Below, piece after piece: positions 1 to 53,794 of a DNA stretch of 53,794 nucleotides. The stretch's first letter is position 1. Every line of letters starts with the position of its first letter. The notes beneath the pieces are model-generated. The model did not search any database. It was not told the origin of the DNA and saw only the letters and a program-made list of their open reading frames with translations. Both the position numbers and the translations under genes were made by a program. Source of the DNA: a virus (lineage: Duplodnaviria; Caudoviricetes); the IMG/VR virus record IMGVR_UViG_3300015360_000054, positions 1 to 53,794 of that record, one strand, 5' to 3'.

Positions 1-2
1 CT

Positions 3-209
3 ACTGGTGCGGGTACTCAAGGTACTACGGGATCCCAAGGGACTACTGGAACTCAAGGGACAACTGGAAGCCAAGGAACTACTGGTGCTGGTACTCAAGG
101 GACAACTGGAAGCCAAGGAACTATTGGATCTTTGCCCGTCAACATAACAGTGGGCACAACAGCCCCGGGCTCGCCGTCAACTAATGACTTGTGGGTAGAT
201 ACTAACTAA
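3..209 (+). CDS. 3' end of a collagen-like (Gly-X-Y) fibre protein, truncated by the window edge
   Basis: The frame starting at nt 3 reads TGAGTQGTTGSQGTTGTQGTTGSQGTTGAGTQGTTGSQGTIGSLPVNITVGTTAPGSPSTNDLWVDTN, with TAA at 207-209. Not in the ORF track because the start lies upstream. Confidence 0.85.
   Translation, partial: TGAGTQGTTGSQGTTGTQGTTGSQGTTGAGTQGTTGSQGTIGSLPVNITVGTTAPGSPSTNDLWVDTN
51..123 (+). repeat. 31-bp exact direct repeat inside the collagen coding repeat
   Basis: ACTCAAGGGACAACTGGAAGCCAAGGAACTA at 51-81 and 93-123. Confidence 0.9.
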
Positions 210-217
210 AGGAACCT

Positions 218-1054
218 ATGGCAGCCATTGCTGGTCTATCCGATTTAATTAATAGAAGTACTGGGGGCAACTCCGGTACTCCTCAAAATGTATTTTATTT
301 TAAGGTTCCCAGAATTGCAGGAGGTGCTCCTGCAGCTCTTACTGTGGGACGTTTACACTCTCTTTGGAGATATGATGGGTCCCCTGGAGCTGGTAGTGCC
401 CCCGGGGCTGTAGCTATACCAACCAATGCAACAGCAGGAGCGCTACCTTTTATATCTGCTGGTGGCGCACGAGAAAGTTGGCTCACTCAAGTATGGGCAG
501 CAATAAACGTAAGTGGTACGCTAATCCTATATGATAGACTACTACATCAAGGTAACCTAAGTGGTACTGTAACTACTGCTCAAACTGTAGGTGGAACCCT
601 TACAAGAAATACTGGAGGAGTTGGAAACCTAGCTTTTATTGAGATTTATACCAACATAGGAACAACTAGTAGAACAGTAACTATGAATTATACTAATCAA
701 GCGGGAACCTCATCTCGTACATCTACCGCTGTACAAATAGGGGCTACTGGATTTTTAGAATCTACTAGAATGTTAACTCTACCCCTACAAACAGGTGATA
801 CCGGGATACGAGAAATAGCTAGTATTACTCTAAGTGCGAGCACTGGAACTGCAGGAGCTATAGGCGTAACTATAGGAGATCCTATAGCGTATATAGGCGT
901 AGGGCTAGGCGGTTCATGTGGATGGAGAGATTTTGTTACGGGCATGCCCGGCATCCCACGTATAGAATCAGACGCTTGTTTATCTCTAATGTTTATACCT
1001 ACAACAAGTACAGTCCCTGATCTACTTGGTGGATACTCTATAGTGGAGGCTTAA
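218..1054 (+). CDS. Hypothetical Gly/Thr-rich putative virion protein, paralogue A
   Basis: AAGGA SD. Shares the motifs RLHxLWR, YDRLxH and LPLQxGDTG with the next ORF and lies directly after the collagen gene. Confidence 0.6.
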   Translation: MAAIAGLSDLINRSTGGNSGTPQNVFYFKVPRIAGGAPAALTVGRLHSLWRYDGSPGAGSAPGAVAIPTNATAGALPFISAGGARESWLTQVWAAINVSGTLILYDRLLHQGNLSGTVTTAQTVGGTLTRNTGGVGNLAFIEIYTNIGTTSRTVTMNYTNQAGTSSRTSTAVQIGATGFLESTRMLTLPLQTGDTGIREIASITLSASTGTAGAIGVTIGDPIAYIGVGLGGSCGWRDFVTGMPGIPRIESDACLSLMFIPTTSTVPDLLGGYSIVEA

Positions 1055-1055
1055 C

Positions 1056-1871
1056 ATGACAATAGCGACATTAGATGCTTATAAATATGCACTAAATAAC
1101 CAAAATCAAATAGTAAATGTAAACGTTGGGGTAACCACAATTACAGCGGCTAGACTACATGATTTATGGCGAGCTATGATTCCTGTGGGGGCAGTTCCTA
1201 CAGCTTCGGTAGCTGTATCCAACGCCACCCTAGGCTCGTTAAAACAAATAAACCCTACTACAGGAAATTTAGCTATTGTAGGAATGAGAGGAAATAGCGG
1301 CGGCCCCGGGGTATATATTATATATGATAGACTAAACCATTCTGGTGGATTAGATGCTACTCTAACAGGAGCACGAACTGTAAATCTACCTACTGCAGCC
1401 CTAACTCGCTCCACCAGTGGAGAAGGAGTTCAGATAGGACTTACTATATATACTCAAATTGGGCCCATCGTAACAACAGTAACTGCTTCATACACTAATA
1501 CTAGTGATACCGCCGGCAGAACTACTACAGCTATAATTATGGGAGGCACTGCCAACAGGGAAGCAAATCGCCTTTTGCTACTTCCGTTACAAGCAGGAGA
1601 TACAGGAGTAAAATCGGTACAAAGCGTAAGCTTAGTAGCTAGTACACTAACTGCAGGTAACTTTGGGGTAACTTTGCTTAAACCTGTATATGTTCTTATA
1701 TCTAATGATGCTACTGGAGTTATAAACTCCGCAGGATTTATTTCTGGTTTAATATCCGGCGGTATACCAAATATAGAAGACAATGCTTGCTTATTTTTAG
1801 GATATATGGGGCCAATAACCGGAGCCGGGAGTGTTCCGTTATCCGGAGCGTTACTAGTATCGGAACACTAA
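1056..1871 (+). CDS. Hypothetical Gly/Thr-rich putative virion protein, paralogue B
   Basis: Colinear similarity to 218..1054 (RLHDLWR, YDRLNH, LPLQAGDTG, IPNIEDNACL); 1-nt gap to the previous gene. Confidence 0.6.
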   Translation: MTIATLDAYKYALNNQNQIVNVNVGVTTITAARLHDLWRAMIPVGAVPTASVAVSNATLGSLKQINPTTGNLAIVGMRGNSGGPGVYIIYDRLNHSGGLDATLTGARTVNLPTAALTRSTSGEGVQIGLTIYTQIGPIVTTVTASYTNTSDTAGRTTTAIIMGGTANREANRLLLLPLQAGDTGVKSVQSVSLVASTLTAGNFGVTLLKPVYVLISNDATGVINSAGFISGLISGGIPNIEDNACLFLGYMGPITGAGSVPLSGALLVSEH

Positions 1872-1872
1872 T

Positions 1873-2079
1873 ATGAGCTTTAGAAGACTATTATTTGATA
1901 ACGGAGCTATAGAAGTAGGGCTATTACCTATAGAAGCACCAGCTGGGGGCGGGCAAATTAAAGTATGGCTTTCTGGGGCCTGGGTGGCTAAACCCGTAAA
2001 AGTATGGAATGGATCGGCTTGGGTTATAAATCCCTTGAAATTCTATAATGGATCAACATTTATAACAACAGGCTATTAA
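1873..2079 (+). CDS. Small Trp-repeat protein, putative fibre adaptor
   Basis: Three tandem units IKVWLSGAWV / VKVWNGSAWV / LKFYNGSTFI; tightly packed between its neighbours. Confidence 0.6.
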   Translation: MSFRRLLFDNGAIEVGLLPIEAPAGGGQIKVWLSGAWVAKPVKVWNGSAWVINPLKFYNGSTFITTGY

Positions 2080-2081
2080 AC

Positions 2082-3032
2082 ATGCTAGCAAAACAAGCAA
2101 TACAAAATGGGGGCTATATAGTTCCTATTATACTAGATAAAATTATTACGGGGGGAACAGGAGTTATGAACCCCTCTATTTTCAATGACAATGGTAAATT
2201 GCTGCTTAACGTTCGTAATGTTAATTATGCGATATACCATTGTCATAATTTTTTTCAACGATATGGCCCACTACAGTATATACATGAGGAACAATTAAAG
2301 GTTCTAGCAACTAAAAATATACTTGTTCATCTTGACGACACTTTAAACCCTATTAAATATCAGCGTATAAATACAGATAGGTTAGATGAACCCTCTCAGT
2401 GGGAGTTTACTGGACTAGAGGATGCTCGCCTAGTAAAATGGGGGGATGATTTTTACCTTATAGGGGTTCGCAGGGATAACAATCCTACCGGGAAAGGTCG
2501 AATGGAAATGTCTAAAATAGACATTAATACATTTGAAGAACTTGATCGAGAATTATTGCCCGCTCCAGGACTAGACAATACTTATTGTGAGAAGAACTGG
2601 ATGCCTATTCTGGATAGATCTTTTGGGTTTGTCAAATGGACAGCCCCAACAGAAGTAGCTTATCGACTAAAGCCTGGAAAGGTAGTATCCACTACCGTAG
2701 AAACAGATATAAAGCCTAGCCTAGATCTGCGAGGAGGCTCTCAAGTACTGGACTATTCTAATCATTATATAGCTATAGTTCATGAGGCCGCCTTATTTCA
2801 ATCTCAACTAGGACAAAAGGATGCTATCTACAGACATCGTTTTGTTTGCTGGGATAAAGATTTTAATCTAAAATACGTAAGTGAGCCTTTTAACTTCTTA
2901 GGTGGTAAGATAGAATTCTGTACTGGAGCATGCTTCTTTGATAAGTATCTACTTATTTCTTTTGGCCGTCAAGACAACTCCGCCTATATACTAGCATTAC
3001 CATTAGCCATATTGGACTCCTACCTATCATGA
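2082..3032 (+). CDS. Glycoside hydrolase/phosphorylase-like five-bladed beta-propeller (GH130/GH43-like fold)
   Basis: Motifs NPSI, GLEDARLV, EKNWMP, RGGS and IEFC in the order typical of this fold. Confidence 0.65.
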   Translation: MLAKQAIQNGGYIVPIILDKIITGGTGVMNPSIFNDNGKLLLNVRNVNYAIYHCHNFFQRYGPLQYIHEEQLKVLATKNILVHLDDTLNPIKYQRINTDRLDEPSQWEFTGLEDARLVKWGDDFYLIGVRRDNNPTGKGRMEMSKIDINTFEELDRELLPAPGLDNTYCEKNWMPILDRSFGFVKWTAPTEVAYRLKPGKVVSTTVETDIKPSLDLRGGSQVLDYSNHYIAIVHEAALFQSQLGQKDAIYRHRFVCWDKDFNLKYVSEPFNFLGGKIEFCTGACFFDKYLLISFGRQDNSAYILALPLAILDSYLS

Positions 3033-4207
3033 CAGAGTATCTTGAATCTTATATATTATATCCCACAGACTATATGGTTTCTTTTAAACTCGCGTATAGT
3101 TACGAACAAGCGGGGCAATTAGCAGGAGCTATTGAGTTCTATCTAGAGACTGCGGATAACCCACTAGTATCTTTTAATCTAAAGTATGAGTGCTTAATAC
3201 GTGCAGCTATCTGTTATCAAAAACAAGGCAGTAGAGAAGATACTGTCTTTACATTATTATCTCACGCTGTCTCATTATGCCCAGACGCTATGGAAGCTCA
3301 TTATTTATTATGTAAACATTATGAGCTATCCAAAGATTGGCATAGACTTTATATGCATGCGTGCATTGGCCTTAATACCTATAAGATGGTAACAACCAAA
3401 CCTATTTTTGGGTTAGGACATTATGAACTTACTTTCTTTAAAGGACTGGCAGGTTGGTGGATTGGTAAGACAGAAGAGTCTAGGGAACTTATGTTTCAGA
3501 CCTATAATAGACCAGGACAGCTACAAGATTTAGCTTTTAATAACCTTCGTAGTATAGGTTATCCAAGAACTGCTTTTGGTTACCAACGTGAAAATATGTC
3601 TAGAATAATAGATAAGTTTAAAGGTTACAACACTATACAAAAAAACTACGCGCAAGCGGCGCAAGATCTTTTTGTTATCACAGCCCTTGACGGTAAGCTG
3701 GGGGGCACATACTTAGAGATAGGTTCCGCCGACCCGGTAATGTTTAACAACACATATCTACTAGAGAAAGAGTTTGATTGGAAGGGAACTTCTGTAGACA
3801 TTGAATACCATCACATTGCCAAGCACCGTGTTACTCGCAAGAATAAAGCGGTCTGCGAGGATGCGTTTAATCTAGATTATAAACCATATGCTAACGTAGA
3901 CTACTTGCAGGTAGACTGCGAGCCCCCCTCAACTACGTTCGAACTATTAAAGCTAGCTATGCAACATTGCCGGCCAAAAGTTATTACTTTTGAGCACGAC
4001 AGATACGTAGCAGGCGATGATATAGCCCATGAATCTAGACTCTTGCTTTCTGGCATGGGTTATGTATTGAAAGTAAAAGATGTTAAATTTGATAAGAGAG
4101 AGTCTCAATTCGAAGATTGGTGGGTTCTTCCTGAACTCAATAAGAATGTTCCTAGATTCGAGGAGAATATTCTAGGTATCGAATACATTCTGAAAAATAC
4201 TTCTTGA
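3029..4207 (+). CDS. TPR-like domain fused to an FkbM-family SAM methyltransferase
   Basis: The N-half has helical TPR-like repeats. The C-half has AQxxQD, YLEIGSADP, NNTYLLE, VDYLQVDCE, ITFEHD and EDWW. Confidence 0.75.
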   Translation: MTEYLESYILYPTDYMVSFKLAYSYEQAGQLAGAIEFYLETADNPLVSFNLKYECLIRAAICYQKQGSREDTVFTLLSHAVSLCPDAMEAHYLLCKHYELSKDWHRLYMHACIGLNTYKMVTTKPIFGLGHYELTFFKGLAGWWIGKTEESRELMFQTYNRPGQLQDLAFNNLRSIGYPRTAFGYQRENMSRIIDKFKGYNTIQKNYAQAAQDLFVITALDGKLGGTYLEIGSADPVMFNNTYLLEKEFDWKGTSVDIEYHHIAKHRVTRKNKAVCEDAFNLDYKPYANVDYLQVDCEPPSTTFELLKLAMQHCRPKVITFEHDRYVAGDDIAHESRLLLSGMGYVLKVKDVKFDKRESQFEDWWVLPELNKNVPRFEENILGIEYILKNTS

Positions 4208-4232
4208 CATTGACCCCAACTTGTGATACTAT
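4204..4232 (+). promoter_or_regulatory. Sigma70-type promoter for ligase A
   Basis: TTGACA (4204-4209), 17-nt spacer, TGn-TACTAT (4227-4232), A-tract upstream. Confidence 0.8.
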
Positions 4233-4237
4233 ACAGC

Positions 4238-5197
4238 ATGATAAAAGAATTTCTAGATAAAGCTAGTGCAGCTTACTATAAAGGCAGCCCAATTATCTCT
4301 GACGAAGAATTTGATATTCTCGCAGATCGTTATGCCTACGAACAATTAGGGGATCCAGAGCCGGGAGAAGTAAAACACTTCTACCGTATGTATTCTTTAC
4401 AGAAAATTCCGGCAGGTACAGAGCCGCCTATATTAGATTACCCAATTACAACTCCTAAAATTGACGGAGCAGCAATTGCTATTACGTATGTACAGGGTAC
4501 TCTTGTCAACATAGTAACCAGAGGCAATGGTACCGTAGGACAAGACGTAACAGATAAAGTACGCCATCTAGTTCCTGCGGATATACACCCAAGCCTAAAT
4601 ATACTAGTTCAAATTAATGCTGAGATAGCCGCCCCTAAGCACATACCTCGTGCACGTAATTATGCTGCTGGCGCTCTTAATCTTAAAGATGCAGAGGAAG
4701 TTAAAACTCGCGACTTAAAGATATTTGCATACGAATTAGAATTTGATAATGACTGCTACCCTGTAAGTGAATATGCTTTTGATAACTATCAGGTAAGAAT
4801 GGATTGGCTAGAAGCGTGTGGCATAGCCACTGTACTTTATAGCGATACTTCTAATTATCCTACTGATGGTATAGTAATTCGTGAGCGTAGCTACGCAAAG
4901 TTTAAGGAAGCTGGCTATACGGCTAAGCACCCAAGATTAGCTTATGCTGTTAAGCCTGAAGCTACAGTAGCAGTCACAAAACTATTAGATGTGCAATGGC
5001 AGCTTGGCAGAACTGGGGTAGTTTCCCCAGTAGCTATTTTAGAGCCTGTACTAGTATCCGAAGCTATGGTGTCGCGTGCTACACTGCACAACATGGATTA
5101 TATCGAAATGCTCGGGCTGGAAATAGGATGCGATGTAGAGATAGTTCGCTCGGGGGAAATCATCCCAAAAATCGTGCGGAGAATTAATGTCGTATAA
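4238..5197 (+). CDS. ligA: NAD-dependent DNA ligase, subunit A (adenylation and OB domains), T5-type split ligase
   Basis: AYYKG..ISDEEFD, MYSLQK, KIDG adenylation motif, TRGNG, DGIV, WQLGRTG, RATLHN, SGEIIPKI. The ATG at 4238 is preferred over the GTG at 4223, which lies inside the promoter. Confidence 0.93.
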   Translation: MIKEFLDKASAAYYKGSPIISDEEFDILADRYAYEQLGDPEPGEVKHFYRMYSLQKIPAGTEPPILDYPITTPKIDGAAIAITYVQGTLVNIVTRGNGTVGQDVTDKVRHLVPADIHPSLNILVQINAEIAAPKHIPRARNYAAGALNLKDAEEVKTRDLKIFAYELEFDNDCYPVSEYAFDNYQVRMDWLEACGIATVLYSDTSNYPTDGIVIRERSYAKFKEAGYTAKHPRLAYAVKPEATVAVTKLLDVQWQLGRTGVVSPVAILEPVLVSEAMVSRATLHNMDYIEMLGLEIGCDVEIVRSGEIIPKIVRRINVV

Positions 5198-5546
5198 TAC
5201 AACTTGGTTTTTAAATAATCCAGATAAGGCTAACTCACCCGGCCTACTATATGTAGTAGTACTAGTTAATAGAAAGACTTTTCGGCGCGAGTGCGTTAAG
5301 ATTGGCATTACCAAAGGTAAAACTTGGAAGGACGCTATAGTGCGTTCTCACGGCTTTGGTGTCTACGACATAAGAATACAAACAACCATTTCTAGCACCT
5401 TGCAAGAAGTGTATAACCTAGAGCAGGCCCTGCATAATGAATTTGCATCCTTCTCATATAAACCAAATGTAAAATTCGGAGGGCACACTGAGTGCTTCTC
5501 CCTTGAATGTTTATCAGCAGTATTGGATTTTTTGAAATGCAAGTAA
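5187..5546 (+). CDS. GIY-YIG superfamily (T5orf172-like) nuclease
   Basis: GLLYVV...VKIGIT...LEQALH...GHTECF pattern. Confidence 0.75.
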   Translation: MSYNTTWFLNNPDKANSPGLLYVVVLVNRKTFRRECVKIGITKGKTWKDAIVRSHGFGVYDIRIQTTISSTLQEVYNLEQALHNEFASFSYKPNVKFGGHTECFSLECLSAVLDFLKCK

Positions 5547-5719
5547 TACTAAAAAACGGTCTAAACTTTAATGAGCTTAGGCAACAGCTAGATCACCTAG
5601 CGTTGTTTAAGCACACCATGTGTCTAGAAAAAATAGAACTAGCGTCCATAGTAGGTGACAGAGCTTATTATGATATTCAATATGTAGTAAGGGATTGCCA
5701 TGTCGGAAGCGTCGTATAA
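5537..5719 (+). CDS. Small hypothetical protein
   Basis: Fills the gap between the nuclease and thyA, overlapping both; the start is uncertain. Confidence 0.4.
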   Translation: MQVILKNGLNFNELRQQLDHLALFKHTMCLEKIELASIVGDRAYYDIQYVVRDCHVGSVV

Positions 5720-6545
5720 AAAGCTTCTATCAGATATTTTAGCTCATGGAGTTGAAACAAAAGATAGGACCGACGTAGGTACCATTAGTTTGTTTGGGGA
5801 AAAAATCGTATATGATATTAGCGAATACTTTCCTCTCTTTACAGCTAAGAAAGTAGACTTCGCCAATATCGCTAGTGAGCTATTGTGGTTCCTTAGTGGT
5901 TCCACTAACGTGTATGATCTAGCCAAGATTAAGAATCCTGAAAAGCCTATGGCTAAAACCATCTGGCACGATAATGCTTTTGCGTCTTATTGGAGAGATA
6001 AAGCTGTTCACCCCGGAGACTGCGGTTTAATTTACGGTAAACAGTGGCGTTCTTGGGGTCCTGAAGCTATTGACCAAATAAAAGAACTAGAAGATGGCGT
6101 AAAGAATAATCCCCATAGCCGTCGTCATATGCTGCAATCCTATAATCCAGAGCAAGTTAAATGGTCCTCACTACCTGCCTGCCATACTATGACTCAGTTC
6201 TCCGTGCGCGAAGATAACTATCTAGATTGCATCTTTTATATGCGCTCTAATGACATGCTGCTAGGGCACCCATACAACGTAGCTTCGTATGCTTTGCTTA
6301 CATACATGCTTTGCTGCGTAACAAGATACAAACCCGGTAGAGTTGTATATATGGGTGGCGATTGCCATATATACCTAAACCACATTGAAGCAGTTACAAA
6401 GTACTTGCAATCTCCTATCAATAAAATTCGCCCCACACTAGAAATCGTAGAGCAACACGACAGTTTGTTAGATTTTACCATGTCTAGCTTTAAGATTGAA
6501 AATTATTTTCCAGGACCAGTAATCTCTGCTCCAATGGCAGTATAA
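5700..6545 (+). CDS. thyA: Thymidylate synthase
   Basis: DRTDVGT, ELLWFL, YGKQWR, LPACH, RSND..LG.PYN, DCHIY.NH, C-terminal PMAV. Confidence 0.96.
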   Translation: MSEASYKKLLSDILAHGVETKDRTDVGTISLFGEKIVYDISEYFPLFTAKKVDFANIASELLWFLSGSTNVYDLAKIKNPEKPMAKTIWHDNAFASYWRDKAVHPGDCGLIYGKQWRSWGPEAIDQIKELEDGVKNNPHSRRHMLQSYNPEQVKWSSLPACHTMTQFSVREDNYLDCIFYMRSNDMLLGHPYNVASYALLTYMLCCVTRYKPGRVVYMGGDCHIYLNHIEAVTKYLQSPINKIRPTLEIVEQHDSLLDFTMSSFKIENYFPGPVISAPMAV

Positions 6546-6549
6546 GACC

Positions 6550-6601
6550 TGGGAAAAAAACTTCTTGACTTTTGGTCAAAAGTGACGTATAATAAAATCA
6601 T
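6550..6601 (+). promoter_or_regulatory. Strong promoter for the ligase B-D5 unit, with an inverted repeat in the spacer
   Basis: TTGACT (6565-6570), 17 nt, TATAAT (6588-6593); ACTTTTG-GT-CAAAAGT at 6568-6583. Confidence 0.85.
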
Positions 6602-6616
6602 AATAAGGAAGCAAGT

Positions 6617-7342
6617 ATGCGTATCGTTCCCCCAACTCAGTGCCCTTCGTGCCATAGTGAACTAATACAAAAAAACTCTATTCTTTATTGTGTCAATCGT
6701 TCCTGTGAGGGACAAGGCGCCAAACTAATTGAAAACTTTGCTAAAGTATTAAAGATAAAAGGCCTTGGTCCATCTACGATCGAAAAACTAAACGTAACTA
6801 CAATTGACGAAATTTATAGTCTTTCACTGGACTATATAGTATCTTGTATAGGCGCTGCACTTGGAAATAAACTTAAAGAACAAATAGAGATTTCTAAAAA
6901 CTCAAGTTTAAATGAAGTGCTACCTGCACTAGGTATACCTTTAATTGGTAAGACTGCTGCCGAGAAAATCTGCGCAGAATTTACAGATATTCATAGCATA
7001 TCATTAGAAAAAGTAAAAGATATACTAGGCCCCAAAGCCTATGAAAATTTTGCTTCTTGGTATTTAGACGGGGAATGGGAAGAACTCCCTTTCAAGTTTG
7101 ATTCCAAAAAAGCTATGCCAAAGCCACTTAACAGCAAGACAGTATGCATAACTGGCAAGCTGAGTAGCTTTAAGACCAAAGCTGAAGCTGCAAAGTACCT
7201 TATAGAAAAAGGTTACACAGTAGCTGATAGTATTACTAAGACCACCAACATACTAGTCAATGAAAGTGGTATCGAAAGTGAAAAGACTAAAAAAGCCCGT
7301 GCCAATGGCACACAAATTGTTAACAATATATTGGAGTTATAA
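6617..7342 (+). CDS. ligB: NAD-dependent DNA ligase, subunit B (Zn finger, HhH, BRCT)
   Basis: PTQCPSC...YCVN..C, IKGLG, LGIPLIG, VCITG BRCT, KTKKAR. Confidence 0.93.
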   Translation: MRIVPPTQCPSCHSELIQKNSILYCVNRSCEGQGAKLIENFAKVLKIKGLGPSTIEKLNVTTIDEIYSLSLDYIVSCIGAALGNKLKEQIEISKNSSLNEVLPALGIPLIGKTAAEKICAEFTDIHSISLEKVKDILGPKAYENFASWYLDGEWEELPFKFDSKKAMPKPLNSKTVCITGKLSSFKTKAEAAKYLIEKGYTVADSITKTTNILVNESGIESEKTKKARANGTQIVNNILEL

Positions 7343-8088
7343 TGACCGACCTAAAACCAAAAAAATGGACTGATGAAACAACCGATACCCTTAAGAACTA
7401 CGTAGGGGACGACTCGGTGGCTATTAGCCAGCACACAGTTCAAGAAGCAGCAAAGATGCTTGAGACAACCTCACGCTCAGTAGCTGCCAAACTTCGCAAG
7501 CTAGGCTACGAAGTAGACAAAGTAGAAAGCACTGCTACGAAAGCGTTCAGTGACGAGCAAGAAGAAGCTATCCGCGAGTTCCTTACCGACAACGAAGCAG
7601 AGTACACCTTTGCTGAGATCGCAGAAAAATTTGCTAATGGCGTATTCACCGCTAAGCAAATTCAAGGTAAAGTCCTTTCCATGGAACTTACTGCGTTCGT
7701 TAAGAAAACCCCGAAGAAAGAGTACGAGCGTTCGTTCTCTGCGGCTGAAGAAGCCAAATTCGTTGGTCTCGTGAACGAAGGTGCATCACTAGAGAAGATT
7801 GCTGCTGCCCTTAAGCGCGAAGTTCCAGTGGTGCGTGGTAAAGCACTTTCGCTTCTTCGCACTGGTGAAATCACCGGTATCCCTAAGTCGGAAAAAGTTC
7901 CAGCCGCAGAAGTAGATGTACTTGCGACCTTGGACGTTCCTAACCTTACGGTAGAAGAAATTGCGGACAAGCTAGACCGCACCGAGCGTGGCGTGAAAAC
8001 CATGCTAACCCGTCGTGGACTTGCCGCAAAAGACTATGATGGAGCAGCAAAGCGTATCAAACGCGACGCAAAAGAAACCGCTGCTTAA
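7342..8088 (+). CDS. T5 D5-like DNA-binding transcription regulator
   Basis: Repeated HTH-like units (KWTDE, AFSDEQE, SFSAAEE), C-terminal KTMLTRRGL..DYDG; T5 synteny after ligase B. Confidence 0.85.
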   Translation: MTDLKPKKWTDETTDTLKNYVGDDSVAISQHTVQEAAKMLETTSRSVAAKLRKLGYEVDKVESTATKAFSDEQEEAIREFLTDNEAEYTFAEIAEKFANGVFTAKQIQGKVLSMELTAFVKKTPKKEYERSFSAAEEAKFVGLVNEGASLEKIAAALKREVPVVRGKALSLLRTGEITGIPKSEKVPAAEVDVLATLDVPNLTVEEIADKLDRTERGVKTMLTRRGLAAKDYDGAAKRIKRDAKETAA

Positions 8089-8106
8089 TTTTTTAGCATA
8101 ATGGTG

Positions 8107-8140
8107 AAAAAGCGGGGCCTTCAAAACGCCCCGCTTTTTT
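8107..8140 (+). terminator. Intrinsic terminator after D5
   Basis: AAAAAGCGGGGC-loop-GCCCCGCTTTTTT. Confidence 0.85.
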
Positions 8141-8154
8141 GTCAGGAGGATTAA

Positions 8155-9501
8155 GTGGATCTTGGAAGCGCATTATTAAAACAAATAATAGCTAAGCAAG
8201 ATATCCCTACTTGGTCTACTCTTCGTAAAAATTACTTACCAAAAGAACTTCACTCACTTCACGATAGGATTGCTTCTTTCTTAGACAGATTTAATAAGCT
8301 ACCTTCGTTTGAGGAGCTTAAGTTTGATGTTAAGGGAAGACAAGTACTACAACAAGCAACCTTAATTGAGTTGCTAGACGTGGAATCAGAGCCAGAAATT
8401 CTACTGGAATTGCTAAAAACAGAATACGCACAGCTAGTTGCCTTTGAGCAAATAGAAAGTTATATTGAGCGCTCTGTAGTCTTTGAAAGTCCCATGGATG
8501 CTGTAGAAGGCATTCAAGAGATTGCAGCCTTTATAGAAAAGGCAGTAGACCTAGATGGGTACAACCAAGAAAACATGCAGCGAGTGGAGCTGTTTGATGA
8601 TGAGACAGCACTAAGTAGAAGAGTTACCCTTGGGTTGAATGAAGAGTTCGACCGTAATGTTAAGTTTACCCAAGATGCCCTAATAATGATTGGTGGACGA
8701 CGTGGTTCTGGTAAGTCTCTTACCGGCGCTAACGCCGTCTTAAACTGTTATAATAATAACAAACCGTCGCTTTACTTTAGCATCGAGATGACTACTAAAG
8801 AAACATTGCAAAGGATTGCTGCTGCAGGAGCAGGTGTTTCAGCTAAGAGAATAGAAAGCAATACCTTAACCGCCGAAGAGCTTATTAAACTAGCAGAATG
8901 GTGGGCTGGTCGCTTTGTGGGTGGCGAAGAAGTATATAAGAAGTACTCGCTACAAAAACCTTTTAAGGAGTTCCATAGGGAGCTTCAAGAATTAGAACTT
9001 AAAGACAATAAATTTGAGATTCTATACTATCCTGAATTAACTCTGGCTACGCTTAGATCAGAGATTGAAAGAAAAGTACATAGTCTACAACCTTCATTAG
9101 TAGTGGTAGACTACGTTAACAAAGTTAAGCTAAGTAATTTTTCTAAGAAAGGTCAATATGACTGGACCGAACAAATGTCTGTAGCAAGCGGTCTCAAGAC
9201 TCTAGCACAGAAGTTCAATGTTCCTATCATAGCACCATACCAAATAGATGCCAGCGGGGAAGCCCGCATGGCTAAAGGTATTCTCGACCCGGCAGATGTA
9301 GCGTTTACGCTAGACGCCCACAAGAAAAAAGATAGCTGCATAACATTTAACTGTACAAAAATGCGTAAAGGAGACGATGAGGTTTCCTTTAGTAGTAAGA
9401 TAGACTGGGAAACTCTTAAGATAGGTCCCGAGAATGGAATACTACCTTCAGCCGGAGGTAGTAATGAAACACAAGAAGAAGTAGGGGATACCCCGTGGTA
9501 A
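8155..9501 (+). CDS. Replicative DnaB-like helicase (T5 D6-like)
   Basis: AGGAGG SD and GTG start; Walker A GRRGSGKS, FSIEM, VVVDY, PYQ, KMR. Confidence 0.92.
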   Translation: MDLGSALLKQIIAKQDIPTWSTLRKNYLPKELHSLHDRIASFLDRFNKLPSFEELKFDVKGRQVLQQATLIELLDVESEPEILLELLKTEYAQLVAFEQIESYIERSVVFESPMDAVEGIQEIAAFIEKAVDLDGYNQENMQRVELFDDETALSRRVTLGLNEEFDRNVKFTQDALIMIGGRRGSGKSLTGANAVLNCYNNNKPSLYFSIEMTTKETLQRIAAAGAGVSAKRIESNTLTAEELIKLAEWWAGRFVGGEEVYKKYSLQKPFKEFHRELQELELKDNKFEILYYPELTLATLRSEIERKVHSLQPSLVVVDYVNKVKLSNFSKKGQYDWTEQMSVASGLKTLAQKFNVPIIAPYQIDASGEARMAKGILDPADVAFTLDAHKKKDSCITFNCTKMRKGDDEVSFSSKIDWETLKIGPENGILPSAGGSNETQEEVGDTPW

Positions 9502-9503
9502 AT

Positions 9504-9770
9504 ATGAAATATGAGAGTAAAAACGTACATCAAGCACTAAGTCAAGTTGTAGAAGAGATGGGGGAAGCTTTAGCTGCTGCCGGGAAATCACAACGATGGG
9601 GCCTAGAAAGTTATAACCCCGAGAATGGCCCATTGTCTGAAAAAAATATTGACTGGTTACTCCGGGAGTTTGGAGATGTGGAAATAAGCATGGATATTTT
9701 TAGAGCTTTTGTTAAAGCCTCTTATAATGATGATACCCGTACTTGGGATTACGAAATTCCAGGCGAGTAA
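9504..9770 (+). CDS. MazG-like nucleotide pyrophosphohydrolase
   Basis: VVEEMGE...K..RWG...LLREFGDV (EExxE / ExxD metal-binding pattern). Confidence 0.7.
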   Translation: MKYESKNVHQALSQVVEEMGEALAAAGKSQRWGLESYNPENGPLSEKNIDWLLREFGDVEISMDIFRAFVKASYNDDTRTWDYEIPGE

Positions 9771-9779
9771 AAATAGTTC

Positions 9780-9808
9780 TTGACAGTCGGCTACAAACGT
9801 GCTATATT
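9780..9808 (+). promoter_or_regulatory. Sigma70-type promoter upstream of the primase/polymerase unit
   Basis: TTGACA (9780-9785), 17 nt, TGn-TATATT (9803-9808). Confidence 0.8.
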
Positions 9809-9828
9809 AGTTCTTTATGGAGAAATAT

Positions 9829-10113
9829 ATGGCTTACAAAAAAGTCACACGGCGCAAGCCACTTCGCGGCAGTTCTTATAACATGCCCGACCTGTCAACA
9901 ATTCGTAAGCCTAACCTACCCAGGCTCTCCAATGGCTTTGGTAATGGTCTTACGACAGACAACTCTATTCTTACGCACATGCACAAAGAGTCTGTCGAAG
10001 TACAGGCCGAGATTGAGCGCAAGCGCACCCGTACTGCCCCACTCTATAACAAGGGTGCCTATCAGTACATAGGTGACTCAGATGACCCAACAAGTATCGG
10101 ACGCAAAAAATGA
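9829..10113 (+). CDS. Basic hypothetical phage protein
   Basis: GGAG SD before the ATG at 9829. The C-terminal APLYNKGAYQYI motif resembles one seen in other phage proteins. Confidence 0.6.
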   Translation: MAYKKVTRRKPLRGSSYNMPDLSTIRKPNLPRLSNGFGNGLTTDNSILTHMHKESVEVQAEIERKRTRTAPLYNKGAYQYIGDSDDPTSIGRKK

Positions 10114-10943
10114 CACCATTAGAGTTGCTAGAAAAACAAAAAATATACCACAAGTTTTCTGGCAATGATCTATTGATCAAATGTCTAAACCCTGAACATG
10201 ACGACGCTAACCCCTCCATGAGAGTGGATAAGGTTAGCGGCGTTTTTCATTGCTTTGCGTGCGGCTTTAAGGGGAATCTACTTCAACGATTTAACGTATA
10301 CAGATCTAAGACTCAGATGGCCCGAGAAAAACTTAAAGATAAAATAATAACTCACCTGTCCCAAAACAACGGGCTACAAATGCCAGAGAGCGCAGAGCCA
10401 TGGCCTATCTCTTATCGGGGTATCAAAAAAGAAACATACGAGCACTTTAGAGCGTTTACTCACAGTCAGTTCCCAGATCGTATTGTATTTCCAATTACTG
10501 ATGCCACAGGTAAGATAGCCCTATTCCAAGCACGATCTGTTATAGATGCTGAGCCTAAGTATGTGTTCTACCCTAGGCAGGTGCCGCCTCCTCTGTTCCC
10601 AATGCCGGTATCACCGGTGCTTAACAGTATTATTCTGGTAGAGGGCATATTCGATGTTATTAACCTTTACGACAAAAGTATACGATGTGCGGTAACAGCC
10701 TTTGGAACGCAAGGGCTTACGGAAGATAAAATTAAGTTGCTCCATATACTAGGAGTTACAACCATACATATTTTCTACGATGGGGACAAGGCCGGACAAG
10801 TGGCTGCAGACAAAGTAGAAAAGATAATAACAAGTTGTGGATTTGCTACTAACAATATTTACATTGAAGGCAAAGACCCAGGCGAATTAAATGCATACGA
10901 AGTAGAAAGTTTAAAATTGAAAATATGGCCAGAGTATTATTAG
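10110..10943 (+). CDS. DNA primase (CHC2 Zn finger and TOPRIM)
   Basis: CLNPEHDD.NPS, FHCFACG, LVEGIFD, FYDGD.AG, KDPG. Confidence 0.93.
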   Translation: MTPLELLEKQKIYHKFSGNDLLIKCLNPEHDDANPSMRVDKVSGVFHCFACGFKGNLLQRFNVYRSKTQMAREKLKDKIITHLSQNNGLQMPESAEPWPISYRGIKKETYEHFRAFTHSQFPDRIVFPITDATGKIALFQARSVIDAEPKYVFYPRQVPPPLFPMPVSPVLNSIILVEGIFDVINLYDKSIRCAVTAFGTQGLTEDKIKLLHILGVTTIHIFYDGDKAGQVAADKVEKIITSCGFATNNIYIEGKDPGELNAYEVESLKLKIWPEYY

Positions 10944-13210
10944 TAGAAGCTAAACCTAGTCGCTCAGATTATGCAAGTGCATTCTCATTCGAGTTTGACC
11001 GGGTAGCTCTCTGCCCCGATCCTAGTATTAAAAAAATTCTTAAGAAGGATGTTACTTTAGATCATAAAGTAGCAGATGACTATGACTGGGTAATCCTAGT
11101 AGGGTCTGAAGCAGTTAAGTTCTTCACTAAGAAAACCTCCGTAATGGATTACGCAGGTAAAGTAATTGACGAGAAATTCCTTGTAACTATCAACCCGGGA
11201 ATGCTAGCATTCAAGCCTGAAGCTAGACCTGTATGGAATAATTCAGTAGCTGAGATAAATAAATATGTTACAGGAAGTAAAACCGCTAGGAAATACGATG
11301 CTTCTGTCTTTAGAGGGATCGAGGATACGCAAGAAGCCTTGGAGTATATTCAAGGAGTTATGGACGCTCCTTACAGATACTTCGCTATCGACTGCGAAAC
11401 TTCTAGCTTATATGTTCGTGACGGGTATCTTCTTGGGGTTAGCATCTGTGGTGCTCCTAATACTGGCGCCTATATCAGTGCTGATTGTATTGATGAAGAT
11501 GTTATTGAGAAGCTTCAAGAACTTCTCGACAAAAAGATAGCAGTACTCCACAACGCAAAGTTCGATATTGCATGGCTGGGTTATCACCTAGGTCTTGTGT
11601 TTCTTAACTTTGAAGATACTATGCTACTGCATTATACGCTAGATGAGCGTCAGGGTATCCACGGTCTTAAGCAATTAGCCCTACAGCATACCGAGTACGG
11701 AGACTACGAGGGGCCTCTATACGAGTTCATTGCAGAATACTCTAAGAAACACGGCATATTAAAAGACGACTTCTCTTGGTCTTATATTCCTTTCGATGTT
11801 ATGAAGGAATACGCAGCTATTGACTCCTGCGTTACATTCTTATTGTATGGCAAATTCAAGCCTGTAGTAGAAGGCAAGCCTAAACTATCTAACGTCTACA
11901 ATAAGATACTTATCCCGGGCGTAGTATTCCTTAATCAGATTGAGCAGAACGGCATACCATTTAGTAGAGAACGCCTAGAGATGGCAGACGGTATTCTTAC
12001 CGAAGCCATCGTAGCTGCCGAGAAAGAACTATTTGAGTACCCACAAGTTGCAAAATTCAAAGAAGATAACAATGGTGAGTTTAATCCCGCTTCAGTACAG
12101 CAACTACGTAAGTTGTTGTTTGACTACGTGGGACTAGAACCAACAGGTATCAAGACTAAGACCACTGAAAAAGATTCTACTAACGTAGAAGTGCTTGAAA
12201 TACTTAGCGAATCCCATGAGATTCCTAAGCTAATTCTTAACCTTCGCAAAGCTAGAAAACTTAAAAGCACCTATATTGATAAAATCAAAAAGGGCTTAGA
12301 TAAAGATGGCAGGCTTCGCGCTAACTTTAACTTACACGGTACAACGTCTGGTCGCCTATCTTCTAGCGGTAAGATTAACATCCAACAGCTTCCTAGGGAT
12401 AACCCCGAAGTAAAAGGATGTATAGCAGCTAGATCCGGCTATAAAATCGTATCCATGGACTTGAAAACAGCAGAAGTCTATGTAGCTGCTGTGTTGTCTG
12501 GGGATACTAAACTACAGGACGTGTTTAAGACTGGTGGAGACTTTCACAGTTCTATTGCTAAGCTAGTGTTTAAACTAACTTGTGATGTAAGCGAAGTATC
12601 TAAACTATTCAAGCTAGAACGTCAAGCAGCTAAAGCAGTTACATTCGGTATCTTGTTCGGTGCTGGTGCAAAACGTGTATCTGCTGAGGTAACAAAAAGC
12701 AGTGGTTCATATTTCTCGGTTCACGAAGCCCAGGAAGTTATCCATGACTACTTCAACACATTCCCTAAACTTAAAATGTGGCTTAAGAAATCAGAAAACT
12801 CTATCAGAGAAAATAGCTACGCATATAGCTTCTACGGACGCAAGCGCCGTCTAAGAAATATCGGTAGCGATAATGGAGGAGTAGTAGCTCATGAAATTAA
12901 GTCGGGCGTCAATTTTCTTATTCAGTCTGTATCTTCTGACATTAACTTACTTGGTGCAATTGAATTACAACGAGAAATTATCGCACGAGGCTTAGACATT
13001 AAAATCTTTGCCCTAGTGCATGACTCGATTGTAGCCGAGGTCAGAGACGATCTTATTGATGAATATAAAGCTATGCTTAAGAAGCATATTCAAGTAGATC
13101 GTGGAATACAGATTAAAGACTTCCCCATTGGCATTGACATTGAGGTAGGTGATGATTACTCCTTCGGAAAGTTTGAGGAAAAGTTTCTCACAGAACCGGT
13201 ACCTGCGTAA
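10925..13210 (+). CDS. polA: Family A DNA polymerase with 3'-5' exonuclease, T5-type
   Basis: DCET, HNAKFD, YAAID, TTSGRLSS, MDLKTAE, RQAAKAVTFG, LVHDS. Confidence 0.96.
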   Translation: MARVLLVEAKPSRSDYASAFSFEFDRVALCPDPSIKKILKKDVTLDHKVADDYDWVILVGSEAVKFFTKKTSVMDYAGKVIDEKFLVTINPGMLAFKPEARPVWNNSVAEINKYVTGSKTARKYDASVFRGIEDTQEALEYIQGVMDAPYRYFAIDCETSSLYVRDGYLLGVSICGAPNTGAYISADCIDEDVIEKLQELLDKKIAVLHNAKFDIAWLGYHLGLVFLNFEDTMLLHYTLDERQGIHGLKQLALQHTEYGDYEGPLYEFIAEYSKKHGILKDDFSWSYIPFDVMKEYAAIDSCVTFLLYGKFKPVVEGKPKLSNVYNKILIPGVVFLNQIEQNGIPFSRERLEMADGILTEAIVAAEKELFEYPQVAKFKEDNNGEFNPASVQQLRKLLFDYVGLEPTGIKTKTTEKDSTNVEVLEILSESHEIPKLILNLRKARKLKSTYIDKIKKGLDKDGRLRANFNLHGTTSGRLSSSGKINIQQLPRDNPEVKGCIAARSGYKIVSMDLKTAEVYVAAVLSGDTKLQDVFKTGGDFHSSIAKLVFKLTCDVSEVSKLFKLERQAAKAVTFGILFGAGAKRVSAEVTKSSGSYFSVHEAQEVIHDYFNTFPKLKMWLKKSENSIRENSYAYSFYGRKRRLRNIGSDNGGVVAHEIKSGVNFLIQSVSSDINLLGAIELQREIIARGLDIKIFALVHDSIVAEVRDDLIDEYKAMLKKHIQVDRGIQIKDFPIGIDIEVGDDYSFGKFEEKFLTEPVPA

Positions 13211-13682
13211 CTTAAAAAACATACAGTTCCCCGTCTACAAAGCGGATGGGGAACCTATAGAGATCAATAAGGTTTTATTTGTAAACGGGTTTCCTATTGA
13301 TGACTTAACTGTTAAAAAACCCACGTTAGCATTACGAAGACTGCACAGCAAGATAAATCTAAAAGGTATTAATCGAGCGTGCCTTGATGTGGCTGACATA
13401 ATTAGGTCCTTAAAAGGGCAAGAAAACTGGTTCATAGATAGCTATGGTAAATGCTTTAAGTATGTTAAAACAGCAAGACATAAAGTAGCTTCCCATAAAA
13501 TTGTAAAGATAGACCTTAGGGACACATACTGTATAGTATCACTACAGGGAATTGACGTTCCTTTTATAGAGCCTAGGCCTCCTGAATTGCAGTTTGCAAG
13601 AGTATTATATTACCATGCAGCCCCCTGGCTGATACTAGAATATAACTCTGAGAGAATACCGACCAGTACCAAGAAGGTGTAA
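13149..13682 (+). CDS. T5-type hypothetical protein downstream of pol
   Basis: FPVY..., IDD, RRL, FIDS.GK; syntenic position. The start is uncertain because it overlaps pol. Confidence 0.6.
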   Translation: MMITPSESLRKSFSQNRYLRNLKNIQFPVYKADGEPIEINKVLFVNGFPIDDLTVKKPTLALRRLHSKINLKGINRACLDVADIIRSLKGQENWFIDSYGKCFKYVKTARHKVASHKIVKIDLRDTYCIVSLQGIDVPFIEPRPPELQFARVLYYHAAPWLILEYNSERIPTSTKKV

Positions 13683-14359
13683 TGAGTACAAATAATGCAT
13701 TTGACTTACGTAAAATTAAACCGCTTAACAAATATCAACAGGCTGTACTAGAAAGTAACAAACACTTAATAGTGCATGGCGCAGCCGGTACCGGTAAAAC
13801 CCTTATGCTTATTTATAAGGGACTTATAGCCATACAAAATAAAGCCATAAAAAATATAGTAATTATACGAAGTGCAGTAGCTACACGAGATGTAGGATTC
13901 CTACCGGGGCGACTAGAAAACAAAATCAAAGTTTTTGAAGAGCCATATGAGCAACTAGTAGATTTTCTATATGATAAAAAGGATGCGTATAAAGCCCTAA
14001 AACGAATGGGCATTATAGACTTCCGGGTGTCTTCTTTTGCTAGGGGTATAACCTTTAGCGATTGTTCGATAATTGTTGATGAATTTCAAAACATGACAGA
14101 GCATGAGCTTCATTCTCTCATGACCAGGCTAGGACCCAACTGTACTATCTCCTTTAGTGGTGATACCGATCAAACCGATCTTAAGTCCCAAAGCATTGGT
14201 AACTTTATTAACATATTAAAACATATGCCACAATACTTCGATCACGTGGAGTTCGGCGTTGAGTGTGTTGTAAGAAGCAAAATTGTGCGAGAGTATTTGA
14301 AAGCACGTAAGGAATTCTATGCCAAAGGCAATTCTAGCACAGAGAATATACCTAAGTAG
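13682..14359 (+). CDS. phoH: PhoH-family ATPase
   Basis: GAAGTGKT, RSAV, GFLPG, RGITF, IVDEFQN, TRLG, GD..Q.D, VRS. Confidence 0.93.
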   Translation: MSTNNAFDLRKIKPLNKYQQAVLESNKHLIVHGAAGTGKTLMLIYKGLIAIQNKAIKNIVIIRSAVATRDVGFLPGRLENKIKVFEEPYEQLVDFLYDKKDAYKALKRMGIIDFRVSSFARGITFSDCSIIVDEFQNMTEHELHSLMTRLGPNCTISFSGDTDQTDLKSQSIGNFINILKHMPQYFDHVEFGVECVVRSKIVREYLKARKEFYAKGNSSTENIPK

Positions 14360-15608
14360 TAATGATACTGGGTTACAAGCTTCTTTGCTGAAAGAACTGA
14401 CTTATTTTATCCCAAAGTATAGAGAGGATCTTCCCCCGGAAGTAATATGTAATTTGCGTATTATAGACGAGAAGAACCTCTCTATACCTAGTGGTCGAGT
14501 AGACCTCATACCAGAGGGGTATGAGATAATTGATAAGCGAATACACAAGTTTGTAGACTGGCCGGACTTTAACTTTACACCACGTGATGACCAGCAAGAG
14601 ATAATAGACCAAGTAAAAAGTAGCTGTCTTATAAACGCTTCTCCTGCTTGGGGTAAAACTTTTACTGGTATAGCTATTGCTAGGAAGCTAAGGCAGAAAA
14701 CGTTAGTTATAGTTCATACTCAACACTTACGAGACCAATGGGAAGAAGAAGTAGAGAAGACTCTATGTATTAAGCCCGGCATTGTAGGGGGCACAAAAAG
14801 AAACTTTAATAGTCCCATCGTTATAGCTAACGTACAAAAGCTAAACAATATTGATTCTATGGAATACAATAAAGAGTTTGGTACTCTTATCATTGACGAG
14901 AGTCACCACACTCCAGCCGCCACCTTTAGTAACTTAGCGGACCGCATGCATAGTAAATATAAGATAGGACTGACGGCTTCTAAGAGACGCAAAGATAATA
15001 AGCATATCTTGTTCCCAGACTACTTCTCAAAAACTAACTATATAGCTGATACTCATAACTCTATGGTACCAATTATACATAGGCTTCAACTGCCTATATC
15101 TGTTAGAGATGGTCCGGACTCTTGGGCTGTAAAAATAAACGAGTTAAGTTCTAATTCTAGTTATCAAAAATACATATCTACTATTGCTACAGCATATGCT
15201 ACCAAAGGCCACAAGGTTCTGGTAGTTGCTTCTCGCACAGATCTACTTCGCTTTGCAAAAGCTATAACAGATAGAAGCGTATGCATTACAGGCGAGGTTA
15301 AATCTAGCGAAGACCGTAAGGCTTTAATCGCTAAGATTAAAAACAACGAAGCAGATATAATGTTCGGTAGTATGAACATATTTGCTGAGGGCGTATCGGT
15401 CAACGAGCTATCTTGTCTCGTGCTAGCAACTCCTATGAATAATGACCCGCTTCTTGAGCAGGTGATTGGCCGAATAACTAGGAAGATGCCAGGTAAACTT
15501 CAGCCTGTTGTAGTGGACATTAGACTTGCTGGTAACACTGTCTTTAATCAGGGACAACTAAGGGATGGGTATTACTTAAATAACAATTACACTATCATAG
15601 ACGTGTAA
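14319..15608 (+). CDS. SF2 helicase (T5 D10-like)
   Basis: WGKT, IIDESHH, GLTAS, FAEGVS, QVIGRI.R. Confidence 0.9.
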   Translation: MPKAILAQRIYLSSNDTGLQASLLKELTYFIPKYREDLPPEVICNLRIIDEKNLSIPSGRVDLIPEGYEIIDKRIHKFVDWPDFNFTPRDDQQEIIDQVKSSCLINASPAWGKTFTGIAIARKLRQKTLVIVHTQHLRDQWEEEVEKTLCIKPGIVGGTKRNFNSPIVIANVQKLNNIDSMEYNKEFGTLIIDESHHTPAATFSNLADRMHSKYKIGLTASKRRKDNKHILFPDYFSKTNYIADTHNSMVPIIHRLQLPISVRDGPDSWAVKINELSSNSSYQKYISTIATAYATKGHKVLVVASRTDLLRFAKAITDRSVCITGEVKSSEDRKALIAKIKNNEADIMFGSMNIFAEGVSVNELSCLVLATPMNNDPLLEQVIGRITRKMPGKLQPVVVDIRLAGNTVFNQGQLRDGYYLNNNYTIIDV

Positions 15609-15618
15609 AAGATTTCAC

Positions 15619-15647
15619 TTGACTTTTAAGGTAAGTTATGATACTAT
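15619..15647 (+). promoter_or_regulatory. Sigma70-type promoter overlapping the next start codon
   Basis: TTGACT (15619-15624), 17 nt, TGn-TACTAT (15642-15647). Confidence 0.7.
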
Positions 15648-16015
15648 ATAGCTGGAGTAAAGTTCTGGCAAAAGCTAAAACCATGACAGACGTGATAATA
15701 ATTATGCATGGAATAACATGGCCACAGTCACTACATTACAAACACCACAAGAACCTACGCAAATTTCATGGGGTAGACTTCACGGGACATTGTTTTATTT
15801 TGAACCCTGAGCAGTTGCTCAATAACCCGTCTACAGCCAAAGAAGATGTGATAGAGTATATATCGTTAGCTAGCAAAAGAAGTCTAGCCAACTACCTCCT
15901 CACAGGAGAAATAACGCTAGATAGCAGGCTAGCTAAAAGTCCCCCTGCTAAAAACAAACTACTAACAATCAACGAAAACAATATAAGCTTTGCTTATGAA
16001 CAAGGAAAACAATGA
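15638..16015 (+). CDS. Hypothetical protein, T5 D10-D11 intervening position
   Basis: ORF fills the gap; YISLASKR motif; synteny. Confidence 0.6.
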   Translation: MILYSWSKVLAKAKTMTDVIIIMHGITWPQSLHYKHHKNLRKFHGVDFTGHCFILNPEQLLNNPSTAKEDVIEYISLASKRSLANYLLTGEITLDSRLAKSPPAKNKLLTINENNISFAYEQGKQ

Positions 16016-16677
16016 GCGCATTATCATTTAATACAGCAAAAACAAACCCAGGACGTGAAAAAGTACCTAGCTATAAAAACCGTGAAGGCGAGAACAAAGT
16101 TCGCTTCTTCGGAGGAATTGTAGGACGTTACATCTACTGGATTATAGGTCCCGATGGCAACAAATCCCCTGTGGAGTGTCTCCAGTTTGACCGTGAAAGC
16201 CAGGCTTTCAACAACTCGGTTGAAGACCCGGTTAAGAAATACTTCCCAGACCTAAAGCCAGAGTGGGCTTACGCAAGCCTTTGCGTTGATATGAAAGATA
16301 CCGACCCTAAGGTTTGCATCTTTAACCACAAGAAAAAACTCTTCGGACAAATTGGTACCGCGGTAGCCGATCTGGGAGACCCTGGGGACCCCGAAAAAGG
16401 CTGGACTGTAGTATTCGACAAGAAAAAAGTAGGCCCAAAGGTGTTCAACGTTGAATACCAGCTTAACATTCTTCGTTGCTCGAAAGAAGTAGGTCCTCTT
16501 ACCGATGCATTGCGTGAGCTATTTGACAAGCACCCGGCTATCGACGAAGTGTTGAAGCGTCCTTCTGCTGCGGATATCGATAAATACATCACAGAAGTTC
16601 TTACGGGCGAGGGTAAAAAGCCTTCGTCGGGTAAAGAATCCATGGATGAAGAGATCCCGGACGAAATTAATCACTAA
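16012..16677 (+). CDS. Single-stranded DNA-binding protein (T5 D11-like)
   Basis: RYIYWI..., KKKLF.QI, DP.D...GW, NVEYQL, acidic C-terminal tail. Confidence 0.8.
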   Translation: MSALSFNTAKTNPGREKVPSYKNREGENKVRFFGGIVGRYIYWIIGPDGNKSPVECLQFDRESQAFNNSVEDPVKKYFPDLKPEWAYASLCVDMKDTDPKVCIFNHKKKLFGQIGTAVADLGDPGDPEKGWTVVFDKKKVGPKVFNVEYQLNILRCSKEVGPLTDALRELFDKHPAIDEVLKRPSAADIDKYITEVLTGEGKKPSSGKESMDEEIPDEINH

Positions 16678-16681
16678 TAAA

Positions 16682-16710
16682 GTGGGGGGCGCAAGCCCCC
16701 CACACCTTTA
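16682..16710 (+). terminator. Hairpin or weak terminator after D11
   Basis: GTGGGGGGC-GCAA-GCCCCCCAC with a poor U-tract. Confidence 0.65.
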
Positions 16711-16719
16711 AGGAGCCCC

Positions 16720-17670
16720 TTGATTTTATTTACTGCTGATATCCATATAAAAATTGGAGCAAAAAATATACCTAAGCCTTGGGCAATTAATAGATACAAA
16801 CTATATATTGAACAAATAAGAGAAATTGAAAAACAATGTTCCCTGCATATAATGGGCGGGGATATATTCGACAGAACACCTAATTTAGAAGAGTTAGAAG
16901 TATATTTTCAACTCATTAATGACGCCAAGGTAAAGACTATCTGTTATGATGGCAACCATGAGGCAAGTAAGAAAAACAATACCTTCTTAAGTTTACTCAC
17001 TGCAGTAAGTGGCTCAGTAAATAATAACGTGGAAATAGTAACGTCAACTAAAGAGTATGACCGTTTTACCATTTTACCTTATGCTGATTTGCATGTATTA
17101 GGTAGTATTGAGAAGTGCAATAAAAATAAAGCTCTCTTTACACACGTGCGTGGCGAGATACCTCCACACGTAAAGCCTGAAGTAGAACTTAATCGTTTTG
17201 ATGGCTTTCCAATTGTGTATGCTGGCGACCTACATAGCCACAGTAATTGTCAACGTAATATAGTTTATCCTGGCAGCCCAATGACTACTAGCTTTCATAG
17301 GAATCTAGTAGAGACCGGATACATACTTATAGATGAGAATGATCTAACTAAGTGGACCTGGCATCAGTTTGAATTACCACAGCTTATTCGTAAGACAGTT
17401 ACCGACCCTGCCGAAATGATAGAGACAGGTTATCACAGAACTATATATGAACTAGAGGGTGATATGAAAGAACTTGGTGCGGCTAAGATCGTCAATAAAG
17501 AGTTGTTAGATAAAAAAATTGTTAAGCGACACACAGAGTCGCAACTAGACTTAACCAATAAAAGTCTTGTTGAAGGCTTAGACCTATACTTAAGAAAAGT
17601 ACTAGCGCTATCAGAACCGGATATCGCTGAAGTACTGGGAGAATTCAATGCTTTGCATGCAGAAGCTTAG
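16720..17670 (+). CDS. SbcD/Mre11-like nuclease (T5 D12)
   Basis: ADIH, GGDIFD, GNHE, THVRG, GDLH, YPGSP; AAGGAG SD and TTG start. Confidence 0.92.
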   Translation: MILFTADIHIKIGAKNIPKPWAINRYKLYIEQIREIEKQCSLHIMGGDIFDRTPNLEELEVYFQLINDAKVKTICYDGNHEASKKNNTFLSLLTAVSGSVNNNVEIVTSTKEYDRFTILPYADLHVLGSIEKCNKNKALFTHVRGEIPPHVKPEVELNRFDGFPIVYAGDLHSHSNCQRNIVYPGSPMTTSFHRNLVETGYILIDENDLTKWTWHQFELPQLIRKTVTDPAEMIETGYHRTIYELEGDMKELGAAKIVNKELLDKKIVKRHTESQLDLTNKSLVEGLDLYLRKVLALSEPDIAEVLGEFNALHAEA

Positions 17671-19441
17671 TTGGGGTGGTTGCTTTAGCTACGGCCCTAA
17701 AAATTCTATTGATTTAAACAGTGCGACAATTACTCAGCTTATAGGTGAAAATGGTAGTGGTAAATCTTCCATCCCACTTATACTTCAGGAAGTAGCATAT
17801 AATAAAAACTCTAAAGGCGTAAAGAAAGCTGACATTGCTAACAGGGAAATAGGCGATGGAAAGTACTGGATAGAGTTAGACTTTACACTTAATGATGATG
17901 AATATAAAATATCCGTAAATAGAGCTAGCTCTTTAAAGGTAAAAGTTTACAGAGGTAGTGAAGACATATCATCTCACACAGCCACTGAGACTTTTAAAAC
18001 TATAGAAGAACTCCTAGGAGTTGACTTTAAAGTATTCGTTCAACTTATTTATCAGAGTGTTACGGATGGTCTATCATTCCTAACAGCGACAGATACTGTA
18101 CGTAAAAAGTTCTTAATCGACTTATTTAATTTGGATGAGTACTCTATACTATATGAGAAAAGTAAAGAGAAGCTTCAAGATATAACTAAAGAAATCACAG
18201 GTATCAAGGGTAGTATATCCACCCTAGAGAAAATGCTAGCTAAAGCTGGTGAAGTTGCCGAACCAAAAGAATATAAGCCCGTTCCTGACGAGCCTGTGTA
18301 CCCGGAGCGAGTTAGAGTACTAGAAAATAAGCTACGTGATATTACTCAATTGAATAAAAAAATTACTCAGAACAATGAGCTAAAAAGAATACTAAAAAGT
18401 ATTACATTTAATTCGGAGGTTCTAGGGTACGAGCTAGCAGATACTAATGAACATACTCTTAATTTAGGTGCAGTTAATGCTAAGATTAGCGCGGCTAAAG
18501 CATTAATATCTAAAATGGCTAAGTTAAGTGACTCGTGCCCTACGTGCGGTCAGCATATAAATATAGAAAAAGAGCAAGCACTAAAGCAGGAAGCAGAGCA
18601 AGATCTAGTAGATTTAACTAGTAAAAAAATAGAAATTGAACAGTTACTGCAAGCTTCTAAAGCGCACAACGACTCTATCATAAGAGCCAGAAGAGCGCGA
18701 GATGAAAAAGAAGATATACTGCAGCGTATAGATAACGCACTGGATACTGAACAGGTAGACGCTGAAGAGGTTAAAAAGAACATACAAAGATTAACGTATC
18801 AGTACGACGACGATAAAGATCAATACTCAAAAGCTATTACCTATAATAATGGCGTAAAGCAACATAACGATAGACTTGAAATAATTAGTCAACAGCGCCA
18901 AGAAACCCAGGAAGAACTAGAGTTTGAAAACATAAGATTAGAACAATTGATGCACAAGCAATCAATTTATGAGATTCTTAAGAAAGCACTTTCTACTAAT
19001 GGCCTTGTAGCCTTTAAGCTAGAAAACTTAGTAAAAGACATCGAGGAAGCAGCTAACGAATATTTGTTAGAACTTTCCGATGGCCGCTTTAGTTTAATGT
19101 TCAACATAAGTGGGGACAAATTAAACGTAGTACTTCTTGATAATAATGTAGAAATAGACATTAGTCCTCTTTCAAGTGGGGAGTTAGCAAGAGTAAATAT
19201 AGCTACACTTCTAGCTATTAGACGTATAATGTCTGACATAAGCAAAACTCAAATTAACATCCTGTTCCTAGACGAAGTTATGAACGTTCTAGACGAATAT
19301 GGAAGAGAAAAACTTATTGAAGTTCTGATAGCAGAAACTTCACTTAATACTTTCTTAGTTAGCCATGGGTGGTCACATCCACTGCTAGCAAAAGTTATAG
19401 TTCAAAAAACAGACGGAATCTCACAATTAAAAGAGCAATAG
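17648..19441 (+). CDS. SbcC/Rad50-like ATPase (T5 D13)
   Basis: GENGSGKS, coiled coils, CPTCGQ hook, LSSGE, LFLDE, SH. Confidence 0.94.
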   Translation: MLCMQKLSWGGCFSYGPKNSIDLNSATITQLIGENGSGKSSIPLILQEVAYNKNSKGVKKADIANREIGDGKYWIELDFTLNDDEYKISVNRASSLKVKVYRGSEDISSHTATETFKTIEELLGVDFKVFVQLIYQSVTDGLSFLTATDTVRKKFLIDLFNLDEYSILYEKSKEKLQDITKEITGIKGSISTLEKMLAKAGEVAEPKEYKPVPDEPVYPERVRVLENKLRDITQLNKKITQNNELKRILKSITFNSEVLGYELADTNEHTLNLGAVNAKISAAKALISKMAKLSDSCPTCGQHINIEKEQALKQEAEQDLVDLTSKKIEIEQLLQASKAHNDSIIRARRARDEKEDILQRIDNALDTEQVDAEEVKKNIQRLTYQYDDDKDQYSKAITYNNGVKQHNDRLEIISQQRQETQEELEFENIRLEQLMHKQSIYEILKKALSTNGLVAFKLENLVKDIEEAANEYLLELSDGRFSLMFNISGDKLNVVLLDNNVEIDISPLSSGELARVNIATLLAIRRIMSDISKTQINILFLDEVMNVLDEYGREKLIEVLIAETSLNTFLVSHGWSHPLLAKVIVQKTDGISQLKEQ

Positions 19442-19460
19442 AATTGCTAATAAGGAAATA

Positions 19461-19925
19461 ATGGTTGATAGTAGAGCAAAAGGAATTAGAGGCGAGTACG
19501 CCGTACGAGACCTTTTAAGAACATATACAACGGAACAATGGGAACGAACTCCCTCATCAGGAGCGCTAGAGCACACCAAGGGTGACCTATATATTCCCAA
19601 TACTAAACAAATATATTTAATAGAAGTTAAAAATTATAAGGAATCTCCTATCGAACCCAACATACTAGGAGGTAAAAGTAATAACCTAAAGCTGTGGTGG
19701 ACTAAGATTAGAGCGCAAGCTCATGGAGCTAAGATAACTCCCGTGCTATTTTTTAAGCACGATAGAAGTCGTTGGTTTATTGCAGTCCCAATTAAACCAG
19801 ATGTAGTTAAAGAATACATCTTTGTAGGAGCCCTAAGATGCTATGTCTGCTTAGCAGAAGAATACCTAGGCAACGAGTGGGCTAATTTCCACAAACAGAT
19901 CATAGCAGAGCCAGCTAAAACTTAA
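19461..19925 (+). CDS. T5 D14-like PD-(D/E)xK nuclease / Holliday junction resolvase
   Basis: MVDSRAKG.RGE, GDL, IEVK. Confidence 0.85.
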   Translation: MVDSRAKGIRGEYAVRDLLRTYTTEQWERTPSSGALEHTKGDLYIPNTKQIYLIEVKNYKESPIEPNILGGKSNNLKLWWTKIRAQAHGAKITPVLFFKHDRSRWFIAVPIKPDVVKEYIFVGALRCYVCLAEEYLGNEWANFHKQIIAEPAKT

Positions 19926-19928
19926 CTC

Positions 19929-19957
19929 TTGACAACCTTATACAACTATGCTATAGT
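19929..19957 (+). promoter_or_regulatory. Sigma70-type promoter for the D15-nrdAB unit
   Basis: TTGACA (19929-19934), 17 nt, TGn-TATAGT (19952-19957). Confidence 0.82.
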
Positions 19958-19965
19958 GAGGCATC

Positions 19966-20802
19966 ATGACAACACATTCATTCAAACAAGAACCACGCGA
20001 TCCTAAAAATACTTTGCTAGTAGACGCGCTTAACCTTGCCTTCCGTTGGAAGCACGCGCGCTCTCCTGAGAATATGCCTAGTGACTTTAATGACACTGTA
20101 GCGTCTCTAGCAAAGTCGTATGACTGCGGTCGCATCCTAATATTGGCAGACGGCGGCTCCTATTGGCGCCGAGCACTGCTGCCAACGTATAAAGAAACCC
20201 GTAAGAAGAATAGTGAAAATTCTAGTGAAGAAGATAAGAAGCTATCGAAGATATTCTTTGAATTGTACGATGAGACACTAGACAAATGTAAGTTTCCTGT
20301 GATACGCCTCAAAGGCGTAGAAGCAGATGACATTGCAGCATATATAGTAGAAAATAAATACGAGTATGATATCAACTCTATTTGGCTCATCTCTAGCGAC
20401 CGAGACTGGGACTTGTTGATTAACCACGATGTAAGTCGTTTTTCTACAGTAACTAGTAAAGAGATTACTATGGATACATGGCCATACGAAGTATCCCAAG
20501 AGCAATACATTGACTTCAAAGTATTGACGGGGGATAAAGGCGACGATATCCCAGGCGTCTCAGGCGTTGGTCCTGTGCGTGCTCAAAAACTTATTGAGGA
20601 ATACGGCGATGTGTTTAGCATCATGGCTAATATGCCCTTGCCAGGTAAAGCCCAATACATTCAAAATCTAAATAAATCAAAAGACATTATGCTATTAGGC
20701 CATCAACTCATGGACTTGCGTTCATGTTGTGAGGAGGCTATTGGCGAGCAGCTACCCCTCTTGCGAGGGAGACTAGCAGAAATATATGGAAGGCCCGCAT
20801 GA
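19966..20802 (+). CDS. Flap endonuclease / 5'-3' exonuclease (T5 D15)
   Basis: LLVDALNLAFR, YK..R, GVEADD, SSDRDWD, GDKGDDIPGV.GVG. Confidence 0.94.
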   Translation: MTTHSFKQEPRDPKNTLLVDALNLAFRWKHARSPENMPSDFNDTVASLAKSYDCGRILILADGGSYWRRALLPTYKETRKKNSENSSEEDKKLSKIFFELYDETLDKCKFPVIRLKGVEADDIAAYIVENKYEYDINSIWLISSDRDWDLLINHDVSRFSTVTSKEITMDTWPYEVSQEQYIDFKVLTGDKGDDIPGVSGVGPVRAQKLIEEYGDVFSIMANMPLPGKAQYIQNLNKSKDIMLLGHQLMDLRSCCEEAIGEQLPLLRGRLAEIYGRPA

Positions 20803-22580
20803 AATTAGACTACACAAGAGATGCTGCACTGGATGAGTTCAGTATTAAAACTTTAAAAGATCGCTACATGCTTCCTGACGAGAAGTCTCCTCAGGAAGCT
20901 TTTGCTCGTGCAGCACGTGCCTTCGCAGATGACATGGAGCACGCGCAGCGAATATATGACTATGCTAGTAAGCATTGGTTTATGTTTGCTACACCAATTC
21001 TCTCTAATGGAGGAACAAGTCGTGGTCTGCCAATCTCTTGCTTCCTAAACTACGTAGAAGATAGCCGTGAAGGTATTACAGATGTATACACCGAGAACGC
21101 TTTCTTAGCTAGCTTAGGTGGGGGTATTGGAACTTATTGGGGCGACGTTCGTTCTAATGGAGCCAAGACTAGCAACGGTTCTGAAAGCACCGGAGTAATT
21201 CCATTCATTAAAGTGGAAGATTCTTTAACCTTAGCGTTCAGCCAAGGCATTACGAGACGCGGTAGCGCAGCCGTTTATTTGGACATTGATCACCCCGAGA
21301 TTGAGGAGTTCCTAGATGTTAGAAAACTCACCGGAGATGCAAATAGACGTTCGATAAACATACACCACGGTGTAGGGATTAGCGACAAGTTTATGCGTAT
21401 TGTTAGAAAAGCCGGAGAAGCAAAACGTGCTGGAAAAGAGTATGACGATGGTTGGGACCTCATTGACCCCCATACGAAAAAAATAGTTAAGACTGTTTCG
21501 GCAAGGGCGCTTTGGATAAAAATTCTCCACAATAGAGCAGAACTCGGTGAGCCTTATATCATTTACAATGATACAGTAAATGATGACTTACCATTCTATC
21601 AGAAAAAGTTAGGACTTAAAGTACGCCAAAGCAATCTGTGCACAGAGATTACTCTGCCTACAGACGAGAATCGTACTGCAGTATGTTGCCTATCTAGTGT
21701 CAATGCTGAGAAGTTTGACGAGTGGAAACACGACGAACTTTTCATTGAGGACTTAGTGCGTTATCTAGATAACGTTCTAGATTACTTCATTGACAACGCG
21801 CCACCGCACCTGAATAAAGCAGTATATTCCGCGTCCCAAGAACGAGCAATCGGTCTAGGGCTAATGGGATTCCATAGCTATCTTCAATCGAAGATGATAC
21901 CAATTGAAAGTGCTATTGCTAAATCTATCAATTTGGCAATGTTTAAACATATTAAAGAAAAAGCTAAAGAAGCCACAGAGCAGCTAGCTTTTGAGAGAGG
22001 TCCGTGCCCTGATGCACTCAAGTCCAACGTTATGGTCCGCAACAGTCACCTGCTTGCTATTGCCCCCAATGCTAGTTCATCTATCATGTGCGGCAATACT
22101 AGCCCAGGTATTGAGCCATTTAGGGCCAATGTATTCAACCAAAAAACTATGAGCGGAACATTCATGCTCAAAAACCGTCACTTGGAGCGTATCCTGACAG
22201 AGTTTGACATGAACAACGACAAAGTTTGGAATGGTATCATGGCAAACAAAGGAAGTATCCAACACCTAGACTTGCCTAATCACGTTAAAGACGTATTTAA
22301 AACTGCTATTGAAATCGACCAGCGTTGGTTGATCGAACATGCTTCAGACAGACAGCAATACATCTGCCAGTCTCAGTCCTTAAATCTCTTCTTCCCGGCT
22401 GACGTAGAAAAGTCGGTGCTTCACAATACCCACCTTATGGCTTGGGAAAAAGGAGTTAAGTCTCTGTACTACTTAAGAAGCGAAGCCATAAAGCGTAGTG
22501 ATGATTTATCTAAAACAATGGATAGATATAAGTTTGATTTTAATGTAAGCGAAGACGAATGTCTAGCGTGTGAAGGATAA
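20799..22580 (+). CDS. nrdA: Class I ribonucleotide reductase alpha subunit, no ATP cone
   Basis: ATP.LSN, ISCF, GEPY, SNLCTEI, CCLSS, IAPNASS, SLYY, C-terminal CLAC. Confidence 0.96.
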   Translation: MKLDYTRDAALDEFSIKTLKDRYMLPDEKSPQEAFARAARAFADDMEHAQRIYDYASKHWFMFATPILSNGGTSRGLPISCFLNYVEDSREGITDVYTENAFLASLGGGIGTYWGDVRSNGAKTSNGSESTGVIPFIKVEDSLTLAFSQGITRRGSAAVYLDIDHPEIEEFLDVRKLTGDANRRSINIHHGVGISDKFMRIVRKAGEAKRAGKEYDDGWDLIDPHTKKIVKTVSARALWIKILHNRAELGEPYIIYNDTVNDDLPFYQKKLGLKVRQSNLCTEITLPTDENRTAVCCLSSVNAEKFDEWKHDELFIEDLVRYLDNVLDYFIDNAPPHLNKAVYSASQERAIGLGLMGFHSYLQSKMIPIESAIAKSINLAMFKHIKEKAKEATEQLAFERGPCPDALKSNVMVRNSHLLAIAPNASSSIMCGNTSPGIEPFRANVFNQKTMSGTFMLKNRHLERILTEFDMNNDKVWNGIMANKGSIQHLDLPNHVKDVFKTAIEIDQRWLIEHASDRQQYICQSQSLNLFFPADVEKSVLHNTHLMAWEKGVKSLYYLRSEAIKRSDDLSKTMDRYKFDFNVSEDECLACEG

Positions 22581-22581
22581 T

Positions 22582-22803
22582 ATGCGAAAAATAATTGCTA
22601 AATTTAAATGCCAAACAGTAGATAATAATTCAGACGGGCAAGAGCACGTATGGTTAGGTGCTGTAACTTCGGATACCGAAGTGAATAAAATTTGGTCTAA
22701 ATATACTCCCAGTGGAAGCTTAAATATTTGTATAACTAACCCTGACGCTCAGGGAGCCTTTATAGTAGGCAAGGAATATTTCATAGAAATGTATGAGGGA
22801 TAA
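22582..22803 (+). CDS. Small hypothetical protein between nrdA and nrdB
   Basis: AAGGA SD. The pattern AKFKC...N..W..TPSG.L.I.ITNP.A...F..GKEY resembles a common small phage protein family. Confidence 0.6.
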   Translation: MRKIIAKFKCQTVDNNSDGQEHVWLGAVTSDTEVNKIWSKYTPSGSLNICITNPDAQGAFIVGKEYFIEMYEG

Positions 22804-23756
22804 TGTTACTAGAAAATAGAAATTACTACAAGCCTTTTGAATACCCATGGGCTTACGAGATGTATAAGATGCAAGTGGCTATGCATTGGACACCTCAAGA
22901 AGTGCCACTAGCGGATGATATTAAAGACTTCAATCAAAAGCTAACAGATTCTGAAAAGAAACTTATTACACAGATCTTTAGGTTCTTTACACAAGCTGAC
23001 GTAGATGTAGCTGGCGGATATTGCCAGCACTATCTACCCACCTTTAAGCCACCTGAGATTCGTATGATGATGTCTCAATTTGCCGCTATGGAAGCTACAC
23101 ACATTGATGCGTATAGTCAGCTAATTGAAACGCTAGGGCTACCCGAATCTGAGTACCAAATGTTTGGTCAGTATAAGTCCATGCGCGATAAGCATGAATA
23201 CTTAGAACGCTTTACAATGGATACTCCAGCTGATATAGCCAAATCACTAGCAGTATACAGTGGGTTTACGGAAGGCGTTCAACTATTTAGTAGTTTTGCT
23301 ATCCTGTTGAACTTCCCTCGCCATAATCTTATGAAGAACATGGGACAGATCATTAGTTGGTCCGTACGAGATGAAAACCTACACGTAGAAGGCATGACGA
23401 GACTGTTTAGAACTTACATAGAGGAAAACCAACTCCTATGGACAGATGCCTTGAAGTCTGCTCTATACAGTATTGCAGAGCGTATTGTGGAACTAGAAGA
23501 TGCTTTTATTGACACAGTATTTGAAGGTGGACCGCTTAACCGCCTAACAGATGAGGATGTAAAAGCATATATTAGATATATTGCAGGCCGCCGCCTAAAA
23601 CAGTTAGGTCTAAAGAATATATTTAAGATAGAAGAAAACCCGCTGCCATGGATCGAGTCCATGATCAACGGGGTTGAACACACTAACTTCTTCGAGAACA
23701 GGCCAACTGAATACGCTAAGGCGTCTACTGTTGGAAACTGGGACGATATATTCTAA
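22803..23756 (+). CDS. nrdB: Class Ia ribonucleotide reductase beta subunit
   Basis: KPFEYPW, FFTQAD, EATHIDAY, EGVQLFSSF, RDENLH, NFFE.R.TEY. Confidence 0.96.
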   Translation: MLLENRNYYKPFEYPWAYEMYKMQVAMHWTPQEVPLADDIKDFNQKLTDSEKKLITQIFRFFTQADVDVAGGYCQHYLPTFKPPEIRMMMSQFAAMEATHIDAYSQLIETLGLPESEYQMFGQYKSMRDKHEYLERFTMDTPADIAKSLAVYSGFTEGVQLFSSFAILLNFPRHNLMKNMGQIISWSVRDENLHVEGMTRLFRTYIEENQLLWTDALKSALYSIAERIVELEDAFIDTVFEGGPLNRLTDEDVKAYIRYIAGRRLKQLGLKNIFKIEENPLPWIESMINGVEHTNFFENRPTEYAKASTVGNWDDIF

Positions 23757-23758
23757 AG

Positions 23759-23795
23759 TTAAACCCGCCGAGGCAACTCGGCGGGTTTAATTTTT
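23759..23795. terminator. Bidirectional terminator at the convergence of the replication and structural blocks
   Basis: TTAAACCCGCCGAG-GCAA-CTCGGCGGGTTTAA, a perfect 14-bp stem. Confidence 0.92.
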
Positions 23796-24450
23796 AGTAG
23801 CCAGTCACATCTAATAAGAAAGATCCAGGTAGTGGATCAGTTACGTTAGGTCCTAAAAAGAAATCAAAATACTGTTCATAAGGTAGCCAATCCATATATA
23901 TATTTATATTTCCGTTGTGATGTGCTCCCGCCATCCAGGACTCATATAAGTGCCTCCCGAATGGGTCGAGGATGGTTGTGTTATATTCTTGTCTATAGCT
24001 GCTAGCGGCTTGAACTACCCCATACTTTCTTCCAGAGGTAAGCCCCGTAAATGTTTGGCCTACTGCCACTATCTTAGCTGGGTTAGCAGAAGTACTAAAG
24101 GCCAAAGCACCAGTACTGGTGTATACTTCTAATCCAGCCGTTCCTGTGGGAGTTGGGTATAAATCAAAAGCAAACCATTCAAATGCCTGGTTTGCCGGCC
24201 CCATATAGAAAAAAGTCCATGTGCTACCACTTACTGATATCCTATATAAAGCTAACTCACCAGTATAATGTACAGCTATTAATGGATGTGTAGCATTAGT
24301 AATAATAATGGAAGTCCACCTTTTATCACTGTCACTCGTTAATACTTGATTACAAGTAGCAGTACCTTTACTTCTCATGCCAAAATTTAAATAATCTTGG
24401 TCAATTTGCATTATTCCTGTATCGCTATCTACTCTTAAACCTATCGGCAT
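23794..24450 (-). CDS. Tail tip accessory protein
   Basis: GLRV...G..QID.DY.N N-terminus and internal GLEVY...G...F repeat; TAATG-coupled downstream of the J-like genes. Confidence 0.6.
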   Translation of the reverse strand: MPIGLRVDSDTGIMQIDQDYLNFGMRSKGTATCNQVLTSDSDKRWTSIIITNATHPLIAVHYTGELALYRISVSGSTWTFFYMGPANQAFEWFAFDLYPTPTGTAGLEVYTSTGALAFSTSANPAKIVAVGQTFTGLTSGRKYGVVQAASSYRQEYNTTILDPFGRHLYESWMAGAHHNGNINIYMDWLPYEQYFDFFLGPNVTDPLPGSFLLDVTGY

Positions 24451-24734
24451 TACCATACTCCATATAATAAAGAACAATTGTTTCCACTTCTACCTTGCCA
24501 AGCCCAGCTGAGAGTACTAGTAGGGGTGTCAAAGAAAAAACTAGGCCTAAAACTCGCTGATAATGTTAATGAGACGCACCTAAAGAAAAAACTTCCTAAG
24601 GCAAATCCTGTATTAGTAACTGATCCATCCACCCCGGCAAAAATAGTAGTAGCCCCTAAAAAAGTGCCTACTCTGTCATTAGTATCTAATATAAGAACTC
24701 CATCCGCGTTCCAAATTTGTAATCCTTGGGGCAT
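24450..24734 (-). CDS. Small tail tip accessory protein
   Basis: MPQGLQIW.ADG..ILD N-terminus typical of genes following gpJ; TAATG coupling on both sides. Confidence 0.6.
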   Translation of the reverse strand: MPQGLQIWNADGVLILDTNDRVGTFLGATTIFAGVDGSVTNTGFALGSFFFRCVSLTLSASFRPSFFFDTPTSTLSWAWQGRSGNNCSLLYGVW

Positions 24735-27700
24735 TATGACCAAATTCCTAATCTTACTCTACGTACGTTAGACGCATCATATACTTCTATTAAGTTATCT
24801 TTTATTTCCGTTCTAGCCCCCGTAGTTGCTGTTCTAAGAGTACCAATAATAGCCGAAACAGACGATAAGGAAGTAACGGCTAGCGCGTTTGCAGTAATAG
24901 ATCCTTCTACAATAAGGTTACCAGGAATACGTTCCTCTAGTCTAAAGCCCGCTACTCTAGTTTCTCCCGAAGTAAAGGTAGCACCCCAGTTTACATACAT
25001 ATGTATTTCTGCAAATGCTGTAGTAGCCGTAGTTGTTAATTTACCAACATATTCCACCCAACTTGCAGTAGTCCCAGCAAATCCTTCATAGTTACCTACA
25101 GCCGCGGGAGATACTTGTAATAGTGGTGAGTCACTTATGCTGCTACCAGAAGCGTTCACTTCTCTACATCGAATCCACATTAGACCTACGGGAGCACCAA
25201 CTACCCTAGCAAACCATCTTACGGTATACTGTTTATTGGGCATTATAGGAACTTGTCTTGTTGGGAATAAAAGAGAAGATCCTACAAATCGCGCAACGTT
25301 ACTCCCATATGGTGAAGTGCTGTCAGCTATAAAAGTTATTCCGCCCGAACCATTAGAATTATACCAGTCTCCTAGTGATTCAAATGAGGCTCCTGGATTT
25401 ATAATTTTGTCTTGGCCGATTACAGCTAATTTAGCCGTAGTAATAGATCTGGCAGCAATAGCATCAGAAACTACACTACCATGCACAAGTAAGTTACCAT
25501 CAATAACTTGAGTAACCAGAATCCATGCAGAGCCATTCCAAGTTCTAGTTTGGCTAAACCCAGTTCCAGATATAATTACTTCATCGGCAATTACCTTATT
25601 GCCAACTCCTGCGGCTGTTACAGCAGCATTAGCAGTAGCATCTGACCAAGAGGTACCGGTAGCGAAGAAACGCTTAGAGCCACGCTCTCCCACGGTTCCT
25701 ACGAGTCCTTGAGACCCTATAATACCGTTAGTACCTTGAAGGCCTCTTCTTGCTAAAGAATAATTTATTCTTACGTTCTGAGTAACTGGATTACCTGCTA
25801 AGTCTCGAATGGTTACTACTACATCTGTAAACCCTACATTAGCAGACATAGCTGTAGGTACGGGTACAACAAAAGAGTTTCCTCCTACCACTGCTCCGGG
25901 GGCTACAGTAACCCCTGTACTACTTTGTGTACAGCTAAACGTACTAGCCCCACTAGTATTATAGGATAGCTGGTTGCTACCACGATAAACTCTAATAGTA
26001 GAAGTGGCTGCGCCAAAAGTTATTCCGGCAAACCCAGTAGGATCTGCTGGATAGCTGCTATTATCATTGTCTAGGGATACGTTGTAAGTTGAAGTACCGT
26101 CTTGTACTACAGTCACTAATTCTTCGTCTAATAGAGTAGTAGTTCCACCAGCAAAAAATAGTTCTACTCTAACATCGGCCAAGGTAGCAGGCGTTGCTGG
26201 GGTATAAGAATACGAAGTTTCATTAGCTGCAGAAGTATATACTACAATCCCGTTTCTTGATATACGGAATCTGCCAGAATATAGAGCAGGAGTGCCTGTG
26301 CCTGCAGCACTAAACGCCGTAAATAAAATGGAAGCCGGTGTCAGAGCATTAGCTTCTGATCTTTTTATTACGTCTGCACTAGCAACTACCCAATACACCG
26401 TTGTATCGTTACCGGCACGGGCTAGAGAATAAGTTATTCTAACCTGTTGAGTAGTAGCTACAGCTGCGGCATTACGTATAGTAACGGTAATATCTGTCAA
26501 AGCAGTTACAGAACTCATGCCTGTAGGTACTGGAACTACAAATGTAGTGCCTGAGCCAGTTCCGATTGCGACTGTTACACCACTGCTAGTTTGAGTACAG
26601 CTAAAAGTATTAGCCCCGCTAGCAGCATAACTAAGCAGTGTTGATCCTAAATATGCTCTAATAGTAGATGTTGCACTGCCAAAGTTAATACCGGAGAAAC
26701 CTGCAGAAGGCCCTGGGAAACTTAAATTATCATTATCTACTGATACTGTAACTGCATCTGTACCATCTAAAACTACCTGTATGGTTTCTTCATCTAGTAA
26801 AGTAACAACTCCACCAGCTAAATATAGTTCTACTTTTACTTCTATTACTGTAGCTGGAGTTGTGGGGGTATACGCATAGCTACTTTCGTTAGCAGCAGAT
26901 ATGTAAGCTAATACACCATTTTTAAACACCCTAAAGCGCCCAGAATAAGCTACTGGAGCAGCGTTGCCCGTAACACTTAATGCTGAGAAAGTAATAGGGC
27001 TAGGAGATAATACTCCCGCCTGATTTTTCCTTATTACGTCGCTAGTAGCAGTTACATAATATTGTGTAACAGGCTGTCCAGCTTTTGACTTGCTAACACT
27101 ATAAGTTTTAGTTATAGTTACGCCCGCGCGTACTGCAGTAACGGTAAACGATTCTGCATCGCTAGTCCAGCTAGCGCCACTTAAGGAGTACACCCCGGTA
27201 GTTTCATTTATAGTAAATGTTAGACCGTTTTGTACTTTAGTCCAGCTAGCCCCGCCATCCGTGCCACCCGTAATAGCAAAAACAGACAAGGTAGTAACGT
27301 TAGTTACTCCGTCAAATATTACAAAGGTACCACCAGCAGTAGTATAGGTAGCTCCTGTACCATCAAAAGCTGTAGCTACTGTATGGCTTTCATTTGTTAG
27401 GAATCCTACAATAGCGTCGTCGCCAGGTCTAATACCGTATACGTTGATAGTGTCAAATGCTAGCTCTGATTGGTTACCATCAGATACACCTACTCGTAAC
27501 TTATAAGGAGTTCCAAAGTACGTAGTAGGAATTGTAAATGCTTTGGTATCCGTAGTTCCTGTACCATCTGTAAAACTAGTTTCGTCAAATCCAGTGATTG
27601 TTGGTAGGGCAGTAAACATAAACCAAGGATCTGCAACGTTTTGAGCGTTGGCAGTTAGTGTCAGTGTACCGCTTGGATTTGGTGTAGTTCCTTCTGCAGT

Positions 27701-29938
27701 GTAAGCAATAGCGAATGCAGGAGCATGAAGTTTAACGGTGGCCGCTCCAGTACCTAGAGAACCCGCGGTACCTTGTTTAGAGACAGTAAGACTCTGTACT
27801 TTAGCAGTAGTTACTAAGTTTTCAAAGTTGATTGTATAAGTAACGGAAGCTTGGTCGGCAGTCATCGACGAGTGGTTCGCAACAGAAGCTGCGCCGCTTA
27901 CTGTAGTAATAGTACCTGGTGTAACATTAGTACCACTAGCGGTTACTTTAAATTGTCCTACCGTAGGATTTCCAGAAGTAATATGTGTCAGCTCCGTAGA
28001 ACCTAAATAGGCTTCTATAACAGTTCCCGAGCCAGCATAAGAAGATACAGAACCAGTACTTGAAGCAGGCAATGTATGCGCTTCATTTGTTACAATTACA
28101 GAATAAGCATCTTGCCCATCTAAAGATTGTCTTAAAGCAAATACACTTATGGTATCATAAGCAAGTATAGTTCCACCAGAACTTTCAGCTACTCCAAGCC
28201 AGTAAGTTTTAGCTGGAGTAAACACACTAGAAGGTAGGGCCAGTACATAAGTAGGGTCGGAAGAAGATGCTTGAACAATAGTACCTGTGACGCTAGTCTC
28301 TCTAAAGGTATAGAAGGGCGTAGAAACATTCTGGGATACTGCTTCTAGTGTAATACTAGAAGGATTAGGTGTTAATCCTGCTGTGTTATAAATAATAGAA
28401 TAGTCTGTTGCTATAAGCTGTACAGTTATAGAATCTGATCCACCAGCACCTGGGATACCTGCTAGTGCTTTAGCAAATGATTGTACCTTTTGATAGATAC
28501 TTTCTGATCCCTCAGATCGCACTGTAACATCAAATACAATGTTACCACGATTTGCGGTCATTGCAGACAAGCTGGCTACAGTAGCAGTGTTTCCGCTACC
28601 AGTTATAGCCCCTGCGGTCACGTTTTCGGTATTAAATATACTAACTTTAAAAGACGGATCACTAGCTAACGTAGCACTATAAGGTATTAAGCTATTGCCT
28701 TTATAAACGCGTACTGTGGTACCGGATCCAGTCAATAGTGGATTAGTCCCATTACTATCCGCAGGTAGTGTATGAGCTTCGTTACTTAATAGAATAGTAA
28801 TTGCATCTGTACCAGGTTGAACACCAAAACAGCTTATCTGGTCACTAGCCAATATAGGGCTTACGTTTGAGATCTCTCTAATCCTTACTTCGATAACATC
28901 TGGCATTGCATCCGCAGTAGCTCTAGGTATATATGAGTAAGTATTAGTTGTACTATTTTGTACCGAGGATCCATCTACTAAGAATTGATAGTAGACTGTA
29001 CCTTCAGTGTTAAACGCTGTAGCTGTGATAGTAGCACTAGATGGATTTGGCGTGTCCCCATTACTAGTGTAAGAGAAAGCCTGCGCACTAGTAGTAGCAG
29101 TAACAGTTTTAGCGGTATTAGAGCTAGTTGTAACCCAAGCTAAGCCATTCCAAGTATAAATGTTATTATCAAGTGAGTTGATAATAACTTGCCCCTCGTA
29201 ATCCCCAGCTAAAGGAAGCCCTGCAGATATAATAACAGGAGTTAAGTTACTGGCATTTACGGTATAATAAGGCTCAAGAGTGTAAGCGCTTCCTACGCGG
29301 CCAACTAAGCCAAGTAGTGTATCTTCTAATTGATTTGGAAGATACGTAGTAGTATATACCTCATGGGCGCGATATACTTTTACTATGCCTACTGGAGTTC
29401 CAGTAAACGCAATAGCAGTACCTTGAGGAGTAGCCGATATACCAAAAGCAGAAGATGAAGGATCTACTACGTAGTAAACCCCATCTACGGATAGTTGGTT
29501 AGGGAGTGTACCTGTAGAAGTAAATAATATTTTTTGGCCTTGAGAAAGCTGGTTAGCTCCCTGAGTATATACCAAACTACCTGCAAAGCTAACCGTAGAA
29601 GTAAACGAAGAGTTTCTATCTACGGTTATGCTGTTGCTATCAATATAAGTATTGACAGTATACCAAGTATCATCAATCTTTACTATATTACCGGACAGTG
29701 TTAAAGAAACAAATCCCCCAAGACCTGTAGCATCTCTAACTAAAGAACCGTCTACTACTGCTTTCGTAGAAAGCAATACTAGGGGTGTTACGGGTGGGTT
29801 GCTAGAAATATCATGAAGATACCTAGCGGAGCCGTCCTCTATTTCGGTGAATAGTCGGAACCCAAAGTCCTTATCAAAAGCAAGATAAGCTACTCCAGGA
29901 TTTGGTATAGATGTAAGATTGATGCTTAAAAAGCTCAT
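24734..29938 (-). CDS. Large tail fibre / host-specificity protein with tandem beta-rich repeats and a gpJ-like C-terminus
   Basis: 1734 aa, Thr/Ser/Gly-rich; repeats of the type DAxxxxLxNEAHT; ends IVEGSITA...GTLRTATTGAR.EI....I.VYD...RVRLG.W. Confidence 0.8.
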   Translation of the reverse strand: MSFLSINLTSIPNPGVAYLAFDKDFGFRLFTEIEDGSARYLHDISSNPPVTPLVLLSTKAVVDGSLVRDATGLGGFVSLTLSGNIVKIDDTWYTVNTYIDSNSITVDRNSSFTSTVSFAGSLVYTQGANQLSQGQKILFTSTGTLPNQLSVDGVYYVVDPSSSAFGISATPQGTAIAFTGTPVGIVKVYRAHEVYTTTYLPNQLEDTLLGLVGRVGSAYTLEPYYTVNASNLTPVIISAGLPLAGDYEGQVIINSLDNNIYTWNGLAWVTTSSNTAKTVTATTSAQAFSYTSNGDTPNPSSATITATAFNTEGTVYYQFLVDGSSVQNSTTNTYSYIPRATADAMPDVIEVRIREISNVSPILASDQISCFGVQPGTDAITILLSNEAHTLPADSNGTNPLLTGSGTTVRVYKGNSLIPYSATLASDPSFKVSIFNTENVTAGAITGSGNTATVASLSAMTANRGNIVFDVTVRSEGSESIYQKVQSFAKALAGIPGAGGSDSITVQLIATDYSIIYNTAGLTPNPSSITLEAVSQNVSTPFYTFRETSVTGTIVQASSSDPTYVLALPSSVFTPAKTYWLGVAESSGGTILAYDTISVFALRQSLDGQDAYSVIVTNEAHTLPASSTGSVSSYAGSGTVIEAYLGSTELTHITSGNPTVGQFKVTASGTNVTPGTITTVSGAASVANHSSMTADQASVTYTINFENLVTTAKVQSLTVSKQGTAGSLGTGAATVKLHAPAFAIAYTAEGTTPNPSGTLTLTANAQNVADPWFMFTALPTITGFDETSFTDGTGTTDTKAFTIPTTYFGTPYKLRVGVSDGNQSELAFDTINVYGIRPGDDAIVGFLTNESHTVATAFDGTGATYTTAGGTFVIFDGVTNVTTLSVFAITGGTDGGASWTKVQNGLTFTINETTGVYSLSGASWTSDAESFTVTAVRAGVTITKTYSVSKSKAGQPVTQYYVTATSDVIRKNQAGVLSPSPITFSALSVTGNAAPVAYSGRFRVFKNGVLAYISAANESSYAYTPTTPATVIEVKVELYLAGGVVTLLDEETIQVVLDGTDAVTVSVDNDNLSFPGPSAGFSGINFGSATSTIRAYLGSTLLSYAASGANTFSCTQTSSGVTVAIGTGSGTTFVVPVPTGMSSVTALTDITVTIRNAAAVATTQQVRITYSLARAGNDTTVYWVVASADVIKRSEANALTPASILFTAFSAAGTGTPALYSGRFRISRNGIVVYTSAANETSYSYTPATPATLADVRVELFFAGGTTTLLDEELVTVVQDGTSTYNVSLDNDNSSYPADPTGFAGITFGAATSTIRVYRGSNQLSYNTSGASTFSCTQSSTGVTVAPGAVVGGNSFVVPVPTAMSANVGFTDVVVTIRDLAGNPVTQNVRINYSLARRGLQGTNGIIGSQGLVGTVGERGSKRFFATGTSWSDATANAAVTAAGVGNKVIADEVIISGTGFSQTRTWNGSAWILVTQVIDGNLLVHGSVVSDAIAARSITTAKLAVIGQDKIINPGASFESLGDWYNSNGSGGITFIADSTSPYGSNVARFVGSSLLFPTRQVPIMPNKQYTVRWFARVVGAPVGLMWIRCREVNASGSSISDSPLLQVSPAAVGNYEGFAGTTASWVEYVGKLTTTATTAFAEIHMYVNWGATFTSGETRVAGFRLEERIPGNLIVEGSITANALAVTSLSSVSAIIGTLRTATTGARTEIKDNLIEVYDASNVRRVRLGIWS

Positions 29939-32900
29939 TATGTAATTATTCCATTTCTTATTCTAACTTGGGTACCTACTGGGGAAGTATAATCGTAGTC
30001 TTGGGGCATCTCTACCGCAGCAGCGTCTATAAGGGGAGGACGAGTAAACTGGCCGCCTCTTAATAGTTTTAGCTGAGCTGCTAGTCCTGGGGTTATACTA
30101 TCAAGTTGAACTATAACTTCAGCAACAACAGGACGAGAAACAGGTCCTTCTATGCTCCTGGATTGTAGTGAAAACGAATAAATCCCTAAAGAAGGCGTAT
30201 CTATTACGTAAGTAGTGGTAGATGCACTTAAATTAACTTCTACCTGGGCACCTTGTGGTGTTTGATATTTCAGTAAATATCCGTCTAAATTAGTTAGTTG
30301 TTCCTCTAAACCAGCCCTAAAACGAATTGGAATTCTCCAAGACAAGAATATTCTAGGAACTATAGCTGAGTTGGTGGAGTCGGAACCGCCTTGTCCTATT
30401 TGTAGCGCGGCAGTAAAGTCTCTTGGGGCCGGCATATCGCCATAACGGGGGGCATCTGTAAGGGGTTCTAACAGATAATCTTCGTTAATTAGGTCAAACT
30501 TAGCGTTAAAATGCTCTGCTGCTATTATGCCATATGAGTTTTTTTCTTCAGAGATAGATAATATTTTGTAATCTTTAGCAGAGCCTGCAATTACTTGACC
30601 CTGTGAATTCTTAGCTACTAGCGCCCATATCATTTCGTTGATGGGTGCAGCCGATAAAGCACTAAATAGGTTTAAAGTACTTTGATTTACTCCCGCAGTA
30701 TTACTAATAGCTCTTGTTTCCAAGTGTACATCTGGTGAAAATTGAAAACTTACCTGCTCCCCAGAATCATCTACTAACGTTTCAGCATCTGTTTGTGTAA
30801 ATGCTGGTAAAATATCGCCAAAATTATAATTAGTGCCGCCAATAACCGTTTGACTTTGTGTTAAATAGGTTGCAGGCCCTGGTACAACTACATGTACCTC
30901 ATAAGTTTCGCCCGAAACAATTTCTACAGGCTTATCTAGCACTATAGTTGTTGTTGTGCCGGATACAAGACGGCCTGAATATCTAACACGATGCTTATCG
31001 GCGTCTTGTACAGCAATTATATCTCCTGGTCTTAAGTAAATTGCATTTTCAGCAGTCTTAAAAGAGACAATATCCTTTTGCATCTTACCTGTGAGCATTT
31101 TCCAGCGGCCATAACGTACTGCTTGGCCTCTAGAAGTAGCCCCAAAGGCAACAACTTCATCAGTTAATATGCGATTATTAACAACAATGTCGTCAATGTC
31201 GTCTATTACTTCAATTCTTTGCTCATAAAAGTAATCTTTATCTGTATAAGTTACGGCTACCTGATTTGGACGAACTTTATTACCTGTTCCTTCGTAGCTA
31301 AAGAGACCATTTTCTATGTTTCCCTTAGTAAATGTATACACAGGCATAGCCGGTTTGTCTTGTACTCCAGTTAGTCTGCCGTCTAGCCAGTAAGGTATAG
31401 CTAGCATGGTAGTAAAGAAGTCTTTCATGACTTTATACGCTTCAGTACTTACTGTTAGGTACACATTACAGGTAAAGCGGGGCTCTAAACCACCTTCTCC
31501 ATCTGGTACTAGATCGTCTGAGTAACGAGCCATAGAATAAAGGGTATAATCGTCAATTTGATCCGAGGTGATCCAGTTACCTAGACCCCAACGTTTATTT
31601 AATAGTATTTCTCTAATAATCCAAGCAGGATTGTTACAATACGCTCTTCGGAAATTTCCATTCCAAGGTACATAAGTACTAGTTACTGTTCCGGCGGAGT
31701 TTCTAGTATAAGTAGCTACGCCATCCGCAGCTTCTTCTCTGGTTACATAATTTATTGGAACAGAAAATTCACCACCTAAGCAATGTGCGGATACTTCGGC
31801 AAAAGAACCTTGAAACTCTTGGCTATTATACTCTAATGCTAAGTAAGAACTAAATGGATAGTTTAATTTATCGCTTATAAAAGCCTGAACATAGGATAAG
31901 GTTGAATCACAAGTATGTTGAAACCCATTAACGTTAAAAGAATCTGGGGTGAGTTTTAATATTCTAACTCTAAAATCGTCAAATGGCTTAAGCTCATCGA
32001 CTGAGAATCTAAATTGATAATTAAAGTTAGAAGTATTGTTACTTTTTACAGTACCTGTAGTGTTCCAGCCTCGGGCCAGGTCTCCCGAAGCATGTACAAA
32101 GTATGCAGTAGCTCTAGAGGCTACTTCTGCATCGGAAGGGCCATACATAAGTTTACTTTGAAACTGGGCCGCTCCCGCTACCTTATAATCAAAATAAATT
32201 TGAAACACGCAACCAGCTGTTTCGTAAGCACTATCTTTAGCTTTGAACGCGTGTAGACCGTTAGGAAAAGCTAGATCTAAGGATATCTCATCTATCTCTG
32301 AAGGATTAGCAATATTAAGTCCTAGGGTCCCGGGCCCACTAATAATAGTCGTACCAGAAGGGGACGGAGTAGTAGGCTTAATTTTCTGCGCAATATTTTT
32401 GTCCCCCCAAAAACTTTTTAACTTAGCATTATGAATAGATACAGTACCCCCCGCCCCATTTGGTATAGAGGTTACTTGAAGTAATGGCGCATTTATTTGT
32501 ACCCCTGTAGTAGCACTAGTAAATCCGCTAGAGTTTTGCACTGGAGCCTGGTCTAAAGTACCGGGTCTAAAATGTACCTTAACATTTTTAAAATTAGTAG
32601 AAGTTGACCCGACGCCTAAGCCAACGCTACCGTTGCCCATAGTTGCTAGTACCGGAACCCAAGTTTCAACAGAAGCTGCTGGGCTATTTCGTATATCTGT
32701 TCTAGGAACTGTAGTATCAAAAGTTACGGAGTTTAATCCAAAACTGTTTGTCTCTGTAGCAAAAGTAAAGTGATCCCATGTTACTATTCCGGCGGTAACG
32801 CCAACAAAAGCATTACGGTTTAGCAAGGCTGAAGTAGTGCTAACTATTTGAATTACTTCTGCTTCTAACTCGCTGCCATTTGGCCCCGCACCCTGGATTC

Positions 32901-33273
32901 GTACTTTTTGATATAACCCACCGTCTCCTTCCGAGTTACTAGCTAGCATATCTGTAGTAAAAAATGCTGTAGTAGTAGTTAAACTATTTGACCCCTGAGC
33001 AATAGTGCCAGTTGCCAACTTAGCACCTCCCTTAAGTAAAACAGGAAATACTCCCGGTAACCCTAAAACGGCATAGCCTAGAAGTAATCCTGTTCCTGTG
33101 GAATTAACGTATACAGCAGCATCCGTACCTAAATTTGCAGCTTGCACTACATTATTAGATACTGGCGTTCTATTTAGGTACACCGAAGCTAAACCATTTT
33201 TTAATCTTATAGGACCTTCTCCTATAAGATTATAAACGATTGCCGTAGAGTTGTCGTAACGTTGGGTTGGCAT
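29938..33273 (-). CDS. Tail tip protein J-like (hub/central fibre N-terminal part)
   Basis: LIGEGPI, SVYLN.TP, W.G.F..AY.NNPAW, VPDG.GG.EPRFTCN, GATSRGQA.R.G.W, FN3-like C-terminus. Confidence 0.88.
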   Translation of the reverse strand: MPTQRYDNSTAIVYNLIGEGPIRLKNGLASVYLNRTPVSNNVVQAANLGTDAAVYVNSTGTGLLLGYAVLGLPGVFPVLLKGGAKLATGTIAQGSNSLTTTTAFFTTDMLASNSEGDGGLYQKVRIQGAGPNGSELEAEVIQIVSTTSALLNRNAFVGVTAGIVTWDHFTFATETNSFGLNSVTFDTTVPRTDIRNSPAASVETWVPVLATMGNGSVGLGVGSTSTNFKNVKVHFRPGTLDQAPVQNSSGFTSATTGVQINAPLLQVTSIPNGAGGTVSIHNAKLKSFWGDKNIAQKIKPTTPSPSGTTIISGPGTLGLNIANPSEIDEISLDLAFPNGLHAFKAKDSAYETAGCVFQIYFDYKVAGAAQFQSKLMYGPSDAEVASRATAYFVHASGDLARGWNTTGTVKSNNTSNFNYQFRFSVDELKPFDDFRVRILKLTPDSFNVNGFQHTCDSTLSYVQAFISDKLNYPFSSYLALEYNSQEFQGSFAEVSAHCLGGEFSVPINYVTREEAADGVATYTRNSAGTVTSTYVPWNGNFRRAYCNNPAWIIREILLNKRWGLGNWITSDQIDDYTLYSMARYSDDLVPDGEGGLEPRFTCNVYLTVSTEAYKVMKDFFTTMLAIPYWLDGRLTGVQDKPAMPVYTFTKGNIENGLFSYEGTGNKVRPNQVAVTYTDKDYFYEQRIEVIDDIDDIVVNNRILTDEVVAFGATSRGQAVRYGRWKMLTGKMQKDIVSFKTAENAIYLRPGDIIAVQDADKHRVRYSGRLVSGTTTTIVLDKPVEIVSGETYEVHVVVPGPATYLTQSQTVIGGTNYNFGDILPAFTQTDAETLVDDSGEQVSFQFSPDVHLETRAISNTAGVNQSTLNLFSALSAAPINEMIWALVAKNSQGQVIAGSAKDYKILSISEEKNSYGIIAAEHFNAKFDLINEDYLLEPLTDAPRYGDMPAPRDFTAALQIGQGGSDSTNSAIVPRIFLSWRIPIRFRAGLEEQLTNLDGYLLKYQTPQGAQVEVNLSASTTTYVIDTPSLGIYSFSLQSRSIEGPVSRPVVAEVIVQLDSITPGLAAQLKLLRGGQFTRPPLIDAAAVEMPQDYDYTSPVGTQVRIRNGIIT

Positions 33274-33276
33274 TAT

Positions 33277-33684
33277 TTATGCGTTTCCATCTGTAAGGGT
33301 AAAGGAAGTAACTGTAACTGTTCCTCCGCTAGCGATTGAAGTGTTGTTTAAAGTCATGTCACCGCCACCGCCGGTAGCTGTAATGTTTCCCTGAATGTGC
33401 TGAGTAGTACCGTTGCTTGCATATACTCGGAAGTGGCCTGCAGTTCCTGTAGCATCAGCTGAGGTATCCGTCCAAGACCCTGATAAAGCTTTAGTACCTG
33501 AAGCTGCTGCTGCCATCCAATCGGATGGTAAAGTCAGAGATGCTAGAACAGTTCCAGTGTCTGCATCGGTAATGTTTGTGGGCACCGTGCCACTACGTAT
33601 TCTTAATACAGCAGTAGTTCCTACGGCTGTTTCAACTGCGTCTAGTCGTGCGTTTCTAACGGCTACTGACATTTTGATAGGCAT
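33277..33684 (-). CDS. Putative small virion structural protein
   Basis: AAGGAG SD; RNARLD, ADATGTAGHFR, V.VTSFT motifs resembling small phage structural proteins. Confidence 0.65.
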   Translation of the reverse strand: MPIKMSVAVRNARLDAVETAVGTTAVLRIRSGTVPTNITDADTGTVLASLTLPSDWMAAAASGTKALSGSWTDTSADATGTAGHFRVYASNGTTQHIQGNITATGGGGDMTLNNTSIASGGTVTVTSFTLTDGNA

Positions 33685-33891
33685 ATTTTATTTCTCCTTA
33701 ATTGATTTCCTACTAAAAATTATATTAAGTAGGGATACTTTAATTATTACAGAAGCTACTTGCTTCAGTACCGGCCGAGGCAATAGCCCGGCTATAAACA
33801 TTGGTGATGCCGGCATCTAGAACTAGACGGTGCCAACAATGGTTGCCCCTAGCCCCTCTAGCGTAATAGCCAAGTCTCCAGCTATTTCATT

Positions 33892-35091
33892 CTAGGCAGT
33901 AATGCTTCCTACTGAACTGATATCTACACTGTCTAATGTATACTCAAGAGTTCCGATATAAGGTACATCACTCTGTGCAAATATGCTAATAGCTTCTAGT
34001 GTATTAGACGCCGATCCAATTACTCCGGCTGAAGCAAAGTCTACTAGAGCCTCTAAGGAAATACCCTCTAGAGTTCTAAACATAACAGCATTAATTGGTA
34101 CAGCCCCAATAGTAACAGGTTCAAAATTGTCCCAATCCACAGGCTCACTATATAAGTCTCTGAGTATGGATTGTCTATGAGCATTTAATAAATTAGAAGG
34201 AATTTCATGTGGTATTACGGGACTAATAAAGTGAACACCATTTTTAGGTGCAGTAGCTACCCAGGGTTTTCTATATTCATTGGCTGAGTACAATACTATA
34301 GAAGGATCGGGAGTAGTTAAGCCAGCACCTGTATAGGCATTTATAACATCATAGGATGGCTGAGTTAAAGTAGTATCATTTAGATTAGAAAATATAGTGG
34401 CTAAAACCCCACCAAAACCCCCAGATCCACCACCTACAAGATCAATGATACCACCAACTCCTGGCGCAAAGCCCCCTATGTGCCCAGCATAAGAAGATAG
34501 GCCTGGAACAATAGCAGAAGACATTGTGATGCCCCCAACAATCATTTCGCCTAGTAGTACGGGCACTGGGTTACCTGATGATACAACTTCTTGAGGGCCA
34601 TTAAACAAATAGTTCTCGTCGGCGTCAACATCCACGGAAGGATCTGGTGCCAAAAGCTGCTGGATACCTGTAATAGCTAGGTTAACTGCAGCAGTAAGGA
34701 TAACAGTGGTTATAGCCGTAACAGTAGCCCCGGTAACCGCAGCTGTTTTGGCTATAAGGGCGCCGGCCGCAGGATTCCAGAAAGCGACGGCTACAATAGC
34801 AATTGCTAGCAATATTTTAGCGCCACCAGATTTACTACCGCTAGGAATAGGTGTAATAACTATAGTATCGGCATCTAGGGGTAGGAACATTTCCTCCGCG
34901 TCAATCATAAGTTCACTACCTGATAGGATGGATAAGTCTCCACCCACATGGTAGTAGTCGATTAAATCTTGACGAAAGCCAGGATAATTTGCTTCAATAC
35001 AGGAGAATATATGGCCATAAGAGTTACCCCTTACTTCCCACTCTCTACCATATTTCTCTCCTAGGAATCCCTCTAGAATAACTCTCTTCAT
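33892..35091 (-). CDS. Tail assembly protein I-like with a long C-terminal extension
   Basis: V.L.G.LG.KYG, I.P...GSK, hydrophobic Ala-rich stretch, NYLFNG...G.PVPVL.GE..VG, followed by about 200 extra aa. Confidence 0.8.
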   Translation of the reverse strand: MKRVILEGFLGEKYGREWEVRGNSYGHIFSCIEANYPGFRQDLIDYYHVGGDLSILSGSELMIDAEEMFLPLDADTIVITPIPSGSKSGGAKILLAIAIVAVAFWNPAAGALIAKTAAVTGATVTAITTVILTAAVNLAITGIQQLLAPDPSVDVDADENYLFNGPQEVVSSGNPVPVLLGEMIVGGITMSSAIVPGLSSYAGHIGGFAPGVGGIIDLVGGGSGGFGGVLATIFSNLNDTTLTQPSYDVINAYTGAGLTTPDPSIVLYSANEYRKPWVATAPKNGVHFISPVIPHEIPSNLLNAHRQSILRDLYSEPVDWDNFEPVTIGAVPINAVMFRTLEGISLEALVDFASAGVIGSASNTLEAISIFAQSDVPYIGTLEYTLDSVDISSVGSITA

Positions 35092-35782
35092 ACCTATATA
35101 TTCCTGTTATATGCTTACCCCAAAAAGGATAAAGATTTTCTTTGCAAGATAAGCGATTTACTGCGTGATGAAAAAAGAGATCATCGTATAAGTAAACTCC
35201 CATATGGTTAGAAACTTCAGCGCCAATTTTAAATAATATAATGTCGCCGTAGAGTAGATCATCTACTTTTTTTACTGGCCAGTTTTGTACTTCTGTGCCA
35301 AAGTAGTCTTCTCCATGTTCCCACCAGTCGTCTTTCCAGTGTAGTGGCCTCATTGGCATAGCTATACCATGCACTTTAAACCAATTATGGGTAGATGTAA
35401 AACAATCCCGATACTTAAACTTATAATCTTTTCCGCATAAGTTGTTGTAGCCATCGGGGGATATAACTGCGTAACTATAGTCGCTTTGGTTAATAACCAT
35501 CCAGGGATAATTAGTAACATTGCACATAGTAATATCATGTTCACTAGGAATACAATTATCATCGTGGCCGTGAACAAGCATGTATAATACTGGCCCATAT
35601 CGACTAAACTTTAGGGCTTCTGGTATAAAGTTATCTTTAGTCTCCGAAGTGTTAATAAAAGGTATGTATTTTAACTTACCTTTTATTATACATAAGCCTC
35701 CACAAGGTTCATTGTCCTGTTGTTGGCTAAAATGAGCTTTTATATTATCTATTATATCTGCGGGAAGCTGGAAATCCTCCAT
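35045..35782 (-). CDS. Tail assembly protein K-like (MPN/JAB and NlpC/P60)
   Basis: EPCG, HGH....PSEHD, RDC, NHMGVY, FFHH. Confidence 0.88.
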   Translation of the reverse strand: MEDFQLPADIIDNIKAHFSQQQDNEPCGGLCIIKGKLKYIPFINTSETKDNFIPEALKFSRYGPVLYMLVHGHDDNCIPSEHDITMCNVTNYPWMVINQSDYSYAVISPDGYNNLCGKDYKFKYRDCFTSTHNWFKVHGIAMPMRPLHWKDDWWEHGEDYFGTEVQNWPVKKVDDLLYGDIILFKIGAEVSNHMGVYLYDDLFFHHAVNRLSCKENLYPFWGKHITGIYRYEESYSRGIPRREIW

Positions 35783-36842
35783 ACGGTAGTACCTTACTGC
35801 TATCCTGAGTTACTGATGGTATGTTACTAAATTGAACAGAAGTTGCCATGGAACCAAAACGTTGTGCACAACTTGTTAACTTTTTACCGCACACATCCGC
35901 CCTTACCCAAAAATCCCCCCCTTTTGGAATCTTATTTACATTACTTTTAAGACATCTCCAGATATGTCCATTATACAGCACATAATCGTTAAACAAGTAT
36001 CCATCTCTATATACATAGTAAGTAGTTCCACTATTATAAGTAGTATATGGTATACAGCGTCTTCCGGTAGCTCTTGTTAATTGGCCAGCAGAAGATGCGT
36101 AAGCTTGGTAATATTCTGGTCTTGACACACTACTAGTGGAACCATTTACATTTATTCTAATTTTATCTCCACTTATAGCGTATATATAATCTTTAGTAAA
36201 TGACGCAACCTGATTATGTGTAGGTGGCGATATACCCGTAATAAATAGGTTATTTCTGCTATCTAGGTAGACTGCGACCCCGTTATTATTACTAGAGATT
36301 CTCCAGGTACACCCGCCTACGCGTGAATTAGTAGTATCAGCAGCACCCCCTTGAAAAGTCCACCCACAAGTATTAGGGATAATATATCGTCCAGGTATTT
36401 TTATTCCAGCTAAGTCAAATGGAGAAGCTAGTTCAAAAGTTATGCTTAATGCATTTTCTGATTCTTTGCGGTCTATTATGTAGCTTTGAATAGGGCCTTC
36501 TGTAGGGGGGTTTTGTACTGACCCAGATATTAAATACTTATGTAAAGTTTTACGTCTAACAACTTTTACGCCAATTAAATCATTTGCTGTAACTCCTATG
36601 GTATCAGAGAATGTAGAAAGTACATTAGCTACTGTTAACTTAGGCCTAGAGTACGCACCGTCTGATTTCATTTCAATGCCGGTTAACTCTATAGGGAGAG
36701 ATAGGTAAGTTCTTAATGTATAAGGAGATTCATTATCTCTAAAAGTAACTGTACTAGCAAATGTAGTGAAGTAAGCATCGCCAATAATAAATAGCTCTAC
36801 TAACTCGCTGTCAATTCGCTGCTTATTTACATCAATAATCAT
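35745..36842 (-). CDS. Minor tail protein L-like
   Basis: PIE..G.E...G...RP.LTVAN, FELASPFD, C.W...C, D.CGK.L..C..RF, YGGFP. Confidence 0.88.
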   Translation of the reverse strand: MIIDVNKQRIDSELVELFIIGDAYFTTFASTVTFRDNESPYTLRTYLSLPIELTGIEMKSDGAYSRPKLTVANVLSTFSDTIGVTANDLIGVKVVRRKTLHKYLISGSVQNPPTEGPIQSYIIDRKESENALSITFELASPFDLAGIKIPGRYIIPNTCGWTFQGGAADTTNSRVGGCTWRISSNNNGVAVYLDSRNNLFITGISPPTHNQVASFTKDYIYAISGDKIRINVNGSTSSVSRPEYYQAYASSAGQLTRATGRRCIPYTTYNSGTTYYVYRDGYLFNDYVLYNGHIWRCLKSNVNKIPKGGDFWVRADVCGKKLTSCAQRFGSMATSVQFSNIPSVTQDSSKVLPYGGFPASRRYNR

Positions 36843-37204
36843 AAGTACATTAACTCCAATTGTATTAATATATCTGCGTATATAGCGTTAAGTTGTATTA
36901 CAGACCATGAGGTTACTATGTAGTTTTTAGCCCCTTCTGGAAATGTTAATGTAAAATTGCCGTTTTTTAAGTAAAGAAGGTAGGCATCCAAGGAAAGAGC
37001 ATCTACTAGGGGTAGTTTTTTTAGGCTTATATTTAGAGATTCATCACGTATATTTACTCCATTAGGACTATACTGATTTGCTCCAGATGGTACAGCATAG
37101 GTATGTAAGCTCAGAGTAGACGAAGCGCCTGGGTTTCTATCCACAAAATATGTAGTAGAATTGGCAGAACTCTGAAACTGAGATGGCACTATAAAATATA
37201 TCAT
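36839..37204 (-). CDS. Minor tail protein M-like (distal tail), divergent paralogue
   Basis: Q..PNG.N...ISL...LDAYL...G.F; size and position before L. Confidence 0.55.
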   Translation of the reverse strand: MIYFIVPSQFQSSANSTTYFVDRNPGASSTLSLHTYAVPSGANQYSPNGVNIRDESLNISLKKLPLVDALSLDAYLLYLKNGNFTLTFPEGAKNYIVTSWSVIQLNAIYADILIQLELMYL

Positions 37205-37560
37205 TAATTTTCGGTAATTTCCATAGATAGGGAGTATATCTCTCCGTTTTGATAGTCTTTACTAAACTTGCTTACTCTACCAGACCACGATTGACTCATA
37301 ATAGTTAGGCTTGGTAAATATGCTCCACCTAAAGCTATTATATAGTTTTCCACTAGGTTTATTTCTTCTGGCTCTCTATTTGCCAGGGTTACTCCAGCAG
37401 TTCTACGAGGAAAACCTAATTTTAAGTCGCTTTTAAATCCGTCTCCAAATGCCATCCTAACGACGGGGGCTTTTTTAGAAATTTGAATACCATTATCGAA
37501 GTAGATTGTTCTTGGGCTTACTAGCCCCAGAAAACCTGACGGAATGATAAAAGAGCTCAT
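37204..37560 (-). CDS. Minor tail protein M-like (distal tail)
   Basis: V...FGDG motif, 118 aa, directly after the tape measure gene. Confidence 0.7.
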   Translation of the reverse strand: MSSFIIPSGFLGLVSPRTIYFDNGIQISKKAPVVRMAFGDGFKSDLKLGFPRRTAGVTLANREPEEINLVENYIIALGGAYLPSLTIMSQSWSGRVSKFSKDYQNGEIYSLSMEITEN

Positions 37561-40500
37561 TACGACGCGCCATATTTATTGAGGATCCCTCCGGGAGCCT
37601 TCTGAGCTAATAGCTCTTTTTGTACTGCCTGTGCTAGCATCTCTCCTAGCTTGCCCATATCTTCTTGGCCTTGAGACTCAGTTTGTGTGTTGCCATTACT
37701 TGCAATGTTAACGTTAACAGCCACATTGTTAGACTGGCTAGACCCACCATGCATTTGTACTGGAATAGAGCGGCCGTTTGGAAGTGGTACTACCGCTTCG
37801 TTGTAACGGCCTTCACCCACTAAGTAGGTTGGCCTCTTAACAACACCTTGGAGGCCTCTTGCGGTGATTCCGCCTTGGGCGAGCGGAATAATTCCGCCAG
37901 CTGCTCCGGCGGGTACAGCACCACCCGCACCAGCTGTGCCGCCTGCTCCAGCCGCAGGCGCTCCTAGGAAAGCACTAGCTATTTTTAGAGCTAACATTTC
38001 TATTAACATCTGAGCAATAGCTTGAAGTACGCCAATTGCTAGATCCCCAAACGCTTGTTTAGCTGATTTACTTCCGTCAATAATACCAGTAAAAGCTGTA
38101 CTCATACCGTCGGTAAAAGCTGACGATACACGGTTAAGTCCTTCCATTGCCGTTTGAACTTCTGCAATTTCTAGAGATTTTAACTTCATACCTTTTAGCT
38201 GATCTTCGTTTGCCCCTATAGCATTAAGGCCTCCTTCATCTTCTACGGCTTTTTCAAAGATACCCTTAGAAGCTCCGGGTAGGAACATACTTTCTTTACT
38301 TAAGTTAAACTTATCGTTACTTTCAACTAATTTCGCCTTAAAAGCATCAAAAATATAATCTATAGACGATCCAGCTAGCGCATCTATTTCTAACTTAAGT
38401 CTTTCCCCTGTAGTAGACACAGCAGATATGTTAGATGCTAAAACATCGCGTATTCCCTGTTCTGCTCTACTCGATATATCTTGTAAATCTTTTAACGGTC
38501 CATTTGTTAACGCATCCGCTCCTGCATCATTTCCATCTTTTCTATATTGAGCGGCTAATAGTTTATATTGCTCCTCTATTATAGTCATTTGCAGGGCAGC
38601 TTGTTCTATTTTTATGTTACTTTCCGCTTCCAGAAATTCTTTTTTAGTTTTCATAGAGTCTAGTTCTAGATTTAGATTATCAATTTGGCGCTGTCTTTCC
38701 TGCTGAGGAGAAATGGCTATTCCTGTTCTTCTTGCCTCCATGTCTTGTCTGATATTGGAGATAGCTAATCTTTCTTTAGCTATTTCTTGGTCTATATTGA
38801 ATATCTCTTTGCGTAGGTCTAGCGCTACTTGATCGGCTGTAAGTTGTCTTTCACTAATAGCTGCTTTACTGCTATACAGGGCTAGTATTTCTTCTTCGTT
38901 AGCTATTTCAGCAGCTGAGTTAGATACTTTTTCGTCTATTAGTTTCTTTTCTAACCTATATATAGAAGACAGAGTAGTCAGTTTAGCTGTAGCCTGAGCT
39001 CTACCTACAGAATCTAGGTTTTGAGTTGCCTCGTCAGCTTTAGCTTTCGTGTACTGAGCGTTATATTCTCTCTGTAGAAATTGCTTTTGTATTACAGCTT
39101 CCTCTTTAGCAATAGCTAAAGATTCTTTTTTAGTTATAAGGTCAGAAGCACCACTAAAAAACTTATCATTAGCTCCAAAAGAAGTACCCGCCTTAGCTAT
39201 TTCCATATTAGCTAGTCTACGTTCTTTTGTGGTTTCTCTTACTGAATCTCGGATGTTTTTTTCTAAGCTATTAATTTTTTGTAAGTCAGCTAAGCTTGAT
39301 AAAAGGACAGTATTTTTTTGCTCTGCTTTTGCAGCAGCACCAACACCTTTTGCTAGGTCTCCTTTAAGTTTAAGCCAAACCTGGCCTACTTCAATAGCCA
39401 GTTTACCTAATGTTACTAGACCCTCTATCCATTCTGCGCTATTTTTTCCGCCATCATTTACAATTTGATTTACTAGTACTTGCTGTACTTTATACTTATC
39501 TAAAGCAGCAGTCATAGTATTTATGCTACCTGTTATATCTTGCCCATAAGCAGCTGATAGTCTACCAAGTCTATCTAAGTCTTCTTTGGATAAATTTAGC
39601 TGCTCCCCAATCCCTCCTAAATCCCGTAGGTTTGTAGTATTTTCTGCCATCTCTTCTAGATGGGAGGCAGTCTCTACTAGAGGGGAATTTAGGTCTTTAG
39701 GTATTGCTTTTTTCATAGCATCTGAAAAACCCTTCGCAGAATCTTGTAGTGCTTTATACTTACCGGTAGTAGCTATTATTTGGGAGCCTTGGGTATCTAT
39801 AATTTCATAGATTTCTGCTTCGGTCCTCTTTCTAGAATTTAAAGAAACAAGTAATTCTTGATACCCGTCTTTGTCAATTAGTTTAACTAATTCTAGTGTC
39901 TCTGTTAATGCTTTTTTAGACGAGTCGTTAAATTTAGCTATTTGACTTTTAAATTTAGCTTCTTCCGACAGGTTCTCAACATAGGCTTTAGAGCTACCAT
40001 TACCTGAGAAAGCCTCAGATAACACTAAAGCATTAAAAGCCTGAGGATTAGCTAAATTAGCCGCTAATTTAGCATCAGCAAATTGCATTTCTTTTTTTAG
40101 TTCAATAAACTCTCTGCCTTTTTCAATTAAACCCTCTAAAGCAGTTATAGCGGCATCTAAGCCCAAACCGCGTTGTCCACGGCCCGGTTCAAACATTTTT
40201 TCTATTTGCTGGCGAGTTTTTTCAGCGCCCTCACCTAATTCTTTTAGTTCTTTCTTTGAAACTTCAAAAGCTTTACGTTCTTTAGTTTTAAAGTGCTCTA
40301 TTAAAGCTAATCCAATTTGAATAGCTGCTGCAACTAAAGCAAATACTCCTAAGGCCGCGTTAAAAGCAGATCCTATTGCCGTTCCAACCGTAGCGAAACC
40401 AGTTCCTACTTTATGTAATCTAGTTGATAGGTTTTCTGTTCCAGTTACTAATCCAGCTAAATCACCACCTAGTAATTTAAAACTAAGTCCTACTGAACTT

Positions 40501-41927
40501 AAATAAGCTCCTCGGATTTGTAAATCTTGTACAGCTGCAAGCTTTACATTACGAGCTTCCTCAACTCCTATTTTAGAGATTAAATTATTCTCTATTGATT
40601 GACCCCTACGAAGAGTACTAATTTGACGCGCAGATTCACGTAGTTCTACGTTAACCGCTTCTAAATCTTTTATTTCTTCTTCGTTAGCGGCTAGCCCTTG
40701 TTGTTTTAATTTATTAATTCTAGTTAGAATTTTGCTTCTCATATCCTCGCGCTCAAGAAGAATATTTTTATTTCTAATATCAAATAAGTCCGCAGATGTC
40801 TGCGGGTCAGACATACCTAGCCTCTCTAATGGGTTTCCGACCATTAGCTTACCCATACCCTCAAATTCACCTATAGCACCAGATTGAGCTTGCGAAACTG
40901 CATCTAAATTTAATCTAAGTCTAGCTGTTTTTTGGCCTACTTTATCCATAGCCTTACCCATATCAGGCAAGATTTTTCCCGCAGCCTCTTTAAAAATACC
41001 CATCATAGGTATTAAAGCTAAGGTAGGAAACATGGTAAGTATATCAATTAGTGGCTTAACAGCCGCATTGGTTAGGTTTAGAAAGCCTGTACCTAAGTCT
41101 TTAACCGAGGCAGCTAATTTATCGTACGGGTTAGCACTAATTTGTTCTGATACATCAGCAAACTTACTTTCACCTTCTGCAAGCACAGCGTTTAAGAAAG
41201 CTTGACGTTTCTCTACTTGAGTTAAGTTACTAACAGTCTTGTTATTAGCCTGCGCGTATATGCGTGAGGCTTCATCGAGGCGAACCATAATACCAAGTTC
41301 GTCCAATAGTTCTGGCTCTAATTTAATTACACCGCGAGTAAGACGATCCATTGCATCGCCCATGTCACGTCCTAGCGCCACAGAAGCACCACGAGCAACT
41401 TTACCTATACGTTCCATTTCATCAATGTTTAAGCCAGCAGCAGTACCTTGTGCCACTACTTTCATAGCATCAGCGTATGAAATAGCATGGTCAGTAATAG
41501 ACTGAAGATCCCTAGCAACTTTACCTAATGCTATACCCGAGCGGGCGCCCATTAGTTCAAGACCTTTGGCTAGCTGCTCTGTCTGAGCGGCTTTTTGCAA
41601 AGCAGTAAAGGCCGCAGTAACCGCGAATAGGTTAGCAGCCAAAGTTGCGTATGCAGCTACTAGGTTATTTGTATCGTTATCGTTATCCTGAAGTCCAGCA
41701 GCAAGCCCAGAAAAATCTCTACCAGAAGCCGAACGATTTGCGGCTGCGCCCCTCATGGTTCTGTTAGATGTAGTGCTAAGCCCCTTATCCTTATAGGGTA
41801 GACGCCCTAGGTTAGCACTAGTTTTACCGGCTGTAGCAAGATTATCTCTTATCTGCTGCGTCTTTTTAACAATGGCATCTGCGCCTGAAGCGCCAAAGTT
41901 CATCATAGCAGAAATTGAAATCTTCAT
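37560..41927 (-). CDS. Tape measure protein
   Basis: 1455 aa helical/coiled coil; T5 pb2-like N-terminus (AYATLAANLFA, KLEPELLDELGI); C-terminal A.GG..VGEG..EAVVPL. Confidence 0.92.
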   Translation of the reverse strand: MKISISAMMNFGASGADAIVKKTQQIRDNLATAGKTSANLGRLPYKDKGLSTTSNRTMRGAAANRSASGRDFSGLAAGLQDNDNDTNNLVAAYATLAANLFAVTAAFTALQKAAQTEQLAKGLELMGARSGIALGKVARDLQSITDHAISYADAMKVVAQGTAAGLNIDEMERIGKVARGASVALGRDMGDAMDRLTRGVIKLEPELLDELGIMVRLDEASRIYAQANNKTVSNLTQVEKRQAFLNAVLAEGESKFADVSEQISANPYDKLAASVKDLGTGFLNLTNAAVKPLIDILTMFPTLALIPMMGIFKEAAGKILPDMGKAMDKVGQKTARLRLNLDAVSQAQSGAIGEFEGMGKLMVGNPLERLGMSDPQTSADLFDIRNKNILLEREDMRSKILTRINKLKQQGLAANEEEIKDLEAVNVELRESARQISTLRRGQSIENNLISKIGVEEARNVKLAAVQDLQIRGAYLSSVGLSFKLLGGDLAGLVTGTENLSTRLHKVGTGFATVGTAIGSAFNAALGVFALVAAAIQIGLALIEHFKTKERKAFEVSKKELKELGEGAEKTRQQIEKMFEPGRGQRGLGLDAAITALEGLIEKGREFIELKKEMQFADAKLAANLANPQAFNALVLSEAFSGNGSSKAYVENLSEEAKFKSQIAKFNDSSKKALTETLELVKLIDKDGYQELLVSLNSRKRTEAEIYEIIDTQGSQIIATTGKYKALQDSAKGFSDAMKKAIPKDLNSPLVETASHLEEMAENTTNLRDLGGIGEQLNLSKEDLDRLGRLSAAYGQDITGSINTMTAALDKYKVQQVLVNQIVNDGGKNSAEWIEGLVTLGKLAIEVGQVWLKLKGDLAKGVGAAAKAEQKNTVLLSSLADLQKINSLEKNIRDSVRETTKERRLANMEIAKAGTSFGANDKFFSGASDLITKKESLAIAKEEAVIQKQFLQREYNAQYTKAKADEATQNLDSVGRAQATAKLTTLSSIYRLEKKLIDEKVSNSAAEIANEEEILALYSSKAAISERQLTADQVALDLRKEIFNIDQEIAKERLAISNIRQDMEARRTGIAISPQQERQRQIDNLNLELDSMKTKKEFLEAESNIKIEQAALQMTIIEEQYKLLAAQYRKDGNDAGADALTNGPLKDLQDISSRAEQGIRDVLASNISAVSTTGERLKLEIDALAGSSIDYIFDAFKAKLVESNDKFNLSKESMFLPGASKGIFEKAVEDEGGLNAIGANEDQLKGMKLKSLEIAEVQTAMEGLNRVSSAFTDGMSTAFTGIIDGSKSAKQAFGDLAIGVLQAIAQMLIEMLALKIASAFLGAPAAGAGGTAGAGGAVPAGAAGGIIPLAQGGITARGLQGVVKRPTYLVGEGRYNEAVVPLPNGRSIPVQMHGGSSQSNNVAVNVNIASNGNTQTESQGQEDMGKLGEMLAQAVQKELLAQKAPGGILNKYGAS

Positions 41928-42331
41928 TTAATCTTCTTCTTACTGTCTGCATATATTTTAGCGACAGCCTTTTGATTTTCTTGTATAAAGTGAACCTCAA
42001 TACTTATTACTAGGTCTAGTAACATTAGTTCGTCCTCTACCCCCGAATACTTAGCTATAATAGGAAAATTCGTATAGTCTTTTCCTATAAACCCGTTATT
42101 AGCTTCAATTCTGTTGCCAAGTCTGTGATACACAGTAAAAGCTAGTTGGCAATCGTAGGATAGGTCTTCGTAGTCTAACGGCATCTTAGCGAGGTCAGGT
42201 TCTTTCCCCAGCTGCTCCATTAGTTTTAGATATTTATTCTTGTCTAGGCCTTTATTACCCTGAGATAAGAATTTATGTAGTATTTCGTAATTAGACTCTA
42301 TCTCCTCTAGTACGAAAAGTTTGTAAGTCAA
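41924..42331 (-). CDS. Tail assembly chaperone, downstream (T-like) frame
   Basis: Lies before the TMP, overlaps the upstream chaperone in the +1 frame and has no convincing own start. Confidence 0.7.
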   Translation of the reverse strand: MTYKLFVLEEIESNYEILHKFLSQGNKGLDKNKYLKLMEQLGKEPDLAKMPLDYEDLSYDCQLAFTVYHRLGNRIEANNGFIGKDYTNFPIIAKYSGVEDELMLLDLVISIEVHFIQENQKAVAKIYADSKKKIK

Positions 42332-42713
42332 AGACCACCTCGTTTAACCAGTTGTCAAAGAAGGTAGATTCTTTAGCTAGGGTGATAGCTTCTTCAATAG
42401 TAAAATCGATTTCTGTATTTTCATCAATTCCCTCTGGTGGGGTAATTGGCAGCAGTTGAGCTGCTACTTTAATAGTAAAGCCTCTCCAGCTTAGCACAGT
42501 AGATTTAATAAATTCTTTTACAAATAGATCCTGATCTAGCTCTTCGGTTTTTAGGTTGCGCTGTCTGTTAAACGATACGTTTGTAGAAGCTTTACGGATC
42601 TTGTTAATTTCTTCTCTAGATAGGTATCCTAGCTTTACTTCAAAGCCGTCTAGACCGTCTACTGGAACCCAGGCTTCTAGTCTTTTGCTAAGATACGATG
42701 TTAGTGTACTCAT
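42291..42713 (-). CDS. Tail assembly chaperone (G-like)
   Basis: GAGAGGA SD before the ATG at 42713; GFEVKLGYLSRE, W.GF; located between tube and TMP genes. Confidence 0.8.
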   Translation of the reverse strand: MSTLTSYLSKRLEAWVPVDGLDGFEVKLGYLSREEINKIRKASTNVSFNRQRNLKTEELDQDLFVKEFIKSTVLSWRGFTIKVAAQLLPITPPEGIDENTEIDFTIEEAITLAKESTFFDNWLNEVVFDLQTFRTRGDRV

Positions 42714-42729
42714 TATGTATTTCCTCTCA

Positions 42730-42765
42730 ATAAAAAAGTGTAGAGTCATTTCTGACCCTACACTT
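42730..42765 (-). terminator. Intrinsic terminator downstream of the major tail gene
   Basis: Minus strand AAGTGTAGGGTCA-GAAA-TGACTCTACACTT followed by TTTT. Confidence 0.8.
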
Positions 42766-42811
42766 ATTCTATGCTTGTTTAACTAAATTGTCAAGCTAAA
42801 TTTTTCCCAAA
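42766..42811 (-). promoter_or_regulatory. Promoter for the chaperone/TMP/tail-tip genes
   Basis: TTTGGGAAAAATTT, TTGACA (42794-42789), 17 nt, TAGAAT (42771-42766). Confidence 0.8.
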
Positions 42812-42813
42812 TC

Positions 42814-43992
42814 TTAGGTAGCTCCAACATAAGTTAGTACAGCTTCATCGTTAGCTGTAATAGTAGATGGCAGACCGTGGAAGGATACGTCTACTGCAAT
42901 CACATCGTCCGTCTGGATAACAGGGAGCTCTATGTGAGCTGTAGGGAGACTTATCTCCATACGTGGGGTGTTACCCGTTCCACCTAGCGTAAATGTTAGA
43001 GCGAAGCTGTTAGTGATTGTGTTAACGTCTGCTAGTCCATCAGATAGTAGCTGACCCGATCCACCGGCAACAGCTTCCTCTAGATAAGCTGTAAAGTTAC
43101 CTGTGATACTTTTGTTACCTGTGATGTGTCCAATTGGCTTGTTAACAACGCCCAGCACCTCAGGTGTCAGGAAGTTAATGTTGTTAGTAAAGGTAATTGA
43201 TCCACCAGTTAGTGTGATATTATACACGCCGTTTGTGGCAGCCCCTGGATAGGTGGTTGTGTTAGCCGCAAGCATCGTAAGCGAAGTAAGCTTGTTACGA
43301 ATGAAGTTATCGCTAAGACTAATGTCTTCACGAATAGCTGCAGATGCGTTGAACGAAGATACTTTGGCTAGGAGCGATCCCATACCCGACCATTCGATCA
43401 TAGCAATACCGTCCACGTCGAACGAGATAGTAGCTTCGTTAACCACGCAATCTGTAATTCTGTAGACTAGTACCTCGTCATCGGCGGGGGTGTCAAAGTT
43501 AGTATCGTTATCATAGGGAGCACCCATTACGAAGTACAAATCAAATATACCTAGCTGAATACGGTTAGACCCAGCAAAAGTAATGTTGGTATCTGTGGCA
43601 TCTGATGTAATGTTAAGCAGCTCAAAGTTATAGTTAGTTGTAATTTGGCCCGGGGTTCCTAGACCAACGAAGTTTGCCCATAGAGCTTCTTCAATGGCGT
43701 GGTGAAAAGTTGCCGTATCGTCAGCAGCACCTGCGCCTGTTCCGGCAGATCTAAAGGGGCGTACATAAGTCGTCATTGACCATTCTGCAGGAGCTAGCGC
43801 GTCGTTAAATTGTCTACGACCACGTTTAGAAATACCCGCAGGGGTAGCCATTTCGTTTAGTACTGTCTCAGATGAAGTGTTAGCCTGAGAAAAGCTGAAA
43901 CCGTCCATAACTGGGATTTCCCAGATTACTGTACCGTTTGTACGAGCTTTCTCAAGATACACCTTAGTATCTCTTTTTAAGAATAGTGACAT
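42814..43992 (-). CDS. Major tail tube protein (T5 pb6-like, apparently without the C-terminal Ig domain)
   Basis: L.RDTKVY, WEIPVMDGFSFSQ, FNDAL.PAEWS.TY.RP, FIRNKL, ITGNFTAYL. Confidence 0.88.
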   Translation of the reverse strand: MSLFLKRDTKVYLEKARTNGTVIWEIPVMDGFSFSQANTSSETVLNEMATPAGISKRGRRQFNDALAPAEWSMTTYVRPFRSAGTGAGAADDTATFHHAIEEALWANFVGLGTPGQITTNYNFELLNITSDATDTNITFAGSNRIQLGIFDLYFVMGAPYDNDTNFDTPADDEVLVYRITDCVVNEATISFDVDGIAMIEWSGMGSLLAKVSSFNASAAIREDISLSDNFIRNKLTSLTMLAANTTTYPGAATNGVYNITLTGGSITFTNNINFLTPEVLGVVNKPIGHITGNKSITGNFTAYLEEAVAGGSGQLLSDGLADVNTITNSFALTFTLGGTGNTPRMEISLPTAHIELPVIQTDDVIAVDVSFHGLPSTITANDEAVLTYVGAT

Positions 43993-44038
43993 TCTTGTTT
44001 CTCCTTACCAGTCTCCTGGCTATGGCACACCTAAGTGC

Positions 44039-44494
44039 CTAGTAATGAACTACCAGTCCTACTTCTCCTACTGAAAAGGGCTCTAATGTTCCTTCGTCAG
44101 TAGATATTGAACCAATAGTTATATCAATAGTTCTTTGGGCTGTTCCTTGTCTATCCGTGTAAGCAAGCCTAGCATTATCCTCTATTACTGTCTCTATGTC
44201 CTCTATTATAGCCTCACACTTATTTAAAGCGTTTTCCTCATTTATAAAAATCATAATTCTTATATTTAAGTATCTATCTTTATACCCGCCAGCTTGGTAC
44301 TCCCTGCTTTCGGAAGAAGGAACTACACAAACGGCTGGAAAATCGGCTATATCAGAATAAAACTTTAAGAAGGTAAAAACGTTTTGATTAAGGTTAGAAA
44401 CATAACTACCAGTACCATTTATTAATTTCAATTTTTCTACTAAAGAAGAAACTATAGTCTGTCTTCTAGTAGTATATATTCTAGAGGCAGTCAT
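44039..44494 (-). CDS. Tail terminator (T5 p142-like)
   Basis: R..IV, F..I.DFP.VCV, E.REY, SISTDEG; synteny. Confidence 0.8.
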   Translation of the reverse strand: MTASRIYTTRRQTIVSSLVEKLKLINGTGSYVSNLNQNVFTFLKFYSDIADFPAVCVVPSSESREYQAGGYKDRYLNIRIMIFINEENALNKCEAIIEDIETVIEDNARLAYTDRQGTAQRTIDITIGSISTDEGTLEPFSVGEVGLVVHY

Positions 44495-46455
44495 TAGTTC
44501 TCCTCGGTTTTCATAAGCATATTATTAAATAGATCAATACCCATTTTTCTTATGGCCCTATCAATTATATAAGCAGGATCCCTAGCTTCTGGGGAGTTCC
44601 AAGGGCTTTTACCCTTAGACTTAGAAAATACTATATAAGGCGACTTCATATAGGTATATGTAATAGTGGCTTCTAATTGGTCTAAATGTTCTACGCTTAA
44701 AATCTTAGCGCTAGAAGCCAATCTTCCACTTCTATTTTGTAACGCTGGATAATTCATCTCGGCTATTACATACTCCCTAAGGCTAGCGTTCATTTTAGCT
44801 ACTATACCTGGGTTAGCCCCAACTCTTGCTTGAGATGCTTTTCTTCCTTTAGGCTTTATAGTTTTTGATTGATTAATAGATTGTTTTACTTCTATTTCCG
44901 CTTTTTTTAAAGTTGAAGTTTTTAAGTTAACTTTTTTAGGCACAAATAATTTTTGAATAGTTTTTGTAATAACAGTTTTTTGCCTTGTCGAATTTTGAAG
45001 GGCTGTTTTAAGTAGATTTTTATCGTCAAAAATTTTAGCTAACATTTTATGTAAAAGTAACGTAGCCGGAGAAGTAGAATTAGGCAGTAAAAGACTTCTG
45101 TAAGCCGCTTCCACTATAGCCCCAGCTTTACCTCCTTTTAGTACGTTGAAGGAAGAAAACTCTACCATGTATTGATTTAACGTTGGAGCATTTACAATAT
45201 TTACTGAAGTAAATGTGTTAAACTTAAGACCGCCCCTAGTACCATCGGCTAAGGTTTGTCTGGTTACTTGTAGTATTTTAACAGTTCCTGCTGTTTTAAC
45301 TAATTCTCTTTGTATCTGTAAAGTTTCTAATTGAGTCAGGTCTCCCAAACTAGAATGCCCTCGTATTTCCGAATTATCTAATAAAGTAGCTTGCTGTATA
45401 AAATCTTTATGCCTAGCTATTTTTTCTTTGTATCCTTCTTTTATCTGGGGAACTAGCTCCTTAGCATGAAGTTTTTCTAATACACTTAACTGAAACTTTA
45501 ATCTTTGCGTAGCGTCACCTATTCTGTGTCCTATGTCATAGTTTATATAGTCAGTAGATGTGTTATCGACAACTGTAAACTCACGAAATAAATTTAAAGT
45601 ATTACCAATATAAAAACTAGTTTCTGGATCTACCCTATAAGATGTATAAGGAATAATATTATCAGGGACAAAAGTTGCCCTATTTTGCACTAGATCCTCT
45701 ACTGTATTATTAGCATCTGGTTCCGGATTAAAAGATTGCTTAATATAATGTCTTTCTAGGACGGTGCCAGTTTCATCAGCTACATCTAATTCCATTCCAA
45801 AAGCTGTTCCGCCAGTACTATACGCTAAAGATATATTGTTATTTTTTATATGCGTTTTTGTCCGTTCCAGAAAAAATAGTTCTAAATCTACAGGAAATGT
45901 ACTCTCTTTTACTCTGTATTGCATTAAGTTAGTGTCACTAACGTTTTTGATAACCTTTTCTGCTCTACTCGCAGCTTTACTTCTTCCACCCACGTTAGAG
46001 GATATGCGAGCAGAAACCTTAGCAGCTGTAAGCTTTTGTGACTCGTCTCCATTAGAATCTAGTCCTAGTCTTTGCATAGCAATAGGATTTTTTGCGTATT
46101 TTTTTACAAACGCGTCAAAATTATCCCAGGTTGTTGGTTTACCGTCCAAGGTTGGCATTACTCTAGGAATAGGACCTCTTCGCCCCCTTATTGTTGTAAA
46201 GAATTCAGAAGTAGAATCCCTACGATCCGACAAAGTTAAATTAATACCCATCTCTTCTAAAACTGCTGATGTTATATCGTTTTTATTACTTTCGGTAAAC
46301 TTATCGTTAGCGATGCCAGGTAGTTTCTTAAATAGTTGTTGGTGGTAGTGAAACAGAGCACTTTCTGGGGTTAATACCTTAAGAATTTTGCTATTGTTAC
46401 GTTTAATAGCATCATTTTCTGCGTTTATTTTTCTTTGCTCTATTCTACCAACCAT
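44494..46455 (-). CDS. Tail completion protein (T5 p143-like C-terminus) with a large N-terminal extension
   Basis: C-terminal L..RSGRLASS, Y.YM..PY.VF, ARDP..II..AI; synteny; 653 aa. Confidence 0.7.
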   Translation of the reverse strand: MVGRIEQRKINAENDAIKRNNSKILKVLTPESALFHYHQQLFKKLPGIANDKFTESNKNDITSAVLEEMGINLTLSDRRDSTSEFFTTIRGRRGPIPRVMPTLDGKPTTWDNFDAFVKKYAKNPIAMQRLGLDSNGDESQKLTAAKVSARISSNVGGRSKAASRAEKVIKNVSDTNLMQYRVKESTFPVDLELFFLERTKTHIKNNNISLAYSTGGTAFGMELDVADETGTVLERHYIKQSFNPEPDANNTVEDLVQNRATFVPDNIIPYTSYRVDPETSFYIGNTLNLFREFTVVDNTSTDYINYDIGHRIGDATQRLKFQLSVLEKLHAKELVPQIKEGYKEKIARHKDFIQQATLLDNSEIRGHSSLGDLTQLETLQIQRELVKTAGTVKILQVTRQTLADGTRGGLKFNTFTSVNIVNAPTLNQYMVEFSSFNVLKGGKAGAIVEAAYRSLLLPNSTSPATLLLHKMLAKIFDDKNLLKTALQNSTRQKTVITKTIQKLFVPKKVNLKTSTLKKAEIEVKQSINQSKTIKPKGRKASQARVGANPGIVAKMNASLREYVIAEMNYPALQNRSGRLASSAKILSVEHLDQLEATITYTYMKSPYIVFSKSKGKSPWNSPEARDPAYIIDRAIRKMGIDLFNNMLMKTEEN

Positions 46456-46458
46456 AGT

Positions 46459-47004
46459 TTACTCCTTATAAAGATCTAGCACACGTCTGATATGATCAGG
46501 AAAGGCTGCTTTGCCATCTTCATGGCGAATAGTAAACGTAGCATGGTTCTTTTCAGGTATGTGCTCGTTCTTTAAGTAGTAGTTAATCAAGTCAATAAGA
46601 GCTAGCTTAAGGTCGGCAGGTATAGTAGCGTATCCGCCTTTATACACCAGCCTTACAGTGCTAACACCGATGGGGAACTTACCGTTTTTAAGGCGGATAG
46701 TATCTATCTTTAGGTCAATTCCATACTCGCTTGCAGTAACTACCTCGTATCCATCTCCATAGTCTGCCGCTAAGCTAGTAATGCTAATAACAGGACATTC
46801 AGATGGAAACAGTACGTCCATATCAAAACGAAAGCTAAAATACTCCGTTTTGTCTACAGCAAAGTACTGATTAAACGATTTTCCGCAATAGTTACGAACT
46901 AATGCGGACACAGAAGGGATAATAAGATTGAGCTTACCGTCTTCAGTAAATCCAGTTATGCCTTCGTAACTTTTAAATTCACTAATTGATATAAGATCAG
47001 TCAT
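46459..47004 (-). CDS. Head completion / head-tail connector (T5 p144-like)
   Basis: EFK.Y, VS.LV..YC, Y.GGY..IP.DLKLA, FPDHI.RVLDLY. Confidence 0.85.
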   Translation of the reverse strand: MTDLISISEFKSYEGITGFTEDGKLNLIIPSVSALVRNYCGKSFNQYFAVDKTEYFSFRFDMDVLFPSECPVISITSLAADYGDGYEVVTASEYGIDLKIDTIRLKNGKFPIGVSTVRLVYKGGYATIPADLKLALIDLINYYLKNEHIPEKNHATFTIRHEDGKAAFPDHIRRVLDLYKE

Positions 47005-47019
47005 ATTATTCCTTATAGG

Positions 47020-47047
47020 TAGGGAGGGCCCCTAAGAAGCCCTCCCC
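47020..47047 (-). terminator. Hairpin or weak terminator after the capsid gene
   Basis: GGGAGGGC-N9-GCCCTCCC with little U-tract. Confidence 0.6.
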
Positions 47048-47054
47048 ATTATAA

Positions 47055-48995
47055 TTAAGCGGCAGCGTAACGGCGGCTAATAACGGCTTTTGCACCGTCA
47101 ATAAGCTGGTCGAATCCAACACGCTGAGTAGCAACTAGTTCAAGGTGCTGAGCGCGTGGGATGTACTGGCTTTCTAGTGTCACACCGCGAAGACGTGGTA
47201 CTAGGAAGTTACGAGCGTTAACCGCAACTGCGTGTGGAACAGAGACAGCTTTTGCTAGGAACTCGTCGCAAAGCATTACGCGTGATCCGTAGATATTACC
47301 AACTTGTCCAGTAAGTTTGGTAGCCTCAGCTTGTCCAACGGTATTAACGTCTTTCCATTCTGGGTCGTCAAGAAGGTTGTAATACTCATTCTCGTTAACT
47401 AGGAAGAATAGGTCACGTGGGTCAAGACCGTATTTACCCATTAGCTTACGCATATTTAGGAGGTCTTGTGCAGTTAGCGACTCAGAAGCTAGAGCAGTAC
47501 CAGAAGTAACTACAGAGCTGTTTGCGGTAGCAATAGTTGTAAGACCGTCAAACGATCCAAAAGTAGAGGTTCCGCGTAGCATAGCACGCTCTACCGCACG
47601 TGTGTGCGAACGAACCATTGCCTCTTGGATAAGGGGCATAACGGCAAGAATTGTGTCTTCTTCAGTTTCATTCGCTAGGTAGGAAAGAGACATAAGTTTC
47701 TTGGTAGAAAGGATTTTGCTTCCAAGGTCTACACCGCCGTATGGCGAACCTGCGACATCACCACGCTGGCTAAGGTTACCGTGTGGAGCGTCGTCCGCGG
47801 TGCTAGCTAGTTTCTTGGTAGCGATGAACTCAGCATACCCTGCGTCTGGAGCGATAGGAAGCACCATTGTAGCAGCTGTAAGTTGAATTTCACGGAAAAG
47901 TGGAGCTAGAATAAGTGCGTGCTGAATGTCGCGCTCGATAGAGGTGTTTACGATTGTCTCATAAACAGCGGTTTCTACTGCGGTAACTCCAACGCCGGAC
48001 ATAGAGTTAACTTTTTCAATAATACCTTTACCGTACTTCGTGTCCCAACCTTTTTTAAGGATTGCACCTAGTACAAAAGCGTCACGGAGCATTGGCTCAG
48101 CAGCTTGTTCCCAACCTTTCTGGCTAGCAGACTCGAAAGTGCGCTTAGAGTTCATGAAAGAATTGATTTCGGTTGTTTTTTCTTTGATTTCTGCCTGAAG
48201 AGTTTTGATTGTCTCAGCATTTTCAGATTTGATAGCATCAATTGCTGCAGTCATAAGCACTTGAGTACGATCAGTTACAGAAGTAACTACAGCAGCAGCT
48301 GTTTCCTTGGCATCGGTAGCAGCTTTTGCTACGCGGGCTGCTTCAGCTTTTTCTGCTACAACTTTTGCTTCTGTGGTGTCGTTAGATGCTTTCAGGGCTT
48401 CCTGAATCATCTTTAGAATTTCATCACGTTCCATATTGGATTTTTTTCCTTCCTCGGCCTTTACGGCTTTGGGCTTACCAGATAATTCATCTTCCCCTGG
48501 TAGTTTTGATTTAAATACTTCAAACTCATCTAAGCTGAAGCTCTTTACTACGCTAAACAAAGCACTGTGATTGGCAGGTATTGATACTACCGATACTTCG
48601 TATAATTCAGCGTCTTTAATAAGCAGACCACCAGTTTCCTTCACGTAGTCTGCATCTCGTATTCTAGCGCCTACAGAAAAAGCGGTGATAACACCTTCTT
48701 CAATTAATGCAGCTACCGGGTCAGATTTGCTAATTTTAGCAGTTATCTCTAACCCTTTTTCTACTACTTTAATTTCAGTACATTTTCCAATAGGACGGTT
48801 GCCGTTATGCTGGAACAAAATAATTGGGTTTTTACCGAAGTTGTCTAACCCACCCTTTGTCCACGCTTCTGCGGCTATAATGTCTCCACCGCGATCAACA
48901 TCGCTAGTAGAGGCCATCCCTCTTACGGTGATAAAGCGATCATCTGATACGCCTTTTTCAATAGTAGAGAGAAGTGTAAATAAATGTTTACGCAT
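47055..48995 (-). CDS. Prohead protease fused in frame to an HK97-fold major capsid protein (capsid portion from ATG 48434)
   Basis: Protease motifs GMAS...DR.GD, NPIILFQH, PIG, FSVG, EVSVVSIPAN; then a coiled-coil delta domain and a T5 pb8-like capsid. The ATG at 48995 overlaps the portal stop. Confidence 0.92.
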   Translation of the reverse strand: MRKHLFTLLSTIEKGVSDDRFITVRGMASTSDVDRGGDIIAAEAWTKGGLDNFGKNPIILFQHNGNRPIGKCTEIKVVEKGLEITAKISKSDPVAALIEEGVITAFSVGARIRDADYVKETGGLLIKDAELYEVSVVSIPANHSALFSVVKSFSLDEFEVFKSKLPGEDELSGKPKAVKAEEGKKSNMERDEILKMIQEALKASNDTTEAKVVAEKAEAARVAKAATDAKETAAAVVTSVTDRTQVLMTAAIDAIKSENAETIKTLQAEIKEKTTEINSFMNSKRTFESASQKGWEQAAEPMLRDAFVLGAILKKGWDTKYGKGIIEKVNSMSGVGVTAVETAVYETIVNTSIERDIQHALILAPLFREIQLTAATMVLPIAPDAGYAEFIATKKLASTADDAPHGNLSQRGDVAGSPYGGVDLGSKILSTKKLMSLSYLANETEEDTILAVMPLIQEAMVRSHTRAVERAMLRGTSTFGSFDGLTTIATANSSVVTSGTALASESLTAQDLLNMRKLMGKYGLDPRDLFFLVNENEYYNLLDDPEWKDVNTVGQAEATKLTGQVGNIYGSRVMLCDEFLAKAVSVPHAVAVNARNFLVPRLRGVTLESQYIPRAQHLELVATQRVGFDQLIDGAKAVISRRYAAA

Positions 48996-50184
48996 TTGGT
49001 CCCTCTTTAGGTCTGCCACCCTGTGAGGAGTCAACAGCCGATCCAGCAATGTTTACTGGGATTCTTAGTTCGTCCTGGCCATCAATATCTTCGTAGGCTA
49101 GGCCATTACGAGCTTCGTTTACAGTAATAATTCCGTTGTTCACTAGATTACCGTAGAAGGAAGCTTGTTCTTGTAGTTCCGGCTGAAGGCCGGGAATATC
49201 GTTGTCTGGCAATAGGCGATAAGAGAAGAATCTCTCGAAAGCTTTAAGAACTTTATCCACTAGCGGGATAACTGTCTCGATATAAAATAGTCTTTGGTTT
49301 GGGCGAATGTTGGCATTGTTACCACCTTCCAAAAGGATCGGAGGTATACCAAGCGCTGTTAAGATAGCGTCTCGCTTATTCTTTATTGAAGTTTCAAAAT
49401 CTAATTCCTTAAAGGAAGTGTTCGAAAGCTTGTCTAAATCTAGTCCGCCATCAAGAATCAGGGGACGTTTACCACCATTTGCTGGGCTATACGCACCGAT
49501 CCAGGACTCAATCATTTTCTCTTTAACCTTCTCACTGATGGAGTTAGGCGACTTAAGTACTAGGCCAGGCACTGCACCATTTTCAAAGAATTTATCTTGG
49601 AACTGTAACATGCGTGTAAGAAGTTGCATGTCTAGTAGCACTGGTAGTAGTCGTGGAGTTCCTCGGTAGATATTTTCTGCAGAGTTATCCTTAATATGTA
49701 CAACCTCGGTAGGCGCGTAATTAATAGTCTGATAACGATACCCTTTTATATATTCGGTAGTATCTGTTAAAATTTCCATCCCGCGCGCGGGTACGTGATA
49801 AATATGGGCGCCATCAAAATAAATAAAGGCGTTACCATTAAGTACCATATCGGCGTATAAGAGACGTCTAAACGTAGAGATATCCATAAACGGATTAGGA
49901 TCTGAGTTTAACAATCTCTTAACAGTGGCCTGGCGCAGGCCGGGTTTCTTAGGAGTAATGTTAGACTGATCAATACGGTCGTCTGAGACAATAATATCGA
50001 TCTGGCTAGCAGCATCTACAATCATGTTTACACCGCGGTTCACAATACCAAGTTTTTCGTAGTAAGCCACGAAGTTGGAAGGAACACTAGCAACAGAGGA
50101 TCCGTAATTAAGAGCAATTGTGCGCTGTGCCGGATTTAACTTTGTAAAACCAAGTGCAGATAGAGTTTTTTGTGTTATGCTCAT
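48988..50184 (-). CDS. Portal protein (T5 pb7/HK97-like)
   Basis: VNRGVNMIVD, PNPF, GNAFIYFDG, FFENGAVPG, LGIPPILL, TVNEAR. Confidence 0.94.
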   Translation of the reverse strand: MSITQKTLSALGFTKLNPAQRTIALNYGSSVASVPSNFVAYYEKLGIVNRGVNMIVDAASQIDIIVSDDRIDQSNITPKKPGLRQATVKRLLNSDPNPFMDISTFRRLLYADMVLNGNAFIYFDGAHIYHVPARGMEILTDTTEYIKGYRYQTINYAPTEVVHIKDNSAENIYRGTPRLLPVLLDMQLLTRMLQFQDKFFENGAVPGLVLKSPNSISEKVKEKMIESWIGAYSPANGGKRPLILDGGLDLDKLSNTSFKELDFETSIKNKRDAILTALGIPPILLEGGNNANIRPNQRLFYIETVIPLVDKVLKAFERFFSYRLLPDNDIPGLQPELQEQASFYGNLVNNGIITVNEARNGLAYEDIDGQDELRIPVNIAGSAVDSSQGGRPKEGPNA

Positions 50185-50202
50185 TTTTAAAAAACTCCTT
50201 TC

Positions 50203-50256
50203 ATGATTTTATTATAGCCCCTAGGAAATACTATGTCAAGAGAAATTTTTCCCAAA
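50203..50256 (-). promoter_or_regulatory. Consensus promoter for the portal-capsid operon
   Basis: TTTGGGAAAAATTT, TTGACA (50239-50234), 17 nt, TATAAT (50216-50211). Confidence 0.88.
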
Positions 50257-50257
50257 C

Positions 50258-51550
50258 CTAGAAGCCACTAAAGCCTGTGGTATGCGTGTAAAGTGCATAG
50301 CGAAGAGCATCAGCCATGTGACTGAACTCGTCATGTTTTGGCTTTTCCACATTGGTTGTTTCGGCCCACTTGTATTGTTCTAGCGTCTTAAGAAGTTCCA
50401 CACAAGATTGATCGACTATTAGGCGATTAGTTTCAAGTATCGAACCAACGTGCGAAATACCATCTAGTACAGACTTCTTTGCGTTAATTGTCGAGATACC
50501 GTAGATTGCCGCGAGGTCGGCGCGGAACTGAGCTGCCGCGGGGTCGGCATATATCATGTCTGCGTCATACTTATCAATTATGGGCTGCATGCCCGCAGCC
50601 TGCGCACGAGTATCTGCTTTCGCGGATAACCTCTCCGCGAAAGCATAGTACGTGTCTGAATTTCTATGATATCCAAGTATCACTAGGGCACATGGATCTT
50701 TATAACCCGCGTCTAGTCCACCAATCATGTCCATACCGGATCTATCCATCTCGGTAAGATCGCGAACACAAGTCTTGAAGTCGAACTGCCAAATACGACC
50801 CTCGAATACGGAAAAGTCAGCCTCATATTCTTGTCTAAATTCGGCAGTACTCATCTCGTTACGAGCTTGTTCTACGTCGTTTAAGTCAGCTCTAGGGTTA
50901 TCCTGATACGTAGCGTGTATAGACGCCCACTGAGGAAACAACGGGTCAAACCCACGTTGGTAGAAGTTATGAAACCAGTTATTACGTCCACGAGGCGTAC
51001 TAATAAAGATCGCTTTAGAATTAGGTTTATCTAGGGTGGGGCGCAAACGAACGTTAAACGCAGTCTCCCCTTCACGTGTTAGCGCAGCTTCGTCGAATAT
51101 AATAAGATCGTAGCTTCTACCAACTACAGAGTCTACCTGCGTAACAGCGCCGATACGGATAGTCGAGCCATTTACTAGCTCAATAAGGTTATCCTTGGCG
51201 TTGTCGCGACGAACCTCAATTCCAAAGAACGCAATTAGCTCGCGCTGCAACTCGAATGAGATCTGTGCTAGTCTGTAGTTAGGAGCCATAATTAGTACCT
51301 GCGAACCAGGTACTAACAAGACTAATTGTCCAATAACGTTAGCAATAAACGTTTTACCAACACGACGAGATATAGCCGCGGTGATAAAACGATATTGTGG
51401 GTCATTGATTGCATTTATAAGGGCAACTTGTGGCGGGTTGGAAGTTTTACCCAACATCGTCATGTATTCTTCTACATCTAACTTAATATAGCGTTTGTCG
51501 CCAAAGTCAACAATGTGATTAGTTAAAATATTATCTCTACTTACTAGCAT
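50258..51550 (-). CDS. terL: Terminase large subunit (T5-like)
   Basis: SRRVGKT, GRSYDLIIFDEAA, ISTPRG.N, FRQEYEADF, GLDAGY.D, SHMADALRY. Confidence 0.95.
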   Translation of the reverse strand: MLVSRDNILTNHIVDFGDKRYIKLDVEEYMTMLGKTSNPPQVALINAINDPQYRFITAAISRRVGKTFIANVIGQLVLLVPGSQVLIMAPNYRLAQISFELQRELIAFFGIEVRRDNAKDNLIELVNGSTIRIGAVTQVDSVVGRSYDLIIFDEAALTREGETAFNVRLRPTLDKPNSKAIFISTPRGRNNWFHNFYQRGFDPLFPQWASIHATYQDNPRADLNDVEQARNEMSTAEFRQEYEADFSVFEGRIWQFDFKTCVRDLTEMDRSGMDMIGGLDAGYKDPCALVILGYHRNSDTYYAFAERLSAKADTRAQAAGMQPIIDKYDADMIYADPAAAQFRADLAAIYGISTINAKKSVLDGISHVGSILETNRLIVDQSCVELLKTLEQYKWAETTNVEKPKHDEFSHMADALRYALYTHTTGFSGF

Positions 51551-51551
51551 T

Positions 51552-51989
51552 TTAGTTTGAATTGTTACCCAGCAGCACTAATTCCCCTTCTTCTTTACGA
51601 CGTTTAACAAGACCGTTAAGTTTCCTACCTCCGGCGAACACGTAACGTTGCATACCTAGATATGCTTTATTATAATTTTTATCTACAAGATGTTTAGCTA
51701 TCTGTGTAGAGCGCCCGTGTAAGGCCCCAGGTCCTAGGTTAAACACAAAGGATACCACACCCTCAAATACAGGCCCTCTAGACATTCCCGTGACAGCCGT
51801 GGCCGCCCAGCAAGCAGCTTTAACGTCGGCGTCAAATAAGGCCTGAGCTTGTTCAAGACTTATTGTACGTCCATTTAGTACATCGTGGCGTGTAACCGTA
51901 GAAATATGTCCCCAGCCGATTGTAGGAACTCCTACTGGGTCAAAATAGGCCTTTAGTCGTAGACCCTCATGTTTTTTGATTAAATTCAT
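51552..51989 (-). CDS. Endolysin, GH24 lysozyme
   Basis: EGLRLKAYFDPVGVPTIGWGH (E-x8-D-x5-T), FNLG, GL.KRR..E; GGAG SD before the ATG at 51989. Confidence 0.93.
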   Translation of the reverse strand: MNLIKKHEGLRLKAYFDPVGVPTIGWGHISTVTRHDVLNGRTISLEQAQALFDADVKAACWAATAVTGMSRGPVFEGVVSFVFNLGPGALHGRSTQIAKHLVDKNYNKAYLGMQRYVFAGGRKLNGLVKRRKEEGELVLLGNNSN

Positions 51990-52542
51990 GATCCCCAACT
52001 CCTATTATGTAGGCATTGCCCTGAGCGGTTATTGTAAATTTACGGCCTATAAAAGTTCCTGATACATTTGTAAAGGGGCTAGTAATAGGTTCTTTTACCA
52101 TCTGACCGTTTTGTGTTGCGTAAACCATCTCATCTGAAGTCGAATAGTCTAGGCCAAATATTGACTCGTTCTTTCCCTCTATGTTGGATGATGGGCCTCC
52201 TAAATACAAAAGTGCATAGCCTCTGGAAACTTTTATATATTCAAACTGGTTTTTAGAAAGGCGCTTTTTAAGAAACATAATGCCTGGGTCTGATAATACA
52301 ACGGTCTTTAATAGTTCTTCGGCGTTTTCTTGCGATTTAACTACTGACAACGCGTTCTCTAGTTCCTTTTGGGCTTTTTCGAGTCTTTCTTCGACGCGGT
52401 GTGAATATGCTACTTCACGTTCTTCAATTTCAGCCTTTTGGCCATGTTCCTCCTTATCGGAGATACGGAGTTGGGCCCAAATCCACGCGATGGCTAGGGC
52501 AATAGGTGTGAGCGTTTTAAGTATGTTTTCTAGATCGTACAT
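51967..52542 (-). CDS. Membrane-anchored coiled-coil protein with a PAS-like domain, in the lysis cassette
   Basis: N-terminal hydrophobic helix, heptad-rich helix, then LLKTVV.SDPGIMFLK..EYIKVS..Y...LG....IEGKN...F...DEMV...MVKEPI. Confidence 0.6.
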   Translation of the reverse strand: MYDLENILKTLTPIALAIAWIWAQLRISDKEEHGQKAEIEEREVAYSHRVEERLEKAQKELENALSVVKSQENAEELLKTVVLSDPGIMFLKKRLSKNQFEYIKVSRGYALLYLGGPSSNIEGKNESIFGLDYSTSDEMVYATQNGQMVKEPITSPFTNVSGTFIGRKFTITAQGNAYIIGVGDHEFNQKT

Positions 52543-52783
52543 AGAACGAGTATCCTGTAACTATGTTAAGGAATATGAACGTCTCTAGTATCCACCATTC
52601 TGAAAGCAAGGCGGTGAGCTCGTGAAATACCGGAGTGTCATATTTTAACATTAGTGCTAATAGCCCTGCAATGGCTACAGTTATATAAGTAATCCCCGAG
52701 CTCGCTGCCCAATACTCCTTACATTTGATTTGGGCGACCCCAGCTAAACATAGTGTGATTATCCATACAAATATCTCTATCAT
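52517..52783 (-). CDS. Putative holin (three hydrophobic segments)
   Basis: 88 aa, three hydrophobic stretches, basic C-terminus RSRKHT, upstream of the endolysin. Confidence 0.55.
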   Translation of the reverse strand: MIEIFVWIITLCLAGVAQIKCKEYWAASSGITYITVAIAGLLALMLKYDTPVFHELTALLSEWWILETFIFLNIVTGYSFYVRSRKHT

Positions 52784-53175
52784 TTGAGAAGTCTCTTCAT
52801 TAGCTCGCCGTAGTTACCGGAGCCAAACTCATTGATTTGAACGTTTGTTTGGCTGCTCGGGATTGAGCTCTTTTCTTCATCAATTCTCATCTGGTGAGCA
52901 AACTTAAGAAGATCTAGTAAGTCTTTTTCTGAATCATAAGATGTTGTGTCGATCTTGGTGTCTATCATTTTATCGAGAACTTGTGCTAGTTTAGACCTGT
53001 TCCGATACCCGGTGTCTAAATATACGTTCGTGATAAATCTTTTAACATCATTTTTTTCGAGAATTTCTTGCACCTGAAATAGAGGCATATCGAGCTGAAA
53101 CGCAGTCTCTTGTGCAGACTGCGTTTCGAGGTACGTTTGTGCCACTACGAGATTTTCGGGTACAATTTTCAACAT
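52780..53175 (-). CDS. terS: Terminase small subunit (T5-like)
   Basis: PE.L.VA..YL, EVK-like DVKRFI..VYLDTGYRNR, S.KD..DLL..AH.MR, NVQIN, NY..LM..L. Confidence 0.85.
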   Translation of the reverse strand: MLKIVPENLVVAQTYLETQSAQETAFQLDMPLFQVQEILEKNDVKRFITNVYLDTGYRNRSKLAQVLDKMIDTKIDTTSYDSEKDLLDLLKFAHQMRIDEEKSSIPSSQTNVQINEFGSGNYGELMKRLLK

Positions 53176-53180
53176 AAGAT

Positions 53181-53224
53181 ATTTTATCACGGAGGATATA
53201 CGTTGTCAAGGGGGATTTTTCCTA
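53181..53224 (-). promoter_or_regulatory. Promoter for terS-lysis-terL
   Basis: GGAAAAAT, TTGACA (53209-53204), 17 nt, TGn-TAAAAT (53186-53181). Confidence 0.82.
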
Positions 53225-53377
53225 TGTGTGTATTAGTTGGATTTGAAAAAAACCCAAAGTTTTACGTGGAGTGGGGTCCGCATGCTTTCTCCTTTAGGTA
53301 GTCTCTTAACCGCCCCTTTCAACCTTAAGTAGTAGTAGTATAATAGCTATTTTTCTAAAAAAACGACCTAAGGGGGG

Positions 53378-53406
53378 TTGACGTGGGCTCGGACCTAGGG
53401 TACATT
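53378..53406 (+). promoter_or_regulatory. Divergent promoter, possibly pre-early
   Basis: TTGACG (53378-53383), 17 nt, TACATT (53401-53406), A-tract upstream. Confidence 0.7.
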
Positions 53407-53431
53407 GGGACATCAACAGAGGACTACCACA

Positions 53432-53659
53432 ATGCAGACCATCCACGAAATGCTCGCCTCGAATGACACCGTTGCCGTGCTCTACCAGAAAGCCGATGGT
53501 AGCATCAAATCCTACCTCCTGACGCACACTATGGCCCCCTCCTATGAGGCGAAGACAGATCGCGTTAAGGTAGCACCGCCTGCCCACCTCGTGAACGCTT
53601 GGGACCTAACCTCCCAGAAGTTCGTTTCCCTGAAGATTGAAGGAATTGTTCAATGCTAG
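53432..53659 (+). CDS. Small SH3/Sm-like beta-barrel (WYL_2/DUF2693-like) protein
   Basis: AGAGGA SD; V.Y.KADGS.K....T...WDL....F.S..I..I pattern. Confidence 0.7.
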   Translation: MQTIHEMLASNDTVAVLYQKADGSIKSYLLTHTMAPSYEAKTDRVKVAPPAHLVNAWDLTSQKFVSLKIEGIVQC

Positions 53660-53739
53660 AAGCTCTTATCCTTGGCTGCGCAAACGGTATGTCTATCGGC
53701 CTTATCGCCTACTTCGTGCTAGACCGGCTTGACCCATGA
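53653..53739 (+). CDS. 28-aa hydrophobic peptide
   Basis: AAGGA SD; MLEALILGCANGMSIGLIAYFVLDRLDP; lies between the upstream ORF and a terminator. Confidence 0.55.
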   Translation: MLEALILGCANGMSIGLIAYFVLDRLDP

Positions 53740-53773
53740 GGCAAAGGGGGCTATACTGCCCCCGCCTTTTTTT
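53740..53773 (+). terminator. Intrinsic terminator
   Basis: GGC..GGGGGC-loop-GCCCCC.GCC followed by TTTTTTT. Confidence 0.7.
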
Positions 53774-53794
53774 GCCTAGCGCCGATGTGAGCGC

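What the first reader, a model, noticed from the sequence alone, without database searches (positions are those of the whole stretch)
51552..52783. Lysis cassette with a TM-coiled coil-PAS-like protein between holin and endolysin: candidate signal-sensing lysis control
Seen: three overlapping genes encode a 3-TM 88-aa protein, a 191-aa protein and a GH24 lysozyme. The 191-aa protein has one N-terminal hydrophobic helix, about 45 aa of charged heptad helix, and a domain whose residue pattern (LLKTVV.SDPGIMFLK / EYIKVS..Y / G....IEGKN..F / DEMV...V.EPI) follows the PAS_4 pattern of sensor kinases. It has no output domain. Known: the T4 holin T uses a soluble GAF-like domain with antiholin RI to delay lysis. 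Inference: this is a stand-alone PAS sensor that tunes holin triggering to a ligand, redox or energy cue.
Basis: partly seen in the sequence, partly recalled or inferred. Interest (0 to 1): 0.8.

Follow-up and report, generated by a model that had tools for sequence, protein, structure and literature searches.

The report
Membrane-tethered PAS protein in phage lysis cassettes
A small phage protein made of a membrane anchor, a long charged helix and a sensor-type (PAS) domain sits next to the hole-forming lysis gene in many uncultured phages, so it may let these phages adjust when they burst their host.

Summary
On the minus strand, TerS, an 88-aa holin-like protein, a 191-aa protein, a GH24 lysozyme and TerL form one tightly packed operon.

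- **Fold:** the 191-aa protein is predicted at pLDDT 95 as one helix (residues 2-70) plus a canonical PAS fold. The best structural match has Z 12.7, and every top match is a PAS or LOV domain.
- **Family:** it belongs to an unannotated family of 49 representative clusters. Twenty-two of the 48 aligned members touch Pfam PAS_4, and none of 5 members tested matches a GenBank phage.
- **Linkage:** relatives fetched by sequence alone gave 15 distinct loci in seven cassette layouts. Thirteen have a small multi-TM protein directly adjacent, 9 have an endolysin (GH24, GH108 or phrog_181) within two genes, and 6 also carry a separate spanin-type pair.
- **Not a spanin:** flank charges are opposite to those of i-spanins (12 of 12 against 7 of 7), which predicts N-out/C-in with a cytoplasmic PAS domain.
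- **Not supported:** heptad periodicity of the helix is no better than chance.

Best reading (0.55): an accessory lysis protein that acts at the holin step. Ligand sensing and any effect on timing are untested.

The parts
52780..53190 (-). Small terminase subunit, first gene of the late operon. The true start is probably the ATG at 53175.
   Evidence: phrog_3802 terminase small subunit, 1.2e-24. Orthologues in L002 and L011 start at MLKII..., which corresponds to window 53175.
53181..53209 (-). Promoter-like site (TTGACA-17-TAAAAT with an upstream TG) directly before the probable TerS start.
   Evidence: 11 of 12 consensus matches, the best site in 51000-53794. This is a consensus match only.
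52517..52783 (-). 88-aa holin-like membrane protein: two clear and one probable TM segment, basic C-terminus, predicted N-out/C-in.
   Evidence: Hydropathy and loop charges. 4 relatives at 64-75% identity. A homologue sits upstream of the PAS gene in type-B loci (hhalign 97.3%, E 2.5e-11). No Pfam or PHROG family.
51967..52542 (-). The whole 191-aa TM / charged-helix / PAS protein, the subject of the finding.
   Evidence: ORF. 7 close relatives. 49 representative clusters. AlphaFold2 pLDDT 95.0, pTM 0.77.
52468..52524 (-). Residues 7-25: hydrophobic N-terminal anchor (ILKTLTPIALAIAWIWAQL). It follows an acidic 6-residue tail and is followed by R/K residues.
   Evidence: KD17 1.64. P13, A17, A19, W20, W22 and Q24 are invariant in the close family. 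Flank charges.
52333..52467 (-). Residues 26-70: highly charged helical stalk (45% D/E/K/R).
   Evidence: Continuous helix 2-70 in the high-confidence model. Heptad periodicity is not above chance.
51982..52323 (-). Residues 74-187: N-cap helix plus PAS core (five strands and helices C-alpha to F-alpha).
   Evidence: DSSP elements. VIA-align Z 12.7 (rmsd 3.5, 115 aligned) to phage VqmA-DPO and Z 12.0 (rmsd 2.0, 93 aligned) to RpfR PAS. 42 Foldseek PDB hits at E <= 1e-3. PAS_4 in 22 of 48 relatives.
51552..51989 (-). GH24 (T4-type) lysozyme endolysin, soluble, with no N-terminal hydrophobic segment. The ORF lister gives a TTG start at 51998.
   Evidence: PF00959 8.9e-27. phrog_7 3.3e-36. ATG start with an AGGAG 9 nt upstream. 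Orthologue start in L011.
50258..51550 (-). Large terminase subunit, downstream end of the cassette.
   Evidence: Terminase_6N 1.7e-15 and Terminase_6C 1.5e-10. 51.6% identical to Yersinia phage phiR2-01 TerL.

Best explanation
The 191-aa gene encodes a single-pass inner-membrane protein. Its short acidic N-terminal tail faces the periplasm. A basic patch, a roughly 45-residue charged helix and a canonical PAS domain lie in the cytoplasm.

It is a dedicated accessory component of the lysis cassettes of uncultured tailed phages of Gram-negative bacteria. It comes in addition to holin, endolysin and spanins.

Most likely it sits beside the holin in the membrane and acts at the holin step. The N-terminal anchor and charged helix would be the working part, as in the 1-TMD N-out/C-in LysF1b lysis proteins of mycobacteriophages. 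The PAS domain would be a regulatory input, either a ligand-binding or a protein-binding module, that shifts when the holin triggers.

Shown: the gene, the fold, the family, the linkage to lysis genes, and co-occurrence with separate spanins.

Inferred: the topology (from a charge rule only), the action on the holin, the direction of the effect (delay or promotion), and any sensing.
For: **1. Fold.**
- AlphaFold2 with 48 sequences gives pLDDT 95.0 and a five-strand PAS core at residues 88-187.
- An independent search of 48,161 PDB chains lists PAS, LOV or PYP domains in the top rows, Z 12.7 to 10.0.
- Foldseek gives 42 PDB hits at E <= 1e-3.
- 22 of 48 family members hit Pfam PAS_4, best E 3.7e-7.

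**2. Linkage.**
Loci were fetched by sequence motifs of the PAS gene alone. Counting the window, they collapse to 15 distinct loci in seven layouts.
- 13 of 15 have a small multi-TM protein directly adjacent.
- 9 of 15 have an endolysin within two genes. The types are GH24 (PF00959), GH108 plus PG_binding_3 (1.3e-28), and phrog_181 (7.6e-48).
- The neighbours outside the cassette change between layouts (TerL, a collagen-like fibre, primase, portal), while the lysis genes stay next to the PAS gene.

**3. Not the spanin.**
- 6 of 15 loci have their own pair of an N-terminal-TM protein plus a lipobox protein in the same cluster.
- PHROG Rz-like hits support some of these. In L015 they are 1.5e-12 and 8.7e-8, in L023 8e-4, and in L022 a weak 0.0073.

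**4. Topology.**
- 12 of 12 PAS-family proteins have a net-negative N flank. 11 of 12 have no K/R there.
- All 12 have 2-6 K/R in the 15 residues after the anchor.
- 7 of 7 i-spanins have a net-positive N flank. These are lambda Rz, T7 18.5 and five from the same loci.
- 51 of 57 family proteins have at most one K/R before the anchor.
- The structural matches are cytoplasmic-type PAS domains such as VqmA, RpfR, LOV, Aer and FixL.

**5. Precedent.**
LysF1b of F1-cluster mycobacteriophages shares several features (bioRxiv 10.64898/2025.12.04.692442; abstract and passages).
- Basic residues follow the TMD, and an extended charged cytoplasmic helix comes after them.
- Its gene overlaps the upstream holin-like gene.
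- Its deletion gives severe lysis defects.

**6. Operon packing.**
Tight gene overlaps in the window suggest co-translation with the holin-like gene and the lysozyme.
Against: - No experiment or computation here shows any effect on lysis, any contact with the holin-like protein, or any ligand.
- The topology rests on the positive-inside rule only. No dedicated predictor was available, and the anchor is only moderately hydrophobic (KD17 0.98-2.08 among the 12 loci).
- The adjacent small TM proteins belong to unrelated families (hhalign probability <= 0.2% between the window's family and those of L022, L023 and L028). This argues against a sequence-specific partner.
- 2 of 15 loci (L017/L020 and L031) show no multi-TM protein directly adjacent. 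Three (L021, L028, L031) show no gene that a family search recognises as lytic, although the DNA held there is short.
- L031 and 6 representative proteins (P0014, P0026, P0030, P0038, P0053, P0057) appear to lack the anchor. Some of these may be truncated gene calls.
- The window protein itself has no Pfam hit at E <= 1.
- Gene neighbourhood in compact phage late operons is weaker evidence than in cellular genomes.
Confidence: 0.55

Rival explanations
1. Structural co-holin without sensing. The protein is a LysF1b-like holin-type effector or obligatory holin partner. Its anchor and charged helix take part in hole formation, and the PAS domain serves only as an oligomerisation scaffold with no signal input.
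For: It shares its architecture with LysF1b, which is needed for efficient lysis and is itself lysis-competent (abstract and passages). PAS domains often mediate dimerisation (general knowledge). It sits next to unrelated small-TM families, which fits a generic membrane role. No cofactor motif was identified.
Against: Many polar or charged positions in the PAS core are conserved: K92, R94, D137, G162, G166 and K168 are nearly invariant across 48 sequences. That is more than a scaffold would need, though it proves nothing. The anchor is weakly hydrophobic for a hole-former. The cassettes already hold a holin-like protein.
Confidence: 0.2
2. Late membrane protein unrelated to lysis, for example superinfection exclusion, an anti-defence sensor, or a regulator of packaging or assembly. 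On this reading it merely rides in the late operon next to lysis genes.
For: In the window it lies between the terminase subunits. In types B and F a primase gene follows it. L028 and L031 show no gene recognised as lytic. The Atlas lists many viral clusters of about 190 aa that carry PAS families, and their context is unknown.
Against: Adjacency to lysis genes persists across seven layouts with different outer neighbours. It also persists across three endolysin types. Random placement would not give that.
Confidence: 0.12
3. Regulator directed at the endolysin. The membrane-tethered cytoplasmic PAS protein would hold, chaperone or release the soluble lysozyme rather than act on the holin.
For: The gene overlaps the lysozyme gene in type A (5 loci). 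The endolysin is soluble and cytoplasmic until the holin fires, since no N-terminal hydrophobic segment is present.
Against: In types D and E the holin-like gene lies between the PAS gene and the endolysin. In types B and F no endolysin is adjacent. The endolysins belong to three unrelated families.
Confidence: 0.1
4. Spanin or spanin substitute. The N-terminal TM and helical stalk would form an Rz-like inner-membrane arm that reaches the outer membrane.
For: A weak PHROG hit to the Rz-like spanin family phrog_1152 (E 0.026, residues 12-75). No lipoprotein (o-spanin) candidate was found in the 53.8-kb window, so the window has no identified spanin.
Against: Flank charges are opposite to those of 7 of 7 i-spanins. 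Separate spanin-type pairs sit beside the PAS gene in 6 of 15 loci. The fold matches cytoplasmic-type PAS domains. The record is only about 48% complete, so spanins may lie in the unseen half.
Confidence: 0.03

Closest known systems
[quoted passage not shown]
   Same: Single N-terminal TMD. Predicted N-out/C-in. Several basic residues right after the TMD. An extended, highly charged cytoplasmic helix. The gene lies directly downstream of, and overlaps, a small multi-TMD holin-like gene in the lysis cassette.
   Different: LysF1b is 124 aa and ends with the charged helix, so it has no PAS domain. Its hosts are mycobacteria, not Gram-negatives. Sequence relatedness was not tested, because no LysF1b sequence was on hand. 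The paper's supplementary figures could not be seen.
T4 lysis-inhibition system: holin T with antiholins RI and RIII (PMC11413866, abstract and passages read)
   Same: Accessory proteins encoded by the phage that bind a holin domain and shift lysis time in response to a signal. RIII acts from the cytoplasmic side.
   Different: In T4 the sensing happens in the periplasm, through RI and the C-terminal domain of T. RI, RIII and T are not described there as PAS proteins. T is N-in with a periplasmic domain, the opposite of the topology predicted here. No structural match to T or RI appeared among the listed hits.
VqmA(Phage) of vibriophage VP882, PDB 7dwm (PMC8284805: search listing and abstract start only)
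   Same: A phage-encoded PAS domain that binds a small molecule. It is the top structural match (Z 12.7, rmsd 3.5, 115 aligned, 15% identity).
   Different: VqmA(Phage) is a soluble transcription factor with a DNA-binding output. It controls the lysis-lysogeny switch (recalled), not the lysis cassette. The protein here has a membrane anchor and no output domain. At 15% identity, common descent is not shown.
Rz-type i-spanins (lambda Rz, T7 gp18.5)
   Same: N-terminal TM followed by a long helical region. Encoded in lysis cassettes. In T7 the spanin genes also lie between TerS and TerL.
   Different: Opposite flank charges. No partner lipoprotein gene embedded or adjacent in the window. The C-terminal PAS domain is of the cytoplasmic type. 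Real spanin pairs coexist with the PAS gene in 6 of 15 loci.
Membrane-associated stand-alone PAS energy sensors such as E. coli Aer (PAS domain 8dik)
   Same: A PAS domain held at the cytoplasmic face of the inner membrane. The Aer PAS domain appears among the structural matches (Z 10.7, rmsd 2.9, 97 aligned, 2% identity).
   Different: Aer carries HAMP and signalling domains and binds FAD (recalled). No such output domain is present here. No flavin-binding signature was examined.

Membership tests
PAS fold superfamily | Five-stranded antiparallel sheet with intervening helices C-alpha to F-alpha, preceded by an N-cap helix | tested here: met
   DSSP of two AlphaFold2 models: H74-84, E88-96, E99-105, H107-114, H126-129, H134-143, E147-154, E161-173, E176-187. 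Z 12.7-10.0 to solved PAS, LOV and PYP domains in a search of 48,161 chains. Z up to 11.6 in the second look.
PAS fold superfamily | Sequence match to a Pfam PAS family at the curated threshold | tested here: inconclusive
   The window protein gives no Pfam hit at E <= 1. 22 of 48 relatives hit PAS_4 at E <= 0.1, best 3.7e-7. L019 and L023 members score 22.5 and 22.4 bits against a cutoff of 23.1.
PAS sensor (functional sense) | Binds a ligand or cofactor, or otherwise transduces a signal | not testable with these tools
i-spanin (Rz-like) | Type II topology: N-in, with a periplasmic C-terminal domain | tested here: not met
   Charge rule: 12 of 12 family members have a net-negative N flank and 2-6 K/R after the anchor. 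7 of 7 i-spanins have a net-positive N flank. This is a rule-based inference, not an experiment.
i-spanin (Rz-like) | Partner outer-membrane lipoprotein gene embedded, overlapping or adjacent | tested here: not met
   No ORF with a lipobox lies within or next to 51967-52542. Where spanin pairs exist, they are other genes in the same cluster.
i-spanin (Rz-like) | Significant profile match to a spanin family | tested here: not met
   Only phrog_1152 at E 0.026, 15.5 bits.
LysF1b-type 1-TMD N-out/C-in lysis proteins | Single N-terminal TMD, N-out/C-in, basic residues after the TMD, extended charged cytoplasmic helix | tested here: met
   (stalk 25-52% D/E/K/R). The topology comes from the charge rule only. 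The feature list is taken from passages of the preprint.
LysF1b-type 1-TMD N-out/C-in lysis proteins | Gene adjacent to a small multi-TMD holin-like gene in the lysis cassette | tested here: met
   13 of 15 distinct loci.
LysF1b-type 1-TMD N-out/C-in lysis proteins | Sequence homology to LysF1b, and a lysis defect on deletion | not tested
   No LysF1b sequence was fetched. The phenotype needs an experiment.
Antiholin (functional class) | Binds the holin and delays its triggering | not testable with these tools
   Needs genetics or biochemistry.
Class III holin (T4 T-like) | N-in, one TMD, large periplasmic C-terminal domain | tested here: not met
   The charge rule predicts the opposite orientation. 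T4 topology is from PMC11413866.
GH24 phage lysozyme (the 148-aa neighbour) | Profile match over the whole domain | tested here: met
   PF00959 8.9e-27, profile positions 1-125 of 125. phrog_7 3.3e-36.
Holin (the 88-aa neighbour) | Small membrane protein with one or more TMDs and a charged C-terminus, encoded next to the endolysin | tested here: met
   There is no family match, and hole formation is untested.

The most novel reading that the evidence does not exclude
The family is a phage-encoded, membrane-tethered, one-component PAS sensor. It would bind a cytoplasmic small molecule or read redox or energy state, and gate holin triggering directly. That would be a ligand-gated lysis clock acting from inside the cell. 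It would be widespread in uncultured phages of Gram-negative bacteria and portable between unrelated holins and endolysins.
Probability: 0.3. Interest if true: 0.85.

Novelty: new variant of a known kind. Interest (0 to 1): 0.72.

Why it matters
The time of lysis sets phage burst size and fitness.

- **Known controls are few.** Signal-responsive control of the holin step is known from only a few systems. T4 RI/RIII is one (PMC11413866, abstract and passages). The search listing names lysis inhibition in ICP1 (PMC7182436) and N4 (preprint 10.1101/2025.11.12.688109). None of these was found to use a PAS domain.
- **What a PAS domain would add.** PAS is the most common small-molecule and redox input module in bacteria. 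A PAS domain wired into the lysis cassette would give phages a general way to couple bursting to the state of the host cell.
- **The family is unexplored.** All named members are 'hypothetical protein'. PHROGs has no significant match. No member was found in 50,697 GenBank phage records.
- **Practical use.** If the reading holds, the family would be a ready-made part for ligand-controlled lysis in synthetic biology.
- **Literature.** Searches found no paper describing a PAS protein in a phage lysis cassette. The term sets were 'PAS domain'+holin+endolysin+phage, antiholin+PAS, 'lysis cassette'+'PAS domain', spanin+'PAS domain', and 'phage-encoded'/'PAS domain'/'lysis timing'. The library lacks most subscription journals.

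Tried and rejected
- **Co-folding with the holin-like protein.** The PAS protein (alignment A1) was co-folded with the 88-aa protein (alignment A5). The result was no verdict (score 0.00, controls not run). It counts neither for nor against binding.
- **tblastn against 50,697 GenBank phage records.** Five family members were tested: the window protein, P0015, P0028, and the L023 and L020 proteins. None matched at E <= 1e-2 for the window protein or 1e-3 for the others.
- **Family profile against PDB sequences.** Nothing significant. The best hit was PilN at E 0.064.
- **The search for related loci with alignments A2, A3 and A4.** I replaced them with degenerate DNA motifs. The motif for the P0029/P0031/P0039 subfamily found 0 stretches. 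One hit (L026) had no PAS-like ORF and was dropped as a chance match.
- **Genome-contig scan (for prophages and host names).** Hosts therefore remain unnamed. The Gram-negative assignment rests on the spanin-type pairs in relatives.
- **Embedded or nearby o-spanin in the window.** None was found. The lipobox scan gave one unconvincing 36-aa ORF at 11243-11353.
- **Heptad test for a coiled coil.** Not above chance in any of 12 members.
- **Cellulophaga phage phi19:1 gp108 as a cultured relative.** It is a Foldseek match to the model (E 9e-7) and a weak profile hit (E 2.2e-5, 19 bits). It follows three small multi-TM proteins, and a lysozyme gene lies 1.5 kb downstream. However, hhalign probability is only 21%, so I kept it as a lead and did not count it as a member.
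Full report
**What is there**

The window is an IMG/VR virus record of 53,794 bases, judged about 48% complete.

- Its right end carries a minus-strand late operon. The operon starts with TerS (52780-53190; phrog_3802, 1.2e-24).
- Next come an 88-aa membrane protein (52517-52783) and the 191-aa protein (51967-52542).
- These are followed by a GH24 lysozyme (51552-51998; PF00959 8.9e-27, phrog_7 3.3e-36) and TerL (50258-51550).
- Portal, a head protease / major head ORF, major tail, tape measure and a J-like fibre follow.

- TerL is 51.6% identical to that of Yersinia phage phiR2-01, and the other best hits are phages of 105-122 kb. I recall these as T5-like.
- The genes are packed tightly. TerS and the 88-aa gene overlap by 4 nt. 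The 88-aa and 191-aa genes overlap by 26 nt. The 191-aa gene and the lysozyme overlap by 23 nt, counted from the probable ATG at 51989. One base separates the lysozyme stop from the TerL start.
- A strong promoter-like site lies just before TerS.
- Lysis genes interleaved with terminase genes have a precedent in T7, whose order is holin, TerS, spanins, TerL.

**The 191-aa protein**

- With 8 sequences AlphaFold2 gave pLDDT 77.9. With 48 sequences it gave pLDDT 95.0 and pTM 0.77.
- The model has one continuous helix (2-70), an N-cap helix (74-84) and a five-strand PAS core (88-187). Four residues remain after the last strand, so there is no output domain.
- Foldseek found 42 PDB matches at E <= 1e-3, and the listed ones are PAS or LOV domains.
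- A second look gave Z up to 11.6 (rmsd 2.8, 112 aligned).
- A search that does not depend on Foldseek covered 48,161 chains. It put phage VqmA-DPO first (Z 12.7, rmsd 3.5, 115 aligned).
- HD-GYP PAS, RpfR PAS-BDSF (Z 12.0, rmsd 2.0, 93 aligned), EL222 and LOV domains followed. Aer and FixL PAS domains came further down.
- The window protein itself has no Pfam hit at E <= 1.
- The stalk is 45% charged, but its heptad periodicity is no better than in shuffles. This holds for all 12 family members tested. 'Coiled coil' is therefore unproven, and a single charged helix is equally possible.

**The family**

- The word-indexed search found 7 relatives at 51-72% identity (alignment A1).
- The exhaustive search found 49 representative clusters at E <= 1e-3, 25 of them at E <= 1e-10. 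All are 122-285 aa except one 996-aa protein.
- I aligned 47 of the 49 with the window protein (A2). I left out the 996-aa P0048 and the 122-aa fragment P0050.
- Nearly invariant positions are K92, R94, L114, D137, G162, G166 and K168.
- 22 of the 48 aligned members hit Pfam PAS_4 at E <= 0.1 (best 3.7e-7).
- Source names, where present, are all 'hypothetical protein'.
- Five members tested found nothing in 50,697 GenBank phage records.
- The ESM Atlas lists many viral clusters of about 190 aa that carry PAS families. These are leads only.

**Genomic context of relatives**

Loci were fetched with motifs of the PAS gene alone, so the context did not bias the choice. One hit, L026, had no PAS-like ORF and was dropped. 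A further motif found nothing.

After collapsing identical contigs and near-identical proteins, 15 distinct loci remain, counting the window. The collapsed sets are L002=L012=L029, L003=L013, L004=L018~L005, L014~L016, L017~L020, L022=L024=L025 and L028=L030.

| Type | Loci | Gene order |
|---|---|---|
| A | window, L011, L002, L003, L004 | TerS, one or two holin-like proteins, PAS, GH24, then TerL or (in L004) a collagen-like fibre |
| B | L014, L015, L019, L021 | i-spanin, overlapping lipoprotein, a 70-75-aa protein, a homologue of the window's holin-like protein, PAS, primase |
| C | L017 | DUF1353, GH108+PG_binding_3, lipoprotein, PAS |
| D | L022, L027 | TerL, structural protein, PAS, 2-TM protein, GH24, TM protein, lipobox protein, portal |
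| E | L023 | DUF1353, PAS, 2-TM protein, endolysin, i-spanin, lipobox protein |
| F | L028 | small 2-TM protein, PAS, primase |
| G | L031 | PAS without anchor, a protein with a C-terminal TM, a multi-TM protein |

Support for the table:
- Type A.
- Type B. PHROG hits for the spanin pair in L015 are phrog_739 (1.5e-12) and phrog_812 (8.7e-8). The holin-like homologue scores hhalign 97.3%, E 2.5e-11. In L021 the DNA held starts after the position where the spanins would lie.
- Type C. GH108 scores 1.3e-28.
- Type D. GH24 scores PF00959 1.8e-10 in L022 and phrog_7 9e-18 in L027.
- Type E. The endolysin is phrog_181 (7.6e-48) and the i-spanin phrog_214 (8e-4).
- Types F and G. Only 1.6 kb was seen for L031.
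- Membership of the divergent PAS genes was checked. The L015 protein matches by BLASTP at 7e-29, L022 by hhalign at 99.3%, and L020 by hhalign at 99.9%.

Counts:
- A small multi-TM protein is directly adjacent in 13 of 15 loci.
- An endolysin lies within two genes in 9 of 15.
- A separate spanin-type pair lies in the same cluster in 6 of 15.
- The adjacent small TM proteins of types D, E and F are unrelated to the window's family (hhalign probability <= 0.2%).

**Topology**

- In 12 of 12 locus proteins the residues before the anchor are net negative, and 11 of 12 have no K/R there.
- The 15 residues after the anchor hold 2-6 K/R.
- Seven of seven i-spanins have a net-positive N flank. These are lambda Rz, T7 18.5 and five from the same loci.
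- Across the 57 family proteins on hand, 51 have at most one K/R before the most hydrophobic window.
- By the positive-inside rule the family is N-out/C-in, which puts the stalk and the PAS domain in the cytoplasm. This fits the cytoplasmic-type PAS matches.
- It remains a rule-based inference. The anchor is only moderately hydrophobic, and no dedicated predictor was available.

**Interpretation**

- The protein is not the endolysin, not the spanin, and probably not the main holin.
- It is a fifth, accessory gene that travels with lysis genes across unrelated cassettes.
- The closest described analogue by anatomy is LysF1b of F1-cluster mycobacteriophages (preprint; abstract and passages).
  - It has one N-terminal TMD and is predicted N-out/C-in.
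  - Basic residues follow the TMD, and an extended charged cytoplasmic helix comes after them.
  - Its gene overlaps the upstream holin-like gene.
  - Its deletion gives severe lysis defects.
- The family here looks like that architecture with a PAS domain added.
- I therefore read it as acting at the holin step, with the PAS domain as a regulatory input (confidence 0.55). The direction of the effect and any sensed signal are unknown.
- The T4 RI/RIII system is the functional comparison, but there the sensing is periplasmic (PMC11413866).

**Limits**

- There is no experimental evidence.
- The co-fold with the holin-like protein gave no verdict.
- Contexts were obtained only for members present in IMG/VR or the JGI metagenomes.
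- The genome-contig scan failed.
- Supplementary files of the papers could not be read. The LysF1b preprint's supplementary figures of family members may bear on the comparison.
- The window holds only about half of the phage, so the absence of spanins in it means little.

Noticed in passing
window 53175-53209 (minus strand): The best sigma-70-like site of the region (TTGACA-17-TAAAAT, 11 of 12, with TG) ends at 53181. That is inside the ORF lister's GTG-started TerS. Orthologues start at the ATG at 53175, so the mRNA for TerS and the lysis cassette may have almost no leader.
   Followed up: partly
window 53405-53659 (+); L002 87-323 (-); L011 1716-1943 (-); L005 176-430 and 1020-1274 (-): A small gene of 75-84 aa is transcribed divergently from TerS and is conserved in the related contigs (MQTIHE...KTDRVKV...). 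L005 carries two tandem copies. It has no PHROG match at E <= 1e-5.
   Followed up: partly
L004 2320-3954; L005 3662-5296: In two relatives a 544-aa protein follows the lysozyme in place of TerL. It has long collagen-like G-x-x and GST repeats and a fibre-like C-terminus. The TM / PAS / lysozyme trio therefore stays together while its downstream neighbour changes.
   Followed up: no
L002 1533-1760 and 1760-2041; L019 10556-10906 and 10899-11252: Two loci carry two consecutive small TM proteins upstream of the PAS gene. They appear to be paralogues, sharing the WW..FLN..TGY-type C-terminal segment. This could be a holin/antiholin pair.
   Followed up: no
L015 8905-9666 and 10436-10648; L019 8686-9516 and 10324-10551: Type-B lysis clusters contain two conserved proteins with no significant Pfam or PHROG match. 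One of 253-276 aa lies upstream of the spanins. One of 70-75 aa lies between the o-spanin and the holin-like gene. No endolysin was recognised in these clusters, so the larger protein is a candidate worth folding.
   Followed up: partly
L031 387-1350 (minus strand): A 154-aa PAS-family protein without the N-terminal anchor is followed by a 173-aa helical protein with a C-terminal TM, and then by a multi-TM protein. This may be a split version of the architecture. Only 1.6 kb of a 43-kb contig was held.
   Followed up: partly
L010 2667-4425 (Cellulophaga phage phi19:1 gp105-gp108, NC_021799 53166-54924): In this cultured Bacteroidota phage a 240-aa protein with a PAS-like predicted fold follows three overlapping small multi-TM proteins. 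It is a Foldseek match to the model (E 9e-7). A lysozyme gene lies 1.5 kb downstream. Sequence relatedness to the family is weak (hhalign 21%).
   Followed up: partly
window 47055-49049 (minus strand): The N-terminal 300 residues of a 664-aa ORF match both the head maturation protease family (phrog_80, 7.5e-36) and the major head protein family (phrog_617, 8.9e-34). This suggests a fused or unusually long head gene.
   Followed up: no
L017 2-640, L020 2292-2849, L023 6311-6700: In the two high-GC layouts a DUF1353 protein lies at the upstream edge of the lysis cluster (PF07087 5e-13 for L020 and 7.6e-9 for L023). PHROGs labels the related family as a tail assembly chaperone.
   Followed up: no
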